A stretch of DNA of 64,000 nt from Alphaproteobacteria bacterium. Its GTDB lineage: Bacteria > Pseudomonadota > Alphaproteobacteria > SHVV01. Under the pieces are notes generated by a model. The model was not told where the DNA came from and made no database searches. It was given only the letters and a program-made list of their open reading frames with translations. How positions within the stretch are numbered: the first letter of the stretch is position 1; each line of letters starts with the position of its first letter. Location of the stretch: NCBI GenBank assembly GCA_965261735.1, contig OZ253470.1, positions 2,816,001 through 2,880,000 of the forward strand, in the 5' to 3' direction. Of the stretch, positions 1 through 64,000 are shown in pieces. The position numbers and the translations under genes are program-made.

Positions 1-2
1 GC

Positions 3-191
3 GGCAGAGGCGGGCGCTTGGAAGCCGATCATATCACGCCGATGCAGCGCGAGCCGGGCCAAGACCCCTATGACATAAACGGGCTGCAAGCGTTGTGCCG
101 CTCGTGCCATATCGGAAAGACAGCCCGTGAAAACCGGCGACCCCTGACCGCCGACGAAGCGGCATGGCGAGTGCTGGTCGCAAAGGCTTGA
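3..191 (+). CDS. HNH endonuclease, C-terminal part (terminase-associated type); not in ORF track
   Basis: Manual translation from nt 3: GRGGRLEADHITPMQREPGQDPYDINGLQALCRSCHIGKTARENRR...VAKA*. It has the DH...N-LQALCxxCH motifs of phage HNH proteins. Confidence 0.85.
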   Translation, partial: GRGGRLEADHITPMQREPGQDPYDINGLQALCRSCHIGKTARENRRPLTADEAAWRVLVAKA

Positions 192-286
192 CCGCGAATA
201 AAGTACCGGCTAGCGTCGCCTGTGATCCTATTGGTTAGCGAGGTGGGATCGAGAGTTCAGCCACTTCGCCAAAGGATCATCCCCCC

Positions 287-1576
287 ATGACTACAAATCA
301 GAAGCGGTTGCGCGAGCTTCGCGAGCGGCAATCCAAAGAACGTGGTCGCATGGCCGAGCTGGCCCTGCTCGAAACCCTGAGCGACGAGCACCGCGCCGAA
401 CTCGACACGATCGAAAAGGGCACGAGCGATCTTGAGCGCCAATTGCGCGCGGCCACGATTGCGGCCGAGGATGAGGAAGCCGAGCAGCGGGCCGCCGGCA
501 ATAGCGCGCGCCAGCCGGAAGGCGACGCTGAAATGCGCGAGCGGGCCGAGCTTCGCCGCAAGGTCTCCTTGGGCGCTTACGTGTCCGCTGCGATCGAGCA
601 GCGATCCGCCGAGGGTGCGGCGGCGGAGTTCAACGCCGCGCTTGGCATCAGCGGGAATCGCTTCCCGCTCGAACTGCTCGCGCCGCCCGAGCAGCGCGCC
701 GCCAGCGCCGAGGTCCGCGCCACAACGGACGTGGACACCATGATCACGCCGCGCCGTTGGCTCGACCGGCTATTCGCCGGCACCGCCGCCGAGCGTGTGG
801 GCGTCACGATGGAGTCGGTTCCGGTTGGCTCCGCCAGCTATCCCGTCACCACGGCCGGCGCGAGCGCAGCGCAGCGGCAACGCTCAACCGACTCCGCCGC
901 CGATGCGGCCTGGACGGTCGGCGTAACCGAAATGAAGCCGAAGCGAAACGCCGTCCGGTTGCTGTTCTCGATCGAGGACGGAGCGCGAATTCCGGGACTC
1001 GAATCGGCACTCACGCGTGACCTTCGCATGGCGCTGACCGAGGGCGTCGACCGTGCGATCTTCCTCGGCGATGCGGGCGCGAGCGGCACCGACGCGGACA
1101 TTACCGGGCTGCAAACGGCGACCATCACCGAGCAGACCATCACTCAGAACAACAAGATTCTGGGGCCGGGCACCCTCGCCGCTTTCACCGGACTCGTCGA
1201 CGGTATCCACGCGATGAGCTTGAGCGACCTAAAGATTGTCGCGGCAGTCGGCGCGTGGCGACTTTGGGAAAACACGATCATCAACTCGACCGCTGACAAC
1301 ATGACGCTGGCGGCGTTCCTTCGCATGGCCGGGCTGAACTGGTCGGCACGAGGAGAGATCGAGACCGCCACCTCCAACGGAGACTTCGGGGCCTTCATCG
1401 GGCGTGGAATGGGAATCAACGGTGCTGGTGTCGCGGCTATCTGGGAAGCCGGCGAGCTGATCCGCGATCCCTACTCCGGGGCTGTCAAGGGCGAGGTCGC
1501 GTTGACCTTGTGCTACCTGTGGGATTTTGCCCTGCCTCGTGCGTCGAGCTTCGCCCGAATCAAGTTCGTCACGTAG
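287..1576 (+). CDS. Phage major capsid protein (HK97-like) with N-terminal coiled-coil/scaffold region
   Basis: 429 aa with a charged helical N-terminus, 'DRAIFLGDAG' and a capsid-like C-terminus 'RDPYSGAVKGEVALT...RASSFARIKF'; sits next to protease and portal. Confidence 0.85.
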   Translation: MTTNQKRLRELRERQSKERGRMAELALLETLSDEHRAELDTIEKGTSDLERQLRAATIAAEDEEAEQRAAGNSARQPEGDAEMRERAELRRKVSLGAYVSAAIEQRSAEGAAAEFNAALGISGNRFPLELLAPPEQRAASAEVRATTDVDTMITPRRWLDRLFAGTAAERVGVTMESVPVGSASYPVTTAGASAAQRQRSTDSAADAAWTVGVTEMKPKRNAVRLLFSIEDGARIPGLESALTRDLRMALTEGVDRAIFLGDAGASGTDADITGLQTATITEQTITQNNKILGPGTLAAFTGLVDGIHAMSLSDLKIVAAVGAWRLWENTIINSTADNMTLAAFLRMAGLNWSARGEIETATSNGDFGAFIGRGMGINGAGVAAIWEAGELIRDPYSGAVKGEVALTLCYLWDFALPRASSFARIKFVT

Positions 1577-1584
1577 GCCGGCCT

Positions 1585-2541
1585 ATGACGATCGAGCGTC
1601 GAACGGCCGCCGTCGAGCTGCGCGTCGAGGGTCGCCGGCTCAGCGGCACCGTGATGCGCTACGGCGAAGTGTCGCCTTCACACCGCGAGAAGTTTGAGCC
1701 GGGATCGCTGCGGATGGCCGAGGCCGTGCACCTGGACCTTGACCACGATCCCGAGCGGGCCGTCGCGTGGCATCCTGGCGGCGGGCTTGCGATCGAGAAC
1801 GGCCGCGACTCCATGACGATGCGCGCCGAGCTGCCGCCTATTCCCGCCGCCGATCGCGCTCTTGTGGACATCCGCGCCGGCAAGGTGACGGGCCTTTCGG
1901 TCGAATTTCGCGCAGTACGCGAGCGACGCGACGGCGATCTCCGGGTGATCGAGGACGCCGTGCTTGCGGGCATCGGGATCGTTCGAACGCCCAGCTACGA
2001 GCAAGCCTGCGTCGAGGCCCGCCGCCGATCGGGCCTGACCATGCGGGCGCGAATCCCTGCCGGTCGGAATGTCGAGTGCAGATGTTCTGGCGCTCAATGC
2101 AAATTCGCCAAGATCATCGGCGAGGCGTTGGCCGAAGAATTCGACATGGCGTTCGGCCAAGCCCGGAAAGAGATCATCGCCGGTTTCGGATCGTATGACA
2201 TGCCGCTGGCGTCGAGATCGGCCGGCACGTTGCGGGGCCGGATACTCGCGAGCGGCGACGGCGAGGTCGAGATAGACCTGCCGGACGACGGCGCCGGCAC
2301 CGCCACGGTCGCAGCGCATGAGGCGGCGGGCGTGATCGTTCGCCCGCATATCGACGCGAGCGCGGCCGATTCCATCGTCGAGGGCGACACGCGCGTCTAT
2401 CGAACCGCGCCGATCAGGGCATTTCTCGTCAGCGCGACGGATGCCCGCGAGGGCTGGCCAGCGCCTGAGCTGGTCGCCACGGCGGAAGATTTGGCAAGCG
2501 CCGATGCGCCTCGCGAGCGGAGGATTCCACGATGGCTGTAA
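1585..2541 (+). CDS. HK97-family prohead protease with a second, degenerate protease-like domain
   Basis: ATG at 1585 after the capsid stop. Motifs RRLSGTVMRYG, EKFEPGS, LDHD (His) and GLSVEF (Ser), plus 'IVRTPSY'. Confidence 0.8.
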   Translation: MTIERRTAAVELRVEGRRLSGTVMRYGEVSPSHREKFEPGSLRMAEAVHLDLDHDPERAVAWHPGGGLAIENGRDSMTMRAELPPIPAADRALVDIRAGKVTGLSVEFRAVRERRDGDLRVIEDAVLAGIGIVRTPSYEQACVEARRRSGLTMRARIPAGRNVECRCSGAQCKFAKIIGEALAEEFDMAFGQARKEIIAGFGSYDMPLASRSAGTLRGRILASGDGEVEIDLPDDGAGTATVAAHEAAGVIVRPHIDASAADSIVEGDTRVYRTAPIRAFLVSATDAREGWPAPELVATAEDLASADAPRERRIPRWL

Positions 2542-2843
2542 CACTCACTGCCGCCGAGATGGCCGAGGCGATCGGCACCGACTCGGCCACGGCGACTCGG
2601 CTGCTCGCGGTGGCGACCGAGCTGGTGAACAGATACGCGCCGGACGTGCCGGGCACGATAGGGAATGAGGCGGTTATTCGTGCTGGCGGGTGGCTCGCCG
2701 AGCAACCGCCCGCCGCGATCACGAGCGAGACCGAGGGCGATGTCCGCACGTCCTATATGCCAACGGCCGTAAGCGCCCTTCGGCATTCAGGGGGAATGGC
2801 GTTGCTTTCGCCGTGGAAGATTCGGCGGGCGGGTCCGATATGA
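2532..2843 (+). CDS. Putative head-tail connector (gp6/gp15-like)
   Basis: 103 aa helical protein overlapping the protease stop, ending 'ALLSPWKIRR' as such connectors often do; position in head module. Confidence 0.65.
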   Translation: MAVTLTAAEMAEAIGTDSATATRLLAVATELVNRYAPDVPGTIGNEAVIRAGGWLAEQPPAAITSETEGDVRTSYMPTAVSALRHSGGMALLSPWKIRRAGPI

Positions 2844-3295
2844 GACGGCTCGCCTTGAGGCGCTTTCCCGACTCCGTCGTGCGGAGACGGCAAGCGGCTG
2901 GCGCCTTCAACGAATACGGCGAATTCAAGCCGGGCACTGTGGTCGAAACGATCTTCCCTGCGCGAGTGCAGCCGTTGTCCCTGGAGGATGCCGACTTCGC
3001 GGGCGGCGTGTCCCTGGTCGAGCGGCTGAAAGTTTATGTCCCGCAAGGCGTCGCGCGTAACCGTGGCGTGGCGGATGCCTTGGCGTGGGGCGGCTCCGTG
3101 CTGACGTGGAACGGCGAACCGATCACTTGGGGCGGCGGCGACGGGACGCTGTACTCGGAGGACTCGGTGCCGTTCCTTGCGGCGTTCGATGACCGCGAGG
3201 CCGACGTGCTGGTTTATGCGGGAATCCAGTACATCGTCGAGGAGACCAAAAGCTGGCCGCGCTACACGCGCGCAATCGCGCTCAGGGAGACCTAA
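2840..3295 (+). CDS. Putative head-closure/head-tail adaptor protein
   Basis: ATGA overlap with the previous gene. 'NEYGEFKPG...FPARVQPL...LKVYVP...QYIVEETKSW' resembles a beta-rich head-closure fold. Confidence 0.55.
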   Translation: MRRLALRRFPDSVVRRRQAAGAFNEYGEFKPGTVVETIFPARVQPLSLEDADFAGGVSLVERLKVYVPQGVARNRGVADALAWGGSVLTWNGEPITWGGGDGTLYSEDSVPFLAAFDDREADVLVYAGIQYIVEETKSWPRYTRAIALRET

Positions 3296-3298
3296 GCC

Positions 3299-4357
3299 AT
3301 GCGCTGGCCCTGGCAACGCCACGAGACCCGCGAATCGATCGGCGGCTATACCGAGATCATCAGCCGTCTAGTCGAGGCGCAGGCGGCCGGGACAACCCAG
3401 CTCGCGAGCGCGACCGCGGCGACCGAGGCGACCGCGGGGCTCCTATCGAGATCATTTGCCGCGGCGACGGTCGAGGGGCCGGGCGACGTCGCCGGGATCG
3501 TGACGCCGCGATGCTTGGCTCAAGTCGGCCGCGACCTGATTCGCGTCGGCGAGTCGCTGCATGTTCTCCGCTACATGGGCGGCCGTCTGCTGCTGATCCC
3601 GGCCTCAACGTGGTACTGGGAAGGCAACGCGGACCCGGCCACCTGGCTATGCACGGCGACGGCCTACGGGCCAAGCGGATCGAGCACATGGCGCGTTCCG
3701 CAATCGTCGGTCGTGTTCGTCACCTGGGGATCGCCGACCGCCCGCCCCTATCACGGACTCTCGCCGTCAAGCTGGGCGGCCGATACCGCCCGCTTGAATG
3801 CGAACACCGAGCGCAGTCTGGCGGATGAGGCCAGCGGACCAGTCGCCCAACTATTGCCGGTGCCGCAAGACGGCGGCGACGGAGGCGACGACGATCCCCT
3901 CACCTCGTTAAAGAGCGACATCAAAGCGGCGCGTGGCAAGGCGCTGTTGGTCGAGACGGTCAACGCCGGTTGGGGCGAAGGGAAGCCCGCCGCCCCGCAA
4001 TCCGATTGGAAGCAACAACGGCTTGGGCCTGCACCGACCGAGGCCATGGTCAAGCTTGCCGAGGCGGCGTTTGATCGCGTGCTAGCCGCGTCGGGCTGTT
4101 CACCGGCGCTGTTTGACGATAGCGACGGGACCAGCAAGCGCGAGGCGCTGAGGCAATGGCACCTTGGCGTCGTCATGCCGCTGGCCCGACAGATTGAGCA
4201 TGAGTTGACGGCGAAGCTCGAAACCGACGTGCGGCTTCGCTTTGACTTGTACAACACCGATCTCGCGGGCCGGGCCCAGGCGTTTCAAAAGCTGGTCGCG
4301 GGCGGCGTGGGCGTCATGGACGCACTCACGACAACCGGGCTCTTGGCCGATGACTAA
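3299..4357 (+). CDS. Phage portal protein (short HK97-like)
   Basis: 352 aa with 'DLIRVGESL', 'PYHGLSP', '[17 protein letters not shown]' and '[13 protein letters not shown]', motifs typical of HK97-family portals. Confidence 0.8.
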
Positions 4358-4775
4358 GCCGTGCTCGGTTGGGGGCTGCGAGCAGCCCGTGACGGCGCAG
4401 GGCCGCTGCGATACTCATTACCGCGGCGCCCGCCGAGCCGGTGAAATTGGGATCGTTCGACCGCGCAACCCCGGCATCTGTTCTATCGACGCCTGCGAGC
4501 GCTCAAAAAAGTGTCGCGGTTTGTGCGCGTATCACTACAAACGATGGTGGCTTTGGGGCGATCCCCTGGTGCCGTTGCGCCCTCTTCTGCGGTTTTCGGA
4601 CGAGGACCTCCGCAGGATGCACGAACATCTCGACGGCATACCGCCAGGCCGACGCGCCGAACAAGGGGAGGTGATCTTTCTTGCCTTGATCCTTGGGCGG
4701 GAGCCGCGCGCGGTGCATCGAAAACTTTGCGACTTGAGGGTGGAGCGGCGGGAAGCTCAAGCCGCTCTGAGCTGA
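4350..4775 (+). CDS. Hypothetical protein with two C-x4-C-x7-G-x-C-x2-HY Zn-binding repeats and a C-terminal HTH-like segment
   Basis: ATG at 4350 overlaps the portal end. Repeats [20 protein letters not shown] and [20 protein letters not shown]. Confidence 0.65.
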
Positions 4776-4804
4776 AAAGGGGGACATCATGCCCCCCCCT
4801 TTTT
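4775..4804 (+). terminator. Intrinsic (probably bidirectional) terminator
   Basis: AAAAGGGGG-ACATCATG-CCCCCCCC-TTTTT directly after the last element gene. Confidence 0.7.
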
Positions 4805-4866
4805 GCCTACATAGTGCCTACATGGCGCTTATACCGCGTTGACTAAGTTCCTCTAAGTCATTGAAA
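4804..4866. promoter_or_regulatory. Putative integrase arm-type sites and IHF-like site at the att junction
   Basis: Direct repeat TGCCTACAT-AG-TGCCTACAT (4804-4823). TAAGTCATTGAAA (4854-4866) matches WATCAANNNNTTR on the minus strand with one mismatch. Both lie just outside the tRNA 3' end. Confidence 0.55.
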
Positions 4867-4870
4867 AGCA

Positions 4871-4945
<75 letters not shown>

Positions 4946-5107
4946 GCCGGCGGGGCCGGGAGATGTCGGCCGCTGCTTTCGCGCCCCGCTCCATCGCGGG
5001 CGGCGACCCTCGCGCTGCCCGCGCGTCCCCCTTTGCCAAATACTGCTATCCTTCACAAGCCTTTTCTGCCGCCGGCACGCGGCCGGGACGTGGAGGAGCC
5101 GCGCACG

Positions 5108-5830
5108 ATGACGCCGCCCCAGGCCCCGCAGGGGCGTGCGCGCTGGCTGGTCGCGCTCGCGGCCGCCGCGGCAATCGCCGCACTCGTTATCTTCCTCGTG
5201 TTCCGCTTCCCGGGCGCGCTTACGGGGCGCGGCGAACGCGCGAGCCTCGTCTACGGGCTGTTGCTGCTGGTGCTCGTCGGCGGCAGCCTGCTGCTGCGCT
5301 GGCATGGACGGCCGATGTTTGCTGTGCGCCACGCGCTCATCTGGCTCGGCATCGCGCTGCTGCTGCTGATCGGCTACAGCTTTCGCGCCGATCTCGCGCT
5401 CAATCCCCACATCGACCGGGTGTTCGGCGAGCTCGTCCCGTTCTCGGCGCAGGTTGGTGCAGACGGCGCGCTCAGCGTGCGCGCGGCGCGCGACGGCCAC
5501 TACTACATCGAGGCCCGCATCGACGACCGCCCCGTGCGCTTCCTGGTCGATACCGGCGCCTCCGACGTGATCCTGCGGCCGTGGGATGCGCGCGAGTTGG
5601 GTTACGACCTCGCCCGCCTGTCCTTCACCCGCCCGTTCGAGACCGCGGGCGGGCCGGTGCGGGGCGCCGCCGTGCGGCTCGGCCGCTTCACCATCGGCGG
5701 GCTCGAATTCCCCGAGGTGAACACCTGGGTGAGCAGCGAGCCGATGGGCCATTCGTTGCTCGGCATGAGCTTTCTCGCCCGCCTCGAGGCCTACGAGTTT
5801 CGCGACGATACGCTGACGCTGCGGCCCTGA
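5108..5830 (+). CDS. Membrane-anchored retropepsin-like (clan AA, TIGR02281-type) aspartic protease
   Basis: Three N-terminal hydrophobic helices, DGHY, FLVDTGAS and SLLGMSFL motifs; start chosen at the ATG after GGAGG. Confidence 0.9.
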   Translation: MTPPQAPQGRARWLVALAAAAAIAALVIFLVFRFPGALTGRGERASLVYGLLLLVLVGGSLLLRWHGRPMFAVRHALIWLGIALLLLIGYSFRADLALNPHIDRVFGELVPFSAQVGADGALSVRAARDGHYYIEARIDDRPVRFLVDTGASDVILRPWDARELGYDLARLSFTRPFETAGGPVRGAAVRLGRFTIGGLEFPEVNTWVSSEPMGHSLLGMSFLARLEAYEFRDDTLTLRP

Positions 5831-7218
5831 ACCACCGCGCCACCGTCGCTCGGCGCCGGCAGGGTCTCGCCCGGCGGCGCCAGCGCGGGCCGCGCGGCCG
5901 CTTCGATGACGCCTACCGGCTCGGCTCCGCCAACCTCGGCCGGGGCGCGCCACGCCAGCTGGTCAAAGGCGCCGCACGTGGGGCAGAAGTGCCGCCACTC
6001 GGCGCCGCTCCAGCCGCAGCCCGCGCAGGTCCAGGCCGGAGCGGGCGCACCGTCGGCGCGCCGGCGCCAGGCCTCGGCCCCGGCGCCGGTGCCGTTCTCG
6101 CCGACCTCGATCCGCGTCATCAGCAGGCACAAGCGCGCTTCCGGCTCATCGCGCATCACGGGCTCGAGGTGTGCGCGCACATCGGTCCAGTCCTCCGCCG
6201 CGAGCGCCGCCTCGGCGAGCGCGATGCGGGTCTCGCGGTGGCCGTGGTTGGCGGCATCGAGCTTGGCGTAGTGGCGCCGGCGCCGGCCCGCGTCTTCGCC
6301 CGCGCGCAGATCGTGGAAGGCGGCCGCGAGGTCGGGGTGGGGCGCGAGCGCCCAGGTGGCCAGGATCGCCGACTCGGCCTGGCGCGGCTGCTTCGCACCC
6401 GCCGCGAGGCGCGCCAGCAGGACGGCCGCAGGTACGAAGGCGCGCTCCAGCCGATGGGCCTCGCCGGCATGGTTCAGTGCCTCGCGGGTCTGCCCGGCAT
6501 CCGCGGCGGCCTTCGCCCGGGCGTAGCGGGCGAGCGTACGGCGCCGCCGCGCAGCCGCGGGTTGCAGCGCGCCGGCCTTCACGGCCGGTGCCAACGCCTC
6601 TTCGGCGGCCCGCCAGTTGCCGGCCCGGGCTTCGAGATCGAAGAGCGCGCCGAGCGGCCAGGCCGCGCCCGGGCGCAAGACGCGCGCGCGCCGGGCGTAG
6701 GCCAGCGCCGCGATATCGTCGCCGGCCCGGTGCGCGTCGCCGGCGAGCCCGCGTAAGCCCAGATGCTCGGTCTCGGGAGCCGCCAGCATGGCCGAAAAGT
6801 GGCGCCGCGCCGCCACCGGGTCGCCGGCAAGGCGCGCCGCCTCGGCCGCGAGCAGCCGACCGAGCGGTGGCTCCTCGAGGAGCGCGTCGGCTCGGCTCGC
6901 CTGCCGCGTCGCCTCGCGGGCATCGCCCGCGACGACCGCCGCCATGCCATGCACCAGCGCGAGATAGCCGCGGCGCTCACGCTCGGCCGCGCGCTTCGCG
7001 GCGAGCCGCGCCGGGCCCCGGCGAAGCCAGCGCCAGGCGCGGTAGATGAACCCAACAGCCACGATCAGCGCCGCCATCATGAGAAGCGCGACGGCGACCG
7101 TGGTCTCAACGCGGTAGCCGGGCACGTCGAGCACGACGCGGCCGGGCCGGTCGGCCACCCACACGGATGCCGCGATCACGACGGCGAGAAGAACGGTGGC
7201 GGCGAGGAAGCGAATCAC
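5791..7218 (-). CDS. hemY: HemY-family membrane TPR protein
   Basis: GTG start overlapping the upstream stop, two TM segments, TPR-like helices, 'PHPDLA' and C-terminal CxxC...CPxC; follows hemC-hemD-COG4223. Confidence 0.85.
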   Translation of the reverse strand: MIRFLAATVLLAVVIAASVWVADRPGRVVLDVPGYRVETTVAVALLMMAALIVAVGFIYRAWRWLRRGPARLAAKRAAERERRGYLALVHGMAAVVAGDAREATRQASRADALLEEPPLGRLLAAEAARLAGDPVAARRHFSAMLAAPETEHLGLRGLAGDAHRAGDDIAALAYARRARVLRPGAAWPLGALFDLEARAGNWRAAEEALAPAVKAGALQPAAARRRRTLARYARAKAAADAGQTREALNHAGEAHRLERAFVPAAVLLARLAAGAKQPRQAESAILATWALAPHPDLAAAFHDLRAGEDAGRRRRHYAKLDAANHGHRETRIALAEAALAAEDWTDVRAHLEPVMRDEPEARLCLLMTRIEVGENGTGAGAEAWRRRADGAPAPAWTCAGCGWSGAEWRHFCPTCGAFDQLAWRAPAEVGGAEPVGVIEAAARPALAPPGETLPAPSDGGAVVQGRSVSVSSRNS

Positions 7219-8423
7219 GGCCCGGCTTGCCCGCTGAGCGTCGCTACTATGAGGCTGCCGAGGTCGGCCATGGCGCGCTCGGCGGCGAGGCGGGCTCGGG
7301 CCTCGATGAGCCAATCGTCGGCCGCCGCGGCGGCCGCGCCCGAGGCCTTCGCGAGTTCGGTGACTTCGGACACCGCGGCGGCGAGATCGCCGTTTGCGAG
7401 CCAAGCCTCCGCGCGGGCGATGCGGGCGTCGATCGCGTCGCCGGCCACGATCCCGGTGCGGCGTACGCTGACCACGGCACCTAGGCGATCGAGCGTATTG
7501 TCGACCCATCCCGAGCCGCCCTCGCCGCGGGCCGCATGAACCAGGGTGCCGGCGATGGCGCCAAAGCGCGCGCGTAGGGCGGCCAGCGTGGGCACGCCGG
7601 CCTCGGCCCGCGGCGCCAGCGTATCGAGGGCCGCGCTCACCCGCTCATCGCCCCGGCCGAGCACCGATACGCTGCGCAACTCGGCGCCATAGGCCGAGCC
7701 CGCGGCCACCGCCTGGCGCAGCTGACCCACGGCGAGCGCCAGCGCGGCGGCGCGCAGTCTCCCCGGCTCGATCTCGGCCTCGAGCACGCCAAGGCGGGTG
7801 TTCGAGGCGTCGAAGAGGACCGTGAGGCGGCCCACCTCGGTCCGTATCGCGACCACCGCTTCGGTCGCCGGGCGCACACCTTCGAGCGCCGTCTCGAGCG
7901 CCCGCAGGCGCACGGCGAACACGGCAACGTCGTTGTTTTCGAGCTCCGCGTCGAGGCGCGCCTCGAAAGAGGCGAGGTGCTCGCCGAGGGCCGCCACTTG
8001 GGCGGCATCGACGGCGACCTCTTCTGCCTGCGCCCGCTCGGTGGCGAGCTCGCCGAGCGCGGCCTCCAGCGCCGCCAGCCGGCGCTCCGTTGCGTCCAGC
8101 GCCTGGCGCCAGGACTCGGCCGCGGCAACCCTCGCCTCGAGCTCTGACATCCGCCGCGCCGATGCCTCCTCGGATGGCGTCGGGCCGGTGGGCACGATCG
8201 CCGCCAGTTGGGGCACGAACGCGGGTGCGAACCAGCCGGCGCCGAAGGCGACGGCGAGGAGGACGAGCGCGGACGCGATGCGCCATCGGGTTGCGGCCGA
8301 CGATGCTGCCGTGGCCCGGCCCGAGCGGGCCCCGCCCTTGGGCCGCGGCGTGCGCGCCCGAGGCGTGCGTTGCCGCCGCGCCGGCGCCGGCGCCGCTTCC
8401 TTGGGCTCGCCTGGCTCGCTCAT
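7215..8423 (-). CDS. COG4223/mitofilin (Mic60-like) inner membrane protein
   Basis: One TM helix, a long coiled coil and C-terminal 'GVPTLAALRARF...VVSVRR...GDLAAA...DWLIEARARL'; conserved position after hemD. Confidence 0.85.
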   Translation of the reverse strand: MSEPGEPKEAAPAPARRQRTPRARTPRPKGGARSGRATAASSAATRWRIASALVLLAVAFGAGWFAPAFVPQLAAIVPTGPTPSEEASARRMSELEARVAAAESWRQALDATERRLAALEAALGELATERAQAEEVAVDAAQVAALGEHLASFEARLDAELENNDVAVFAVRLRALETALEGVRPATEAVVAIRTEVGRLTVLFDASNTRLGVLEAEIEPGRLRAAALALAVGQLRQAVAAGSAYGAELRSVSVLGRGDERVSAALDTLAPRAEAGVPTLAALRARFGAIAGTLVHAARGEGGSGWVDNTLDRLGAVVSVRRTGIVAGDAIDARIARAEAWLANGDLAAAVSEVTELAKASGAAAAAADDWLIEARARLAAERAMADLGSLIVATLSGQAGP

Positions 8424-9139
8424 GGCCCGCCCCGATCGTTGATACCACAGAGCGCGAGCAGCGCCTGCTGTTCGGGCCGCGCAGCTATCGCCACCTTGCG
8501 CCACTCGACGTCGGCGAGCGCCTCCGCTATCGACCTGCTGAGGCACAGGGCATCGAGCCGGCGGCAATGCTCGGCCAAGCCCGCGGCCGCGACGAGACTA
8601 ACAAAGGCCGCCGCGGTACGGGGGGAGAAAAACAGCACCGCATCGAGGCTGCCGGCGCGCAGCGCTTGGGTCGCCACATCGCCCAGCGCGCGCGCGGGCC
8701 GCGCCTCGTAGAGCACGGCGCGCTCGACGCTGAAGCCGGCGGCGGTCAAGTGGCCCGCGAGATCACCGGCGACGTGCGTGCCGGCGACGTGAACGAGGCG
8801 CCCGGCGCGCGCGTCGAGCTCGGCAACGACCCTGGCGGCCAGGTCCTCGACGGTGCCGGCGGCACTGTGGACGGGATGGAAGCCGGCCTCGGCGGCGGCC
8901 TGCGCCGAGGCATCGCCGACCGCGTAGACCGCGAGATCGCGGCGCGCGCCTGCGGCGGCGAGAGAGCGCGCGCCGTTGGCGCTGGTCACTAGCACGGCCT
9001 GGACGCCGTCAAGTTCCGCGCCGGCAGCGTGGAAGTGAATCTCGAGCAGGGGCTCGATGAGTGCCTCGACTCCGGCCGCGGCGAGCCGCCGGGCCAAAGG
9101 CACCGCGTCGGCGAGCGCGCGCGTGACCAGAACCCTCAC
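8420..9139 (-). CDS. hemD: Uroporphyrinogen-III synthase
   Basis: RVLVTR, VTSANGA, AVGDASA and FFSPRTA motifs. Confidence 0.95.
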   Translation of the reverse strand: MRVLVTRALADAVPLARRLAAAGVEALIEPLLEIHFHAAGAELDGVQAVLVTSANGARSLAAAGARRDLAVYAVGDASAQAAAEAGFHPVHSAAGTVEDLAARVVAELDARAGRLVHVAGTHVAGDLAGHLTAAGFSVERAVLYEARPARALGDVATQALRAGSLDAVLFFSPRTAAAFVSLVAAAGLAEHCRRLDALCLSRSIAEALADVEWRKVAIAARPEQQALLALCGINDRGGP

Positions 9140-10086
9140 CAGGGGCGCGCGCCTTCGTCGAAAAAGCCGGGGCCGGCCTTGGCGCGTAGCTCCTCGCCCA
9201 GGGAGTGCCCCAAAGCGGCGGCTTCGCTTCGCTGCGCGCTGCGCTCGGCCTCGTGCAGTACCGCGCCGTCGGGGCGGATGACCCTACCGCGCAACGTGAG
9301 GTAGCCGCCGGCCAAGGTCGCGTGGCCGGCGATCGGCGTACGGCACGACCCGTCGAGGGCCTCGAGCATGCCGCGCTCGGCACTCACGCAGGTCATGGCG
9401 TCCGCGTCGTTCAGCGGTGCCAGGAGGTCGTGGGTTGCGGCGTCATCGGCGCGGCACTCGATGGCGATGGCGCCCTGCGCGACGGCCGGCAGCATTACCT
9501 CCTCGTCCATTACCGCGGTGGCCCTCGCGGCGAGGCCGAGGCGGTTGAGACCGGCGAGCGCGAGCACGATGGCGTCGGCCTCGCCGGCAGCGAGCTTGTC
9601 GAGGCGGGTCTCCACGTTGCCGCGCAGCGGCTTGATCTCGAGGTCGGGCCTCGTGTGCAGGAGCTGCGCCTGGCGCCGTAGCGAGGCCGATCCGACCACC
9701 GAGCCGTCGGGAAGCGCGCCGAGCGTGGCGACCTGCGCACCGATGAAGGCGTCGCGCGCATCCTCGCGCGTGAGCACGCAGGGCACCGCAAGACCGTCGG
9801 GCAGAAGGGTTTCGAGATCCTTCATCGAGTGCACCGCGATATCGATCGCGCTGCTGAGCAGGGCTTCCTCGATCTCCTTGGAGAACAAGCCCTTGCCGCC
9901 GGCGTCGGCCAACGGGCGATCCTGGATCCGGTCGCCGCTGGTGCGGATGGTGACGATCTCTACCGCCGCATCGTCGAGATCGGCGTGGGCGGCAAGGAGG
10001 CGGGCGCGCACCTCGTTGGCCTGCACGAGCGCGAGCCGGCTGCCGCGGGTACCGAGGCGGACGCGGGCGCGAGGTTGCGGGGTCAT
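9136..10086 (-). CDS. hemC: Hydroxymethylbilane synthase
   Basis: [37 protein letters not shown] and DGSCRTPI motifs. Confidence 0.97.
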
Positions 10087-10176
10087 GACGGCAATGCTAA
10101 GGGCATGGTCGGCGCGCACGGCATTAATAGCGGAATTGTCCGCCGAAAGCGTCAATTTGCGCGGGCCCCGACCCCG

Positions 10177-11226
10177 ATGCTTGTCCTCGGTATCGAAACC
10201 AGCTGCGACGAGACGGCCGCCGCCGTGGTCGATGAGGCGCGCACCGTGCACGGCGAGGCCATCGCCTCGCAGATCGCCGAGCACGGGCCTTACGGCGGCG
10301 TCGTGCCGGAGATCGCGGCGCGCGCCCACGTCGAGCATCTCGACGGACTGGTGCGCGGGGTCATGAGCCAGGCCGGGATCGGCTTCGATCGCCTCGACGC
10401 CGTCGCCGCCACCGCAGGACCGGGGCTCATCGGCGGCCTCCTGGTTGGCCTGGTCACGGCCAAGGCGATCGCGGCGGCGCGCTCCATTCCGCTGATCGCC
10501 GTCAACCACCTCGAAGCGCACGCGCTGTCGGTGCGGCTCGTGGACGAGGCCCCGTTCCCCTACCTCGCACTCCTCATCTCCGGGGGCCATTGCCAGCTCG
10601 TCAGCGTCGACGGGGTTGGCGCCTATCACCGGCTCGGTACCACGCTCGACGACGCCGTCGGCGAGGCCTTCGACAAGAGCGCGAAGATGCTGGGCCTCGG
10701 CTACCCCGGCGGGCCGGCGCTGGAGCGGGCCGCACAGGGTGGCGACGGCGCCCGCTTTGCGCTGCCGCGACCGATGCGCGGCCGCCAGGGCTGCGACTTC
10801 TCGTTCGCCGGCCTCAAGACCGCCGTGCGCCATGCCATCGCGGCGCTACCCAGTGAGCCCGCGCCACGCGACGTGGCCGACCTCGCCGCCTCCTTCCAGA
10901 CCGCGGTCGGCGATGTGCTGTGCGACCGCGCCGCCAACGCGTTCGCCCTGTATCGCGCGGCGCACGGCGGCGTGGATGCCGACGAGCTCTTCGTCGTCGC
11001 CGGCGGCGTCGCCGCCAACGCCTACTTGCGAACCCGCATCAAAGCGCTCGTGGCCGAGCACGGGTTCCGGCTCGCGGTGCCGCCCGCGGCGCTGTGTACC
11101 GACAACGCCGCCATGGTCGCGTGGGCCGGGGTCGAGCGATTCGCGCACGGCCTCACCGATCCCCTCGACGTGCCCGCGCGGGCGCGCTGGCCGCTCGGCG
11201 CAGGCGGCGCCCCCCCGACACCTTGA
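10177..11226 (+). CDS. tsaD: tRNA N6-threonylcarbamoyladenosine transferase TsaD
   Basis: [42 protein letters not shown] and CTDNAAMVA motifs. Confidence 0.97.
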
Positions 11227-11235
11227 CCGCGCGCC

Positions 11236-12147
11236 TCAGCGGGCGCTCAGGAGGTCGCTAACGAAACCGCGGTGAAAGGCCGCGTAGCCCGGGGTTACGA
11301 CCGCGAGGTATGCGCGCAGATCGCGGTGCAGGGCCGGCAATGCGTGGAAGGGGACGGAGGGAAAGCTGTGATGCTCGGCGTGGTAGGACATGTTCCAGCC
11401 GAGGAGGCGCACGAGCGGGTGCGTGAGCGTGGTGCGGCTGTTGGCGAGCATGTCGGGGCCTTGCGCACAGCCGCTGTGCTCGGCGAGGAGGAAGGCACGC
11501 AAGAAGGGCTGGCCGGCGAGCGCGGGCACGATCCAGTAGAGAAGCACCTCGGGCCACCAGCCGCCGACAACTGCCCACGCACCGAGCACGGCATAACCCA
11601 CACACAAGGCGCGCGCCTCGGCGACAACGCGCGGCGCGGCGCGGGCCGGCACGAACGGGTGCGCGACGCGACCCCGGGTCTGGTGCCAGGTCGTGACGAG
11701 GCGCTCGCCCCACAGCGGCAAGCCGGTGAGGTGAAGGAGATAGGCGGCCAACGTCGCCGGCTTCGGCGCGGCGAGTTCGGGATCGCGGGCACCGTCCTGG
11801 GTGTGCCGGTGGTGATCGAAATGGAAGTGGCGGAAATAGGTTGGAGGCAGCACCACCAGCGCGCCCACGGCCCAAGCCACGGCGTGGTTGAACCAGCGGC
11901 TGCGAAAGGCGGTCATGTGGATCGACTCGTGCAGCCCCGCGAACAGGAACATCAGCACCGCCCCATAGGCCACGACCGCCGGAGCCACCCACACGGTACC
12001 GCGCGCCGCCGCCAGCAGCGCTGCCGTCGCCGCCAGCAGCGCAAGGTGCCGGCCGAGCCGCGCCAGCCCCCTCGCGTCCGAGCGCACGCCGAGTTCAGCC
12101 AAGCGCTCGCGCGCCACGAGATCGCCGCGCCCCGGCAAGTCGTCCAT
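11236..12147 (-). CDS. Fatty-acid desaturase family (MocD-like) membrane di-iron enzyme
   Basis: His boxes HESIH, HFDHHRH, AEH and YHAEHHSFP. Confidence 0.88.
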   Translation of the reverse strand: MDDLPGRGDLVARERLAELGVRSDARGLARLGRHLALLAATAALLAAARGTVWVAPAVVAYGAVLMFLFAGLHESIHMTAFRSRWFNHAVAWAVGALVVLPPTYFRHFHFDHHRHTQDGARDPELAAPKPATLAAYLLHLTGLPLWGERLVTTWHQTRGRVAHPFVPARAAPRVVAEARALCVGYAVLGAWAVVGGWWPEVLLYWIVPALAGQPFLRAFLLAEHSGCAQGPDMLANSRTTLTHPLVRLLGWNMSYHAEHHSFPSVPFHALPALHRDLRAYLAVVTPGYAAFHRGFVSDLLSAR

Positions 12148-12218
12148 GGCGCGATTATACGCCACCCCGGCAGCCGGGTTGCCAGCATCGCGCGGCGCGG
12201 TCATAAGGGATGGCTGTT

Positions 12219-13220
12219 ATGGCGAAGATTGGCATCATCGGCGGCGGCGCGTGGGGGACGGCGCTTGCCGTCGTCGCGCGGGGCAACGGCCACGTGGTGA
12301 CGCTGTGGGCGCGCGAGCCCGAGGTCGTGGCGGCCATCAATGGCGGCCACGAGAACGCGACCTTCCTGCCCGGCGTGGCGCTCGACCCGGCCATTCGCGC
12401 GACCGAGGCGCTCGCCGAGGCGAGCGAGGCCGACGCGGTGCTGCTCGCGGTGCCGGCGCAACATGTACGCGCCGTGCTCGCGCGCCTGGCGCCGGACTTG
12501 CCGGCCGGGCGCCCTGTCGTTATCTGCGCCAAGGGCATCGAGAGCGACACGGGCGCGCTCATGAGCGAGGTCGTGCACGCCGTGATGCCGGCGGCACCGC
12601 TCGCGGTCATCTCGGGGCCGACCTTCGCGGCCGAGGTCGCGCGCGGGCTGCCGACGGCGGTGACGCTCGCGTGTGCGGATACGGCGCTCGGCCCGGATCT
12701 GGTGCGCCTGCTGGGGGGGCGCACGCTGCGCCCCTACCTGAGCGGCGACGTCATCGGCGCGCAGGTCGGCGGCGCCGTCAAGAACGTGCTCGCCATCGCC
12801 TGCGGCATCGTCGCCGGCCGCGCGCTCGGCGACAACGCGCGCGCGGCGTTGCTAACCCGCGGGCTGGCCGAGATCCTGAGGCTCGGGGTCGCGCTCGGCG
12901 CGCGGGCCGAGACGCTGATGGGGCTCTCCGGGCTCGGCGATTTGGTGCTCACCTGCACGAGCCGGCAGTCGCGCAACCTCTCGCTCGGCGTCGCCCTCGC
13001 CGAGGGCGCGCGGCTTGGCGATTATCTGGCGCAGCGCAAGTCGGTGGCCGAGGGCGCCTACACGGCCGCGGCCGTCGTTGCGCTCGCGCGCCGGCACGCG
13101 ATCGACATGCCGATCGTCGCGGCGGTCGAGGCGATTCTGCACCGCGGCGCCGCGATCGAGACCACCATCGGCGACCTGCTGGCGCGCCCCTTCAAGACGG
13201 AGGTGGACGCGCCCGGCTAG
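12219..13220 (+). CDS. gpsA: NAD(P)H-dependent glycerol-3-phosphate dehydrogenase
   Basis: GGGAWGTALA, KGIE, SGPTFAAEVA, KNVLAIA and GLGDLVLTC..QSRN motifs. Confidence 0.97.
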   Translation: MAKIGIIGGGAWGTALAVVARGNGHVVTLWAREPEVVAAINGGHENATFLPGVALDPAIRATEALAEASEADAVLLAVPAQHVRAVLARLAPDLPAGRPVVICAKGIESDTGALMSEVVHAVMPAAPLAVISGPTFAAEVARGLPTAVTLACADTALGPDLVRLLGGRTLRPYLSGDVIGAQVGGAVKNVLAIACGIVAGRALGDNARAALLTRGLAEILRLGVALGARAETLMGLSGLGDLVLTCTSRQSRNLSLGVALAEGARLGDYLAQRKSVAEGAYTAAAVVALARRHAIDMPIVAAVEAILHRGAAIETTIGDLLARPFKTEVDAPG

Positions 13221-13289
13221 GGCTTGCAGTTTATTTGCGGCGCCCCATCCGATATGGTGCGCCCGCACCAAAAGCCGGAGGCACGCCTC

Positions 13290-13586
13290 GTGTACTTCAT
13301 CATCGTCAACACCGACAAGCCGGGGCAGAACGCACTGCGCTTGGCGACGCGGCCGGCCCAGCACGCGTATCTCGACGGCTTCGCCGAGCGCATCCCCTTC
13401 GCCGGGCCGACGGTGACCGAGGACGGCGGCCAGTCGACGGGCAACCTGATCGTGTTTGAGGCCGATAGCTACGCCGAGGCCGAGGCTTTCGCCCGCGGCG
13501 ATCCCTACGTCCAGGCCGGCCTGTTCGATACCACCTGTATCCGGCCCTGGAAGTGCACTTTCGGCACGTTGATGGAACAAACCTGA
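13290..13586 (+). CDS. YciI family protein
   Basis: DKPG..LRLATRPA, AGP, 'DPYVQAGLF'; conserved position after gpsA. Confidence 0.88.
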   Translation: MYFIIVNTDKPGQNALRLATRPAQHAYLDGFAERIPFAGPTVTEDGGQSTGNLIVFEADSYAEAEAFARGDPYVQAGLFDTTCIRPWKCTFGTLMEQT

Positions 13587-13999
13587 TGCCACACTGGTTG
13601 ATGAAGAGCGAGCCCGGCACCTGGTCATGGGACGATCACGTCAAGGCCGGCACCGCCGAGTGGGACGGCGTGCGCAACTTCCAGGCGGCGGCCAACCTCA
13701 AGGCGATGAAGCGGAGTGACCGCTGCTTCTTCTATCACTCGGGCGCGACCAAGGAGATCGTCGGCATCGTCGAGGTCGCGAAGGAGTATTACCCCGACCC
13801 GAGCGATGCGTCGGGGCGCTTCGGCATGGTCGACGTCAAGGCGCTGGCGCCGCTCGGCACGCCCGTCTCGCTCGCCGCGATCAAGGCCGAGCCGCGCCTC
13901 GCCGAGCTCGCGCTGGTGCGCCACTCGCGGCTATCGGTGATGCCCATCGACGATGCATCGTGGAAGCTGATTTGCGAGATGGGCGAGACCAAGCCGTGA
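13586..13999 (+). CDS. EVE domain protein
   Basis: HWLMKSEP..WSWDD, WDGVRNFQA, FFYHS and SRLSV motifs. Confidence 0.93.
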   Translation: MPHWLMKSEPGTWSWDDHVKAGTAEWDGVRNFQAAANLKAMKRSDRCFFYHSGATKEIVGIVEVAKEYYPDPSDASGRFGMVDVKALAPLGTPVSLAAIKAEPRLAELALVRHSRLSVMPIDDASWKLICEMGETKP

Positions 14000-14394
14000 G
14001 CGACACTGCGCCGGAGGCGCCAGCGCCGCCCGCGCCCGTGCCGCCGAGCCCGCCACAGGCCGGCGTCGAGCTGTGCCGGGCGGCCGACATCGCGGACGGC
14101 GGCACCCGCGCCTTCGAGTTCGGCGAGCCCGGGCGGCGCTTCAAGATGTTCGTTGTGCGCCGCGCCGATCGGCTTTACGCCTATGCCAACGACTGCCCCC
14201 ACATTCGCGGGGCGCTCGATTGGCCGCCGGGCGACTTTCTCACTCCCGACGGCAGCCTGATCGTGTGCGCCATGCACGGCGCGTTGTTCGAGATCGAGGA
14301 CGGCTATTGCATCGCCGGCCCGTGCCACCGGGACTCGCTGACGGCGGTCCCGGTTCGGGTGGTCGACGGCATGGTGGTCGTCGCCGGCGGCTAG
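13996..14394 (+). CDS. Rieske [2Fe-2S] ferredoxin
   Basis: CPH...CAMHGALF ligands and CIAGPC. Confidence 0.9.
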   Translation: MSDTAPEAPAPPAPVPPSPPQAGVELCRAADIADGGTRAFEFGEPGRRFKMFVVRRADRLYAYANDCPHIRGALDWPPGDFLTPDGSLIVCAMHGALFEIEDGYCIAGPCHRDSLTAVPVRVVDGMVVVAGG

Positions 14395-14401
14395 GCACCC
14401 C

Positions 14402-14788
14402 ATGTTCCCGCCCTCGGCGCCGGCGCCCGGCACGCGACTGTGCCGCCTCGAGGACATCGCCGACGGCGGCACGCGCGACTTCTCATTCGGCGAGGGCCAC
14501 GAGGCCTTCCCCCTGTTCATCGTGCGCCGCGGTGGCGCGGTCTACGGCTACGTCAACGTCTGCCCTCATCGCTGGCTGCCGCTCGACTGGAAGCCGGGCG
14601 AGTTCCTGACCCACGACGGTAAGTACATCTTCTGCGCCAACCACGCCGCCATCTTCCGCATCGAGGACGGCCAGTGCGTCGGCGGCCCGTGCGCGGGCGC
14701 GCGGCTGATGCCGGTTAATCTCCGCATCGGCGACGGCGAAGTGGCGATGGGCCCGTGGCCTACCAAGCCGCCGCAACCGCTGCCCTAG
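14402..14788 (+). CDS. Rieske [2Fe-2S] ferredoxin (tandem paralog)
   Basis: CPH...CANHAAIF ligands and CVGGPC. Confidence 0.9.
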   Translation: MFPPSAPAPGTRLCRLEDIADGGTRDFSFGEGHEAFPLFIVRRGGAVYGYVNVCPHRWLPLDWKPGEFLTHDGKYIFCANHAAIFRIEDGQCVGGPCAGARLMPVNLRIGDGEVAMGPWPTKPPQPLP

Positions 14789-14801
14789 CGCGGCGCTTGC
14801 C

Positions 14802-15683
14802 TTAGCTCGCGTCCTTGGCGCAGCGGAAGCCGATGTGGCGGTGGCCGCGCCGCGGGTTGCGCGAGAACCCGTCTCGGAAATAGGCGGTGAGCTTATCGGC
14901 GGCGACGTCGAAGACGTGGTCGCCGCCGCGCGTCACCCGCTCGCCGCGGGCCCTCGGGTCCTCGCGCCCGTCGCCCGCTTCGTAGGGGTAGGGCCGAAAC
15001 AGGCTCGCCGTCCATTCGGCGAGGTTGCCCGCGAGATCGTGGATGCCTTGGGGGGTCGCGCCGTTCGGGTGGCTGCCCACCGCATCGGTCTCACCGCTCG
15101 CGCGGCCGAACACCGCGAGCACGGGCGTCGGCGCGGACTCGCCCCAAGGGTGGGTGCGCCCCACCGTGCCGCGGGCAGCCGCCTCCCATTCCGCCTCGGT
15201 CGGCAGCCGGGCACCGCGCCAGCCGCAATAGGCGGCGGCGCCGATCCATGTCGTCTCAGGCACCGGGCGGCTCTCGAACGCAGGCCGGCTCGCGAAGCGG
15301 CCCCCGACAATGCCGATGCGGGCATCCGAATCGTCGAGCTCGATGAAGGCGTTGTCGTTGCCCGGGCCACCCCACACGCGGTCGGCGTCGGGCCCGGCCA
15401 CGTCGTCGGGCCGCAGCGCGCCCGCGGCCACGTCGCGCACGGCCCTGATGTCGAGCGTGTTGAGGAAAGCCGCGAACTGGCCGTTCGTCACCTCGAAGAC
15501 GTCGATCTGAAAGGGCTCGAGCGTCACGGTGTGCGCGGGCCTGGCGCTTTCGGCGCCGGCCACCGAGCCCATCGCGTAGGTGCCGCCCTCGATCGTGACC
15601 ATGTAGGCGACCTGCGCCGACGAACCATGCGCGCAGAGGCACGCCACCGCGGCGGTTGCCAGTGCTGTCACTCTCGTTACCAA
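14802..15683 (-). CDS. Exported formylglycine-generating enzyme (SUMF1/FGE-sulfatase) fold protein; start uncertain
   Basis: Signal-peptide-like N-terminus, EVTNGQF, RLPTEAEWEAAARG, DLAGNLAEW and IGFRCAKD. Only the C-terminal ~290 aa of the 1076-aa track ORF is credible. Confidence 0.85.
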   Translation of the reverse strand: MVTRVTALATAAVACLCAHGSSAQVAYMVTIEGGTYAMGSVAGAESARPAHTVTLEPFQIDVFEVTNGQFAAFLNTLDIRAVRDVAAGALRPDDVAGPDADRVWGGPGNDNAFIELDDSDARIGIVGGRFASRPAFESRPVPETTWIGAAAYCGWRGARLPTEAEWEAAARGTVGRTHPWGESAPTPVLAVFGRASGETDAVGSHPNGATPQGIHDLAGNLAEWTASLFRPYPYEAGDGREDPRARGERVTRGGDHVFDVAADKLTAYFRDGFSRNPRRGHRHIGFRCAKDAS

Positions 15684-15857
15684 CCCCGGGTCGCCTCGTA
15701 CTTTTCGCCATCCGACGCGCCAAGCTTGCCATAGGCGCGCGCGTACATACAGGGGCGACGGTGCCGGCCCGCGCGGGCCTTGCCGTCGCGCGGGGATTGA
15801 ATCAATAATCGACGCAACCGCGCCGGCCGCGCAGGCGGCGCGCCGGAGACTGGGGAG

Positions 15858-17966
<2,109 letters not shown>

Positions 17967-18004
17967 GGCAAGGCGCCGCGCGCCCTCCCGAAAGGAGCAG
18001 TGCA

Positions 18005-18333
18005 ATGAGGCAAGTGCCTCTAACCATAGCAATCCTACTCGCCGGCATGGGCGCGGCGGCGCCCGTGCTCGCGCAGCCGAGAGGCGACGAGTACTGGCCG
18101 CACATGATGTGGGGAGGCGGCTGGATGCTCTTCGGGCCCTTGTTCATGATCTTCGTCATCGCTGCCGTCGTCGTCGGGGTCGTGCTCCTCGTGCGCTGGC
18201 TGGGGGGGGCCGGGCCAGGGCGGGCTGCCAACACAGGCGCCGCGTAAGTCGCCGCTCGATATCCTCAAGGAGCGGTTCGCGCGCGGCGAAATCGACAAGG
18301 AGGAGTTCGAGGAGCGGCGTCCTCGAAGAGTAG
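18005..18333 (+). pseudogene. SHOCT-domain membrane protein, frameshifted
   Basis: Signal peptide, 'HMMWGGG' and a TM helix. The SHOCT motif KSPLDILKERFARGEIDKEEFEERR lies in the +1 frame after a G8 run (18202-18209); the expected VLEE* tail is in a third frame. Confidence 0.75.
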
Positions 18334-18352
18334 GCCTCGGAACGGTCGCCGG

Positions 18353-19432
18353 TTAGCCGAGAACAGACGCGAGCGCCGCGCGGGCGGCTTCCGGCGGTAG
18401 GTGGTGGGCGGCAAGATTCGGAGCAACCACCTCGAGCACGCGCTCGACGTCGCCAATTTCCTTGAAGCGCTTGAGCTTGTCTTCATGGGGAAAGCCGAGG
18501 GCATCGCCGACGATCGTGTAGACGCTCTTGACCTCGACGCCCCTGCGGTGCTCCTCGCCGCAGAGCTCGCGCTGGCACGAATGGTACAGGGTGGCGACGA
18601 TGTCGCAGGCGGCGCCGGTCGCGGCCGCGAAGAGCTCATCGATAATCTCGGCATGGCGATCGGGCGTCGCATTGGTCATCGCCCGTGCCGTGCAATAGGC
18701 GCCGAGCTCGCGGTATTGCGGCAAATTAACCACCTCAACCCCCGGTATCGCGCGCAGGATGTCGGTGCAGACCTCGCCGTGGCGATCCTGGTGGTGCGAC
18801 GAGCCGGCGTGGCGGTGCAGGCCGATGCGCTTGGCAAAGTTGCCGCGGATCGGGAGATCGGCAAGGCGCGCGTGCAGGAACTCATAGAACTGCACCATCT
18901 CGAAGGGGACCTCGGTCGTCTTCGAGACCACGTTCTCGTACTGGTAGTTGCAGTTGGGGCAGATGGTCACCACGTTGTGGGGCCGGAAGCGCGCGATCTT
19001 GGCGGTCGAGGAATCCGACAGCTTTTCGGAGACGTCGTAGTCCTCACCCAGATGATGGACGATGCCGCAGCAGTTGGCGGGCCCGCCGAGGGTAACGAAA
19101 TCGACCCCCATGGCGTTCAATGTGTCGACGACCGAGAGGATGAGGTGGGGGGTCTTGAGCGCATTGCAGCCGAGAAAGAGGACCGTGTCGCGCGGCTCCG
19201 GCTCGGCCGGCACCTGGGTCAGCCAGGGAATCTCGTCCGGCATCATTTGCAGGGCCGCCAGCACGTTGGCCTGGTCGAAGTAGCTCTTGTAGGAGAACGC
19301 CGGGCTCGCGAACGCCGAGCGCATGCCCTTCCAGTCCGAGCCCTCATAAAACGCGTGGCGGGCGTCCTCGGCGCAGGGCGCTTGGTTCTCGGATACAGTG
19401 GCGTTCGCCGTTCCGGTGGGGTCGCTCGACAT
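18353..19432 (-). CDS. CCG-domain (heterodisulfide-reductase/GlcF-like) Fe-S protein
   Basis: FLGC, GGPANCCG, ICPNC and YHSC cysteine motifs. Confidence 0.75.
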   Translation of the reverse strand: MSSDPTGTANATVSENQAPCAEDARHAFYEGSDWKGMRSAFASPAFSYKSYFDQANVLAALQMMPDEIPWLTQVPAEPEPRDTVLFLGCNALKTPHLILSVVDTLNAMGVDFVTLGGPANCCGIVHHLGEDYDVSEKLSDSSTAKIARFRPHNVVTICPNCNYQYENVVSKTTEVPFEMVQFYEFLHARLADLPIRGNFAKRIGLHRHAGSSHHQDRHGEVCTDILRAIPGVEVVNLPQYRELGAYCTARAMTNATPDRHAEIIDELFAAATGAACDIVATLYHSCQRELCGEEHRRGVEVKSVYTIVGDALGFPHEDKLKRFKEIGDVERVLEVVAPNLAAHHLPPEAARAALASVLG

Positions 19433-19595
19433 CGCCTCTCCTCGACCGACTTCGCCCGTCTGGTCAATACGGGGCCGCGAGTATAGCTCGCTTTGGCACC
19501 GCCGCGAGGGGCGACGATACACGGCCCGCCTCGCCGCCGGCGGCCGGCTTACCGTCGGTGGTCGCGGGCCATGCGGCGGGGTATCGTGCGCGTCC

Positions 19596-20336
19596 ATGAC
19601 GCCGCCCGCCGAAGTCCTCGCGCCCAGCCTGGCGTTCATCATCGCCGTGGCCGTCGTCGGCGGCCTCATGCGCGGCTTCGCCGGGTTCGGCTCGGCGCTG
19701 GTGATGTCGCCGCTCATCAGCATCATCATCGGCCCGGCCCAGACCGTGGCCATGCTCATGATCACCGAGGTGCTGGTGAGCGCCCAGCTCCTGCCGCGGG
19801 CGCTGCGCAGCACCGACTGGCGGCTGATCGGCCTGCTGTGCGCGGCCGCCGCCGTCACCCTGCCGTTCGGCGCCTACGTGCTGGTCCACGTCGACCCCGA
19901 GGGCCTACGCCGCGGCATCGGGCTCGTGGTCCTGGTGTGGGCGCTGGCGATGTTCGTGGGCGTCCGCTACGCGGGCCGGCTGTCGGCGCGGGCAACGCTC
20001 GCCATCGGCGGCGCGAGCGGCGCGCTGATGGGCGCGACCAGCCTGGGCGGCCCGCCAGTGCTGCTCTACCTCCTGTCGACCCCGGCGCGCGCCGAGAGCA
20101 ACCGCGCCAACATCATCACCTATTTCGCGCTGACCAGCGTCTACCTGATCGTCGTCCTGATGGTGAGCGGCGTCTACACGCAAGCGACGCTGTGGCGGGC
20201 CGGCCTGGTCGCGCCATTCTTCCTCGGCGCAGCTTGGCTCGGCAGCCGCTTCTTCGGGCGCTCGAGCGAGGCGCTGTACCGCCGCGTCGCGCTCCTCTTC
20301 CTACTCGCCGTCGGCGGCGTGGCGCTGCTCGCCTGA
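19596..20336 (+). CDS. TauE/SafE family (sulfite exporter-like) membrane protein
   Basis: GLMRGFAGFGSAL and GATSLGGPP motifs; about 8 TM helices. Confidence 0.9.
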   Translation: MTPPAEVLAPSLAFIIAVAVVGGLMRGFAGFGSALVMSPLISIIIGPAQTVAMLMITEVLVSAQLLPRALRSTDWRLIGLLCAAAAVTLPFGAYVLVHVDPEGLRRGIGLVVLVWALAMFVGVRYAGRLSARATLAIGGASGALMGATSLGGPPVLLYLLSTPARAESNRANIITYFALTSVYLIVVLMVSGVYTQATLWRAGLVAPFFLGAAWLGSRFFGRSSEALYRRVALLFLLAVGGVALLA

Positions 20337-20855
20337 ACGCGATGCACCCGGCGCTCCGGGCGCCCCGGGCGCCCCGGGCGCATCGCACCATCCCGCTCGG
20401 GTGCCGCCGTCGTAGGGCCGCGCGAGGCCCGCCGCGAGCAACGCATCGCTGAGGTTCACGCCCTCGGCGCTGGCCCGCGCCACTACCCGGCCGGCGTATT
20501 TGCCGTAGCGGATGTGGCGCAGCGTGAGGCCACCCGGCACGGTCAGCCGGGCCAGCAGTGCGCGTGCCTCGCGCGCTAGCGTGCGCTCCCGCGTACACGC
20601 GCCGCGCATCTCCGGGGCGTCGACGCCATCGAGCCGGACCCGGACGTGCACCTCCTGGCCGAGCCAGATGCGCGCCACAACGTCGATGGTGTCGCCGTCG
20701 ATGATATCGATAACGCGCGCCGGTACGGGCCCGGCCAATACTTCGCCTGCCACCGCCGGCCGCGGCCACCCCGCCGGTATCGAGGCCGAAAGCGCCAACA
20801 ACGTGACGGCCAGCAACAACCTGTGATGCCGCGACGTCAATGTTCTGTTTACCAT
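20301..20855 (-). CDS. Thermonuclease (SNase-like) family exported nuclease
   Basis: Signal-like N-terminus, IDGDTI, VRLDGVDAPE, GKYAGRVVA and LLAAGLARPYDGG motifs. Confidence 0.88.
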   Translation of the reverse strand: MVNRTLTSRHHRLLLAVTLLALSASIPAGWPRPAVAGEVLAGPVPARVIDIIDGDTIDVVARIWLGQEVHVRVRLDGVDAPEMRGACTRERTLAREARALLARLTVPGGLTLRHIRYGKYAGRVVARASAEGVNLSDALLAAGLARPYDGGTRAGWCDAPGAPGAPGAPGASRSGEQRHAADGE

Positions 20856-20930
20856 AGGTTGCAAAAGCTCAGACACCAAAGCGCTCGCCCAACCGGTCGG
20901 GCAAAGTCCCTCAGTGTCTCATCGACCTAT

Positions 20931-20945
20931 GAACAAATCAAGAAC
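20931..20945. promoter_or_regulatory. Alphaproteobacterial LexA (SOS) box
   Basis: GAAC-AAATCAA-GAAC is an exact GAAC-N7-GAAC, about 75 bp upstream of the nuclease start. Confidence 0.7.
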
Positions 20946-20978
20946 GAATATCGTCGGCGGTAGGGCGCCCGCCGGGCG

Positions 20979-21152
20979 TCAGAAGTCGGTCGCCAGGCCT
21001 TTGCGCTCCCAGTCGCCGTAGCGCGTCGGTTCCAGGCCCTTGGGGCCGCCGATTTCCGTTGGCTTGGGCGGCGCCTCGGGTTTCTCGGGCGCCGCCTTGC
21101 CGCGCTTGTCGGTGGGCTGTGGATCCGGCGATCCGGTGTCTTTGTCGGTCAC
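20979..21152 (-). CDS. DUF1674 protein (SDHAF4/Sdh8-like)
   Basis: EIGGPKGLEPTRYGDWERKG...DF C-terminus. Confidence 0.9.
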   Translation of the reverse strand: MTDKDTGSPDPQPTDKRGKAAPEKPEAPPKPTEIGGPKGLEPTRYGDWERKGLATDF

Positions 21153-21968
21153 GGGCGGTGATCCATACGGCGGCGCGCGATGTCGGCGCGCGCCCATCCT
21201 AGTGGATTGATCGGAACGAAAGAGTCCGATTTGAGATTCCGTATTGTGCGGTGTCATGCGAGTCTGTGCTATGCGCACCGGCATCCATTTTACTGTCACG
21301 TCTGGCGACCGTCAGCGATTGCAAGCTATCGTCGCGGACCCGAAGAGCTCGCAGAAACATGTCTGGCGGGCGCGGATCATCCTGAAGAGCGACGAGGGGC
21401 TCGGGAACTCGTCGATCATGGCCGAGACCGGCAAGTCCAAGACCTGTGTCTGGCGCTGGCAGGAGCGGTTCATGCACGAGGGTGTCAACGGCTTGCTTCG
21501 CGACAGGTCCCGTCCGCCTGGCAAAGCGCCGATCCCGCCGGAGCGCGTCGCCGAGATCGTCCGCCTGACCCAGCAAGCGCCGCCGCACGAGGCGACCCAC
21601 TGGACGCTGCGCGCGATGGCGAAGGTTGCTGGCGTCGCGGCGTCGACGGTCCAAGCGATCTGGAAGGCCCATGGCCTCAGCCCGCACCGCTGGCGGCACT
21701 TCAAGCTCTCCAATGATCCCGCCTTCGCCGAGAAGCTCACAGATATCGTCGGCTTGTATGTCGATCCGCCGGCCCATGCCGTGGTGCTGTCGGTTGATGA
21801 GAAATCACAGATCCAGGCGCTCGACCGCACCCAACCCGGCTTGCCGATGAAGAAGGGCCGCGCCGGTACGATGACCTATGATTACAAAGGGAATTATATA
21901 TTTAATTATACCAAACCCTTGTAATTGCCCGTGGTACAACTATGTTATAGATAGTAGGAGGCCGGACC

Positions 21969-22871
21969 ATGAAAGATCATATGAGCATCCCAGAGTTCTA
22001 TAAACGGTTCCCAACCGAGGAAGCCTGCGCCACGTTCATTGAAGTGGAGCGCTGGGGCGGCGAACCGTGGTGCCCGCGATGCGGTGTTACCAAGACCTAC
22101 AGGATCAAGGGCGGTATGGGCTTCAAGTGTTCCGGGTGCCGCAAGCCGTTCAGTGTTCGCACTGGAACTGTTATGGAGTCTTCCAGGGCGAAGCTGCAAA
22201 CATGGCTGTTGGCGATTTACATGATGACCACCGCCCGTAAGGGCATCTCAAGCATTCAGTTCGCCAAGGAGCTGGGCGTGACGCAAAAGACGGCATGGTT
22301 CTTGGCGAATCGAATCCGCGAGGCATGTGCCAAGGGCGAGGGCTTGCTGACCGGCGAAGTGGAAATCGATGAGGTCTATATCGGTGGTAAGGAGAAGAAT
22401 AAGCACGCTAACAAGAAGCTTCGGGCCGGTCGCGGTGCCGTTGGGAAGCAGCCGGTGATCGGCATGAAAGAGCGCTCCGGCTCCGTCCGCGCTATACCGG
22501 TCGCTAGCAACGATCAGGCAACCCTTCACCCCATCATCCGAGATAACGTGGAAGCGGGGTCGACGATCTACACCGATGAGCACAAGGCATACGAGGGATT
22601 GCCCGAATACAACCGCGAAGCCGTTCGCCACAGCGCAGGCGAGTATGTGAATGGCTCCGCCTCAACCAATGGTATCGAGTCTTTCTGGGCCTTGCTCAAA
22701 CGCGGCTACTACGGGACGCACCATTGGTGGAGCGTGAAGCACCTTCATCGTTACGTCGCCGAGTATCAGCACCGACAGAATACTATCGGCTTGTCGGGCG
22801 AGCGCGCTATTGGTAGGTTGGTTCGAGGCGGAGAGGGAAAGAGGCTGACATACGCCGCCCTTGTTGCCTAG
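21969..22871 (+). CDS. IS1595-family transposase
   Basis: Zn ribbon CPRC...CSGC, KGISSIQFAKELGVTQKTAW, EVEIDEVYIGG, YTDE and TNGIESFW motifs. Confidence 0.95.
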   Translation: MKDHMSIPEFYKRFPTEEACATFIEVERWGGEPWCPRCGVTKTYRIKGGMGFKCSGCRKPFSVRTGTVMESSRAKLQTWLLAIYMMTTARKGISSIQFAKELGVTQKTAWFLANRIREACAKGEGLLTGEVEIDEVYIGGKEKNKHANKKLRAGRGAVGKQPVIGMKERSGSVRAIPVASNDQATLHPIIRDNVEAGSTIYTDEHKAYEGLPEYNREAVRHSAGEYVNGSASTNGIESFWALLKRGYYGTHHWWSVKHLHRYVAEYQHRQNTIGLSGERAIGRLVRGGEGKRLTYAALVA

Positions 22872-22884
22872 ATGGGGAGGCCGC

Positions 22885-23166
22885 ATGCCGAAAACCAAAG
22901 AGATAGAGCCGCTAAATGTTAGCTTCAATCAAGGGGTTAGGGCAGTCGTGCAGACTAAGATGCCTAGACAGCCTGAGGAGACCGATGATTCCGTAGTAGC
23001 TGGGCAGGAGTCCCGCATTGCAGCGTTCGAGAAGGAGAATCCTGATTTCGTTAAGGAACTCGACCTATTGGGGTTTGAGATAGACGAATATGAAACGGTG
23101 CTCGCCAACTCTGACCCGCAGGTAATCTTGTCCACAAATACTACGCTTCCTCATGACGTGGAATGA
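22885..23166 (+). CDS. Small acidic hypothetical passenger protein
   Basis: Strong RBS GGGGAGG before ATG 22885; 93 aa; its stop overlaps the protease start. Confidence 0.7.
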   Translation: MPKTKEIEPLNVSFNQGVRAVVQTKMPRQPEETDDSVVAGQESRIAAFEKENPDFVKELDLLGFEIDEYETVLANSDPQVILSTNTTLPHDVE

Positions 23167-24172
23167 CGTCCGAAAAGAAATCGATGCAACAAGTCCTATA
23201 GGAGAATCTAGCCAGTTCGACTTAGTAAGACGCCAAAAGGTCGCTGATGTTGAGAATATCAGTGGCATCCCTCTGGTAATCTACGCTACCGATTTCACAG
23301 ACGAAAGCAGAGCCGCGCAGTACGGGGCGGGGCTTCAGATAGATCTGGGTGACAAGACGGGGTTTTCACAAGCGTCGTCGGATATTCTGGACGGCCCCCT
23401 TGATGTGTTGATTCAGAGCCCTGGAGGGTCACCCACCGCCGCGGAATCAATCGTAAAGTTCCTCCGATCACGGTTTGATCCCATACGCTTTATCGTACCC
23501 CATACCGCGAAAAGTGCAGCGACAATGCTGGCATTGTCAGGCGATGAAATTGTGCTGGGGGAGGTCGGCGAACTGGGTCCGATTGATCCGCAGCTTCGGA
23601 TGTTGAACGATCAGCGCGTGGTAACAGTGCCTGCTGGTGCGGCCATCGATCAGTTCAATGCATTACACCAGGCGGTTATTAAAAATCAGACTGCGATGCG
23701 GGGATTGTTGCCCCTCATTCGCCAATATGGCCCTTCATTTTTGCAAGAATGCCATAACGCGGTCGCCCTTTCTGAAGAACTCGTAGCGGAGTGGCTCCAA
23801 TGCTACATGTTTAAGGGAGAGGAAGATGCGGAACCCCGCGCTAAACGGATAGCGAAGTGGCTAGCTCAGCATGGTAATTTTAAATCTCACTCAAGGCCTG
23901 TCTGGATAGACCAGATTAAGCAATTTGATTCTGGAATAAAGGTGCGCTCACTCCGGGAAATAGGTGAAAAATTCGAAACAGCTATTATGAATGTGTACTG
24001 GGCGATTGATTTAACCTTTGGCGGAACAACCGCCTTTAAAATCATAGAACATACAAGTAGCTCCGCCGCCTATATTCGCCTTACTCCGCTGGTGCAAGGA
24101 CAGATGGAGATAGTACAAGGCCAGCCAAGCAACAGGCAGCAGCGGAGGAAACGAGACCGGAAGAATCGATAA
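23153..24172 (+). CDS. ClpP/crotonase-fold serine protease (SDH_sah-like) passenger
   Basis: IQSPGG, PHTAKSAATMLAL (catalytic Ser), LGPIDPQ and FKSHSRP (His) motifs. Confidence 0.85.
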   Translation: MTWNDVRKEIDATSPIGESSQFDLVRRQKVADVENISGIPLVIYATDFTDESRAAQYGAGLQIDLGDKTGFSQASSDILDGPLDVLIQSPGGSPTAAESIVKFLRSRFDPIRFIVPHTAKSAATMLALSGDEIVLGEVGELGPIDPQLRMLNDQRVVTVPAGAAIDQFNALHQAVIKNQTAMRGLLPLIRQYGPSFLQECHNAVALSEELVAEWLQCYMFKGEEDAEPRAKRIAKWLAQHGNFKSHSRPVWIDQIKQFDSGIKVRSLREIGEKFETAIMNVYWAIDLTFGGTTAFKIIEHTSSSAAYIRLTPLVQGQMEIVQGQPSNRQQRRKRDRKNR

Positions 24173-24782
24173 CTCCGCAATGTCTTAATAGAGACACTAC
24201 CAAACACTGGTACAACTAGGTATATAATTCCCATTACAAACGGCATGGCACGACGACGCTGTTCGCCGCGCTCAACGTGCTGGACGGTACGGTCATCGCA
24301 CAGAACATGCAGCGCCACCGCCATCAGGAGTTCATCCGCTTCCTCAACCGCATCGAGCGCGAGGTGCCGACGGACAAGGCCGTCCACGTCATCCTCGACA
24401 ACTACGCCGCGCACAAGAAGGACAAGGTCCGCGCCTGGCTCGCCCGCCATCCACGCTGGACCTTCCACTTCACGCCAACCTCGTGCTCGTGGCTCAATGC
24501 CGTCGAGGGCTTCTTCGCCAAACTAACGCGGCGCAGGCTCAAATACGGCGTCTTCCAATCCGTCGTCGACCTTCAGGCCGCCATCAACCGATTTGTCCGC
24601 GAATACAATGACGCAAACCCAAAACCCTTCATCTGGAAAGCCGACCCCGATCATATCATCGCCGCACGAAACAGAGGGTTCCAAACGTTGGAATCAATCC
24701 ACTAGCGCCATCAGCGCCGCCGCTCCACGCGCTTGTCGGATCACCCATTCGACACGGCGTGCGCCTTGGGCTAGACCGAGGC

Positions 24783-26078
24783 ATGCGACCCCGGTACGAC
24801 GCGCGCGCCATCGCCCTCGATCTCTTGAACTCGGTGCTGCGTCGCCGCCGACCGCTCGACGAGGCATGGGTCGCGGCACTGGCGCGCGGCCCACTCGCCA
24901 GCCTGGAGGCGCGCGATCGCGCGTTCGCCCGGCTGCTCGTCGCGACCACGCTGCGCCGGCTGGGCGAGATCGACGCCGCGCTCGATCGTTGCCTCGAACG
25001 GCCGCTGCCGGCGCGCGCCCGGCGGCTCCACGACGTGCTGCGGCTCGGGGCCGTACAGCTCCTTTTCCTCGGTACCAAGGCGCATGCCGCGGTCGACTCG
25101 GCGGTGCGGCTCGCCCCCAACGATGCCCGCGCCAAGGGGCTCGTCAATGCGCTGTTGCGCCGGCTCGCCCGCGAGGGTCCGGCGGCGGGTGCCGAGGATG
25201 CCGCGCGCAATACGCCCGAGTGGCTGTGGCGCTCGTGGTCCGCGCACTATGGCGAGGCGACGGCGGCCGCCATCGCTGCCGCCCATCTCGCCGAGCCGCC
25301 GCTCGACATCACGCTGAAGGCGCAGGATGCCGAATCGCGCCAGGCATGGGCGGCGCGGCTCGAGGCCCGCGTACTGCCGACGGGAACGCTGCGCCGCGCC
25401 ACGGTGGCCGTCGACGCGTTGGCCGGCTTCGCCGGGGGCGCGTGGTGGGTGCAGGACGCGGCCGCGGCGCTGCCGGCACGCCTGCTCGGCGATGTTGCCG
25501 GGCGCGCCGTCATCGACCTGTGCGCGGCGCCGGGCGGCAAGACCGCGCAGCTCGCCGCCGCCGGCGCCCGCGTCGTCGCGCTCGATCGCTCACCCAAGCG
25601 GCTCGCGCTGCTGCGCGCCAACCTCGCCCGCCTCGGCCTCGAAGCCGAGTGTGTCCTCGCCGATGCGCGCGCTTGGCGTCCCGGGGCGCCGGCCGACGCC
25701 GTGCTCCTCGATGCGCCCTGCAGCGCCACGGGAACGCTGCGCCGGCATCCCGATATCGCCCATCTGCGCTCGCCCGCCGACGTCGCCAGCCTCGCCGAGG
25801 CCCAAGCCGGCCTGCTGGAGTCCGCGGCCGCAATGGTGGCGCCGGGCGGGACCCTCATCTACGCGGCCTGTTCGCTCGAGCCTGAGGAGGGGGTGCGGCA
25901 CATCGAGGCCGTGCTCGCCGCCGGCAGCCTCGCCCGCGCGCCGATCGCGGCGCGCGAGATCGACGGGCAAACCGCGCTGCTCAGCGCCGAGGGCGACCTG
26001 CGCACACTGCCGCACCAGTGGCCCGAATGGGGCGGCCTCGACGGTTTCTTTGCCGCCCGGCTGAGGAAGGCTGGCTGA
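24783..26078 (+). CDS. rsmB: RsmB/NOL1/NOP2/Sun family RNA m5C methyltransferase with NusB-like N-domain
   Basis: WVQDAAA, DLCAAPGGKTAQ, LDAPCSATGTLRRHPD and GLDGFF motifs. Confidence 0.88.
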   Translation: MRPRYDARAIALDLLNSVLRRRRPLDEAWVAALARGPLASLEARDRAFARLLVATTLRRLGEIDAALDRCLERPLPARARRLHDVLRLGAVQLLFLGTKAHAAVDSAVRLAPNDARAKGLVNALLRRLAREGPAAGAEDAARNTPEWLWRSWSAHYGEATAAAIAAAHLAEPPLDITLKAQDAESRQAWAARLEARVLPTGTLRRATVAVDALAGFAGGAWWVQDAAAALPARLLGDVAGRAVIDLCAAPGGKTAQLAAAGARVVALDRSPKRLALLRANLARLGLEAECVLADARAWRPGAPADAVLLDAPCSATGTLRRHPDIAHLRSPADVASLAEAQAGLLESAAAMVAPGGTLIYAACSLEPEEGVRHIEAVLAAGSLARAPIAAREIDGQTALLSAEGDLRTLPHQWPEWGGLDGFFAARLRKAG

Positions 26079-26148
26079 CGGCGACAAAGGCGAGCCAGCC
26101 ACCCGCGGGCGCCTTGCCGGTGCCCGGTGAAGCTGGTAGGAGAGCGCC

Positions 26149-26820
26149 ATGCAGCAGCCGGTCCGTATCGCCCCTTCGGTGTTGGCGGCGGACTTTGCGC
26201 GGCTCGGCGAGGAGGTCGCGGCGCTCGAGGCTGCCGGCGCCGACTACATCCACGTCGACGTGATGGACGGCCACTTCGTACCCAACATCACCGTCGGGCC
26301 AGCGGTCGTCGAGGCGCTGAAGCCGCATAGCGGGCTACCCTTCGACGTCCACCTCATGATCGCGCCGGTCGATCCGTTCATCGCCGCCTTCGCCGCCGCG
26401 GGTGCCGATATCCTGACCGTCCATGTCGAGGCCGGGCCGCACCTCCACCGCACCCTGCAGCTCATCAAATCGCACGGCATCAAGGCCGGGGTGTCCCTCA
26501 ACCCCGCGACCCCGGCGAGCGCCGTCGCCGGCGTCCTCGGCGAGGTCGATCTCGTCCTGGTGATGAGCGTCAACCCGGGCTTCGGCGGCCAGAGTTTCCT
26601 CGCCAGCCAGCTCGACAAGCTGCGCGCGCTGCGGCGCCAGATCGATGCGACCGGGCGCACCATCGACCTCGAGGTCGACGGTGGAATCACCGAAAGCTCG
26701 GCCCGCGAGGCGATCGCGGCAGGCGCCGACGTACTCGTCGCGGGCACCGCCGTGCTCGCCGGCGGCGCCGCAGCCTACGCCGCCAACATCCGCGGCCTGC
26801 GCGGCCCCGAGGCGGCATAG
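26149..26820 (+). CDS. rpe: Ribulose-phosphate 3-epimerase
   Basis: [32 protein letters not shown] and VDGG motifs. Confidence 0.97.
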
Positions 26821-26837
26821 GTCCGCGGGCGCCCCTC

Positions 26838-28474
26838 GTGCTGTACACCCTCGCCGAACGCACCCTGGCGGCCCCCCTCGCGGCGCTCGCCCTGACGCAC
26901 GTGGTCCCCGAGGCGCCGCTCGCCATCCCGCACGATCCTTGGCCCGAGGACGAGGAGAACGCGAACGACCTCTTTCACGGCCTCTACGCGGCCGCTGGTC
27001 AGGAGGTGCGCATGCAGGGCGCGCCGCCGTGGGCGCTCGCGCGCCCGTCCCCGGGCTGGGCGGCCGAGATGAGCGGGTTCGCGTGGCTCCGCGATTTTCG
27101 TAGCGGCGGCATCGCGTCGGTTCGCTGCGCGCGCGACCTCGTCGCGAGCTGGATCGCGGCGCCCGCGCCGTGGCGGCCCCTTAGCTGGCGGGCCGATATC
27201 GTGGGCCGCAGGCTCATGTCCTGGTGCTGCGCGGCCGACCTGCTGCTCGAGGGGGCCGACAACCAGTTTCGCACGGCGTTCCTCGCGAGCCTGGCGCGCC
27301 AGGCTCGGCATCTCGCCCGATCGGTGCGTAGCGCGCCGCGCGGCGCGCCGCGCATGGCCGCCGTGGGCGGCCTCCTGTGCGCAGCCGCGGCCCTCGGTCA
27401 CGCGCGCTGGCGGACGAAGGCCCTGCGCCTTCTCGAGCGCGAACTAGCGATCCAGGTCCTTGCCGACGGCGGCCACGTCGAGCGCAACCCCGAGCGCCAC
27501 GTCGCGGTGCTGCACGACCTGACGATCATGCACAGCGCCGTGGCGGCCGCCGGGACCCATGTTCCGGTGCTCGCGGCCGCCATCGAGCGCATGGCACCGA
27601 TGGCGCGCTTCTTTCGCCTTGGCGACCACCGCATGGCGCAGTTCAACGGCGGGCGTGCGGGCGATAGCCGGCGCCTGCACGCCACCCTTGCCGCCGCCGC
27701 GAGTCGGGCGCCGACGCCAACCTCGGCGCCCGACACCGGTTTTGAGCGCATGAGCGCGCGCGGCACGGTCGTGCTCGCCGACGTCGGCGCGATGCCGCCG
27801 GGGCGCCTGCGCAACAGTGCGCACGCCGGCGCCTTGAGCTTCGAGATGAGCGTCGGTGCGCGGCGCCTGATCGTCAACTGTGGCGCTACCGGCGCCGCCG
27901 GCGGCACCGACCCGGCGTGGCGCGAGGCCTGCCGTGCAACCGCGGCGCACTCGACGCTGACGATCGACGACACCAACTCGGCCGACATCGCGCCCGGTCG
28001 CGGCTCGGTGCTGTGGCGGCGGCGCATCGCCCGCGTCGACAGCCGGCGCGCGGGCGCCTCAGTACTCGAGGCTGGTCACGACGGCTACGGCGCGCCGTTC
28101 GGCCTCAGGCACCACCGAAGGCTCACGCTCGACGCGGGCGGCGAGGCGGTGCGCGGTGAGGATCGGGCGAGCGTGAGCGATCCGGCCCGCGCCGGTGAGC
28201 AGGAGCGCCATCTGGCGCTGCGCTTTCATCTCCATCCCGACGTGCGCGCTTCGCTTATCGGCACCGGCGCCCTGCTCCTGCGCCTCGGCGACGGCTCGGG
28301 GTGGGTGTTCGATGCGGACGGCGCCGAGCCCCGGCTCGAGGACAGCGTCTATCTCGGCGACGGCGCCATGCGGCGGTGCCAACAGATCGTGCTCGCCGCC
28401 ACCTGGCCGGCGACCGAGACGATCTCGTGGTCGTTAAGCCGACTCGCGCAACCGGTGCGGCCCATGCCCGGGCG

Positions 28475-28478
<4 letters not shown>
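26838..28478 (+). CDS. Heparinase II/III family protein
   Basis: DGGHVERNP, HAGALSFEMS, IVNCG, ATAAHSTL and LRFHLHP motifs; conserved position after rpe. Confidence 0.85.
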
Positions 28479-29743
<1,265 letters not shown>

Positions 29744-29943
29744 GGCGCGACACGGCTGCGCGATTGGGGGGGGACGGGCTGTGGTAGCGGGGCCACGCGC
29801 CCTTGTCAATCGACGCCACCGCGCGCAATGGCCTTGACCGGCCGCCCCGGGCCAGGGACTCTAGCGGCACACCCCGTATGACCGGTTCCCGCACATTCTT
29901 CCTTCGCGGCCGATCCGCCGCCGCGGCCGGGACCGCACCCTGA

Positions 29944-31872
29944 ATGTGCGGCCTCGCCGGCACGCTCGACCTCGCGCGCCAGACGGCCGAGGACGATCTG
30001 CGGGCGAGGGTGGCGCGTATGGCCGCGACTCTGGTACACCGCGGTCCCGATTCGGAAGGCACGTGGGTCGATGCGGCGGCCGGTATCGCGTTCGGCCATC
30101 GCCGCCTCGCGATCATCGATCTCTCGCCCACCGGTCATCAGCCGATGGTCTCGGCCGATGGCCGCTTCGTCATCGCCTACAACGGCGAGACCTACAACTT
30201 CCGCGAACTACGGCGCGAGCTCGAGGCGCGCGGCACCACCTTCCGCGGCCACTCCGACACCGAGGTCGCGCTCGAGGCGATCGCAGCCTGGGGTATCGAG
30301 GACGGGCTGAGCCGCCTCAACGGCATGTTCGCCTTCGCCTTATGGGACCGCACGGAGCGCCGCCTCCACCTCGTGCGCGATCGCCTCGGCATCAAGCCGC
30401 TCTACTACGGCCGCCAGGGCGATTCCTTCCTGTTCGCCTCCGAGCTGCGCGCGCTCAGGGCCCACCCGGCCTTCGCAGCGGAGATCGACCGCGACGCCCT
30501 CGCCCTCTATATGCGCCACAACGTCGTTCCCGCGCCCCGGTCGATCTTCCGCGGCATCCACAAGCTCGCGCCCGGCACGCTGCTCACGCTCGATGCGGAG
30601 GGGCAGGGCGCCCCCCGACCCTATTGGTCGCTGCGCGAGGTTGCCGAGCGGGGCCGCGAGGGGGGCCAGCGGGGCGATACAAAGGAGGTGGCCGAGGAGC
30701 TCGATGAGCTGCTGCGCGATGCGGTCAAGCGGCGCATGATCGCCGACGTACCGCTCGGCGTGTTCCTCTCGTGCGGCACCGATTCGAGCCTCGTTGCCGC
30801 GCTCATGCAGGCCCAGAGCCGCGTCCCGATCAAGACCTTCACCATCGGCCACCCGGCGGCCGACTTCGACGAGGCCAAGGACGCCAAGAGGGTGGCACAC
30901 CATCTCGGGACCGATCACCACGAACTCTATGTCGGCGCCGACGATGCGCTGGCGGTGGTGGCGCGCCTGCCCGCGTACTACGACGAGCCCTTCGCCGACT
31001 CGTCGCAGATCCCGACCTTTCTGGTGAGCCAAATGGCGCGCCGCAAGGTCATCGTGGCGTTGTCGGGCGATGGCGGCGACGAAATGTTCGGCGGCTATGA
31101 GCGCCACCTGTGGTGCGAGCGCATCGCCCGCCACACGGGCGGCTGGCCGGGCTGGCTCAAGCGTTCGGCGGCGTCCGGGCTGCGGGCCCTGTCGCCCGAC
31201 GGCTGGGACCGTCTGGCGGCGCGCCTGCCGGCCGCGTGGCGCCGCCGCAGCACCGGCGACAAGCTGCACAAGTTGGCCGGCGTCATCGATGCGCACGATG
31301 CGGCGGAAATCTATCGCGGCCTCGTGAGCCACTGGCGCGACGACGGTATCGTGATCGGCGGCCACCCCGAGCGCGGACCCGTGAGCGACCGTCCCGCGTG
31401 GCCGGACCTTCCCGACTTCACGCGCCAGATCATGTATCTCGACGCCGTCACCTATTTGCCTGACGACATCCTGACCAAGGTCGACCGGGCGTCGATGGCG
31501 GTCAGCCTCGAGGCGCGCGTGCCGCTCCTCGACCACCGGGTCGTGGAGTTCGCCTGGCGCCAGCCGCTCGGCCACATGATATCGGGCGGCCGCGGCAAGC
31601 ACATCCTGCGCGAGGTGCTCTATCGCTACGTGCCGCGGGCACTGATCGAGCGCGAGAAGATGGGCTTCGCCGTGCCCCTGCATGAGTGGCTGCGCGGCCC
31701 GCTGCGCGACTGGTCGGAGGCGCTGCTCGACGAGGCGCGGCTCGCGCGCGAGGGTTTTTTCGCTCCTGCGCCGGTGCGCGCGGTATGGCGCGAGCACCTG
31801 TCGGGGCGCCGCAACCGCCACCACGAGCTGTGGGACGTGCTCATGTTCCAAGCTTGGCACGAAGCGCTGTGA
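29944..31872 (+). CDS. asnB: Asparagine synthase (glutamine-hydrolysing)-like amidotransferase, probably a polysaccharide amidotransferase
   Basis: N-terminal [36 protein letters not shown] and KVDRASM motifs. PP-loop reads SCGTDSS. Confidence 0.9.
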
Positions 31873-31936
31873 GCGCGCCGGGCGATATGCTCGTGCCGGG
31901 CGTTATGCTATAGGCGCTGTTCTCGGGGGAGTGGCC

Positions 31937-33520
31937 ATGGCCAGCGACGATCGGGCGATCGCCCGAGCCCTTGTTTCGGTGTCCGATAAGACCGGCCTCG
32001 TTGAGCTAGGGCGCGAACTAGCGGCCCGCGGCGTCGAGATTCTGTCGACCGGCGGCTCGGCCAAGGCGCTTGCCGAGGCCGGCATCGAGGCCCGCGAGGT
32101 CGCCGACTACACGGGCTTTCCCGAGATGATGGACGGCCGCGTCAAGACCCTGCACCCGAAGGTGCACGGCGGCATCCTGGCCTTGCGCGACTCCGAGGCG
32201 CACGGCGCGGCCATGGCACGCCACGACATCGGCGCCATCGATCTGGTGGTGGTCAACCTCTACCCGTTCGAGGACACGGTCGCGCGCGGGGCCGGGTTCG
32301 CCGAGTGCGTCGAGAACATCGACATCGGCGGGCCGGCGATGATCCGCTCGGCGGCCAAGAACCACGCCTTCGTCACGGTGGTCGTGGAACCCGCCGACTA
32401 CGACGAGGTAATCGCCGAGATGGCGGCGCACGAGGGCGCCGTGAGCGAGGCACTGCGCCGGCGCTTGGCGGCCAAGGCCTTCGCGCGCACTGCCGCCTAC
32501 GACGCCGCGATCGCGGCGTGGTTCGCGCGCGAACAGGGCGAGGCCTTCCCGGAGCGGCTGGTCGTCGCCGCGCGCCGCCGAGAGGTCCTGCGCTACGGCG
32601 AGAACCCGCACCAGCAGGCCGCGTTCTACGTGAGTGGCGCCGCTGCCTCGGGGGTGGCGACCGCGCATCAGCATCAGGGCAAGGCGCTGAGCTACAACAA
32701 CCTCAATGACACCGACGCCGCCTACGAGCTCGTGGCCGAGTTCGACCGTCCGGCGGTCGCCATCATCAAGCACGCCAATCCGTGCGGCGTCGCCGAGGGC
32801 GAGAGCCTCGTCGAGGCCTACCGCAAGGCGCTGGCCTGCGATCCGGTCAGCGCTTTCGGCGGTATCGTCGCCCTCAACCGGACGCTCGACGAGGCGACGG
32901 CGGGCGAAATCGTCAAACTCTTCACCGAGGTCGTCATCGCGCCCGACCTCGATACGGCGGCCGAAAAGGTGCTCCAGGCCAAGAAGAACCTGCGGCTGCT
33001 GACGGCGGGCGGCCTCGCCGATCCGGGCGCGCCAGGCTTCCTGCTACGGGCGGTCGGCGGCGGCTACCTGGTGCAGAGCCGCGACGCGGGCCGCACGACG
33101 GCGGCCGATCTCAAGGTGGTGAGCAAGCGCGCGCCGACGCCGCGCGAGCATACCGACCTGGTGTTCGCCTTCACCGTCGCCAAGCACGTCAAGTCCAACG
33201 CCATCGTCTACGCGCGCGACGGCGCCACGGTGGGCATCGGCGCGGGCCAGATGAGCCGCGTCGACTCGGCCCGGATCGCCGCCCAAAAGGCGCGCGATAC
33301 CGCGACCGCGGCCGGCCTCGAAGAGCCCGCGACGAAGGGCTCGGCGGCGGCGTCCGACGCCTTCTTCCCGTTCGCCGACGGCCTGGTGGCGACGGCCGAG
33401 GCCGGCGCCACGGCGGTCATTCAGCCGGGCGGCTCGATGCGCGACGACGAGGTCATCGCCGCGGCCGACGAGGCCGGCCTCGCGATGGTGTTCACCGGCA
33501 TGCGCCACTTCCGGCACTAG
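31937..33520 (+). CDS. purH: Bifunctional AICAR transformylase/IMP cyclohydrolase
   Basis: [34 protein letters not shown] and MRHFRH motifs. Confidence 0.97.
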
Positions 33521-33534
33521 TCGAGGAGGAGGAC

Positions 33535-33702
33535 ATGATCGTCACGACGACACCCAGCGTCGAAGGAAAGAAGATCGCCGAATACCTCGGTCTGGTTACC
33601 GGTGAAGCGATCATGGGCGCCAATCTGGATTATGAGACCGTCGGCAGCAAGGGCAGCATGTTGATGGTGACCGCGACGGGCACGGCAGTAAGAACGTCGT
33701 AG
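33535..33702 (+). pseudogene. ybjQ: YbjQ/UPF0145 family protein with an internal in-frame deletion
   Basis: Strong [33 protein letters not shown] is joined directly to [22 protein letters not shown]; 55 aa against about 105 aa for the family. Confidence 0.82.
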
Positions 33703-33712
33703 GTCGGCGCGC

Positions 33713-34996
33713 TCACGCTCGCGCGGGTTCGCGCACCAACATCAGCAGCACCAGGCCGGTAAGGAAGAAGATAAGGACCGTGGCCAGGCCCCAGCGCTGG
33801 CTTGCGGTGGCCGCGGTGACCGTGCTCGCGAGCGTCGGACCGATGAACGCGGTCGCCTTGCCGGAAAACGCGTAGAGGCCGAAGAACTCGGTCCTGAGCT
33901 CGGCTGGTGCGAGGCGCGCCAGCATCGAGCGGCTTGCGGCCTGGGCCGGGCCGACGAAGACACCGAGTGCCGAGCCGAAGATCCAGAACCAGGTCACGTC
34001 CGTTACCGCTACCGCGCCGGCGGCGGTCACCAGCAGGCCGACGAGCGAGAACGCGATGGTGCGCTTCGAGCCGAGCCAGTCGTCGAGCCAGGCGAAGCTG
34101 ACGGCGCCGAGGCCGGCGGTGAGGTTGAGCAGAATGCCGAAGATGAGAACCTGCTCGAAGGACATGCCGAAGACGCCGGCGGCGAAGATGCCGCCGAGCG
34201 AGAACACCGTCACCAGACCGTCGGCGTAGATCAGGCGGGCGACGAGGAAGAGCGCCACGTTGCGGTGGGCGCGGATGTTTCTCAGCGTGGCGCCGAGCGT
34301 CGCCAAGCCCGCGCGGGCGGTCTGCGCCAAGGGTTCCTGGCTCGACTTCCTGTCGGGGGTGAAGACGAAGAGCGGCCAGGAGAAGAGAACGAACCATACG
34401 GCCACCAACGGGCCGACGATGCGCACGTGCTCGGCCGCCTCCTTATCCAAGCCGAACCACGGGCTCTGCGCTTGGACGAAAGCGAACAGCGCCAGCGCCA
34501 GCGCCGCGAGGCCGCCGAAATAGCCGAGCCCCCAAGCCCACCCCGACCAACGGCCGAGCCGGGCCAGCGGCACCAGATCGGGCAGCATCGCATTGTTGAA
34601 GACGATACCGAACTCGAAGGCCACGTTAGCGACGACGATCCACACCATGACCCACAGGATGAAGCGGGAGTCGGGCTCGGCCCACCACAGCATCGCCGAG
34701 CCAACGACGCAGAACGCGGTGAAGACCAGCAGGCCCGGCTTGCGCGGACCGCCGGCATCGGCGATGGCGCCTAACACCGGGCTCAGCAGCGCGACGATAA
34801 TGCCGCTCACGCCGATCGCGTACCCCCACAGGACCTGGCCCTGCACCTCGTCGCCGACGACGGCGCGGCCGAAATAGATGCTGAACACGAACGTGATGAT
34901 GAGCGTGGTGAAGGGCGAGTTGGCCCAATCGTAGAGCGCCCACGCGACGACGCCCCTGGTCGGCGCGGGCGGCGGCTCGGGCGTGGCGGCGGCCAT
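33713..34996 (-). CDS. MFS transporter (UMF1/Atg22-like)
   Basis: WALYDWANSPF, SPVLGAIAD, QAASRS and FFGLYAFSGKA motifs; about 12 TM helices. Confidence 0.9.
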   Translation of the reverse strand: MAAATPEPPPAPTRGVVAWALYDWANSPFTTLIITFVFSIYFGRAVVGDEVQGQVLWGYAIGVSGIIVALLSPVLGAIADAGGPRKPGLLVFTAFCVVGSAMLWWAEPDSRFILWVMVWIVVANVAFEFGIVFNNAMLPDLVPLARLGRWSGWAWGLGYFGGLAALALALFAFVQAQSPWFGLDKEAAEHVRIVGPLVAVWFVLFSWPLFVFTPDRKSSQEPLAQTARAGLATLGATLRNIRAHRNVALFLVARLIYADGLVTVFSLGGIFAAGVFGMSFEQVLIFGILLNLTAGLGAVSFAWLDDWLGSKRTIAFSLVGLLVTAAGAVAVTDVTWFWIFGSALGVFVGPAQAASRSMLARLAPAELRTEFFGLYAFSGKATAFIGPTLASTVTAATASQRWGLATVLIFFLTGLVLLMLVREPARA

Positions 34997-34999
34997 GGC

Positions 35000-37900
35000 T
35001 CAGCCGACGATCAGGCCGCGAACGTGACGGTTGGCGATGGCGAGGCGCGCAACGTCGATGCCGCCGGCGCTGCGAAAGGACGCCATCAAGTCGGCGCTGC
35101 GGGCCACCACGGCGGCATTGTCGGCCTCCCACTTGGCCAGCGCCGCGTCGCCTGCCGCGCAGTCGGCGCCATCGAAAACGCGGCTCGTGAGCGCGCGCTG
35201 CTGGCCGTAGAAGTCCTCCAGGATGGCGCTGATGGCGCGCCGTTCCCAGGGTGAATCGGGCGCCAGCTGCTCGGCTTCCGCGCGCAGCCAGTCGAGCCCG
35301 AGGCGCGCGCCGAGCGCGAAGTAGACGCGCGCCACCTCGGCGACCGAGCGGCCGCCGAGCCGCGCCACCTCGACCACGTGGCAGGCCGCCGCCAGGGTAT
35401 CGAGCCGCGCCACGCGGCGCGCGAGGTCGGCCGGCACACCCTCGCCGCGTAGCCCGGCACTGCGCTGCTCGAGACCGACCGCCTCGAATTCGCTGATGAC
35501 GCCATCGAGCACCGCGTCCACGGCCGCGATGCCGGGCGCCAGCTGCGCGATCGTGCCCGCGATGTCGAGCGGCGCGCGGCGGTTGCGCAGGTACCACTCT
35601 GTCGAGCGGTGGATGAGCTGCATGACCTCGCCGAACATGCGCACCTGCAGCGCCGCCGGGACCTTGTTGTCGAGCGCCTCGATCGCGAGCCACAGCGGGC
35701 GCAGGGCGAAGGCATCGCGCGTGAGGGTGTAGGCGCGGGCGATGTCGGCGGCCGCCGCACCGGTTTCCTCAACGAGGTCGCTGACGAATGTCGGCCCGGC
35801 ACGGTTGACGATGCTGTTGGCGACGACCGTGGCGACGATTTCGCGGCGCAGGCGATGGCCCGCCAGCGCCGGCGCGAAGCGCTTGCGCAGCGCGCGCGGA
35901 AAATACAGGGCGAGGTCGTTGGCGAAGTACGGGTCTTCGGGAACGTCGCTGGCCGTGAGCGCGTCGAACAAGGTGATCTTGCTATAGGACACGAGGACGG
36001 AGATTTCCGGGCGCGTAAGGCCGCGGCCGGCCGCCTGACGCTCGGCGACCGCCTCCTCGTCGGGTAGGAACTCTATGGCCCGGTCGAGCGCTCCGGCGCG
36101 CTCCAGGGTATGCATCAGGCGCGCCTGGGCATCGAGGCCGGCGACATCTTCGGCCTCGCACACCGAGATCGCCTGCGCCTGCAGGTAGTTGTCGCGCAGC
36201 ACCAGATCGCCGACCTCGTCGGTCATGCGCGCGAGCAGCCGGTTGCGCTGACCCGCCACCAGCGAGCGGTCGGCGATGGCGCCGTTGAGCAGGATCTTGA
36301 TGTTGACCTCGTGATCGGAGCAATCGACGCCCGCGGAGTTGTCGACGAAGTCGGTGTTGACCCGGCCCCCGCCGAGCGCGAATTCGATGCGGCCGCGCTG
36401 GGTGATGCCTAGGTTGGCGCCCTCGCCTATCACCCGGCAGCGCAACGCCCGGGCGTCGATGCGCAATCCGTCGGTGGCGCGGTCGCCGGCGTCGGCGTCG
36501 CTCTCGGCCACGGCCTTGACATAGGTCCCGATGCCGCCGAACCACAGCAAATCGACGGACGCCTTGAGGAGGGCCCGGATCAGGTCGGCCGGCGTCAGGC
36601 TGTCGGCCTCGAGATCGAAAGTGCGCTTGATCTCGGGCGAGAGCTTGATCGACGTCGCCGCTCGGTCGAACACGCCACCGCCCTTGGAGATCAGCGCGGG
36701 CTTGTAGTTGCTCCACGATGACCGCGGCAGCGCGAACAGCCGCTTGCGCTCGGCGTAGCTCTTTTTCGCATCCGGATCGGGATCGACGAAGATGTGCTGG
36801 TGGTTGAAGGCGGCGACGAGCCTGATGTGCGGCGACAGCAACATGCCGTTGCCGAACACGTCGCCCCCCATATCGCCGATGCCGACCACGCTGAACGGCG
36901 TGGTTTAGGTATCGAGCCCAAGCTCGCGGAAGTGGCGCTTGACCGATTCCCAGGCGCCGCGCGCGGTGATTCCCATCCGTTTGTGGTCGTAGCCGGCCGA
37001 CCCGCCCGAGGCGAACGCATCGCCGAGCCAGAACCCGTACGCCTGCGACACGTCGTTGGCGATGTCGGAGAACGTCGCCGTGCCCTTGTCGGCGGCGACG
37101 ACGAGGTAGGGGTCATCCTCGTCGTGGCGGACGACATCGCGGGGCGGCGCGATCGCGCCCTCGACGAGGTTGTCGGTCAGGTCGAGGAGCCCGCTCATGA
37201 ACGTGACGTAGGAGGCGATGACTTCGTTCTGGATCGCTTGCCGGTCATCGGTCGCGGGCAGGCGCTTGGTCACGAACCCGCCCTTCGAGCCGACCGGCAC
37301 GATGACCGAGTTCTTGACCATCTGCGCCTTCATCAGGCCGAGCACCTCGGTGCGGAAGTCCTCGCGCCGGTCGGACCAGCGGATGCCGCCGCGCGCGATC
37401 CTGCCAGCGAAGGATACGGTCCTCGTCGAGGTTCGCGACGGCCTCGAGTTGGGCGTCGATAGCGACGAGCAATCGGCTCGCGCGGCGCCCCGAGGTTTGG
37501 GCCTGGGCCGGATCGAAGCGGGCGTGGAACAGCTTGACCAGATTCCGCGAGATGGCGGGATGGCCGCACAGGGTGTCCTCGAGGTAGCGCGGACTGAAGG
37601 GAATGTTGGCTTGATGCAAATACTTGGCGTAGGCCCTGAGCACGACGACGTCGCGCCACTCGAGGCCGGCCCGGAACACGAGTCCGTTGAAGCGATCGTC
37701 CTCAACCTCGCCGCGCCATATCCGCAATACCGCGTCCTCGAACTTCGCGGCGGTGGCGGCCAGGTCGGGCATCTCGCCATCCGGAGCGGCGACCTCGAAA
37801 TCATGAATCCATATTGGCGGCCGAGCGTTGCCGCGGTTAACGCGGTAGGGCCACTCGTAGAGGACCCGGAGCCCCATGTGCTCGAGCACCGGTAGCGAAT

Positions 37901-39667
37901 CCGATAGCGCCACCGGCTTCTCCGGATGGTAGATCTTGAAGCGCACCGCCCTTTCTTCGGGGTGCCGCGCCGCGTACAGGTGAACGCCGACCTCATCGAT
38001 ACCACCGAGACCTTCGATCTTGTCGATGTCGAGCACCGCGTTAGCGGCGTCGAAGACCTCGCGGTAGGCCGTGGGAAAGGCCTCGCCATAGAGCGCGGTA
38101 AGCCTCCTACCCTCGACCGCGCCGTGGCGGTCGATGAGCGCGTCTTCCAGATCCTCGCGCCATGTGCGGGCCGCGGCGACGAGTTTGGCCTCGAGCGCGG
38201 CGACATTGGGCTCGGCTGTATCGCTCGGGGTGCGCCCGATGATGAAGTGCAGGCGGGCCAAGGCGTCGTCGCCGATCTGTGTCGAGAAGGCCGAGTTGCG
38301 GCCGCGAAACGCCTCCGCCAGGATCGCCTCGAAGCGCCTGCGGAGCGCGGTCGTATGCTGCTCGCGGGGCACGAAAACGAGGCAGGAGGCAAAGCGCTTG
38401 AAGCGGTCCGAGCGGACGAACAGCCGGATGCGCGGCCGTTCGCTGAGGTGCAGGATGCCGGTCGCCGCCTCGTACAGCTCGTCCTCGGAGATCTGCAGAA
38501 GCTCGTCGCGGGGAAACGTCTCCAGGATGTGGAGCAGCGCCTTACCGGCATGGCTCGTGGCGCCGAGACGCGAGCGTTCGACCACGTGCCGCACCTTACG
38601 CCGCAAGACCGGAATACTGGACGGGCTCATGCTGTACGCGGTCGAGGTGAACAGGCCGATGAAGCGGTGCTCGCCTATCGCGCGGCCCTGGGCGTCGAGG
38701 CTCTTCACGCCGACGTAATCCATGTGGACCGCCCGGTGTACCGTGCTGCGCACGCTCGTCTTGGTGATGTGAAGCAGCGCCGGCTGCTTTAGGAAGTGGC
38801 GAATCTCCGGCGGCAGGTCGGTAAGACGGCGGGGGGGGGGTCCGAGGACGTGCACCCGGGGATCACGTAGCAGGCCCTTGCCGGAGTCCTTGACCGGCGC
38901 GAACAGGGCCTCGCGCCCGTGGTCGCGCAGATCGAATTCGCGATAGCCGAGAAGCGTGAAGTTGTCGTCCTTCATCCACGCGAGGAAGGCCTTGGCCTCG
39001 GCCATCTCGGCGGCGTCGATCATGGGGGGGGGCCAGACTCGAGGGTCGCGATGGCGTCGTCGAGCTCGCCCAGCATGGGCCGCCAATCCGCGACCACCGC
39101 GCGTACATTGGCGAGCGACTTGTCGAGGTCCGCAACCAGAGACTCGCGCGCCTCGGGCGCCGCCTGATGGTCGATGCCGATATGCATCCATGACTCTTGT
39201 ATCGACGAATCGCTGCCGGCCGAGGGCGCCGGTGCGGCACGCAGGAGCTTGATCTTGCCCTGAGCGGCCCTCTCGACTAGCAGGACCGGATGAACGACAA
39301 AATGCGTGGCGACGCCGGCCCGCGCCACGGCCATGGTCACCGAGTCGACGAGGAACGGCATGTCGTCGTGGATGATCTCGACGATCGTGTGCGATGAGGA
39401 CCACCCGTCGATCCGTGGGTCCGGATCGTAGGCCCTGATCTTTGCCCGGCCGGGCATCCGCTTCTGGCCGAACCGCCACAGCGAACGGGCGGCGCCGTAC
39501 AGGGTTTCGCTCGACTGGCTGGCAATGTCCTCGGGTGCCACGTGCTGGCAGTACTGGCGCGCGAAGGCCTCGAACTCGCCCCCGCGGCCCTTGCCGGCCT
39601 CGCGCCGAAGGCGTCGGATAACCTCGGCGATGCGGCGCTGCTTAAGCGCTTCGGGCCTGACTACCAT
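35000..39667 (-). pseudogene. gdhB: Large NAD-specific glutamate dehydrogenase (GdhB/GdhZ type), disrupted
   Basis: [45 protein letters not shown] and DNSAGVDCSDHEVNIK are spread over four ORFs. Lesions: frameshift at G9 (39024-39032), deletion plus frameshift near 37405, TAA at 36905-36907. Confidence 0.92.
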
Positions 39668-39857
39668 GTCGATGGTTCCCGCCGCGCCGTCTCGCCGGCC
39701 CTAGCGATCCCGCCGGGAACGGGCGGGCTCCGGCACAGGGCGCTGCGTGTCGACACCGCCCGAAGGCGCGCAGCGCGATGTTGGGCGGTCCGTCAACCCC
39801 GTTCGCGCGGAAGGGCTGCGGCGGGCGCCAAGCGCCCTAGCCACTCACGCCGAGGGC

Positions 39858-41210
39858 TCACACCACGCCATACGCGATCATGGCATCGGCAACCTTGATG
39901 AAACCGGCGACATTGGCGCCCTTGAGGTAGTTGATATAGCCGTCCGGCTCCTTGCCGTACTCGAGGCAGCTCCCGTGGATGCCGCTCATGATGTCGCGCA
40001 GCAGCTTTTGCAGCTCTTCCTCCTTCCACGAGATGCGGGCGCTGTTCTGGCTCATCTCCAGACCCGACACGGCGACGCCGCCGGCGTTGGCCGCCTTGCT
40101 CGGGGCGAACAGGATCTTGGCATCGATGAAGGCATGGATGCCGTCCTGCTCCGTCGGCATGTTGGCGCCCTCGGAGATCCCCTTGCACCCGTTGGCGAGC
40201 AGAACCTTGGCGTCATCGGCGCTGATTTCGTTCTGGGTGGCGCACGGAAAGGCGAGGTCGCAGGCGACGTGCCACGGGCGCAGGCCCTCGTGGAACTCGA
40301 CGCCGAACTCCTCGGCATATTCCTGGATGCGGCCGCGGCGCTTGGTCTTCAGGTCTATGATCCAGGCCACCTTTTCGTCAGTGATTCCGTCGGGGTCATG
40401 GATGAAGCCGGACGAGTCGGACATGGTCAGCACCTTGCCGCCGAGTTGGTTGATCTTCTGCGCCGCGTAGGTGGCGACGTTGCCCGACCCCGAGACGAGG
40501 CACTTCTTGCCCTCGAAGCCATCGCCCGCGGTCTTCAGCATGTCTTCCATGAAGTAGACGGCGCCGTAGCCGGTGGCCTCGGTGCGGATCAGGCTGCCGC
40601 CGAACTCCAGCCCCTTGCCGGTAAGGACGCCGGTGAAGCGGTTGGTCAGGCGCTTGTATTGGCCGAACATGTAACCGATCTCGCGCGCGCCGACGCCGAT
40701 GTCGCCGGCCGGGACGTCGGTGTCCTCGCCGACGTGGCGATACAGCTCGGTCATGAAGGATTGACAGAACCGCATGACCTCGTTGTTCGACTTACCCCTC
40801 GGGTTGAAATCCGAACCGCCCTTGCCGCCGCCCATCGGCAGCCCGGTCAGGCTGTTCTTGAAGGTCTGCTCGAAGGCGAGAAACTTGAGGATGCTGAGCG
40901 TGACGCTGGGGTGGAAGCGGATGCCGCCCTTATAGGGGCCGATCGAGTTGTTGTTCTGGATGCGATAGCCGCGGTTGACGCGGATATTGCCGTTGTCATC
41001 CTCCCAGCAGACGCGAAAGATCACGATCCGGTCGGGCTCGGCGATGCGCCGCACGATCTGCATTTCATGGTAGATCGGCTTGTCGGCAATGTAGGGGAAG
41101 ATGTTCGATGCAACCTCGTACACCGCCTGGTGAAACTCGGTTTCTCCCGGGTTGCGCCTCTTGAGTCCGGCCATGAATTGATCGATGTCCACATGATCGG
41201 AAACAGCCAT
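39858..41210 (-). CDS. gdhA: NADP-specific glutamate dehydrogenase
   Basis: GPYKGGIRFHPSV, LPMGGGKGGSDF, DVPAGDIGVG, EATGYG and GSGNVA motifs. Confidence 0.96.
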   Translation of the reverse strand: MAVSDHVDIDQFMAGLKRRNPGETEFHQAVYEVASNIFPYIADKPIYHEMQIVRRIAEPDRIVIFRVCWEDDNGNIRVNRGYRIQNNNSIGPYKGGIRFHPSVTLSILKFLAFEQTFKNSLTGLPMGGGKGGSDFNPRGKSNNEVMRFCQSFMTELYRHVGEDTDVPAGDIGVGAREIGYMFGQYKRLTNRFTGVLTGKGLEFGGSLIRTEATGYGAVYFMEDMLKTAGDGFEGKKCLVSGSGNVATYAAQKINQLGGKVLTMSDSSGFIHDPDGITDEKVAWIIDLKTKRRGRIQEYAEEFGVEFHEGLRPWHVACDLAFPCATQNEISADDAKVLLANGCKGISEGANMPTEQDGIHAFIDAKILFAPSKAANAGGVAVSGLEMSQNSARISWKEEELQKLLRDIMSGIHGSCLEYGKEPDGYINYLKGANVAGFIKVADAMIAYGVV

Positions 41211-41412
41211 AATGAGTTCTCCCTTGCTCAGTTGATAATGGGGCGCCGCCGGGTGCGAGGCCGCTCGCCGTCATACCCCCCGTGGGTCAACGGCTTATTG
41301 GTGAAGCGAACGTTTGCCGCGGGCCAGGTCGCCACGGCGGCGCCGAGTGTAACAGGATTGCGAGGCCGAACGCGGCGGGATTACAACCGTGCTTTGGGGG
41401 TGAAAACGAGCC

Positions 41413-42651
41413 ATGCCCAGCGAGAGACTCACCTTTACCGGCGCCGCCGGGGCGGCGCTCGATGCCCGGCTCGACCTACCCGAAGGCGCGCCCCGGGCGT
41501 TCGCGCTGTTCGCGCATTGCTTCACGTGCTCGAAGGACAGGCTGGCCGCTGCGCGCATCGCCCGCGGGCTAGCCGGCGTGGGCGTGGCGACCCTACGCTT
41601 CGACTTCACCGGGCTTGGCGGTAGCGAGGGCGACTTCGCCAACACTGGATTCTCCTCCAACATCGACGACCTGGTCGCGGCCGCCGACCACCTGCGCCGC
41701 CACTACCGGGCGCCGGCACTCCTGGTCGGGCACAGCCTCGGCGGTACGGCGGTGCTCGCCGCCGCCCAACGCATACCCGAGGCGCGCTGCATCGCAACCA
41801 TCGCCGCGCCGGCCGAGCCTGCGCACGTGCGCCACTTGCTCGCACCCGCGGTGCCGGCGATCACGGCCCAGGGCGCGGCCGAGGTCGAGATCGGCGGGCG
41901 CCATTTCACCATCGCCCAGAGTTTCCTTGACGACATCGCGGCGCACGACGTGACGGCGGAACTCGCCACCCTCGAGAAAGCCCTCCTCGTCTTCCATGCC
42001 CCCGGCGACGATACGGTCGGCATCGACAACGCGACCCGTATCTTCGTCGCCGCGCGCCACCCCAAGAGCTTCGTCTCGCTCGACGATGCCGATCACCTGT
42101 TGACGCGGCGCGAGGATGGTGCCTACGTCGCCTCGGTGTTGGCGGCCTGGGCCGCGCGCTATGTCGGTGAGCCGGAGCCCGAACTCGCGCCCGCGCCCGA
42201 GCGGCTTGACCCGGGCACGGTGTTGGTCGAGGAGGCGGGCGGCGCGAAGCTCGTTCAGCGTGTTCGTGCCGGGCCCCACCTGCTTGCCGCCGACGAGCCG
42301 CGCGAGCACGGCGGCACCGATGCCGGCCCCTCGCCCTACGATCTGCTGCTCGCGGCCCTCGGCACTTGCACCACGATGACGCTGCGCCTCTACGCCGAAC
42401 GCAAGGGGTGGCCGCTCGAGAGGGCGGGCGTGGCGCTGCGCCACAACAAGGTCCACGCCACCGACTGCGCCGAGTGCGAGACGAGGGAGGGCCGGATCGA
42501 TCGCATCGAGCGCGATGTCACGCTCGACGGGCCGCTAAGCGCCGAGCAGCGCGCGCGCATGCTCGAAATAGCCGACAAATGCCCGGTCCATCGTACGCTC
42601 AAATCGGAGATCGACATCCGCACCCGGCTGGCCGAGGGGACCGTGGGCTAG
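41413..42651 (+). CDS. Bifunctional alpha/beta hydrolase-OsmC family protein
   Basis: FAHCFTCSK and GHSLGG, then ADEP...GPSPYDLL..LGTCT and ADKCPVHRTL. Confidence 0.93.
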   Translation: MPSERLTFTGAAGAALDARLDLPEGAPRAFALFAHCFTCSKDRLAAARIARGLAGVGVATLRFDFTGLGGSEGDFANTGFSSNIDDLVAAADHLRRHYRAPALLVGHSLGGTAVLAAAQRIPEARCIATIAAPAEPAHVRHLLAPAVPAITAQGAAEVEIGGRHFTIAQSFLDDIAAHDVTAELATLEKALLVFHAPGDDTVGIDNATRIFVAARHPKSFVSLDDADHLLTRREDGAYVASVLAAWAARYVGEPEPELAPAPERLDPGTVLVEEAGGAKLVQRVRAGPHLLAADEPREHGGTDAGPSPYDLLLAALGTCTTMTLRLYAERKGWPLERAGVALRHNKVHATDCAECETREGRIDRIERDVTLDGPLSAEQRARMLEIADKCPVHRTLKSEIDIRTRLAEGTVG

Positions 42652-42675
42652 GCCGGCCACTCGAGAGGTGATGCC

Positions 42676-43380
42676 ATGGACTTCAGGGACCGGCAGGTCG
42701 TCGTCACCGGTGGCACCGGCGCGCTGGGGACCGCCGTCGTCGGCGCCCTGATCGATGCCGGCGCGACCTGTCACGTTCCGAACTTCGATACCCGCGAGCT
42801 CGCGGGTTTCGCGCACGCGGGAAAGCCGGGCGTCAGCCTGACCACCGGCGTCGACCTCACCGACCAGGACGAGGTCGACTCCTACTACGCCGCGCTGCCC
42901 CGGTTGTGGGCGTCGCTCCACCTCGCCGGGGGCTTCGCGATGGCGCCCCTCGCCGAGGCCGGAGCGAGCGAGTTCCACGACCAGATGAACATGAACGTGC
43001 TCACCGCCTACCTGTGCTGCCGCGGCGCGGTCGCCAACATGCGCGGCGAGCCTGCCGGCGGCGGGCGCCTCGTCAACGTGGCCGCGCGGCCGGCGCTGGA
43101 GCCACGCCAGGGCGCCGGCATGGCGCTCTACGCCGCGGCCAAGGCAGCCGTCGCCACCCTCACGCTCGCGCTCGCCGAGGAGGTGGCGCCCGAGGGCATC
43201 TGGGTCAATGCAGTGGCACCCTCGATCCTCGATACGCCGCAGAACAGAGCCGCCATGCCGGGCGCCGACTTCACCGCCTGGCCCAAGGTCGAGGAGGTCG
43301 CGAGCACCATTGCCTTCCTCGCGGCGCCGGAAAACCTCGCCACGCGCGGCGCCGCCGTCGCCGTCTATGGCCGTAGCTGA
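42676..43380 (+). CDS. SDR family oxidoreductase
   Basis: TGGTGALG, YAAAK and VNAVAPSILDTP motifs. Confidence 0.9.
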   Translation: MDFRDRQVVVTGGTGALGTAVVGALIDAGATCHVPNFDTRELAGFAHAGKPGVSLTTGVDLTDQDEVDSYYAALPRLWASLHLAGGFAMAPLAEAGASEFHDQMNMNVLTAYLCCRGAVANMRGEPAGGGRLVNVAARPALEPRQGAGMALYAAAKAAVATLTLALAEEVAPEGIWVNAVAPSILDTPQNRAAMPGADFTAWPKVEEVASTIAFLAAPENLATRGAAVAVYGRS

Positions 43381-44584
43381 GCCCGCGGCGATTGCGGCTT
43401 CGGGCGACGAGTCTCTGTCTGAGAGGCCGCCGCGCCTGTTGTTCCTGATGAACGAGGCGCTGTTCTTCACCACCCACCGCATGCCGGTGGCGCTGGCCGC
43501 GCGCGAGGCCGGATTCGACATCCACGTCGCGGCGCCCTACGAGCGCGACTACGTCGCCGCCATCGAGCGCGCGGGCTTTCCCTACCACCCGATTCCGCTG
43601 CGCCGGGGCGGGCGCGGGCTCATCGGTGAGGCGCGCCTCGCTCTCTCGTTCTGGCGGCTGGTGGGCCGGCTCGCGCCCGACCTCGTCCACCACGTGGCGA
43701 TGAAGCCGGTGCTCTATGGCGGCGCGGTCGCGCGGCTGCGGCGGGTGCCGGCGGCGGTCCACGCGATCACCGGGCTCGGCCACCTGTTCATCCGCGAGGA
43801 CGCGGCCGCGCGCCTCCAGCAGAGGCTCGTCATGGTGCTCTTCCGCTTTGCGCTCGGCCACCGCCACGCCCGCGCCATCTTCCAAAACGGCCACGACCTC
43901 GACCTGTTCGTTCGCGAAGGCCTCGTAGACCCCGCACGCGCGGTGATGATCCGGGGCTCGGGAGTCGACATGGAGGCGTTCGCGGCGACGCCGGAGCCCG
44001 ACGGCGAGGCGGTCGTCATGTTCCCCGCGCGGCTGCTCGGCGACAAGGGCGTGCGCGAGTTCGTGGCCGCCGCTCGGGCCCTGAAGGAGCAGGGCGTGCG
44101 AGCGCGCTTCGTCCTCGTCGGGCGCACCGATCCCGCCAATCCGACAGATGTCGGCGAGCCGGTGGTGCGCGCCTGGGAGGCCGAAGGGGCGATCGAGTGG
44201 TGGGGCTATCGCACCGACATGGCCGCGGTGCTCGCGATGGCGCATGTCGTGTGCATGCCGTCCTACCGCGAGGGGCTGCCGCGGGTCCTGATCGAGGCCG
44301 CCGCGTGCGCACGCCCGATCGTGACCGCCGACGTGCCCGGCTGCCGCGAGATCGTTCGCCACGAGGTCAACGGTCTGCTGGTGCCGCCGCGTGATGCACC
44401 GGCCACGGCCGCTGCGATCCGCCGCTTGCTCGAGGACGAGGGCCTGCGCCGCGAGATGGGACGGCGCGCCCGCGACATGGCCGTCGCCGAATTCGCGGTC
44501 GATGCGTTCGTCGCCAAGACGCTCGCCGTCTACCGTTCGCTCCTGCCCGCCGCGGCCCTTGCCTTGCCCGCGAACCCGGATTGA
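43367..44584 (+). CDS. Glycosyltransferase family 4 (CapM-like)
   Basis: KPVLYG, ITGLG, IFQN, RLLGDKGVREF, PSYREGLP and DVPGCRE motifs. Confidence 0.92.
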   Translation: MAVAEPAAIAASGDESLSERPPRLLFLMNEALFFTTHRMPVALAAREAGFDIHVAAPYERDYVAAIERAGFPYHPIPLRRGGRGLIGEARLALSFWRLVGRLAPDLVHHVAMKPVLYGGAVARLRRVPAAVHAITGLGHLFIREDAAARLQQRLVMVLFRFALGHRHARAIFQNGHDLDLFVREGLVDPARAVMIRGSGVDMEAFAATPEPDGEAVVMFPARLLGDKGVREFVAAARALKEQGVRARFVLVGRTDPANPTDVGEPVVRAWEAEGAIEWWGYRTDMAAVLAMAHVVCMPSYREGLPRVLIEAAACARPIVTADVPGCREIVRHEVNGLLVPPRDAPATAAAIRRLLEDEGLRREMGRRARDMAVAEFAVDAFVAKTLAVYRSLLPAAALALPANPD

Positions 44585-44740
44585 ACGCGTCCTCAATCAG
44601 TCCGACGATATGGTTCAACGTGGCCCTTAGGTTTCGGGGCAGAGCGCCGATTTCCCTTCCGACGCGCTCGTTTAGTGGCTATCGCAGTCAACTGTCCCCT
44701 CTACCGCCCCGCGGGTCGGCGCCCAGAACCCGAGCCCGGC

Positions 44741-45103
44741 TCACGCGTCCGCCTTCATTGCGCACCATGCGCGTATCACCGCTTCGATCGCCGAGCGCTT
44801 CGCCTCGACGTCCGGCAAGTCTGCAAAGTACATGTACTTAACGGTGCCGCCGCCACCGACCAGGCTCGGATGGTCGCCCGGAATCTCGGCGCCGCGATGG
44901 AACATCAGGCTCACCTTTTTCTTGGTATTAGGATTGATGCTCGCGATGTTTCCTCGGAACGTGAAGGTAGGACTCTTCCATTTGATGCATTCTTCTACGC
45001 GCGTGTCCGATTGGAGGATGACCTCGGGGAGCCGCGTGATCGCATCTTTCAGCGGATGATCGAAATCATTCAGCCATCGCTGAACCTCGGTGCTCTTTCC
45101 CAT
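44741..45103 (-). CDS. DUF1801/YdhG-like protein
   Basis: EECIKWKSPTF and SLMFHRGA motifs; AGGAG upstream; lower GC than the flanks. Confidence 0.8.
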   Translation of the reverse strand: MGKSTEVQRWLNDFDHPLKDAITRLPEVILQSDTRVEECIKWKSPTFTFRGNIASINPNTKKKVSLMFHRGAEIPGDHPSLVGGGGTVKYMYFADLPDVEAKRSAIEAVIRAWCAMKADA

Positions 45104-45466
45104 GCCCGCCATGCTCCTAAGCGTTCGCCCCTTACGGGCGCCTCGAATAACGCTCGAGATGAGTGGCGGAGCCAGACGTCCGCCAACCATAATGGCTCGA
45201 GACTTCTGTCGGCAGAGCCCACCATCGCGTGGGGCAAGGCACTCAGGGCCGGGCCACCATTCAGCATTTCATACGCCATCCAACCATCGCGAATATTGCG
45301 ATTATGTTGTCGCGTTCAAGAACCAGATGAGTGCTGACGATCTCTCTCAAGCATGCGGCCGTTGTCGCTGAGGCGGTAAAGAGTTGTTTGTCACCTAGCA
45401 ACCCTGACGGGCGGAGGCGCGCTTTCGCGCTTACGCGCTCGCCGGCATTGCGCTAAGAAGGCCGCC

Positions 45467-46495
45467 ATGGGCTGGCTCGCGCTGATTGCCGCCGCCGCGG
45501 GCGCGTTCGTGCTCTCCTGGCTCGGGACCGCAGGGGCGTTCAAGATGCTGCGCCGGCGCGCCGTGCTCGACCACCCGAATGTGCGCAGCAGCCATGCGAG
45601 CCCGACACCGCGCGGGGCGGGTCTCGCCGTGCTCGGCGCCATCGCCGTAGTGTGGGTCGCGATCGCCGCGGTGGGCACCGCGCCGACCGCGCTCCCGGTG
45701 ATACTGCTCGCCGCCTGCGCCCTAGCCGTGGTGTCCTGGCGCGACGATTTGCGCGGGCTATCGGTGGCCGTCCGGCTCGCCGCCCACACGCTCGCGGTGA
45801 TCGCAGGTCTTTCCGTCCTACCGGCCGAGGCCCTCGTCTTCCAGGGCGTGCTGCCGCCGCTCGCCGACCGCGCCGCCACCGGGTTGCTGTGGCTGTGGTT
45901 CGTCAATCTGTACAATTTCATGGACGGCATCGACGGCATCGTTGGCGTGGAAACCGCGGCGATCGCGCTCGGCGTCTGCGTGATCGCCGCTGGCGCGCCC
46001 CAGGCCGTTGGGATGGCGTCGCTGTCGGCCGCCCTCGGCGCGGCCGCGCTCGGCTTTTTATGGTGGAACTGGCACCCGGCCAGAATCTTCCTCGGCGACG
46101 TCGGCAGCATACCGCTCGGCTACCTCGCCGCCTGGCTGCTCATCGAGCTCGCCGCGGCCGGGCACTGGCCGGCGGCTCTCGTGCTGCCGCTCTACTTTCT
46201 CGCCGACGCCACGCTCACCCTGGCTCGGAGGCTCGCGCGCGGCGAACGCGTGTGGCACGCCCACGCCAGCCACTTCTACCAGCGCGCGGCGCGGCGCCTC
46301 GGCAACCACGCGCGCGTCGTGCGCGCGGTTGCGCTGGCCAACGCCGGCCTCGTCGCGGTCGCGCTGACGATCGCGCCGGGCGGGCCGCTCGCGCCGGCAC
46401 CGGGACTGTTTTTGGCGGCCGCCCTGTGCGCCGTTCTGCTATGGTACCTGGGACGTGGCTCCCCCGGCCTGCCGGCGCCGCCGCCCCGCCGTTGA
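45467..46495 (+). CDS. MraY/WecA-like polyprenyl-phosphate sugar-1-phosphate transferase (WbpL-like)
   Basis: DHPNVRSSH..PTPRG, NLYNFMDGIDG, IFLGDVGS and H..HFYQR motifs. Confidence 0.92.
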   Translation: MGWLALIAAAAGAFVLSWLGTAGAFKMLRRRAVLDHPNVRSSHASPTPRGAGLAVLGAIAVVWVAIAAVGTAPTALPVILLAACALAVVSWRDDLRGLSVAVRLAAHTLAVIAGLSVLPAEALVFQGVLPPLADRAATGLLWLWFVNLYNFMDGIDGIVGVETAAIALGVCVIAAGAPQAVGMASLSAALGAAALGFLWWNWHPARIFLGDVGSIPLGYLAAWLLIELAAAGHWPAALVLPLYFLADATLTLARRLARGERVWHAHASHFYQRAARRLGNHARVVRAVALANAGLVAVALTIAPGGPLAPAPGLFLAAALCAVLLWYLGRGSPGLPAPPPRR

Positions 46496-46508
46496 CCCGA
46501 CACCGCCG

Positions 46509-48434
46509 ATGAAACTACCGCGCATCACGCTCGTCGCCGCACACGATATTTTCATGGCGGTGGCCGCGTTCGAGATCGCCGTGTGGCTGCGCTACCTGAC
46601 CTACGGCGCACCCCAAAGCCTTGGCGTCGTGTGGGAGGGCACCGTCGTCTTCGCCGTGGTGTCGGCGATCGTTTTCTGGACCGTGGGCCTGTACCGCGGC
46701 ATCTGGTACTACGCCTCCCTCAACGACCTCCTCGCGATCGCCAAGGCGGTGACGCTGGCCGTCCTCGTCTTCCTGCCGGTCCTGTTCCTGCTGACCCGCC
46801 TCGAGAACGTGCCGCGTACCGCGCTCTTCCTGACCTGGCCGCTGCTCATCGTGCTGCTGGCCGCGCCGCGGCTGCTCTATCGCCTGATCAAGGACGGTAA
46901 TTTTCGCTTGGTCTTTGAGCGCGGCGACGAGCGTAGTGTTCCGGTGCTGCTCGCCGGTGCGGGCGATGCCGCCGAGACCTTCATCCGCCAGATGCACCGC
47001 GGGGCCGCGGCTTATCGGATCGTCGGTATCGTGGATTCGAATCCGGGGCGTGTCGGACGCGAGGTGCGCGGCGTGCGCGTGCTCGGGACCTTCGCCGAGA
47101 TTGACGCCGTGGTCGCGCGGCTGGAGACGCAGTACCGCCGGCCGCAGCGCCTGATCATCGCCGGCGAGCGCGCCGACGGCGCCGCGGTACGCGCGCTTCT
47201 CGATAGTGCCGACCGGCTCGGCATGACGCTCGCGCGCCTCCCACGCCTCACCGATTTCCGCCGCGATCCTCCAGCCTCGGGCGACGAAGGGGGCAACGGG
47301 GCGCGCCTCGACCTGCGGCCCGTGGATGTCGAGGACTTGCTCGACCGCCCGCAGCGGGTGCTCGACCGCACCGCGATGGCGCGCCTCGTCGCCGGTCGGC
47401 GCGTCCTCGTCACTGGCGCGGGTGGTACCATCGGCAGCGAGCTGGTGCGCCAGATCGCCGGTCTCGAGCCGGCCCGCCTCGCGCTCCTCGACAACGGCGA
47501 ATACAACCTCTACGCCATCGACCTCGAACTCGGCGAGAGCCATCCGGCGCTGCCGCGCGCGGCCGTCCTCGCCGACGTGCGCGAGGGCGCACGGCTGGCC
47601 GAGGTGTTCAGGACCGAGCGCCCCGAGCTCGTCTTCCACGCCGCGGCCTTCAAGCACGTGCCCCTGGCCGAGGCCAACCCGGCCGAGGCGGTGCTGACCA
47701 ACACCTTCGGCACCCGCGAGGTCGCCGAGGCAAGTCGCGCCCACGGGGTCGAGACGATGGTCATGATCTCGACCGACAAGGCCGTGCACCCCTCGAGCAT
47801 CATGGGCGCGAGCAAGCGCATCGCCGAGCTCATCTGTCAGGCGCTGAGCGCCGCCCCCGCGGGCCGCGGCACCCGCTTCATCACCGTGCGTTTCGGCAAC
47901 GTGCTCGGCTCGACCGGCTCGGTCGTTCCCCTGTTCGAGCGCCAGCTCGCGCGCGGCGGCCCGGTCACGCTCACCCATCCCGACGCCGCGCGCTACTTCA
48001 TGACCACGCGCGAGGCGGTGGAGCTGGTGCTGCACGCCTCGGCGATGCCCGAGCAGGCGCGCGAGCGCGGCAAGGTGTTCGTGCTCGACATGGGACAGCC
48101 CGTGAAGATCGGCGATCTCGCGCGCCAGATGATCAAGCTCGCCGGCCTCAATCCGGACGACATCGCCATCACCCATATCGGGCTCAGGCCCGGCGAGAAG
48201 CTCACCGAGGAGCTGTTCTACGCCGCAGAGGAACTCGTACCGACGCCGGTGGACGGCGTCCTCATGGCGGCGCCGCGGATGATCGACTACGAGCTCCTGG
48301 CGGCCGAGCTCGAACGGCTGAGGGCGGCGGCGCGCGCTGGGGATGCGGCCGAGACGCTGGAGCGCGTGGCCCTGCTCGTGCCCGAGTACCAAACAGCGGT
48401 CGCGCCCGAGCCGCGCCGCGCCGTCTCGGACTGA
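46509..48434 (+). CDS. CapD/WbpM-like UDP-GlcNAc 4,6-dehydratase (polysaccharide biosynthesis protein)
   Basis: Four N-terminal TMs, TGAGGTIGSEL, HAAAFKHVP, STDKAV, RFGNVLGS and GLRPGEKL motifs. Confidence 0.93.
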   Translation: MKLPRITLVAAHDIFMAVAAFEIAVWLRYLTYGAPQSLGVVWEGTVVFAVVSAIVFWTVGLYRGIWYYASLNDLLAIAKAVTLAVLVFLPVLFLLTRLENVPRTALFLTWPLLIVLLAAPRLLYRLIKDGNFRLVFERGDERSVPVLLAGAGDAAETFIRQMHRGAAAYRIVGIVDSNPGRVGREVRGVRVLGTFAEIDAVVARLETQYRRPQRLIIAGERADGAAVRALLDSADRLGMTLARLPRLTDFRRDPPASGDEGGNGARLDLRPVDVEDLLDRPQRVLDRTAMARLVAGRRVLVTGAGGTIGSELVRQIAGLEPARLALLDNGEYNLYAIDLELGESHPALPRAAVLADVREGARLAEVFRTERPELVFHAAAFKHVPLAEANPAEAVLTNTFGTREVAEASRAHGVETMVMISTDKAVHPSSIMGASKRIAELICQALSAAPAGRGTRFITVRFGNVLGSTGSVVPLFERQLARGGPVTLTHPDAARYFMTTREAVELVLHASAMPEQARERGKVFVLDMGQPVKIGDLARQMIKLAGLNPDDIAITHIGLRPGEKLTEELFYAAEELVPTPVDGVLMAAPRMIDYELLAAELERLRAAARAGDAAETLERVALLVPEYQTAVAPEPRRAVSD

Positions 48435-48463
48435 GGCGGCGGGGCGTCGCGAGGGATTCGCCC

Positions 48464-49591
48464 GTGAGCGCGCTGAAGGATGGCGGGTCGGCTTACGGGG
48501 CGGCGGGAGTCGACGAGGACGCAGCCCGCGCCGGCCTACGCCGCCTTACCGAACAGCTGCGCGGGACCTGGCCCGCGCCGGGCGAGCCCTACGGCGTGCA
48601 GCTCGACATGGGTATCGGCGGCAAGTACGCCAACGTGATCGACATCGGCGCCGGAGTGGGCGTCGCGCTATGCACCGACGGGGTCGGCTCCAAGACCCTG
48701 GTGGCGCGCATGATGGGCAAGTTCGACACCATCGGCATCGATTGCGTGGCAATGAACGTGAACGACATCGTGTGCGTCGGCGCGCGGCCCGTCTCGATGG
48801 TCGACTACATCGCCGGGCAGGACCTCGACGCGGGCTTTATCGAGGAGGTCTCCAAGGGCCTCTACGAGGGCGCGCGGCGCGCGAACGTCTCCATCTCGGG
48901 CGGCGAGATCGCGCAGCTCGGGGACACCTTCGCCTCACAGGAAGACGGCCACGCCTTCGACCTCGTCGGGACCGCAATCGGTGTCGTCGGGCTCGACCGG
49001 ATCATGGTCGGCCGCGAGGTCGTGGACGGCGACGCGGTCGTCGGCGTGGTCAGCAGCGGCATCCACAGCAACGGGCTCACGCTGGCGCGCTCGTCGCTCT
49101 TCGGCGCTGGGCTCGCGGTCGATGCCACCCTGCCGGGCCTCAGCCGTACCCTCGGCGAGGAACTGCTGGAGCCCACGCACATCTATGTCCGCGAGGCGCT
49201 CGAGGTGCTCGAGCGCATCGAGTCCACGCGGGCGCTCATCCATGTCACAAGCGACGGCTTTCTCAACCTGACCAGGATCGACGCTGAGGTCGGTTTCGTC
49301 CTCGATTCCTTGCCCGAGGTGCCGCCGATATTCAGGCTCATCGCGGAACATGGGAGTGTCGCGCCCAAGGAGATGTACAGCGTTTACAACATGGGCGTCG
49401 GCTTCTGCTTCGTGTGCGCGCACGCCGACGCGGCGCTGGCGATCGAGATCGCCGAAGCGCACGACCATTCCGCGCGCCTGATCGGCCGGGTGGAAGCCTC
49501 GATCCCGGGCCGCGTCGCCATCGCAGCCAACGATTTCACGACCCACGACCTCATCGGCGACGCCAAGAGCAAGAAGTTCCGCCGCGCCTGA
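48464..49591 (+). CDS. purM: Phosphoribosylformylglycinamidine cyclo-ligase (AIR synthetase), divergent type
   Basis: AYGAAGVD, TDGVGSK, IGIDCVAMNVND, SSGIHSNG, ELLEPTHIYV and YNMGVGF motifs. Confidence 0.85.
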   Translation: MSALKDGGSAYGAAGVDEDAARAGLRRLTEQLRGTWPAPGEPYGVQLDMGIGGKYANVIDIGAGVGVALCTDGVGSKTLVARMMGKFDTIGIDCVAMNVNDIVCVGARPVSMVDYIAGQDLDAGFIEEVSKGLYEGARRANVSISGGEIAQLGDTFASQEDGHAFDLVGTAIGVVGLDRIMVGREVVDGDAVVGVVSSGIHSNGLTLARSSLFGAGLAVDATLPGLSRTLGEELLEPTHIYVREALEVLERIESTRALIHVTSDGFLNLTRIDAEVGFVLDSLPEVPPIFRLIAEHGSVAPKEMYSVYNMGVGFCFVCAHADAALAIEIAEAHDHSARLIGRVEASIPGRVAIAANDFTTHDLIGDAKSKKFRRA

Positions 49592-49615
49592 AGCCAGCGA
49601 GGCCAGCGCCTCCGA

Positions 49616-49649
49616 CCCCCCTAACCCTCCCCCACAAGGGGGGAGGGGA
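49616..49649 (+). repeat. Short GC-rich extragenic palindrome (REP-like), copy 1
   Basis: CCCCCCTAACCCTCCCCCACAAGGGGGGAGGGGA, a hairpin with an ACAA loop. Confidence 0.7.
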
Positions 49650-49655
49650 TGACTC

Positions 49656-50750
49656 CTTGCCTATCCGGTTAACGCCCATGACCGCTACATGTAGGGTGCC
49701 GCCACTCTCCCGAGTAAAGCTCGGCATAGGTTGGAGCAGAGGTGTCGCCCGCGATGCCGAGCAATGAGCGGAAGGCGTTGAACGGGTAGAACCGCCTGTT
49801 GAAGCGGAAGGTGAACTCGTTGAGGTAGGCTTGTAGGTGCTGGTGGCTAACGCCGTGGTGGATATCGATCAGCCACGTCTTCAGGTTGGCGAAAACCAGA
49901 TGGATGATCGGCAGGTATTGCTCGGCAACCTCTGGATCACCACACTCGGCAACAGCGAAGTGCTCATAGCCGCGCTTACCGAGGCCAGCATAGCCGCTCC
50001 AATCGTCAGTAACGATCAGCGATCCCGGCGCGACGGTGCTCTCGACGAACCCACAGAGCGACTCGGCGCTACGGTCGAGCACGACGGCGAGCCGAACGCG
50101 TCCGGCATAGCGTCCGTCTTTCCGGTTGTCGAGCTTGGTGCCCGGCTTTCGATGACGCACCTCGATGGCACAGGAGACGGGAACCTTGTGGTGAACACCA
50201 CGGCCTTCCCCACGCGTTCGCCCGCCAACCCAGGTTTCGTCCACCTCAACATGGTTCTTGGGCTGTCCACCGATCCTGTCTTGGTTGGGCCGCACCATGC
50301 CCGAGCGGAGCTTGTGGAGAATTTGAAAGGCCGTCTCGTAGCGCGAAAGACCAAGTTGCCGCTGAAACTGCACGGCGGACATGCCGGGCGTCTGACTGGC
50401 GACCAGATAAGCGGCCCAGAACCAGACGTTCAGCGGAGTGTGGCTACGCTCCATCACTGTTCCCACCGTCAGCCCGGTGTTCTGGCGGCACTTGCGGCAG
50501 CGCAGGACGCCAGGGCGGTTTTCAAAGTGGAACGGCTCTCCCGCCGTGCCGCAGTGCGGGCAGGCAAAGCCGTCTCCCCAGCGGGCTTTCTCCAGGTAGG
50601 CGGCGCAGGCCGCATCATCGGGGAAAAGTCGCTGGAACTCGGGTAGCGAATGCGGGAATGGGAGATCGGCGCGGTCGAGAACATCCATGGCGCGCTCCCC
50701 TATATCCGGGTTGCGCCCATTCTAGCCCTAGTGGGTGTGGGTGTAAACCG
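49656..50750 (-). mobile_element. IS1595-family IS (ISSod11-like end), copy 1; right-hand terminus incomplete
   Basis: End CTTGCCTATCCGGTTAAC is shared with copy 2 (63275). At the other side only the inner part GGGTGTAAACCG (50739-50750) is present. Confidence 0.85.
49669..50688 (-). CDS. IS1595-family transposase
   Basis: CPHC...CRKC ribbon, VEVDETWVGG, VTDDWSGY and HLQAYLNEFTFRFNRR motifs. Confidence 0.95.
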   Translation of the reverse strand: MDVLDRADLPFPHSLPEFQRLFPDDAACAAYLEKARWGDGFACPHCGTAGEPFHFENRPGVLRCRKCRQNTGLTVGTVMERSHTPLNVWFWAAYLVASQTPGMSAVQFQRQLGLSRYETAFQILHKLRSGMVRPNQDRIGGQPKNHVEVDETWVGGRTRGEGRGVHHKVPVSCAIEVRHRKPGTKLDNRKDGRYAGRVRLAVVLDRSAESLCGFVESTVAPGSLIVTDDWSGYAGLGKRGYEHFAVAECGDPEVAEQYLPIIHLVFANLKTWLIDIHHGVSHQHLQAYLNEFTFRFNRRFYPFNAFRSLLGIAGDTSAPTYAELYSGEWRHPTCSGHGR

Positions 50751-50802
50751 CGGCGGGTAGGACGGCCCTTTCACCCGCAGCTTACATAAGTGCGCACACC
50801 AA

Positions 50803-50840
50803 CTCCCCCTCCCCTTGTGGGAGGGGGTAGGGGGAGGGGG
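50803..50840 (-). repeat. Short GC-rich extragenic palindrome (REP-like), copy 2, inverted relative to copy 1
   Basis: Reverse complement CCCCCTCCCCCTACCCCCTCCCACAAGGGGAGGGGGAG resembles copy 1. Confidence 0.7.
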
Positions 50841-50900
50841 TAACGTGGGCGAGTATCCGTGGCTCGCTCAGCCAGCGCGGCGCGACGCTAAACTCCCGCC

Positions 50901-51944
50901 TTACGCGAACTCGGGGACGATTTCCTTGGCGACCCTGTCGATCACCGTCATGCGGTCGAAGCCGGGGCCGCCGACGTAGAACACCCAGTTGTGGAGCCCT
51001 TGGCCCGCGAGCTCGGCGAGGCGCGCGTTGATGTCCGCCGCGGTCCCCCACAGGCGCGGCGAGCGCTCGATCAGCCAGTCGTGGAGGCCGAGCTTCTTGG
51101 CCCGCTCCACCAGCGCTCGCCCGCGCCCCGGCGTCTTGTAGCTGTTCGTCAGGTCGTGGGTATCGGCGTTGAGCTCGAGCAGCGCCTCCTTGTACTCGTC
51201 CGGGATTCCCTTGCCCTCGAGGCTGCCCATGGTGAGCCATTGGGCGCCCCAGCCGAAGGTCGACTCCATGGCCGCCGCGGGGCTCTCGGCAAAGGTCACG
51301 CTGGCGTTCCACCACACGTCGAGGTCGCTGGCTGCGCGCCCAGCGGCGGCCGCGCCCTCGGCGATGATGCGCTGGACGCCCTCGATATCGGCCGGCGCAA
51401 AGCCCATGGTGACAAGCATCCCATCGGCGACCTCGGCGGCCATGCGCAGCACCTTGGGGCCCGAGCAGGCGACGTAGATCGGCACTTCCACCGGTGGCGA
51501 CCACGCGCTCCACTCGGCCTTGAACGTCGTGCCGCGCCAGGTCGCGGCCTCGCCGCGTAGCAGAGCCTTCACCGCCAGGATGTAGTTGCGCAGGGTCTCC
51601 ACCCTGGCCGACTTCAAGCCGACGCCCCAGATGGCGCTGTCCCCGGTGGCGATGCCGCAGGCGATGCGACCCGGCGCGAGCTCGTTGAGCGACATCAGCG
51701 CCGCCGCGGTGACCGAGGGGTGCCGGGTGAGCGGATTGGTGACCGAGGTGAGGACTTGGATGCGCGAGGTGCTCAGCGCGCACAGCGTCGCCGAGACGTA
51801 GAGCTCGCGCAGCAGCGCCGGCGAATCGGGCACACCAACCATCTTGAGGCCGCCGGCATCGCACGCCTGCCACCACTTCGCGACCTCCATCAGCGGCTCC
51901 TGCTGTGTGAAGTTCAGGCAGAACTGGATCTTGGGATTGGCCAT
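50901..51944 (-). CDS. Luciferase-like (LLM) flavin-dependent oxidoreductase, Mer-like
   Basis: VTNPLTRHPSVTAAA, ELAPGRI..GIATGD and YVACSGPKVLRMAAEVADG motifs. Confidence 0.9.
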   Translation of the reverse strand: MANPKIQFCLNFTQQEPLMEVAKWWQACDAGGLKMVGVPDSPALLRELYVSATLCALSTSRIQVLTSVTNPLTRHPSVTAAALMSLNELAPGRIACGIATGDSAIWGVGLKSARVETLRNYILAVKALLRGEAATWRGTTFKAEWSAWSPPVEVPIYVACSGPKVLRMAAEVADGMLVTMGFAPADIEGVQRIIAEGAAAAGRAASDLDVWWNASVTFAESPAAAMESTFGWGAQWLTMGSLEGKGIPDEYKEALLELNADTHDLTNSYKTPGRGRALVERAKKLGLHDWLIERSPRLWGTAADINARLAELAGQGLHNWVFYVGGPGFDRMTVIDRVAKEIVPEFA

Positions 51945-52188
51945 TCTCACCCCCGGGAGGACATTGGCGCCGCTCGCGCCAGCGCGTGCGACCATTATCA
52001 CACCCTGGCCGCGCTATGCGAAGGCGGGTGCGCGTCTCGTGGCGTTGTCCGTCGCTGGCGCTGCAAATCGGTTGCGTTTGGCGCTCCGAGACCGCAGGAT
52101 TAGTATGGGAGCGTTGGCGGCGCGGGCCACACGGGGCATCGCGGCGCGATCGGCGGCAAAGTACAAGAACCGAAGGGAGATTTAACCA

Positions 52189-53235
52189 ATGTCACTTTTT
52201 TCCACAATTCGCTGGCGCTGGCTTGGCGCCGCGGCTCTATTTGCGGCCGTCGGGGGCCTGCTCGCGGTGCCTACCGCGAATGCCCAGGCCACCTACGAGG
52301 CCGCCAAGAAGGAAGGCAAAGTCGTCTTCTATTCGGGCCAGCCGATCGAGCTACTCCAGAATCTGAAAGACGATTTCCAGAGCACGTATCCGGGCATCGA
52401 CGTCGACTTCTTCCGCGGCGACACTCGGCAGTACGCCCAGCGTTTCGAGACCGAATCGCAGACCGGGCGCCACAACGTCGACGTGATGCTGTCGACGTCG
52501 GTGACGACGCCGAAATGGGTGGCGAAGGACTTGCTGGCACCCTACGTTTCGCCGATGCAGGCGAACTATCCGGCCGAGCTCAGGGACGCCAACGGCTACA
52601 ACAATCCCTACGCGGTCAACATGACGAGCTTCGCCTGGAACACCGATCTCGTGAAGCCCGGCGAGGAGCCCAAGACCTGGGACGACCTGCTCGATCCCAA
52701 GTGGAAGGGCAAGATCGCCATTCAGGACCCGTTGGGGCGCGGCGGCGCCTTCACCTGGACGGTCACGATGCGCCGCGAACTCGGCGAAGCGAAGTGGCTC
52801 GACTACATGAAGAAGCTCGCCGCTCAGGAGCCCAAATATGGGCGCTACATGCAGGTGCGCGAGATGGTCATGTCGGGCGAGGTCGCGATTCACGTCGCCG
52901 CCTATCCCGATTTCACCGAGCCCGTGAAGGTCAAGGGTGCTCCCGTCGACTGGGGCGTGCCGGAGTGGCTCGTGTTCGTGGGTCTGACGGTTAGCCTGTC
53001 GGCCAACGCGCCGCACCCCGAAGCGGGCAAGCTGTTCATCGACTACATGATGTCGGATTCGGCGCAGACGATCCTCGGCGAGTCGGGGCGCATCCCCGCC
53101 AAGCCAGGGCTGCGCGGCGGTGCCTACGCCAAGCTCAAGAACGCCAAGATCGTGACCTCGGGTATACCCTCCCAGGTCGTGTCCGACGAGTACTTCAAAG
53201 AAAACTTGCGGATGATTTTCGGCAAGAAACAGTAA
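52189..53235 (+). CDS. ABC transporter substrate-binding protein (AfuA/FutA-like class)
   Basis: Signal peptide, AAKKEGKVVFY, PKTWDDLLDPKWKGKI and APHPEAGKLFIDY motifs. Confidence 0.9.
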   Translation: MSLFSTIRWRWLGAAALFAAVGGLLAVPTANAQATYEAAKKEGKVVFYSGQPIELLQNLKDDFQSTYPGIDVDFFRGDTRQYAQRFETESQTGRHNVDVMLSTSVTTPKWVAKDLLAPYVSPMQANYPAELRDANGYNNPYAVNMTSFAWNTDLVKPGEEPKTWDDLLDPKWKGKIAIQDPLGRGGAFTWTVTMRRELGEAKWLDYMKKLAAQEPKYGRYMQVREMVMSGEVAIHVAAYPDFTEPVKVKGAPVDWGVPEWLVFVGLTVSLSANAPHPEAGKLFIDYMMSDSAQTILGESGRIPAKPGLRGGAYAKLKNAKIVTSGIPSQVVSDEYFKENLRMIFGKKQ

Positions 53236-53296
53236 GTATCGTGTCGGGATCGGCGGCCGGGGTACCGGCCGCCGATTCGACTCCAAGGGGCTAGCA

Positions 53297-54148
53297 ATGT
53301 CGGACGCGGCACCCTCCGCGGCGCGCAAGAACACGCCACCCCAGATATCCGTGCGCCGACTGAACCGGGCGCTCGGCGCCGAGATCCGCGGCCTCGACCT
53401 GTCGCAACCGCTCGATGACGCGGTGTTTGTCGAGGTGCTGCAGGCCTTCCATGACAATTTGGTGCTGGTCTTTCCCGACCAGAACCTCTCGCCGAGCCAG
53501 CAGATCGCGTTCACCAACCGCTTCGGTTACTGCGGACCCAATCCCGACCTCACCCGCAAGACCCTCGACACGTTCCCCGAGGTGCGCACCCTCGTCAACC
53601 GCCCCGGCGATCCCGGACCGGCCAACGATTTCTGGCATTCGGACGTGACCTATTTCGAGGAGCCGATCCTGGGTTCGGTGCTCCATGCCCTCGAGGTGCC
53701 CGACCCCGGCGGCGACACCTGCTTTTGCAACATGTACAACGGCTACGAGCAGCTCTCGCCAGGCCTCAGGCGCATGCTCGATGGCTTGCGCGCGGTCCAC
53801 AGCGCGCGCGCCAACTTCCTTAATTCGGGCCGCCCGCTCGAGGAGATGCCACCGCCCGTCGAACATCCGGTGATCCGGACCCACCCGGCGACGGGCCGCA
53901 AATCGCTGTACGTCGAGTGGCACTTCACCGAACACTTCGCCGGCATGACCAGGGAAGAGAGCAAGCCCATCATCGACCATGTGGTCGCGCGCGCGGTCGA
54001 GCCCGAGAATGTCTATCGCCATCGCTGGAGCGTCGGCGACGTCGTCATCTGGGACAATCGCTGCACCTTGCACCGTAGCGTCTACGACTACGGCGACCGG
54101 CCCCGCGTCATCCACCGCACCACCGCCGCCGGCGACAAGCCCTACTAG
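53297..54148 (+). CDS. TauD/TfdA family Fe(II)/2-oxoglutarate dioxygenase
   Basis: LGAEIRGLDL, WHSDVT, GGDT, HPVIRTHP and IWDNRCTLH motifs. Confidence 0.93.
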   Translation: MSDAAPSAARKNTPPQISVRRLNRALGAEIRGLDLSQPLDDAVFVEVLQAFHDNLVLVFPDQNLSPSQQIAFTNRFGYCGPNPDLTRKTLDTFPEVRTLVNRPGDPGPANDFWHSDVTYFEEPILGSVLHALEVPDPGGDTCFCNMYNGYEQLSPGLRRMLDGLRAVHSARANFLNSGRPLEEMPPPVEHPVIRTHPATGRKSLYVEWHFTEHFAGMTREESKPIIDHVVARAVEPENVYRHRWSVGDVVIWDNRCTLHRSVYDYGDRPRVIHRTTAAGDKPY

Positions 54149-54175
54149 CCCGCCAAGCCAGCCCAAGGCCCTGGT

Positions 54176-55348
54176 CTAGGCCTCGCCGAACAGGCGCGCG
54201 AGGTAGTCGTTGACGTAGTTGTAGACGAGCAGCTCGTTCGACGACATGCGACCCGGGGCGAAGCCCTGCGACGTCATGGCCCGCTGCAGGGACGTGATCA
54301 TCGGCCGGTCCTGCTCCAGGATCTTGACGATCCGGTCCATGAAGGGCTCGGTCCGCTCCCAAAAGCCGGGCCACTCGAAGAATTCCGCCGGGAAGGTCAT
54401 GTACTGGACGATCTCGGTCCTGTTGGGCGCGACCGGCCACACCAGGATCTGAGAGATGCGGTCGCTGGCGATGAAGATCGACATGTTGGGCGAGAGGAAC
54501 CCAGCGCCGTAGAAGCCCGGGCCGCGCTCGCGCAGCCAGTCCTCGAGCCACGGTAGCGCCCCGAAAGGGGGATCGGTGTCGGCACTGCCGAGATTGGCAT
54601 CGAAGAAGGCGCTGTAGCCGCCGTTTCGTGCCCGCTTGTACGGATAGTCCCGGGCGTCCGGCCAGTCGGGCAGGGTGTCGGCGTGGAGCGTCTGGATATG
54701 GTAGAGGTCGACGAAGTTCTCGTTGACGAGCTTCCAGTTGCACTCCAGCACGCACGACGCCTTGCGGGCGAGGCGGCAGCGACCCTGCCGGAAGAAACCG
54801 AAATCGGCGTCGAACTCGGCGACGAAATCGGCGAGCGGTGCCGCGTGCTCATCGAAGTTCACGAACACCCAGCCCTCCCAGACGCCGAGCCGGAGCGGGC
54901 GCAGGCGGCAGTCGCCCGCGTCGAAGCCCTTGACGTCGTCCATGTAGGCCGCGCCCAGGAGCTTGCCCGATAAGTCGTAGGTCCAGGCGTGGTAGGGGCA
55001 CTGGAAGTGCTTGAGGTTGCCCTCGCCGGCGGCGACCTCGACGCCGCGGTGGGCGCACACGTTGTAGAAGGCGTTGAGCTCGCCGTCGTGGTTCCGCGCA
55101 ACGACGATAGGCTCGCCCATGATGTTGAAGGTCATGTAGTCGCCGGGCTTCTCGACCTCCTCGGCGCGGGCCACGGCGAGCCAGTCCTTCATAAAGATCT
55201 TCTGCTTCTCGAGCGCGAGGACCTCGGGCGAGGTGTAGATGTAGGCTGGCAGGTGGTGCGCCTCGTCGAGCGGCCGCCGCGTCTCCTCGAGCCCGAGTGC
55301 CGAAGCGCCGACAGCCTGGTGCCGCGCCCGTGCGTCCGCAACAGTCAT
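54176..55348 (-). CDS. Rieske non-heme iron oxygenase alpha subunit (choline monooxygenase/CntA-like group)
   Basis: NVCAHRG, CPYHAW and NWKLVNENFVDLYHIQTLH motifs. Confidence 0.9.
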   Translation of the reverse strand: MTVADARARHQAVGASALGLEETRRPLDEAHHLPAYIYTSPEVLALEKQKIFMKDWLAVARAEEVEKPGDYMTFNIMGEPIVVARNHDGELNAFYNVCAHRGVEVAAGEGNLKHFQCPYHAWTYDLSGKLLGAAYMDDVKGFDAGDCRLRPLRLGVWEGWVFVNFDEHAAPLADFVAEFDADFGFFRQGRCRLARKASCVLECNWKLVNENFVDLYHIQTLHADTLPDWPDARDYPYKRARNGGYSAFFDANLGSADTDPPFGALPWLEDWLRERGPGFYGAGFLSPNMSIFIASDRISQILVWPVAPNRTEIVQYMTFPAEFFEWPGFWERTEPFMDRIVKILEQDRPMITSLQRAMTSQGFAPGRMSSNELLVYNYVNDYLARLFGEA

Positions 55349-55509
55349 GATCGCTCGCTCCTCCGCCGGGTGACGCCGCACCATAGCGGCTCCCGCTGCC
55401 GCCGTTCAACGACCGGCGCGCCTTGACCCGGCGAAGAGGCCGGGGCTAGGGTTTTCGCCCAGCCTTGTGTGAAGTCGAGGCGGGCGGTGGCGACGGGAAG
55501 GGGACGACC

Positions 55510-56871
55510 ATGCGGGTACGCTGCGGCAAGCTGTTCACCGGCCTCGAGGACGAGGCCAGGTCCGATCAGACGCTCCTCATCGACGACGGCCGTATCACCT
55601 TCGTGGGGCCGAGCGCGGACGCGCCGGCCAATGGCGAGGAGGCTCTCGATCTCTCGAACGCCTTCGTGATTCCGGGACTGATCGATGCCCACACCCACTT
55701 GGCCTTCGGCAACGCCCAGGGCCTCGAGGACGTCGACCTCTATTCGGCGCTCGAATTCCGCGCGCTCCGCGGGCTCATCAACGCGCAGCGCGTACTGACG
55801 ACGGGGCATACGGCTTTCATCGATCCCGGCTCCTCGGGCCGCGTCTCGCTGTCGGTGCGCGATGCCATCGATGCGGGCCTGTTTACGGGGCCGCGCATCG
55901 CCTGCTCGGGGCCGTTCATCGGCAACCGGCAGGGCTTCACCTCCTTCTACCCGACCTGGTTCACCAACCCGACGGCGGTGTGCGATCTGGTTAAAAGCAC
56001 CGACGAGGCAGTCGAGACGATCCGCCGCCAGGTCAAGGACGGGGTCGACTTCATCAAGATAGCGCTCGACGGCCGGGTCATGAACGGCGACGGCGAGCTC
56101 TCGGCCGCCTTCGACGAGGCCACCATTAAGCGGCTGATCGACGAGTGCCACCGCTTGGGGCGCAAGGTCATTGGGCACGCACGCGGCCGCGAAGCCGCGC
56201 TCTTTGGTGCGCGCTCGGGCACCGACGTCCTCTATCACGTCTCGTGGATCGGCGACGACGTGATAGAGGCGGCGCTCAAGAGCGGCTCCTATTTCTGTCC
56301 CTCGATGACGATCACCCACAACCGCTTCAGCTTCGCGCAGTCGAGCGATCCGGCCACGCGCAAGGGCGACTTCGGCGCCTCCGAATGGGCGGCCTCGACG
56401 ATGTGGGCGCGGCGCGCCTATGAAGCCGGGGTACCCCTCATGGCCGGCACCGATTCGGGCTTCGCCTCGGACCCGTGCGGCGAGTGGCACGCGCGCGAGA
56501 TGGAGATCCTGGTCAAGTACATCGGCCTCACCCCGGCGCAGGCGCTACGAGCCGCGACCTCGGTCAACGCCACCTTCTTCGGTGACGCGGACGGCGCGGG
56601 CGCCGATTTCGGGGCGCTCGAGGCGGGCCGCCTCGCCGACTTCGTGGTCGTCGACGGCGATCCGCTCGAGGACATCTCGATCTTGCTCGACAAGTCGGCA
56701 ATCCGCGCGGTTTACCTCGCGGGCGAGCGCGTGGAGGTATCGCCGCCGCCGATCCACGCCGAGGCCGAGACCGCCTTCTCCTACCGCTTCTGGCAGGACA
56801 CCTACGACCAGAAACGCGTCGCCGAGCTGCGCGGCGACGGCGGAGCGGAGTCCCACATCCGGGCGATCTGA
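55510..56871 (+). CDS. Metal-dependent amidohydrolase (Xaa-Pro dipeptidase-like subfamily)
   Basis: PGLIDAHTH, DFIKI, GHA, AGTDSG and GRLADFVVVDGDPL motifs. Confidence 0.9.
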   Translation: MRVRCGKLFTGLEDEARSDQTLLIDDGRITFVGPSADAPANGEEALDLSNAFVIPGLIDAHTHLAFGNAQGLEDVDLYSALEFRALRGLINAQRVLTTGHTAFIDPGSSGRVSLSVRDAIDAGLFTGPRIACSGPFIGNRQGFTSFYPTWFTNPTAVCDLVKSTDEAVETIRRQVKDGVDFIKIALDGRVMNGDGELSAAFDEATIKRLIDECHRLGRKVIGHARGREAALFGARSGTDVLYHVSWIGDDVIEAALKSGSYFCPSMTITHNRFSFAQSSDPATRKGDFGASEWAASTMWARRAYEAGVPLMAGTDSGFASDPCGEWHAREMEILVKYIGLTPAQALRAATSVNATFFGDADGAGADFGALEAGRLADFVVVDGDPLEDISILLDKSAIRAVYLAGERVEVSPPPIHAEAETAFSYRFWQDTYDQKRVAELRGDGGAESHIRAI

Positions 56872-56877
56872 GAGGGC

Positions 56878-57330
56878 CTAGCCGAGGCTCCTCAGGTCGG
56901 CGAGCACCTCGTCGGGGTGGTCGGCGGGTTTGACGGTTGCGTAGGCCTTGGCGATCTTGCCGTCGGGGGCGATGAGTACGGAGACGCGGGTCGGGACCCG
57001 CGAGTCGGCCTCGGCGGCGCCGTAGGCGATCGAGGTCGCCTTCGTCTCGTCGCTCAGCAGATCGAAGGGGAAGCTGGACTTCTCGCGGAACGCCTTGTTG
57101 GCCCCGGTCGTATCGAAGCTGATCCCGAGTACGGCGGTATTGAGTCCTTCGAAGTCCTGGATTCGATCACGGAATCCCTTGCCCTCGATGGTTCACCCAG
57201 GTGTGTCGGCCTTGGGGTACCACCACAGGAGCACGTAGCGGCCGGAGAAGTCGTCCGACTTCACCGCTGCCCCATCCTGATTGCTGAGCTCGAAGCTCGG
57301 CGCTCGTTGGCCCACGTCGATCAGCGCCAT
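56878..57330 (-). CDS. bcp: Peroxiredoxin (BCP/PrxQ), probable selenoprotein (Sec46); missed by ORF track
   Basis: Manual translation: MALIDVGQRAPSFELSNQDG...WWYPKADTPG[TGA 57193-57195]TIEGKGFRD...FPFDLLSD...RVSVLIAPDGKI...HPDEVLADLRSLG*. TGA sits at the peroxidatic Cys of the YPKxxTPGCT motif and the frame stays open for 104 more codons. Confidence 0.9.
57159..57177 (-). promoter_or_regulatory. Candidate bacterial SECIS hairpin
   Basis: Starts 15 nt after the UGA: GGAUUC-CGUGAUC-GAAUCC, a perfect 6-bp stem built from codons (GGA, CGT, CGA) that are unusual in the surrounding genes. Confidence 0.6.
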
Positions 57331-57468
57331 GCCATCCCCCTTTTGCGCCCCTTATGTGACCCTCGACTATAGCACATAGCGGCGAGGTGTCCGATGGAAC
57401 GCGGCTCGCCGGCCACGCTATGATGCCTCCCCGGACCAGCGCCCAGGCGTTCGAGCCAGGAGGCGAAC

Positions 57469-58263
57469 ATGGCCAAGAACATACTGCTTCATTTTAGCGG
57501 CGAGGATCGCCACGAAATCAAAACGGACATGGCGATCCGGATGGCGAACATCTTCGACGCCGGCATCACCGGCCTCTACGCTAGCGAGGTCTGGCACCGC
57601 GGCGGGGCGCGCCCTCGCGAAGGCGATATCGGGGGCGACGAGGCCAAGGCCGGGCGCGTCAAGGCTGCTTTCCTCGGCGCGACCGAGGCGCGCGGCGTGG
57701 CGGCGGAGTGGCTGATGCGCGGCGGCGATGCCCGCGCCTCCATACTCTTCCTGTCGTGCTTCGCCGACCTGATCGTCATGGGCCAGTCCGGGCCCGAGGA
57801 ATCCGATCAGGCACCGGACCTGCCCAACGACGTCGCAATGGCCGCCGGGCGCCCCGTGCTCGTCGTTCCGCACTCGGGCACGTTCGAGCAGGTCGGTACG
57901 CGTGTCATGGTCGCCTGGAACAACAGCCGCGTCGCGAGCCGCGCCATGCATGACGCCATGCCGATCCTCGAGCAGGCGGCCGAGGTCGTGGTGCTCAGCG
58001 TCAACGCCAAGCAGACGGATCAGCCGACGAGCGAGGATGTGCGCGAGCACCTGGCCGGGCGCGGCATCAACGCCGAGGCCGTGAGCACCGCCGTCCAAGA
58101 GGTCAGCACCGGCAACGCCCTACTGTCGCGGGCCCACGATCTCGGCGTCGATCTCGTCGTCATGGGCGCGTATGGCGGCTCGCGAATTCGCGAGACCCTG
58201 GTCGGCGGCACCACGCGCCACGTGCTCGAGACCATGACGCGCCCGGTCCTGCTGTCGCACTGA
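57469..58263 (+). CDS. Universal stress protein (tandem USP)
   Basis: DLIVMGQ, GRPVLVVP, VAWN.SR.ASRA and DLVVMGAYG.SRIRE..GGTTR...PVLLSH motifs. Confidence 0.93.
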   Translation: MAKNILLHFSGEDRHEIKTDMAIRMANIFDAGITGLYASEVWHRGGARPREGDIGGDEAKAGRVKAAFLGATEARGVAAEWLMRGGDARASILFLSCFADLIVMGQSGPEESDQAPDLPNDVAMAAGRPVLVVPHSGTFEQVGTRVMVAWNNSRVASRAMHDAMPILEQAAEVVVLSVNAKQTDQPTSEDVREHLAGRGINAEAVSTAVQEVSTGNALLSRAHDLGVDLVVMGAYGGSRIRETLVGGTTRHVLETMTRPVLLSH

Positions 58264-58433
58264 GGCGGGACCGCGCGGGGGCGGTGCCGAGGCGAGCTGC
58301 CGCTTGTTAGGCCCCGCGCTCCCCTCCGGGCCGCCGCACATAACCAACTTCACACCGATTGAGAGGCACGGCATCGTCGGCCCCGCCGGCGGGGCCCGGC
58401 GGGGTTCTCACATCCGGACCTCGAGCGGGCGCG

Positions 58434-59549
58434 TCATGAAGCCGCGCGCAACGGCTCCGCCGCGGCAACGACGCCCTGGAGATGGAGCTGCCCGCGCTCG
58501 GCGGAGGCGCGCCACTCGGCGCTGTCGTAAGCTTGAACGGGGTTGCGCAGCAGCGGATAGCCGCTGTCGCGCTCGAACGCATCCAGGTCCGGCGCCGGCG
58601 TCATCAGAATGCGCAGGGCCAGGGAGAGCGCGCCAAGGCTGCTTCCGGCTCTGGCGCTGGAATCGATGAGGGTCGGATCGGCGATGTACCGCCGGGCGAT
58701 GCTCTCGAACGTTTCGGGGGCGGCACCGGTCACCTCCTGAACGTGTTCGCTCGGCGCGCCAAGGGCAAAGGCCCCGCCCTTCAGCGCCTCGGCGTAGTGT
58801 CGCATCTGCGATACCTGCGAGAGCGGGATTCCCTGTGCGCGCGCCGCCTTAGCGAACATTTTGAAGGGCAAATCGCGATAGGTGACGCGTCGGCCGACCA
58901 CGCGCGACAGGATGCCCGCGATGTCGGTTGGCGAGAGAAGCTCAGGACCCGTAGGCCGGTAGCTCTTGCCGATATGGGACGCCGGATTCATCAGCACGGC
59001 CGCCGCGACACGCCCGATGTCCTCGTTTGATGGCGGCGCGTTCATGCCATCGCCGAAGGGGGCGGCCAGCATCCCCATATGAAGGATCGCCGGAAGCCCG
59101 AGCAGGTAGAAAAAGGCGAACAACCCCGGATTGACGTGGACGACGTCGACCGACGGCATCCAGCGCAAGACATGGTTGGCGAGCCAGTGCTCGCGGGTCA
59201 CGAAGGAGGGGTCGGATGGATGGGGGAGCCATTGGCTCATGAGGGCGACGACCTCGAGCTTCGCGTCCTCCGCCGCGAGAGCGAACACCGCTGCCGTATG
59301 AAGGAGGTTGGGCCCAAAGGGCAGGCATAAATAGGCGCGCTGCACGCCATCGAGTGCCCCGCGCACGTCCCGATAGTCGAGGAGATCGCCGAGTACGACC
59401 TCGGCACCGGCGGCCGCGAGCGCTTCGGTGCGGGCATTCCGGCGCCGCACGAGGGTACGCACGGGGAAGCCATTGGCGAGGAGTTCCATAGTCGCGGGCG
59501 CGCCCGTCCGCCCGGCCGCGCCCGTCACCAGCACGCGTGGTTTCGACAT
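58434..59549 (-). CDS. NmrA-family NAD(P)-binding protein
   Basis: VLVTGAAGRTG, GDLLD, EDIGRVAA and TGPELLS motifs; start at MSKPRV. Confidence 0.88.
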   Translation of the reverse strand: MSKPRVLVTGAAGRTGAPATMELLANGFPVRTLVRRRNARTEALAAAGAEVVLGDLLDYRDVRGALDGVQRAYLCLPFGPNLLHTAAVFALAAEDAKLEVVALMSQWLPHPSDPSFVTREHWLANHVLRWMPSVDVVHVNPGLFAFFYLLGLPAILHMGMLAAPFGDGMNAPPSNEDIGRVAAAVLMNPASHIGKSYRPTGPELLSPTDIAGILSRVVGRRVTYRDLPFKMFAKAARAQGIPLSQVSQMRHYAEALKGGAFALGAPSEHVQEVTGAAPETFESIARRYIADPTLIDSSARAGSSLGALSLALRILMTPAPDLDAFERDSGYPLLRNPVQAYDSAEWRASAERGQLHLQGVVAAAEPLRAAS

Positions 59550-59588
59550 CGGTGATCCTTTCTCGTTTTGTGGCTCGCTTGCCGCCCG

Positions 59589-59617
59589 TTGACTAGGAGT
59601 GTATATACATCTAATAT
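59589..59617 (+). promoter_or_regulatory. Sigma70-like promoter with a palindromic operator in the spacer
   Basis: TTGACT-17 nt-TAATAT; the spacer contains the perfect palindrome TGTATATACA (59600-59609). Confidence 0.55.
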
Positions 59618-59795
59618 TCCCGCCTTCAAGTCGCGACGAGAAGTATTGCGGCGACGCGCGGCAGGGGCGCCGGCGCTTTTCGGCCGGGTGCCTATCGATC
59701 CGACCGACGAGCGTGGCGCCTCCTCGGTTGAAGGGCGGTGCGGCGGCAACTATGCTCGACCACGGGCATGACGTTGGCTTCCAAGGGGGGTCGTG

Positions 59796-60836
59796 ATGGC
59801 GGGTCCGAAGATGCGCTTCTGCATGAACGGCGGCACGCTCAGGCAGCCCGTACCGGCGGAGGTTCCGCTGTGGCAGGCCTATGATGCCGCCGGAATCGAC
59901 ATCGGCATGCCCGATTCCTCGCGCCAGTACCGCGAGCTTTACGTCGCCACCACGGTGTGCGTGCTCAACACAGAGCGGGTGCGCGTTTTCCCGAGCGTTA
60001 CCAACCCGGTCACCCGGCACCCCTCGGTAACCGCTGCCGCCATGCTCTCGCTCCACGAGCTCGCGCCGGGGCGCATCGGGCTCGGCATCGCGACGGGCGA
60101 TTCGGCGCTCTGGAGCGTGGGGCTGAAGCCGGCGCGGGTCGCTTACTTGCGCGACTACATCGTGGCCGTGAAGTCGTTGCTGCTCGGCGAGGAGGCCCAT
60201 TGGCAGGGCCAGACCTTCCGCGCCGAATGGAGCGCCTGGGCGCCGCCGGTGGACATCCCGGTGTTCGTCGCGTGCGCGGGGCCGAAGGTCCTGCGCATGG
60301 CGGCCGAGGTCGCCGACGGCGTGATCGCGGCCATCGGCTTCTCGCCCGAGGACATCGAGGACGTGCACACAATCGTGGGCGAGGGCCTCGCCGCCTCGGG
60401 CCGCAAGCCGGAGGACTTCGAGGTGTGGTGGACCGCGGACATCACCTTCGCGGGGAGTGTCGAGGAGGCCGCGGCGCAGAGCCTCGGCTGGGGCACGAGC
60501 TGGCTTACGATCAGCACCCTCGAGGGCAAGCGCATTCCCGCGGACTTGCGCGAGCGCGTCAAGGAGATGAATGCCGATGCCCATGTCCTGGCCAAGTCCT
60601 ATAAGACGCCGGGGCGCAACCGCCTGATCGTCGAGCGCGCCAAGGAGCTCGGGCTCTACGACTGGCTGATCTCGCGCTCGCCACGCCTATGGGGCACGCC
60701 AGCCGACGTGGTTGGGCGCTTCGAGGACCTCGCCGGCCAGGGCATCGCGAACTGGGTCATCCACGGCGGCCGCATCGAGGACAAGGCCGCCCACCTCGAC
60801 CTCCTGACGCGCGAAGTCATGCCCCGTTTCGCCTAG
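59796..60836 (+). CDS. Luciferase-like (LLM) flavin-dependent oxidoreductase, paralog of 50901-51944
   Basis: Shares RELYV, VTNPVTRHPSVTAAA, WSAW.PPV, SYKTPGR and DWLI.RSPRLWGT with the other copy. Confidence 0.9.
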   Translation: MAGPKMRFCMNGGTLRQPVPAEVPLWQAYDAAGIDIGMPDSSRQYRELYVATTVCVLNTERVRVFPSVTNPVTRHPSVTAAAMLSLHELAPGRIGLGIATGDSALWSVGLKPARVAYLRDYIVAVKSLLLGEEAHWQGQTFRAEWSAWAPPVDIPVFVACAGPKVLRMAAEVADGVIAAIGFSPEDIEDVHTIVGEGLAASGRKPEDFEVWWTADITFAGSVEEAAAQSLGWGTSWLTISTLEGKRIPADLRERVKEMNADAHVLAKSYKTPGRNRLIVERAKELGLYDWLISRSPRLWGTPADVVGRFEDLAGQGIANWVIHGGRIEDKAAHLDLLTREVMPRFA

Positions 60837-60870
60837 CACGCTCGCCACACACATATCCCGGGGGCTCGAA

Positions 60871-63291
60871 ATGTCGGACGCGAGGTCGCCATTCCACCGC
60901 GGCGAGAAGGAGATCCAGTCCCGATTAGGCGTTCGCGACAAGATCGAGGAGAAGGGACGGCGCATCATCCGCGATCGCATCCCGGAAAAGAATCTCGGAT
61001 TCTTCGCCCAGCTGCCGCTGCTGGCGATCGGCACGGTCGATGAGTGCGGCCGCCCCTGGGCGTCAACCCTCGCCGGGGCGCCCGGCTTCGCCCGGGCCAC
61101 CGATCCCCTCAAGCTCGAAATCAGGGCCCGGCCCGTCTACGGCGATCCGCTGAACAGGGCGCTGATCGAGGGCACGGACATCGGGGCGCTCGGGCTCGAC
61201 TTCGAGACCCGCGGCCGATTTCGGGTAAACGGGAGAATTGGCCACCCGAGCGAGGGGGCGTTCGACATTCGCGTGAGGCAGGCGTTTCCCAACTGCCCGC
61301 AATACATCCAGGCCCGGGATCACGACCTCGGCGACGATATCGAGACCATCGGGGAGAAGAGGTCGGTCCACCGTGGAGACAAGCTGAACCGGGCCGAGGC
61401 GGCCCTGATTGCCGGGGCCGATACCCTCTTCATCGCGAGCCGGTTCGCCGAGGGCGAGGACGACTGGAGCCGCGGGGTCGATGTGTCGCACCGGGGCGGC
61501 AAGCCGGGGTTCGTTATCGTCGCCCACGAGAGCCTCCTGCTGTTCCCGGATTACGCCGGCAACTGCATGTTCTCCACCCTGGGCAACATCCAGGTGGACC
61601 CGCGCTGCGGCCTTTTGTTCATCGACTTCGACATCGGGGATGTCCTTCAGCTCACCAGCGAGGCCGAGATCCTGTGGGAGCCGGAGCACGTCTGCCGGTT
61701 TCCCGGCGCCGAACGGGTCGTGTCCTTCCAGGTCGAGGAAAAGATCCACATCGAGCAGGCGCTACCCCTGACCTGGCAGTTCCGCGGATTCCATCCCATT
61801 CTCGACAAGCTGGCGACCGGCGGGACCGAGGAAACGGTCCCACAGGCGCGCCCGATGAGCCTCGAATCGGTCAACGTCTCGATGCCCAAGGAGGTCGCGC
61901 ATGACGGCAAGACCGTGACCACCGGCATTTTCAAGGAGCGGGTCGAGGGCCGCGTGGCACTGCGCCGGCTCAACCTCGAGGGAGACGGGCAGGCCGACCT
62001 ATGGGGTCACGGCGGCACCTTCCGCGCCGTCTACGCCTATTCGCGCGAGAACTACGACCACTGGGCGCGCGAGCTCGGGCGCGACGACTTCGCGATCGGC
62101 CAGTTCGGCGAGAACTTCACCGTCGCGGGCATGCTCGACGACGAGGTCTGCGTCGGCGATGTGTTCCGCATCGGCGGCGCCCTCGTCGAGGTCAGCCAAC
62201 CGCGCATCCCCTGCTACAAGCTCGCGCTCAAGATGGGCATCGAGGGCTTCCAGAACCGGTTTCTCGAAAGCGGCCGGGTGGGGTTCTACTTCCGTGTCCT
62301 AGAGGAGGGCGAGGTTGGCGCGGGCGATGAGGTGGTGCTCGTCAAGCGGGACCCACGCGGCATGTCCGTTCGCCGGGTCAGCGATGTCCTGTATTTCGAC
62401 AAGGAAAACCTGGACGCGACCAGGCAGGCCCTCCATATCCCGGCGCTGGCGCATGGCTGGAAGGGCTCGTTCGCGAAGCGGTTGGCGAAGGCGGAGACAT
62501 CGACGAAAGCCCGCAAGGGCTTGCGCAGCTTCGTCGTCGAGCGCAAGGAGCCCGAAAGCGAAACCATTACGTCCTTCTATCTGGCGCCCGAGGACGGTGC
62601 ACCGCTGTCCGCTTTCCTGCCGGGCCAGTTCCTAACGCTGGAGCTCGATATTCCGGGCGAGCCGAGGCCGGTGATCCGCACTTATTCGCTCTCCGACGGC
62701 CCCCATCGCGAGCGCTATCGCCTGAGTATCAAGCGCGAGCCGGCCCCGGCCGATACGCCCGAGGCGCCGGCCGGGCTGTCCTCGACCTATTTCCATGACC
62801 AGGTCGAGGCCGGGACCACCCTGCGCGTCGGCGCCCCGCGCGGCAAGTTCACCCTCGATCCCGACGGCGAGCGGGCGGTCGTGCTGCTGAGCGCGGGCGT
62901 CGGCTTGACGCCGATGATCAGCATGCTCAACGCCATCGTCCAAGGCGGCGCCCCGCGGCCGGTGTGGTTCATTCACGGTACCCGCAGCAGCCGTGAGCAC
63001 GCCATGGGCGCCCACGTGCGCCGCCTCGCCGAGGAGCACGACAACGTTCACGTCCATATCCGCTACAGCGAGCCCGACCCGGAGGACGTCGAGGGCCGCG
63101 GGGGCCGCGACTACGACAGCCGGGGCTGGGTCGACATGGCCCTGCTGAAGCAGGTGCTACCCTTCGACGACTACGATTTCTTCCTGTGCGGGTCGCAGCC
63201 GTTCATGCGGACCCTCTATTGCGGCCTGCTCTCGCTGGGGATGTCGGAGTCCCGCATCCACTACGAGTTCTTCGCTTGCCTATCCGGTTAA
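60871..63291 (+). CDS. Fusion of pyridoxamine-5'-phosphate-oxidase-like domains, MOSC (YiiM-like) and FAD/NAD(P)-binding reductase; C-terminus cut by IS at 63275
   Basis: SPFHRGE, NCPQYIQ, DVSHRGGKPGF and PDYAGN (PNPOx-like); TGIFK, GDGQAD, FGENFT and SQPRIPCYKL (MOSC); PGQF, RTYSLS, AGVGLTPM, FLCG and IHYEFF (FNR). Confidence 0.88.
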   Translation: MSDARSPFHRGEKEIQSRLGVRDKIEEKGRRIIRDRIPEKNLGFFAQLPLLAIGTVDECGRPWASTLAGAPGFARATDPLKLEIRARPVYGDPLNRALIEGTDIGALGLDFETRGRFRVNGRIGHPSEGAFDIRVRQAFPNCPQYIQARDHDLGDDIETIGEKRSVHRGDKLNRAEAALIAGADTLFIASRFAEGEDDWSRGVDVSHRGGKPGFVIVAHESLLLFPDYAGNCMFSTLGNIQVDPRCGLLFIDFDIGDVLQLTSEAEILWEPEHVCRFPGAERVVSFQVEEKIHIEQALPLTWQFRGFHPILDKLATGGTEETVPQARPMSLESVNVSMPKEVAHDGKTVTTGIFKERVEGRVALRRLNLEGDGQADLWGHGGTFRAVYAYSRENYDHWARELGRDDFAIGQFGENFTVAGMLDDEVCVGDVFRIGGALVEVSQPRIPCYKLALKMGIEGFQNRFLESGRVGFYFRVLEEGEVGAGDEVVLVKRDPRGMSVRRVSDVLYFDKENLDATRQALHIPALAHGWKGSFAKRLAKAETSTKARKGLRSFVVERKEPESETITSFYLAPEDGAPLSAFLPGQFLTLELDIPGEPRPVIRTYSLSDGPHRERYRLSIKREPAPADTPEAPAGLSSTYFHDQVEAGTTLRVGAPRGKFTLDPDGERAVVLLSAGVGLTPMISMLNAIVQGGAPRPVWFIHGTRSSREHAMGAHVRRLAEEHDNVHVHIRYSEPDPEDVEGRGGRDYDSRGWVDMALLKQVLPFDDYDFFLCGSQPFMRTLYCGLLSLGMSESRIHYEFFACLSG

Positions 63292-64000
63292 CACCCATGA
63301 CCGCTACATGTAGGGTGCCGCCACTCTCCCGAGTAAAGCTCGGCATAGGTTGGAGCAGAGGTGTCGCCCGCGATGCCGAGCAATGAGCGGAAGGCGTTGA
63401 ACGGGTAGAACCGCCTGTTGAAGCGGAAGGTGAACTCGTTGAGGTAGGCTTGTAGGTGCTGGTGGCTGACGCCGTGGTGGATACCGATCAGCCACGTCTT
63501 CAGGTTGACGAAAACCAGATGGATGATCGGCAGGTATTGCTCGGCAACCTCTGGATCACCACACTCGGCAACAGCGAAGTGCTCATAGCCGCGCTTCCCG
63601 AGGCCAGCATAGCCGCTCCAATCGTCAGTAACGATCAGCGATCGCGGCGCGACGGTGCTCTCGACGAACCCACAGAGCGACTCGGCGCTACGGTCGAGCA
63701 CGACGGCGAGCCGAACGCGTCCGGCATAGCGTCCGTCTTTCCGGTTGTCGAGCTTGGTGCCCGGCTTTCGATGACGCACCTCGATGGCACAGGAGACGGG
63801 AACCTTGTGGTGAACACCACGGCCTTCCCCACGCGTTCGCCCGCCAACCCAGGTTTCGTCCACCTCAACATGGTTCTTGGGCTGTCCACCGATCCTGTCT
63901 TGGTTGGGCCGCACCATGCCCGAGCGGAGCTTGTGGAGAATTTGAAAGGCCGTCTCGTAGCGCGAAAGACCAAGTTGCCGCTGAAACTGCACGGCGGACA
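63275..64000 (-). mobile_element. IS1595-family IS, copy 2 (partial, runs off the window); transposase C-terminal part 63288->64000
   Basis: Nearly identical to copy 1 (a few substitutions, e.g. IDIHH/IGIHH, APGS/APRS) with the same end CTTGCCTATCCGGTTAAC. Confidence 0.93.

Follow-up and report, generated by a model that had tools for sequence, protein, structure and literature searches.

The minus strand of the 64-kb stretch of alphaproteobacterial DNA analyzed here (64,000 nucleotides, hereafter called the window) carries a gene that very probably encodes a BCP/PrxQ-type thiol peroxidase with selenocysteine (Sec) as its peroxidatic residue. Judged by its own sequence and those of its relatives, it is almost certainly a genuine Sec-peroxiredoxin gene, and Sec decoding in the genome to which the window belongs is probable.

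A Cys-free peroxiredoxin with an in-frame TGA at the peroxidatic position

A first-pass annotation, made from the letters of this DNA, had described a 150-codon minus-strand gene missing from the ORF track, a lone in-frame TGA at its peroxidatic position (YPKADTPG-U-TIEG), a protein without any Cys and hence without a resolving Cys, and a 6-bp hairpin 15 nt after the TGA. Each of these descriptions was borne out (Table 1). Translated with TGA as U, the frame gives 150 residues, none of them Cys; codon 46 is its only in-frame TGA and stands in the residue context WWYPKADTPG-U-TIEGKGFRDRIQDF, and the 104 codons 3' of it stay open. The hairpin reads GGATTC-CGTGATC-GAATCC. Under translation table 11, the only ORF at the locus is one of 45 amino acids (57193..57330), and therefore a standard ORF track misses the gene. 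Consensus scans of the flanks yielded a weak sigma-70-like promoter match (9/12 consensus positions; 1 site versus 0.1 expected) and a weak terminator-like hairpin, which is placed past the end of the full-length frame rather than past the TGA.

Table 1 Features of the Sec-peroxiredoxin locus and of the broken glutamate dehydrogenase gene in the window
Feature	Position	Strand	Remarks
Sec-peroxiredoxin CDS (150 residues)	57330..56878	minus	ATG at 57330, TAG at 56880..56878; translated with TGA=U
In-frame TGA, codon 46	57195..57193	minus	Proposed Sec codon, at the peroxidatic position of PxxxTxxC/U (P39, T43, U46)
SECIS core hairpin	57159..57177	minus	6-bp stem GGAUUC/GAAUCC, 7-nt loop CGUGAUC; overlaps codons G52-F-R-D-R-I-Q58
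Possible extended SECIS	57149..57188	minus	Lower helix, 57188..57183 with 57154..57149, under the core hairpin; modest support
Shine-Dalgarno-like AGGGGGA	57335..57341	minus	4 nt upstream of ATG; putative, read from the sequence
Sigma-70-like promoter match (CGGACA, 16 nt, TG-TATAGT)	57366..57393	minus	Consensus scan; weak
Terminator-like GC-rich hairpin	56817..56839	minus	About 40 nt past TAG; consensus scan; weak, poor T tract
NAD-GDH ACT1	39700..39023	minus	First frame
NAD-GDH HM1, ACT2, HM2, ACT3, HM3	About 38615..37508	minus	Second frame
NAD-GDH catalytic domain	From about 37408	minus	First frame again; in-frame TAA at 36905..36907 inside

The encoded protein is a BCP/PrxQ-like peroxiredoxin, the family to which the first-pass annotation had assigned it. 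It matches Pfam AhpC-TSA (PF00578) at 5e-32, with 110.9 bits against a cutoff of 26 and coverage of profile positions 1 to 123 of 124. Its best PDB sequence matches are Bcp/PrxQ chains (3drn at 3e-21). In alignment with the PDB Bcp chains, residue 46 falls on their active-site position. An AlphaFold model computed from a 55-sequence alignment (mean pLDDT, 95.3) gave Foldseek TM scores of 0.89 to 0.92 against Bcp1, Bcp4, BcpB, and PrxQ structures and places residue 46 in the first turn of a helix spanning residues 44 to 55. The peroxiredoxin motif PxxxTxxC is present as P39-T43-U46. P39, T43, and R115 do not vary across the 55 aligned sequences, and by analogy we take R115 to be the catalytic Arg. 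The resolving Cys that atypical 2-Cys members of the BCP family carry at position +5 or in helix 3 is missing, as is any other Cys in the protein, a state compatible with the 1-Cys type of BCP.

At the level of curated subfamilies, the best NCBIfam models for the protein are Bcp and PrxQ. Two narrower identities were rejected: the score for the Bcp equivalog model (NF006960) is 108.7 bits, below its cutoff of 140, so that the protein is not assigned as an Escherichia coli-type Bcp equivalog, and the score for the clostridial Sec-peroxiredoxin model PrxU (NF040737) is 52.3 bits, below a cutoff of 270.

TGA and Cys codons share the catalytic position among relatives

A scan of genome contigs yielded 80 related loci that were kept for comparison, the window's own genome not being among them. 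At the codon homologous to codon 46, 23 of these 80 loci (L001 to L021, L023, and L024) have TGA, 57 have TGC or TGT, and TGG is absent. The first-pass annotation had named Cys/TGA pairing among homologs as a check, and these counts display such pairing at one and the same codon. It had also weighed the opposite case, in which close homologs all carry TGC or TGT. That case does not hold, as TGA occupies the codon in all 21 of the nearest genome homologs among the 80 loci kept (L001 to L021). The MAGs that contribute the TGA loci are labeled Alphaproteobacteria, Rhodospirillaceae, Woeseiaceae, Gammaproteobacteria, Immundisolibacterales, Verrucomicrobiales, Phycisphaerae, Gemmatimonadetes, SAR324, and Marinacidobacterales.

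The two forms also differ next to the active site. Most Cys forms read C-T-x-[EQ]-[AG]-C, with a Cys at +5 in 49 of 57, while the Sec forms inspected at that position display N, K, Q, or R, the sole exception being L023, which retains the Cys (U-T-A-E-G-C).

A quick IQ-TREE maximum-likelihood tree of 81 sequences (the 80 loci and the window) places the window gene as sister to L017, a locus from a Rhodospirillales MAG (SH-aLRT, 96), and nests it within a 22-row set made up entirely of Sec forms (SH-aLRT, 96). The window protein matches all 54 of the columns that are at least 90% conserved in 54 relatives. The all-Sec clade and the intact conserved columns together indicate that the TGA is ancestral and not a fresh nonsense mutation. 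Between the window and L017, identity is 70% for PurH and 68% for the peroxiredoxin, values compatible with vertical descent of the pair. In L017 (10001-12370), the Sec-peroxiredoxin gene is directly followed by purH on the opposite strand; the window has its purH at a distance of 24 kb.

A second pair of Sec forms, L023 and L024 (position 10130 in each; Marinacidobacterales MAGs), falls among the Cys forms in the same quick tree and has the same hairpin core as the other Sec forms. Their position could reflect a second Cys-to-Sec conversion or the transfer of a Sec segment.

A hairpin with frozen codons follows the TGA in every Sec form

An ungapped alignment of the 24 Sec forms (the 23 loci and the window) revealed a 19-nt hairpin, GGRUUC-CGYGAYM-GAAUCC, that is kept in 24/24. 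All six stem pairs are kept in 24/24 as well, one of them alternating between G.U (18 sequences) and A-U (6 sequences). The SECIS-like hairpin that the first-pass annotation had noticed downstream of the UGA is hence a common property of the Sec forms, and the codons that build it are specific to them. Across codons +6 to +12, which encode G-F-R-D-R-I-Q, the Sec forms use GGR in 24/24, TTC in 24/24, CGT in 22/24, GAT in 20/24, CGA or AGA (MGA) in 24/24, and ATC in 24/24. Just upstream, residues that are as highly conserved (P, A, D, T, P, and G) are each encoded by three or four codons, and the Cys forms use ordinary codons at the hairpin sites (CGC in 43/56 and TTT in 23/40).

The same codons stand out against the background of the window, which is 68% GC. 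Over 8060 codons from Pfam-supported window genes, GGA makes up 2.9%, CGT 5.4%, CGA 1.4%, and GAT 28.7% of the usage for their own amino acids, and the seven hairpin codons have a joint probability of 4.4e-6 under this usage. The earlier remark that the hairpin is written in codons unusual for a GC-rich region is thereby upheld, GGA, CGT, CGA, and GAT all being minority codons. The hairpin motif occurs only once in the whole window.

For bacterial SECIS elements, the legend of Fig. 2 in PMC13188914 gives a loop of 3 to 9 nt, an upper stem of 4 to 16 bp, a G within the first two loop positions, a distance of 16 to 37 nt from UGA to the loop, and a minimum free energy (MFE) of at most -7.5 kcal/mol. 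The window hairpin has a loop of 7 nt, a stem of 6 bp, a G at loop position 2, and a UGA-to-loop distance of 21 nt; the MFE is -12.6 kcal/mol for the 40-nt element and -5.2 kcal/mol for the core hairpin alone. The longer element includes a lower helix in which 77.8% of cells are paired across the 24 sequences, with one covarying pair (UA in 8, CG in 6, GU in 3, and unpaired in 7), a pattern no more than suggestive of an extended SECIS. RNAalifold recovered only the invariant 6-bp stem, with 0 compensatory pairs; covariation is nearly absent because the stem itself is invariant.

Judged on one sequence, the hairpin does not exceed chance. The single-sequence fold of 71 nt has a z score of -0.48, which is not significant, and of 1287 TGA triplets counted across the window, 289 (22%) are followed by a hairpin of at least 6 bp that fits the bSECIS rules for loop, spacing, and G. 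It is the conservation across relatives that exceeds chance. Rfam, run on the whole window at the gathering threshold, returned only tRNA-Thr and no curated bacterial SECIS model, and a permissive Rfam scan (E <= 10) of 56800..57450 returned nothing.

Sec machinery, other selenoprotein candidates, and the host

Neither ARAGORN nor Rfam found a tRNA-Sec in the 64-kb window, and Pfam found no SelA, SelB, or SelD domain among its 58 GC3-filtered ORFs. Because the window contains none of these components, we infer Sec decoding in the host only indirectly. The surroundings of the 23 Sec-form loci gave a similar picture: ARAGORN detected no tRNA-Sec in them, its sole find being one tRNA-Met, and NCBIfam detected no SelA, SelB, or SelD among 237 flanking ORFs of at least 200 amino acids (120 at E <= 1e-40 and 117 at E <= 1e-70), a set that ORFs shorter than 200 amino acids or split by a Sec-UGA would escape. 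A crude screen of the window for in-frame TGA with coding-like GC3 on both sides produced three hits, namely, the peroxiredoxin, the genuine stop of the glutamate dehydrogenase gene at 35002, and an unsupported site at 1680, and hence no plausible second candidate. The wider selenoproteome predicted by the first-pass annotation finds no support within these 64 kb.

The same annotation had taken the DNA to be alphaproteobacterial, which fits the named relatives of the window's PurH. At 71 to 74% identity, these are Azospirillum, Nitrospirillum, and Emcibacter-like organisms (names beginning Azos-, Nitr-, Emci-, Olei-, and Aren-), and they support a Rhodospirillales-like origin within the Alphaproteobacteria. 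Some Rhodospirillales are documented to have the Sec trait, and in Alphaproteobacteria selC can be nested within selB (PMC8124441). FdhA, the usual selenoprotein of the class, is the only one listed for cultured Alphaproteobacteria in a 2006 survey (PMC1794560). The host lineage is less typical for the Sec-Prx family.

Other features of the window

The gene for a large NAD-specific glutamate dehydrogenase (NAD-GDH; 39700..35003, minus strand) is broken by two frame changes, and its domains are spread over two frames (Table 1). It is either a pseudogene or the product of an assembly error, and therefore pseudogenes or sequence/assembly errors do occur in the window. On the plus strand, two ORFs about 2.3 kb apart (21235-21921 and 24220-24702) carry HTH domains and a DDE_3 transposase domain; they could be pieces of one broken transposase, which suggests an interrupted or degraded insertion sequence. 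A phage portal-like ORF (3296-4354) has as neighbors a tRNA-Thr gene (4871-4945, minus strand) and an ORF whose product carries a retropepsin-like aspartyl protease domain (4865-5827); the region 3296-5827 is a possible prophage remnant next to a tRNA gene. A plus-strand ORF at 41404-42648 fuses an alpha/beta-hydrolase to an OsmC-like peroxidase domain without any in-frame TGA and is another putative peroxide-defense gene in the window.

Alternative readings of the in-frame TGA

The gene might descend from a true Sec-peroxiredoxin in a lineage that has since lost its Sec machinery, in which case the UGA would now stop translation at 45 residues and the rest would be a young pseudogene. The lack of Sec machinery and of a second selenoprotein candidate within the window agrees with such a history, as do the breaks in the NAD-GDH gene (two frameshifts and a TAA) and the presence of insertion sequence fragments. 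In a window of 64 kb, however, missing sel genes mean little, and the part of the frame beyond the TGA shows no sign of decay, with 104 open codons and a match at 54/54 conserved columns. Moreover, four minority codons in the hairpin (GGA, CGT, GAT, and CGA) have been kept despite the pressure on GC3 at 68% GC, where drift would erode them. We therefore regard a decaying relic as unlikely and a functional Sec-peroxiredoxin gene as the better reading.

A still less probable account lets the UGA be read outside the Sec pathway, through reassignment of TGA to Trp or Gly or through near-cognate read-through with Trp or Cys. It draws on the composition of protein databases: among the 120 best database proteins, the catalytic site is W in 78 and C in 37, and the motif is missing in 5 (4 that begin no earlier than the site and 1 with an unrelated N terminus). 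At face value, the 78 W-type proteins have Trp at the site. TGG is found there in none of the 80 genome loci, however, and for this reason we read the W as mistranslated UGA, most likely the outcome of applying a TGA=Trp table to short metagenome contigs. In addition, Trp in place of the peroxidatic residue would abolish catalysis by established peroxiredoxin chemistry, and the conserved downstream hairpin is a signature of SelB-dependent decoding. An alternative genetic code can be rejected outright: TGA ends 17 of the 29 Pfam-supported ORFs in the window, meaning that it is a normal stop and that genome-wide reassignment does not apply. Reading of the UGA outside the Sec pathway is thus very improbable. 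Of the 78 W-type database relatives, taken here as Sec forms, 18 are also Cys-free, and for this reason the Cys-free state is considered recurrent in the clade.

A recent nonsense mutation or sequencing error that turned TGC or TGT into TGA in a Cys-peroxiredoxin gene would take a single base, and it could appeal to the closest database protein (P0002, 69% identity), which has Cys at the site, and to the in-frame stop in another window gene, but it is effectively refuted by the position of the window gene inside an all-Sec clade of 22 together with L001 to L021, by a Sec-specific hairpin whose frozen codons are complete in the window, and by the lack of the +5 resolving Cys that 49 of 57 Cys forms possess.

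Relation to known peroxiredoxins

The Sec reading makes the window gene a member of the known Sec-Prx family (TxxU, COG1225/PF00578) of marine bacteria, which has been known since 2005. Published tallies for this abundant family include 43 genes in the Sargasso Sea data (PMC1088965), 253 genes in GOS (PMC2398784), and, as listed for sequenced organisms, 91 selenoproteins in 78 of them (PMC5029168); Sec-Prx with the PxxxTxxU motif is also among the entries of a 2026 review (PMC13188914). The window gene shares with it the Pfam family, the T43-P-G-U46 segment within P39xxxT43xxU46, the pairing of UGA with Cys, and a SECIS directly downstream with G in a small apical loop. No defining feature differs, and the assignment is based on motif, COG/Pfam membership, and relatives of the same habitat type.

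The Cys-type BCP/PrxQ proteins, such as E. coli Bcp, Xanthomonas PrxQ, and Sulfolobus Bcp1 and Bcp4, resemble the window protein in fold, active-site motif, and length. They differ from it in that the window protein has Sec in place of the peroxidatic Cys and no resolving Cys anywhere. PrxU, reportedly described by Sohling et al. in 2001 as the Sec-peroxiredoxin of Eubacterium acidaminophilum, is likewise a peroxiredoxin with Sec from UGA at the peroxidatic position, but it belongs to another Prx subfamily, and the window protein has 150 amino acids versus the 233 positions of the PrxU profile (NF040737).

Proposed mechanism

In the established bacterial pathway, as outlined in PMC13188914, SelB bound to Sec-tRNASec recognizes the SECIS hairpin and delivers Sec at the UGA. 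By extension, UGA codon 46 of the window gene would be read as Sec, with the hairpin whose loop lies 21 nt downstream acting as a bacterial SECIS that recruits SelB-GTP-Sec-tRNASec to the ribosome. Where SelB is not recruited, translation would stop at the UGA after 45 residues.

Peroxidase activity is predicted for the full-length product. The Sec46 selenolate, which presumably owes its placement at the head of helix 44-55 to T43 and R115, would attack the peroxide and become a selenenic acid. Because the window protein has no Cys, Sec46 would have to be recycled directly by an external thiol, either a thioredoxin-type or a glutaredoxin/glutathione-type reductant, in a "1-Sec" mechanism.

A possible Sec-peroxiredoxin cassette

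The SECIS core, with the peptide that it encodes, is identical in Sec-PrxQ genes of MAGs labeled with at least 7 phylum-level groups: Pseudomonadota, Verrucomicrobiota, Planctomycetota, Gemmatimonadota, Acidobacteriota, SAR324, and unclassified bacteria. A tblastn search of nine window neighbors against the 80 loci revealed no conserved neighborhood. Unrelated neighborhoods and the mixing of phyla in the tree suggest that the gene might travel horizontally as a cassette. On this more speculative proposal, to which we give a low probability, the 19-nt SECIS core and the GFRDRIQ segment that it encodes would form one unit, a self-contained, horizontally spreading "Sec-peroxiredoxin cassette" in which the RNA signal may dictate the protein sequence and in which the members without Cys may depend on an external reductant for a strict one-selenium catalytic cycle.

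Implications

Recognition of the Sec-peroxiredoxin gene mends a gap in annotation, as a functional antioxidant enzyme would otherwise be called a 45-residue fragment or be missed altogether. A related problem affects protein collections, in which gene callers that use a TGA=Trp table have apparently left mistranslated selenoproteins. The finding marks a Rhodospirillales-like alphaproteobacterium as a probable selenium user, and it offers a clean case of synonymous sites frozen by an RNA signal within a coding region, across many phyla. If the cassette proposal were true, these genes would lend themselves, as a natural system, to the study of SECIS constraints on protein evolution and of the recognition of one hairpin by the SelB proteins of distant phyla.
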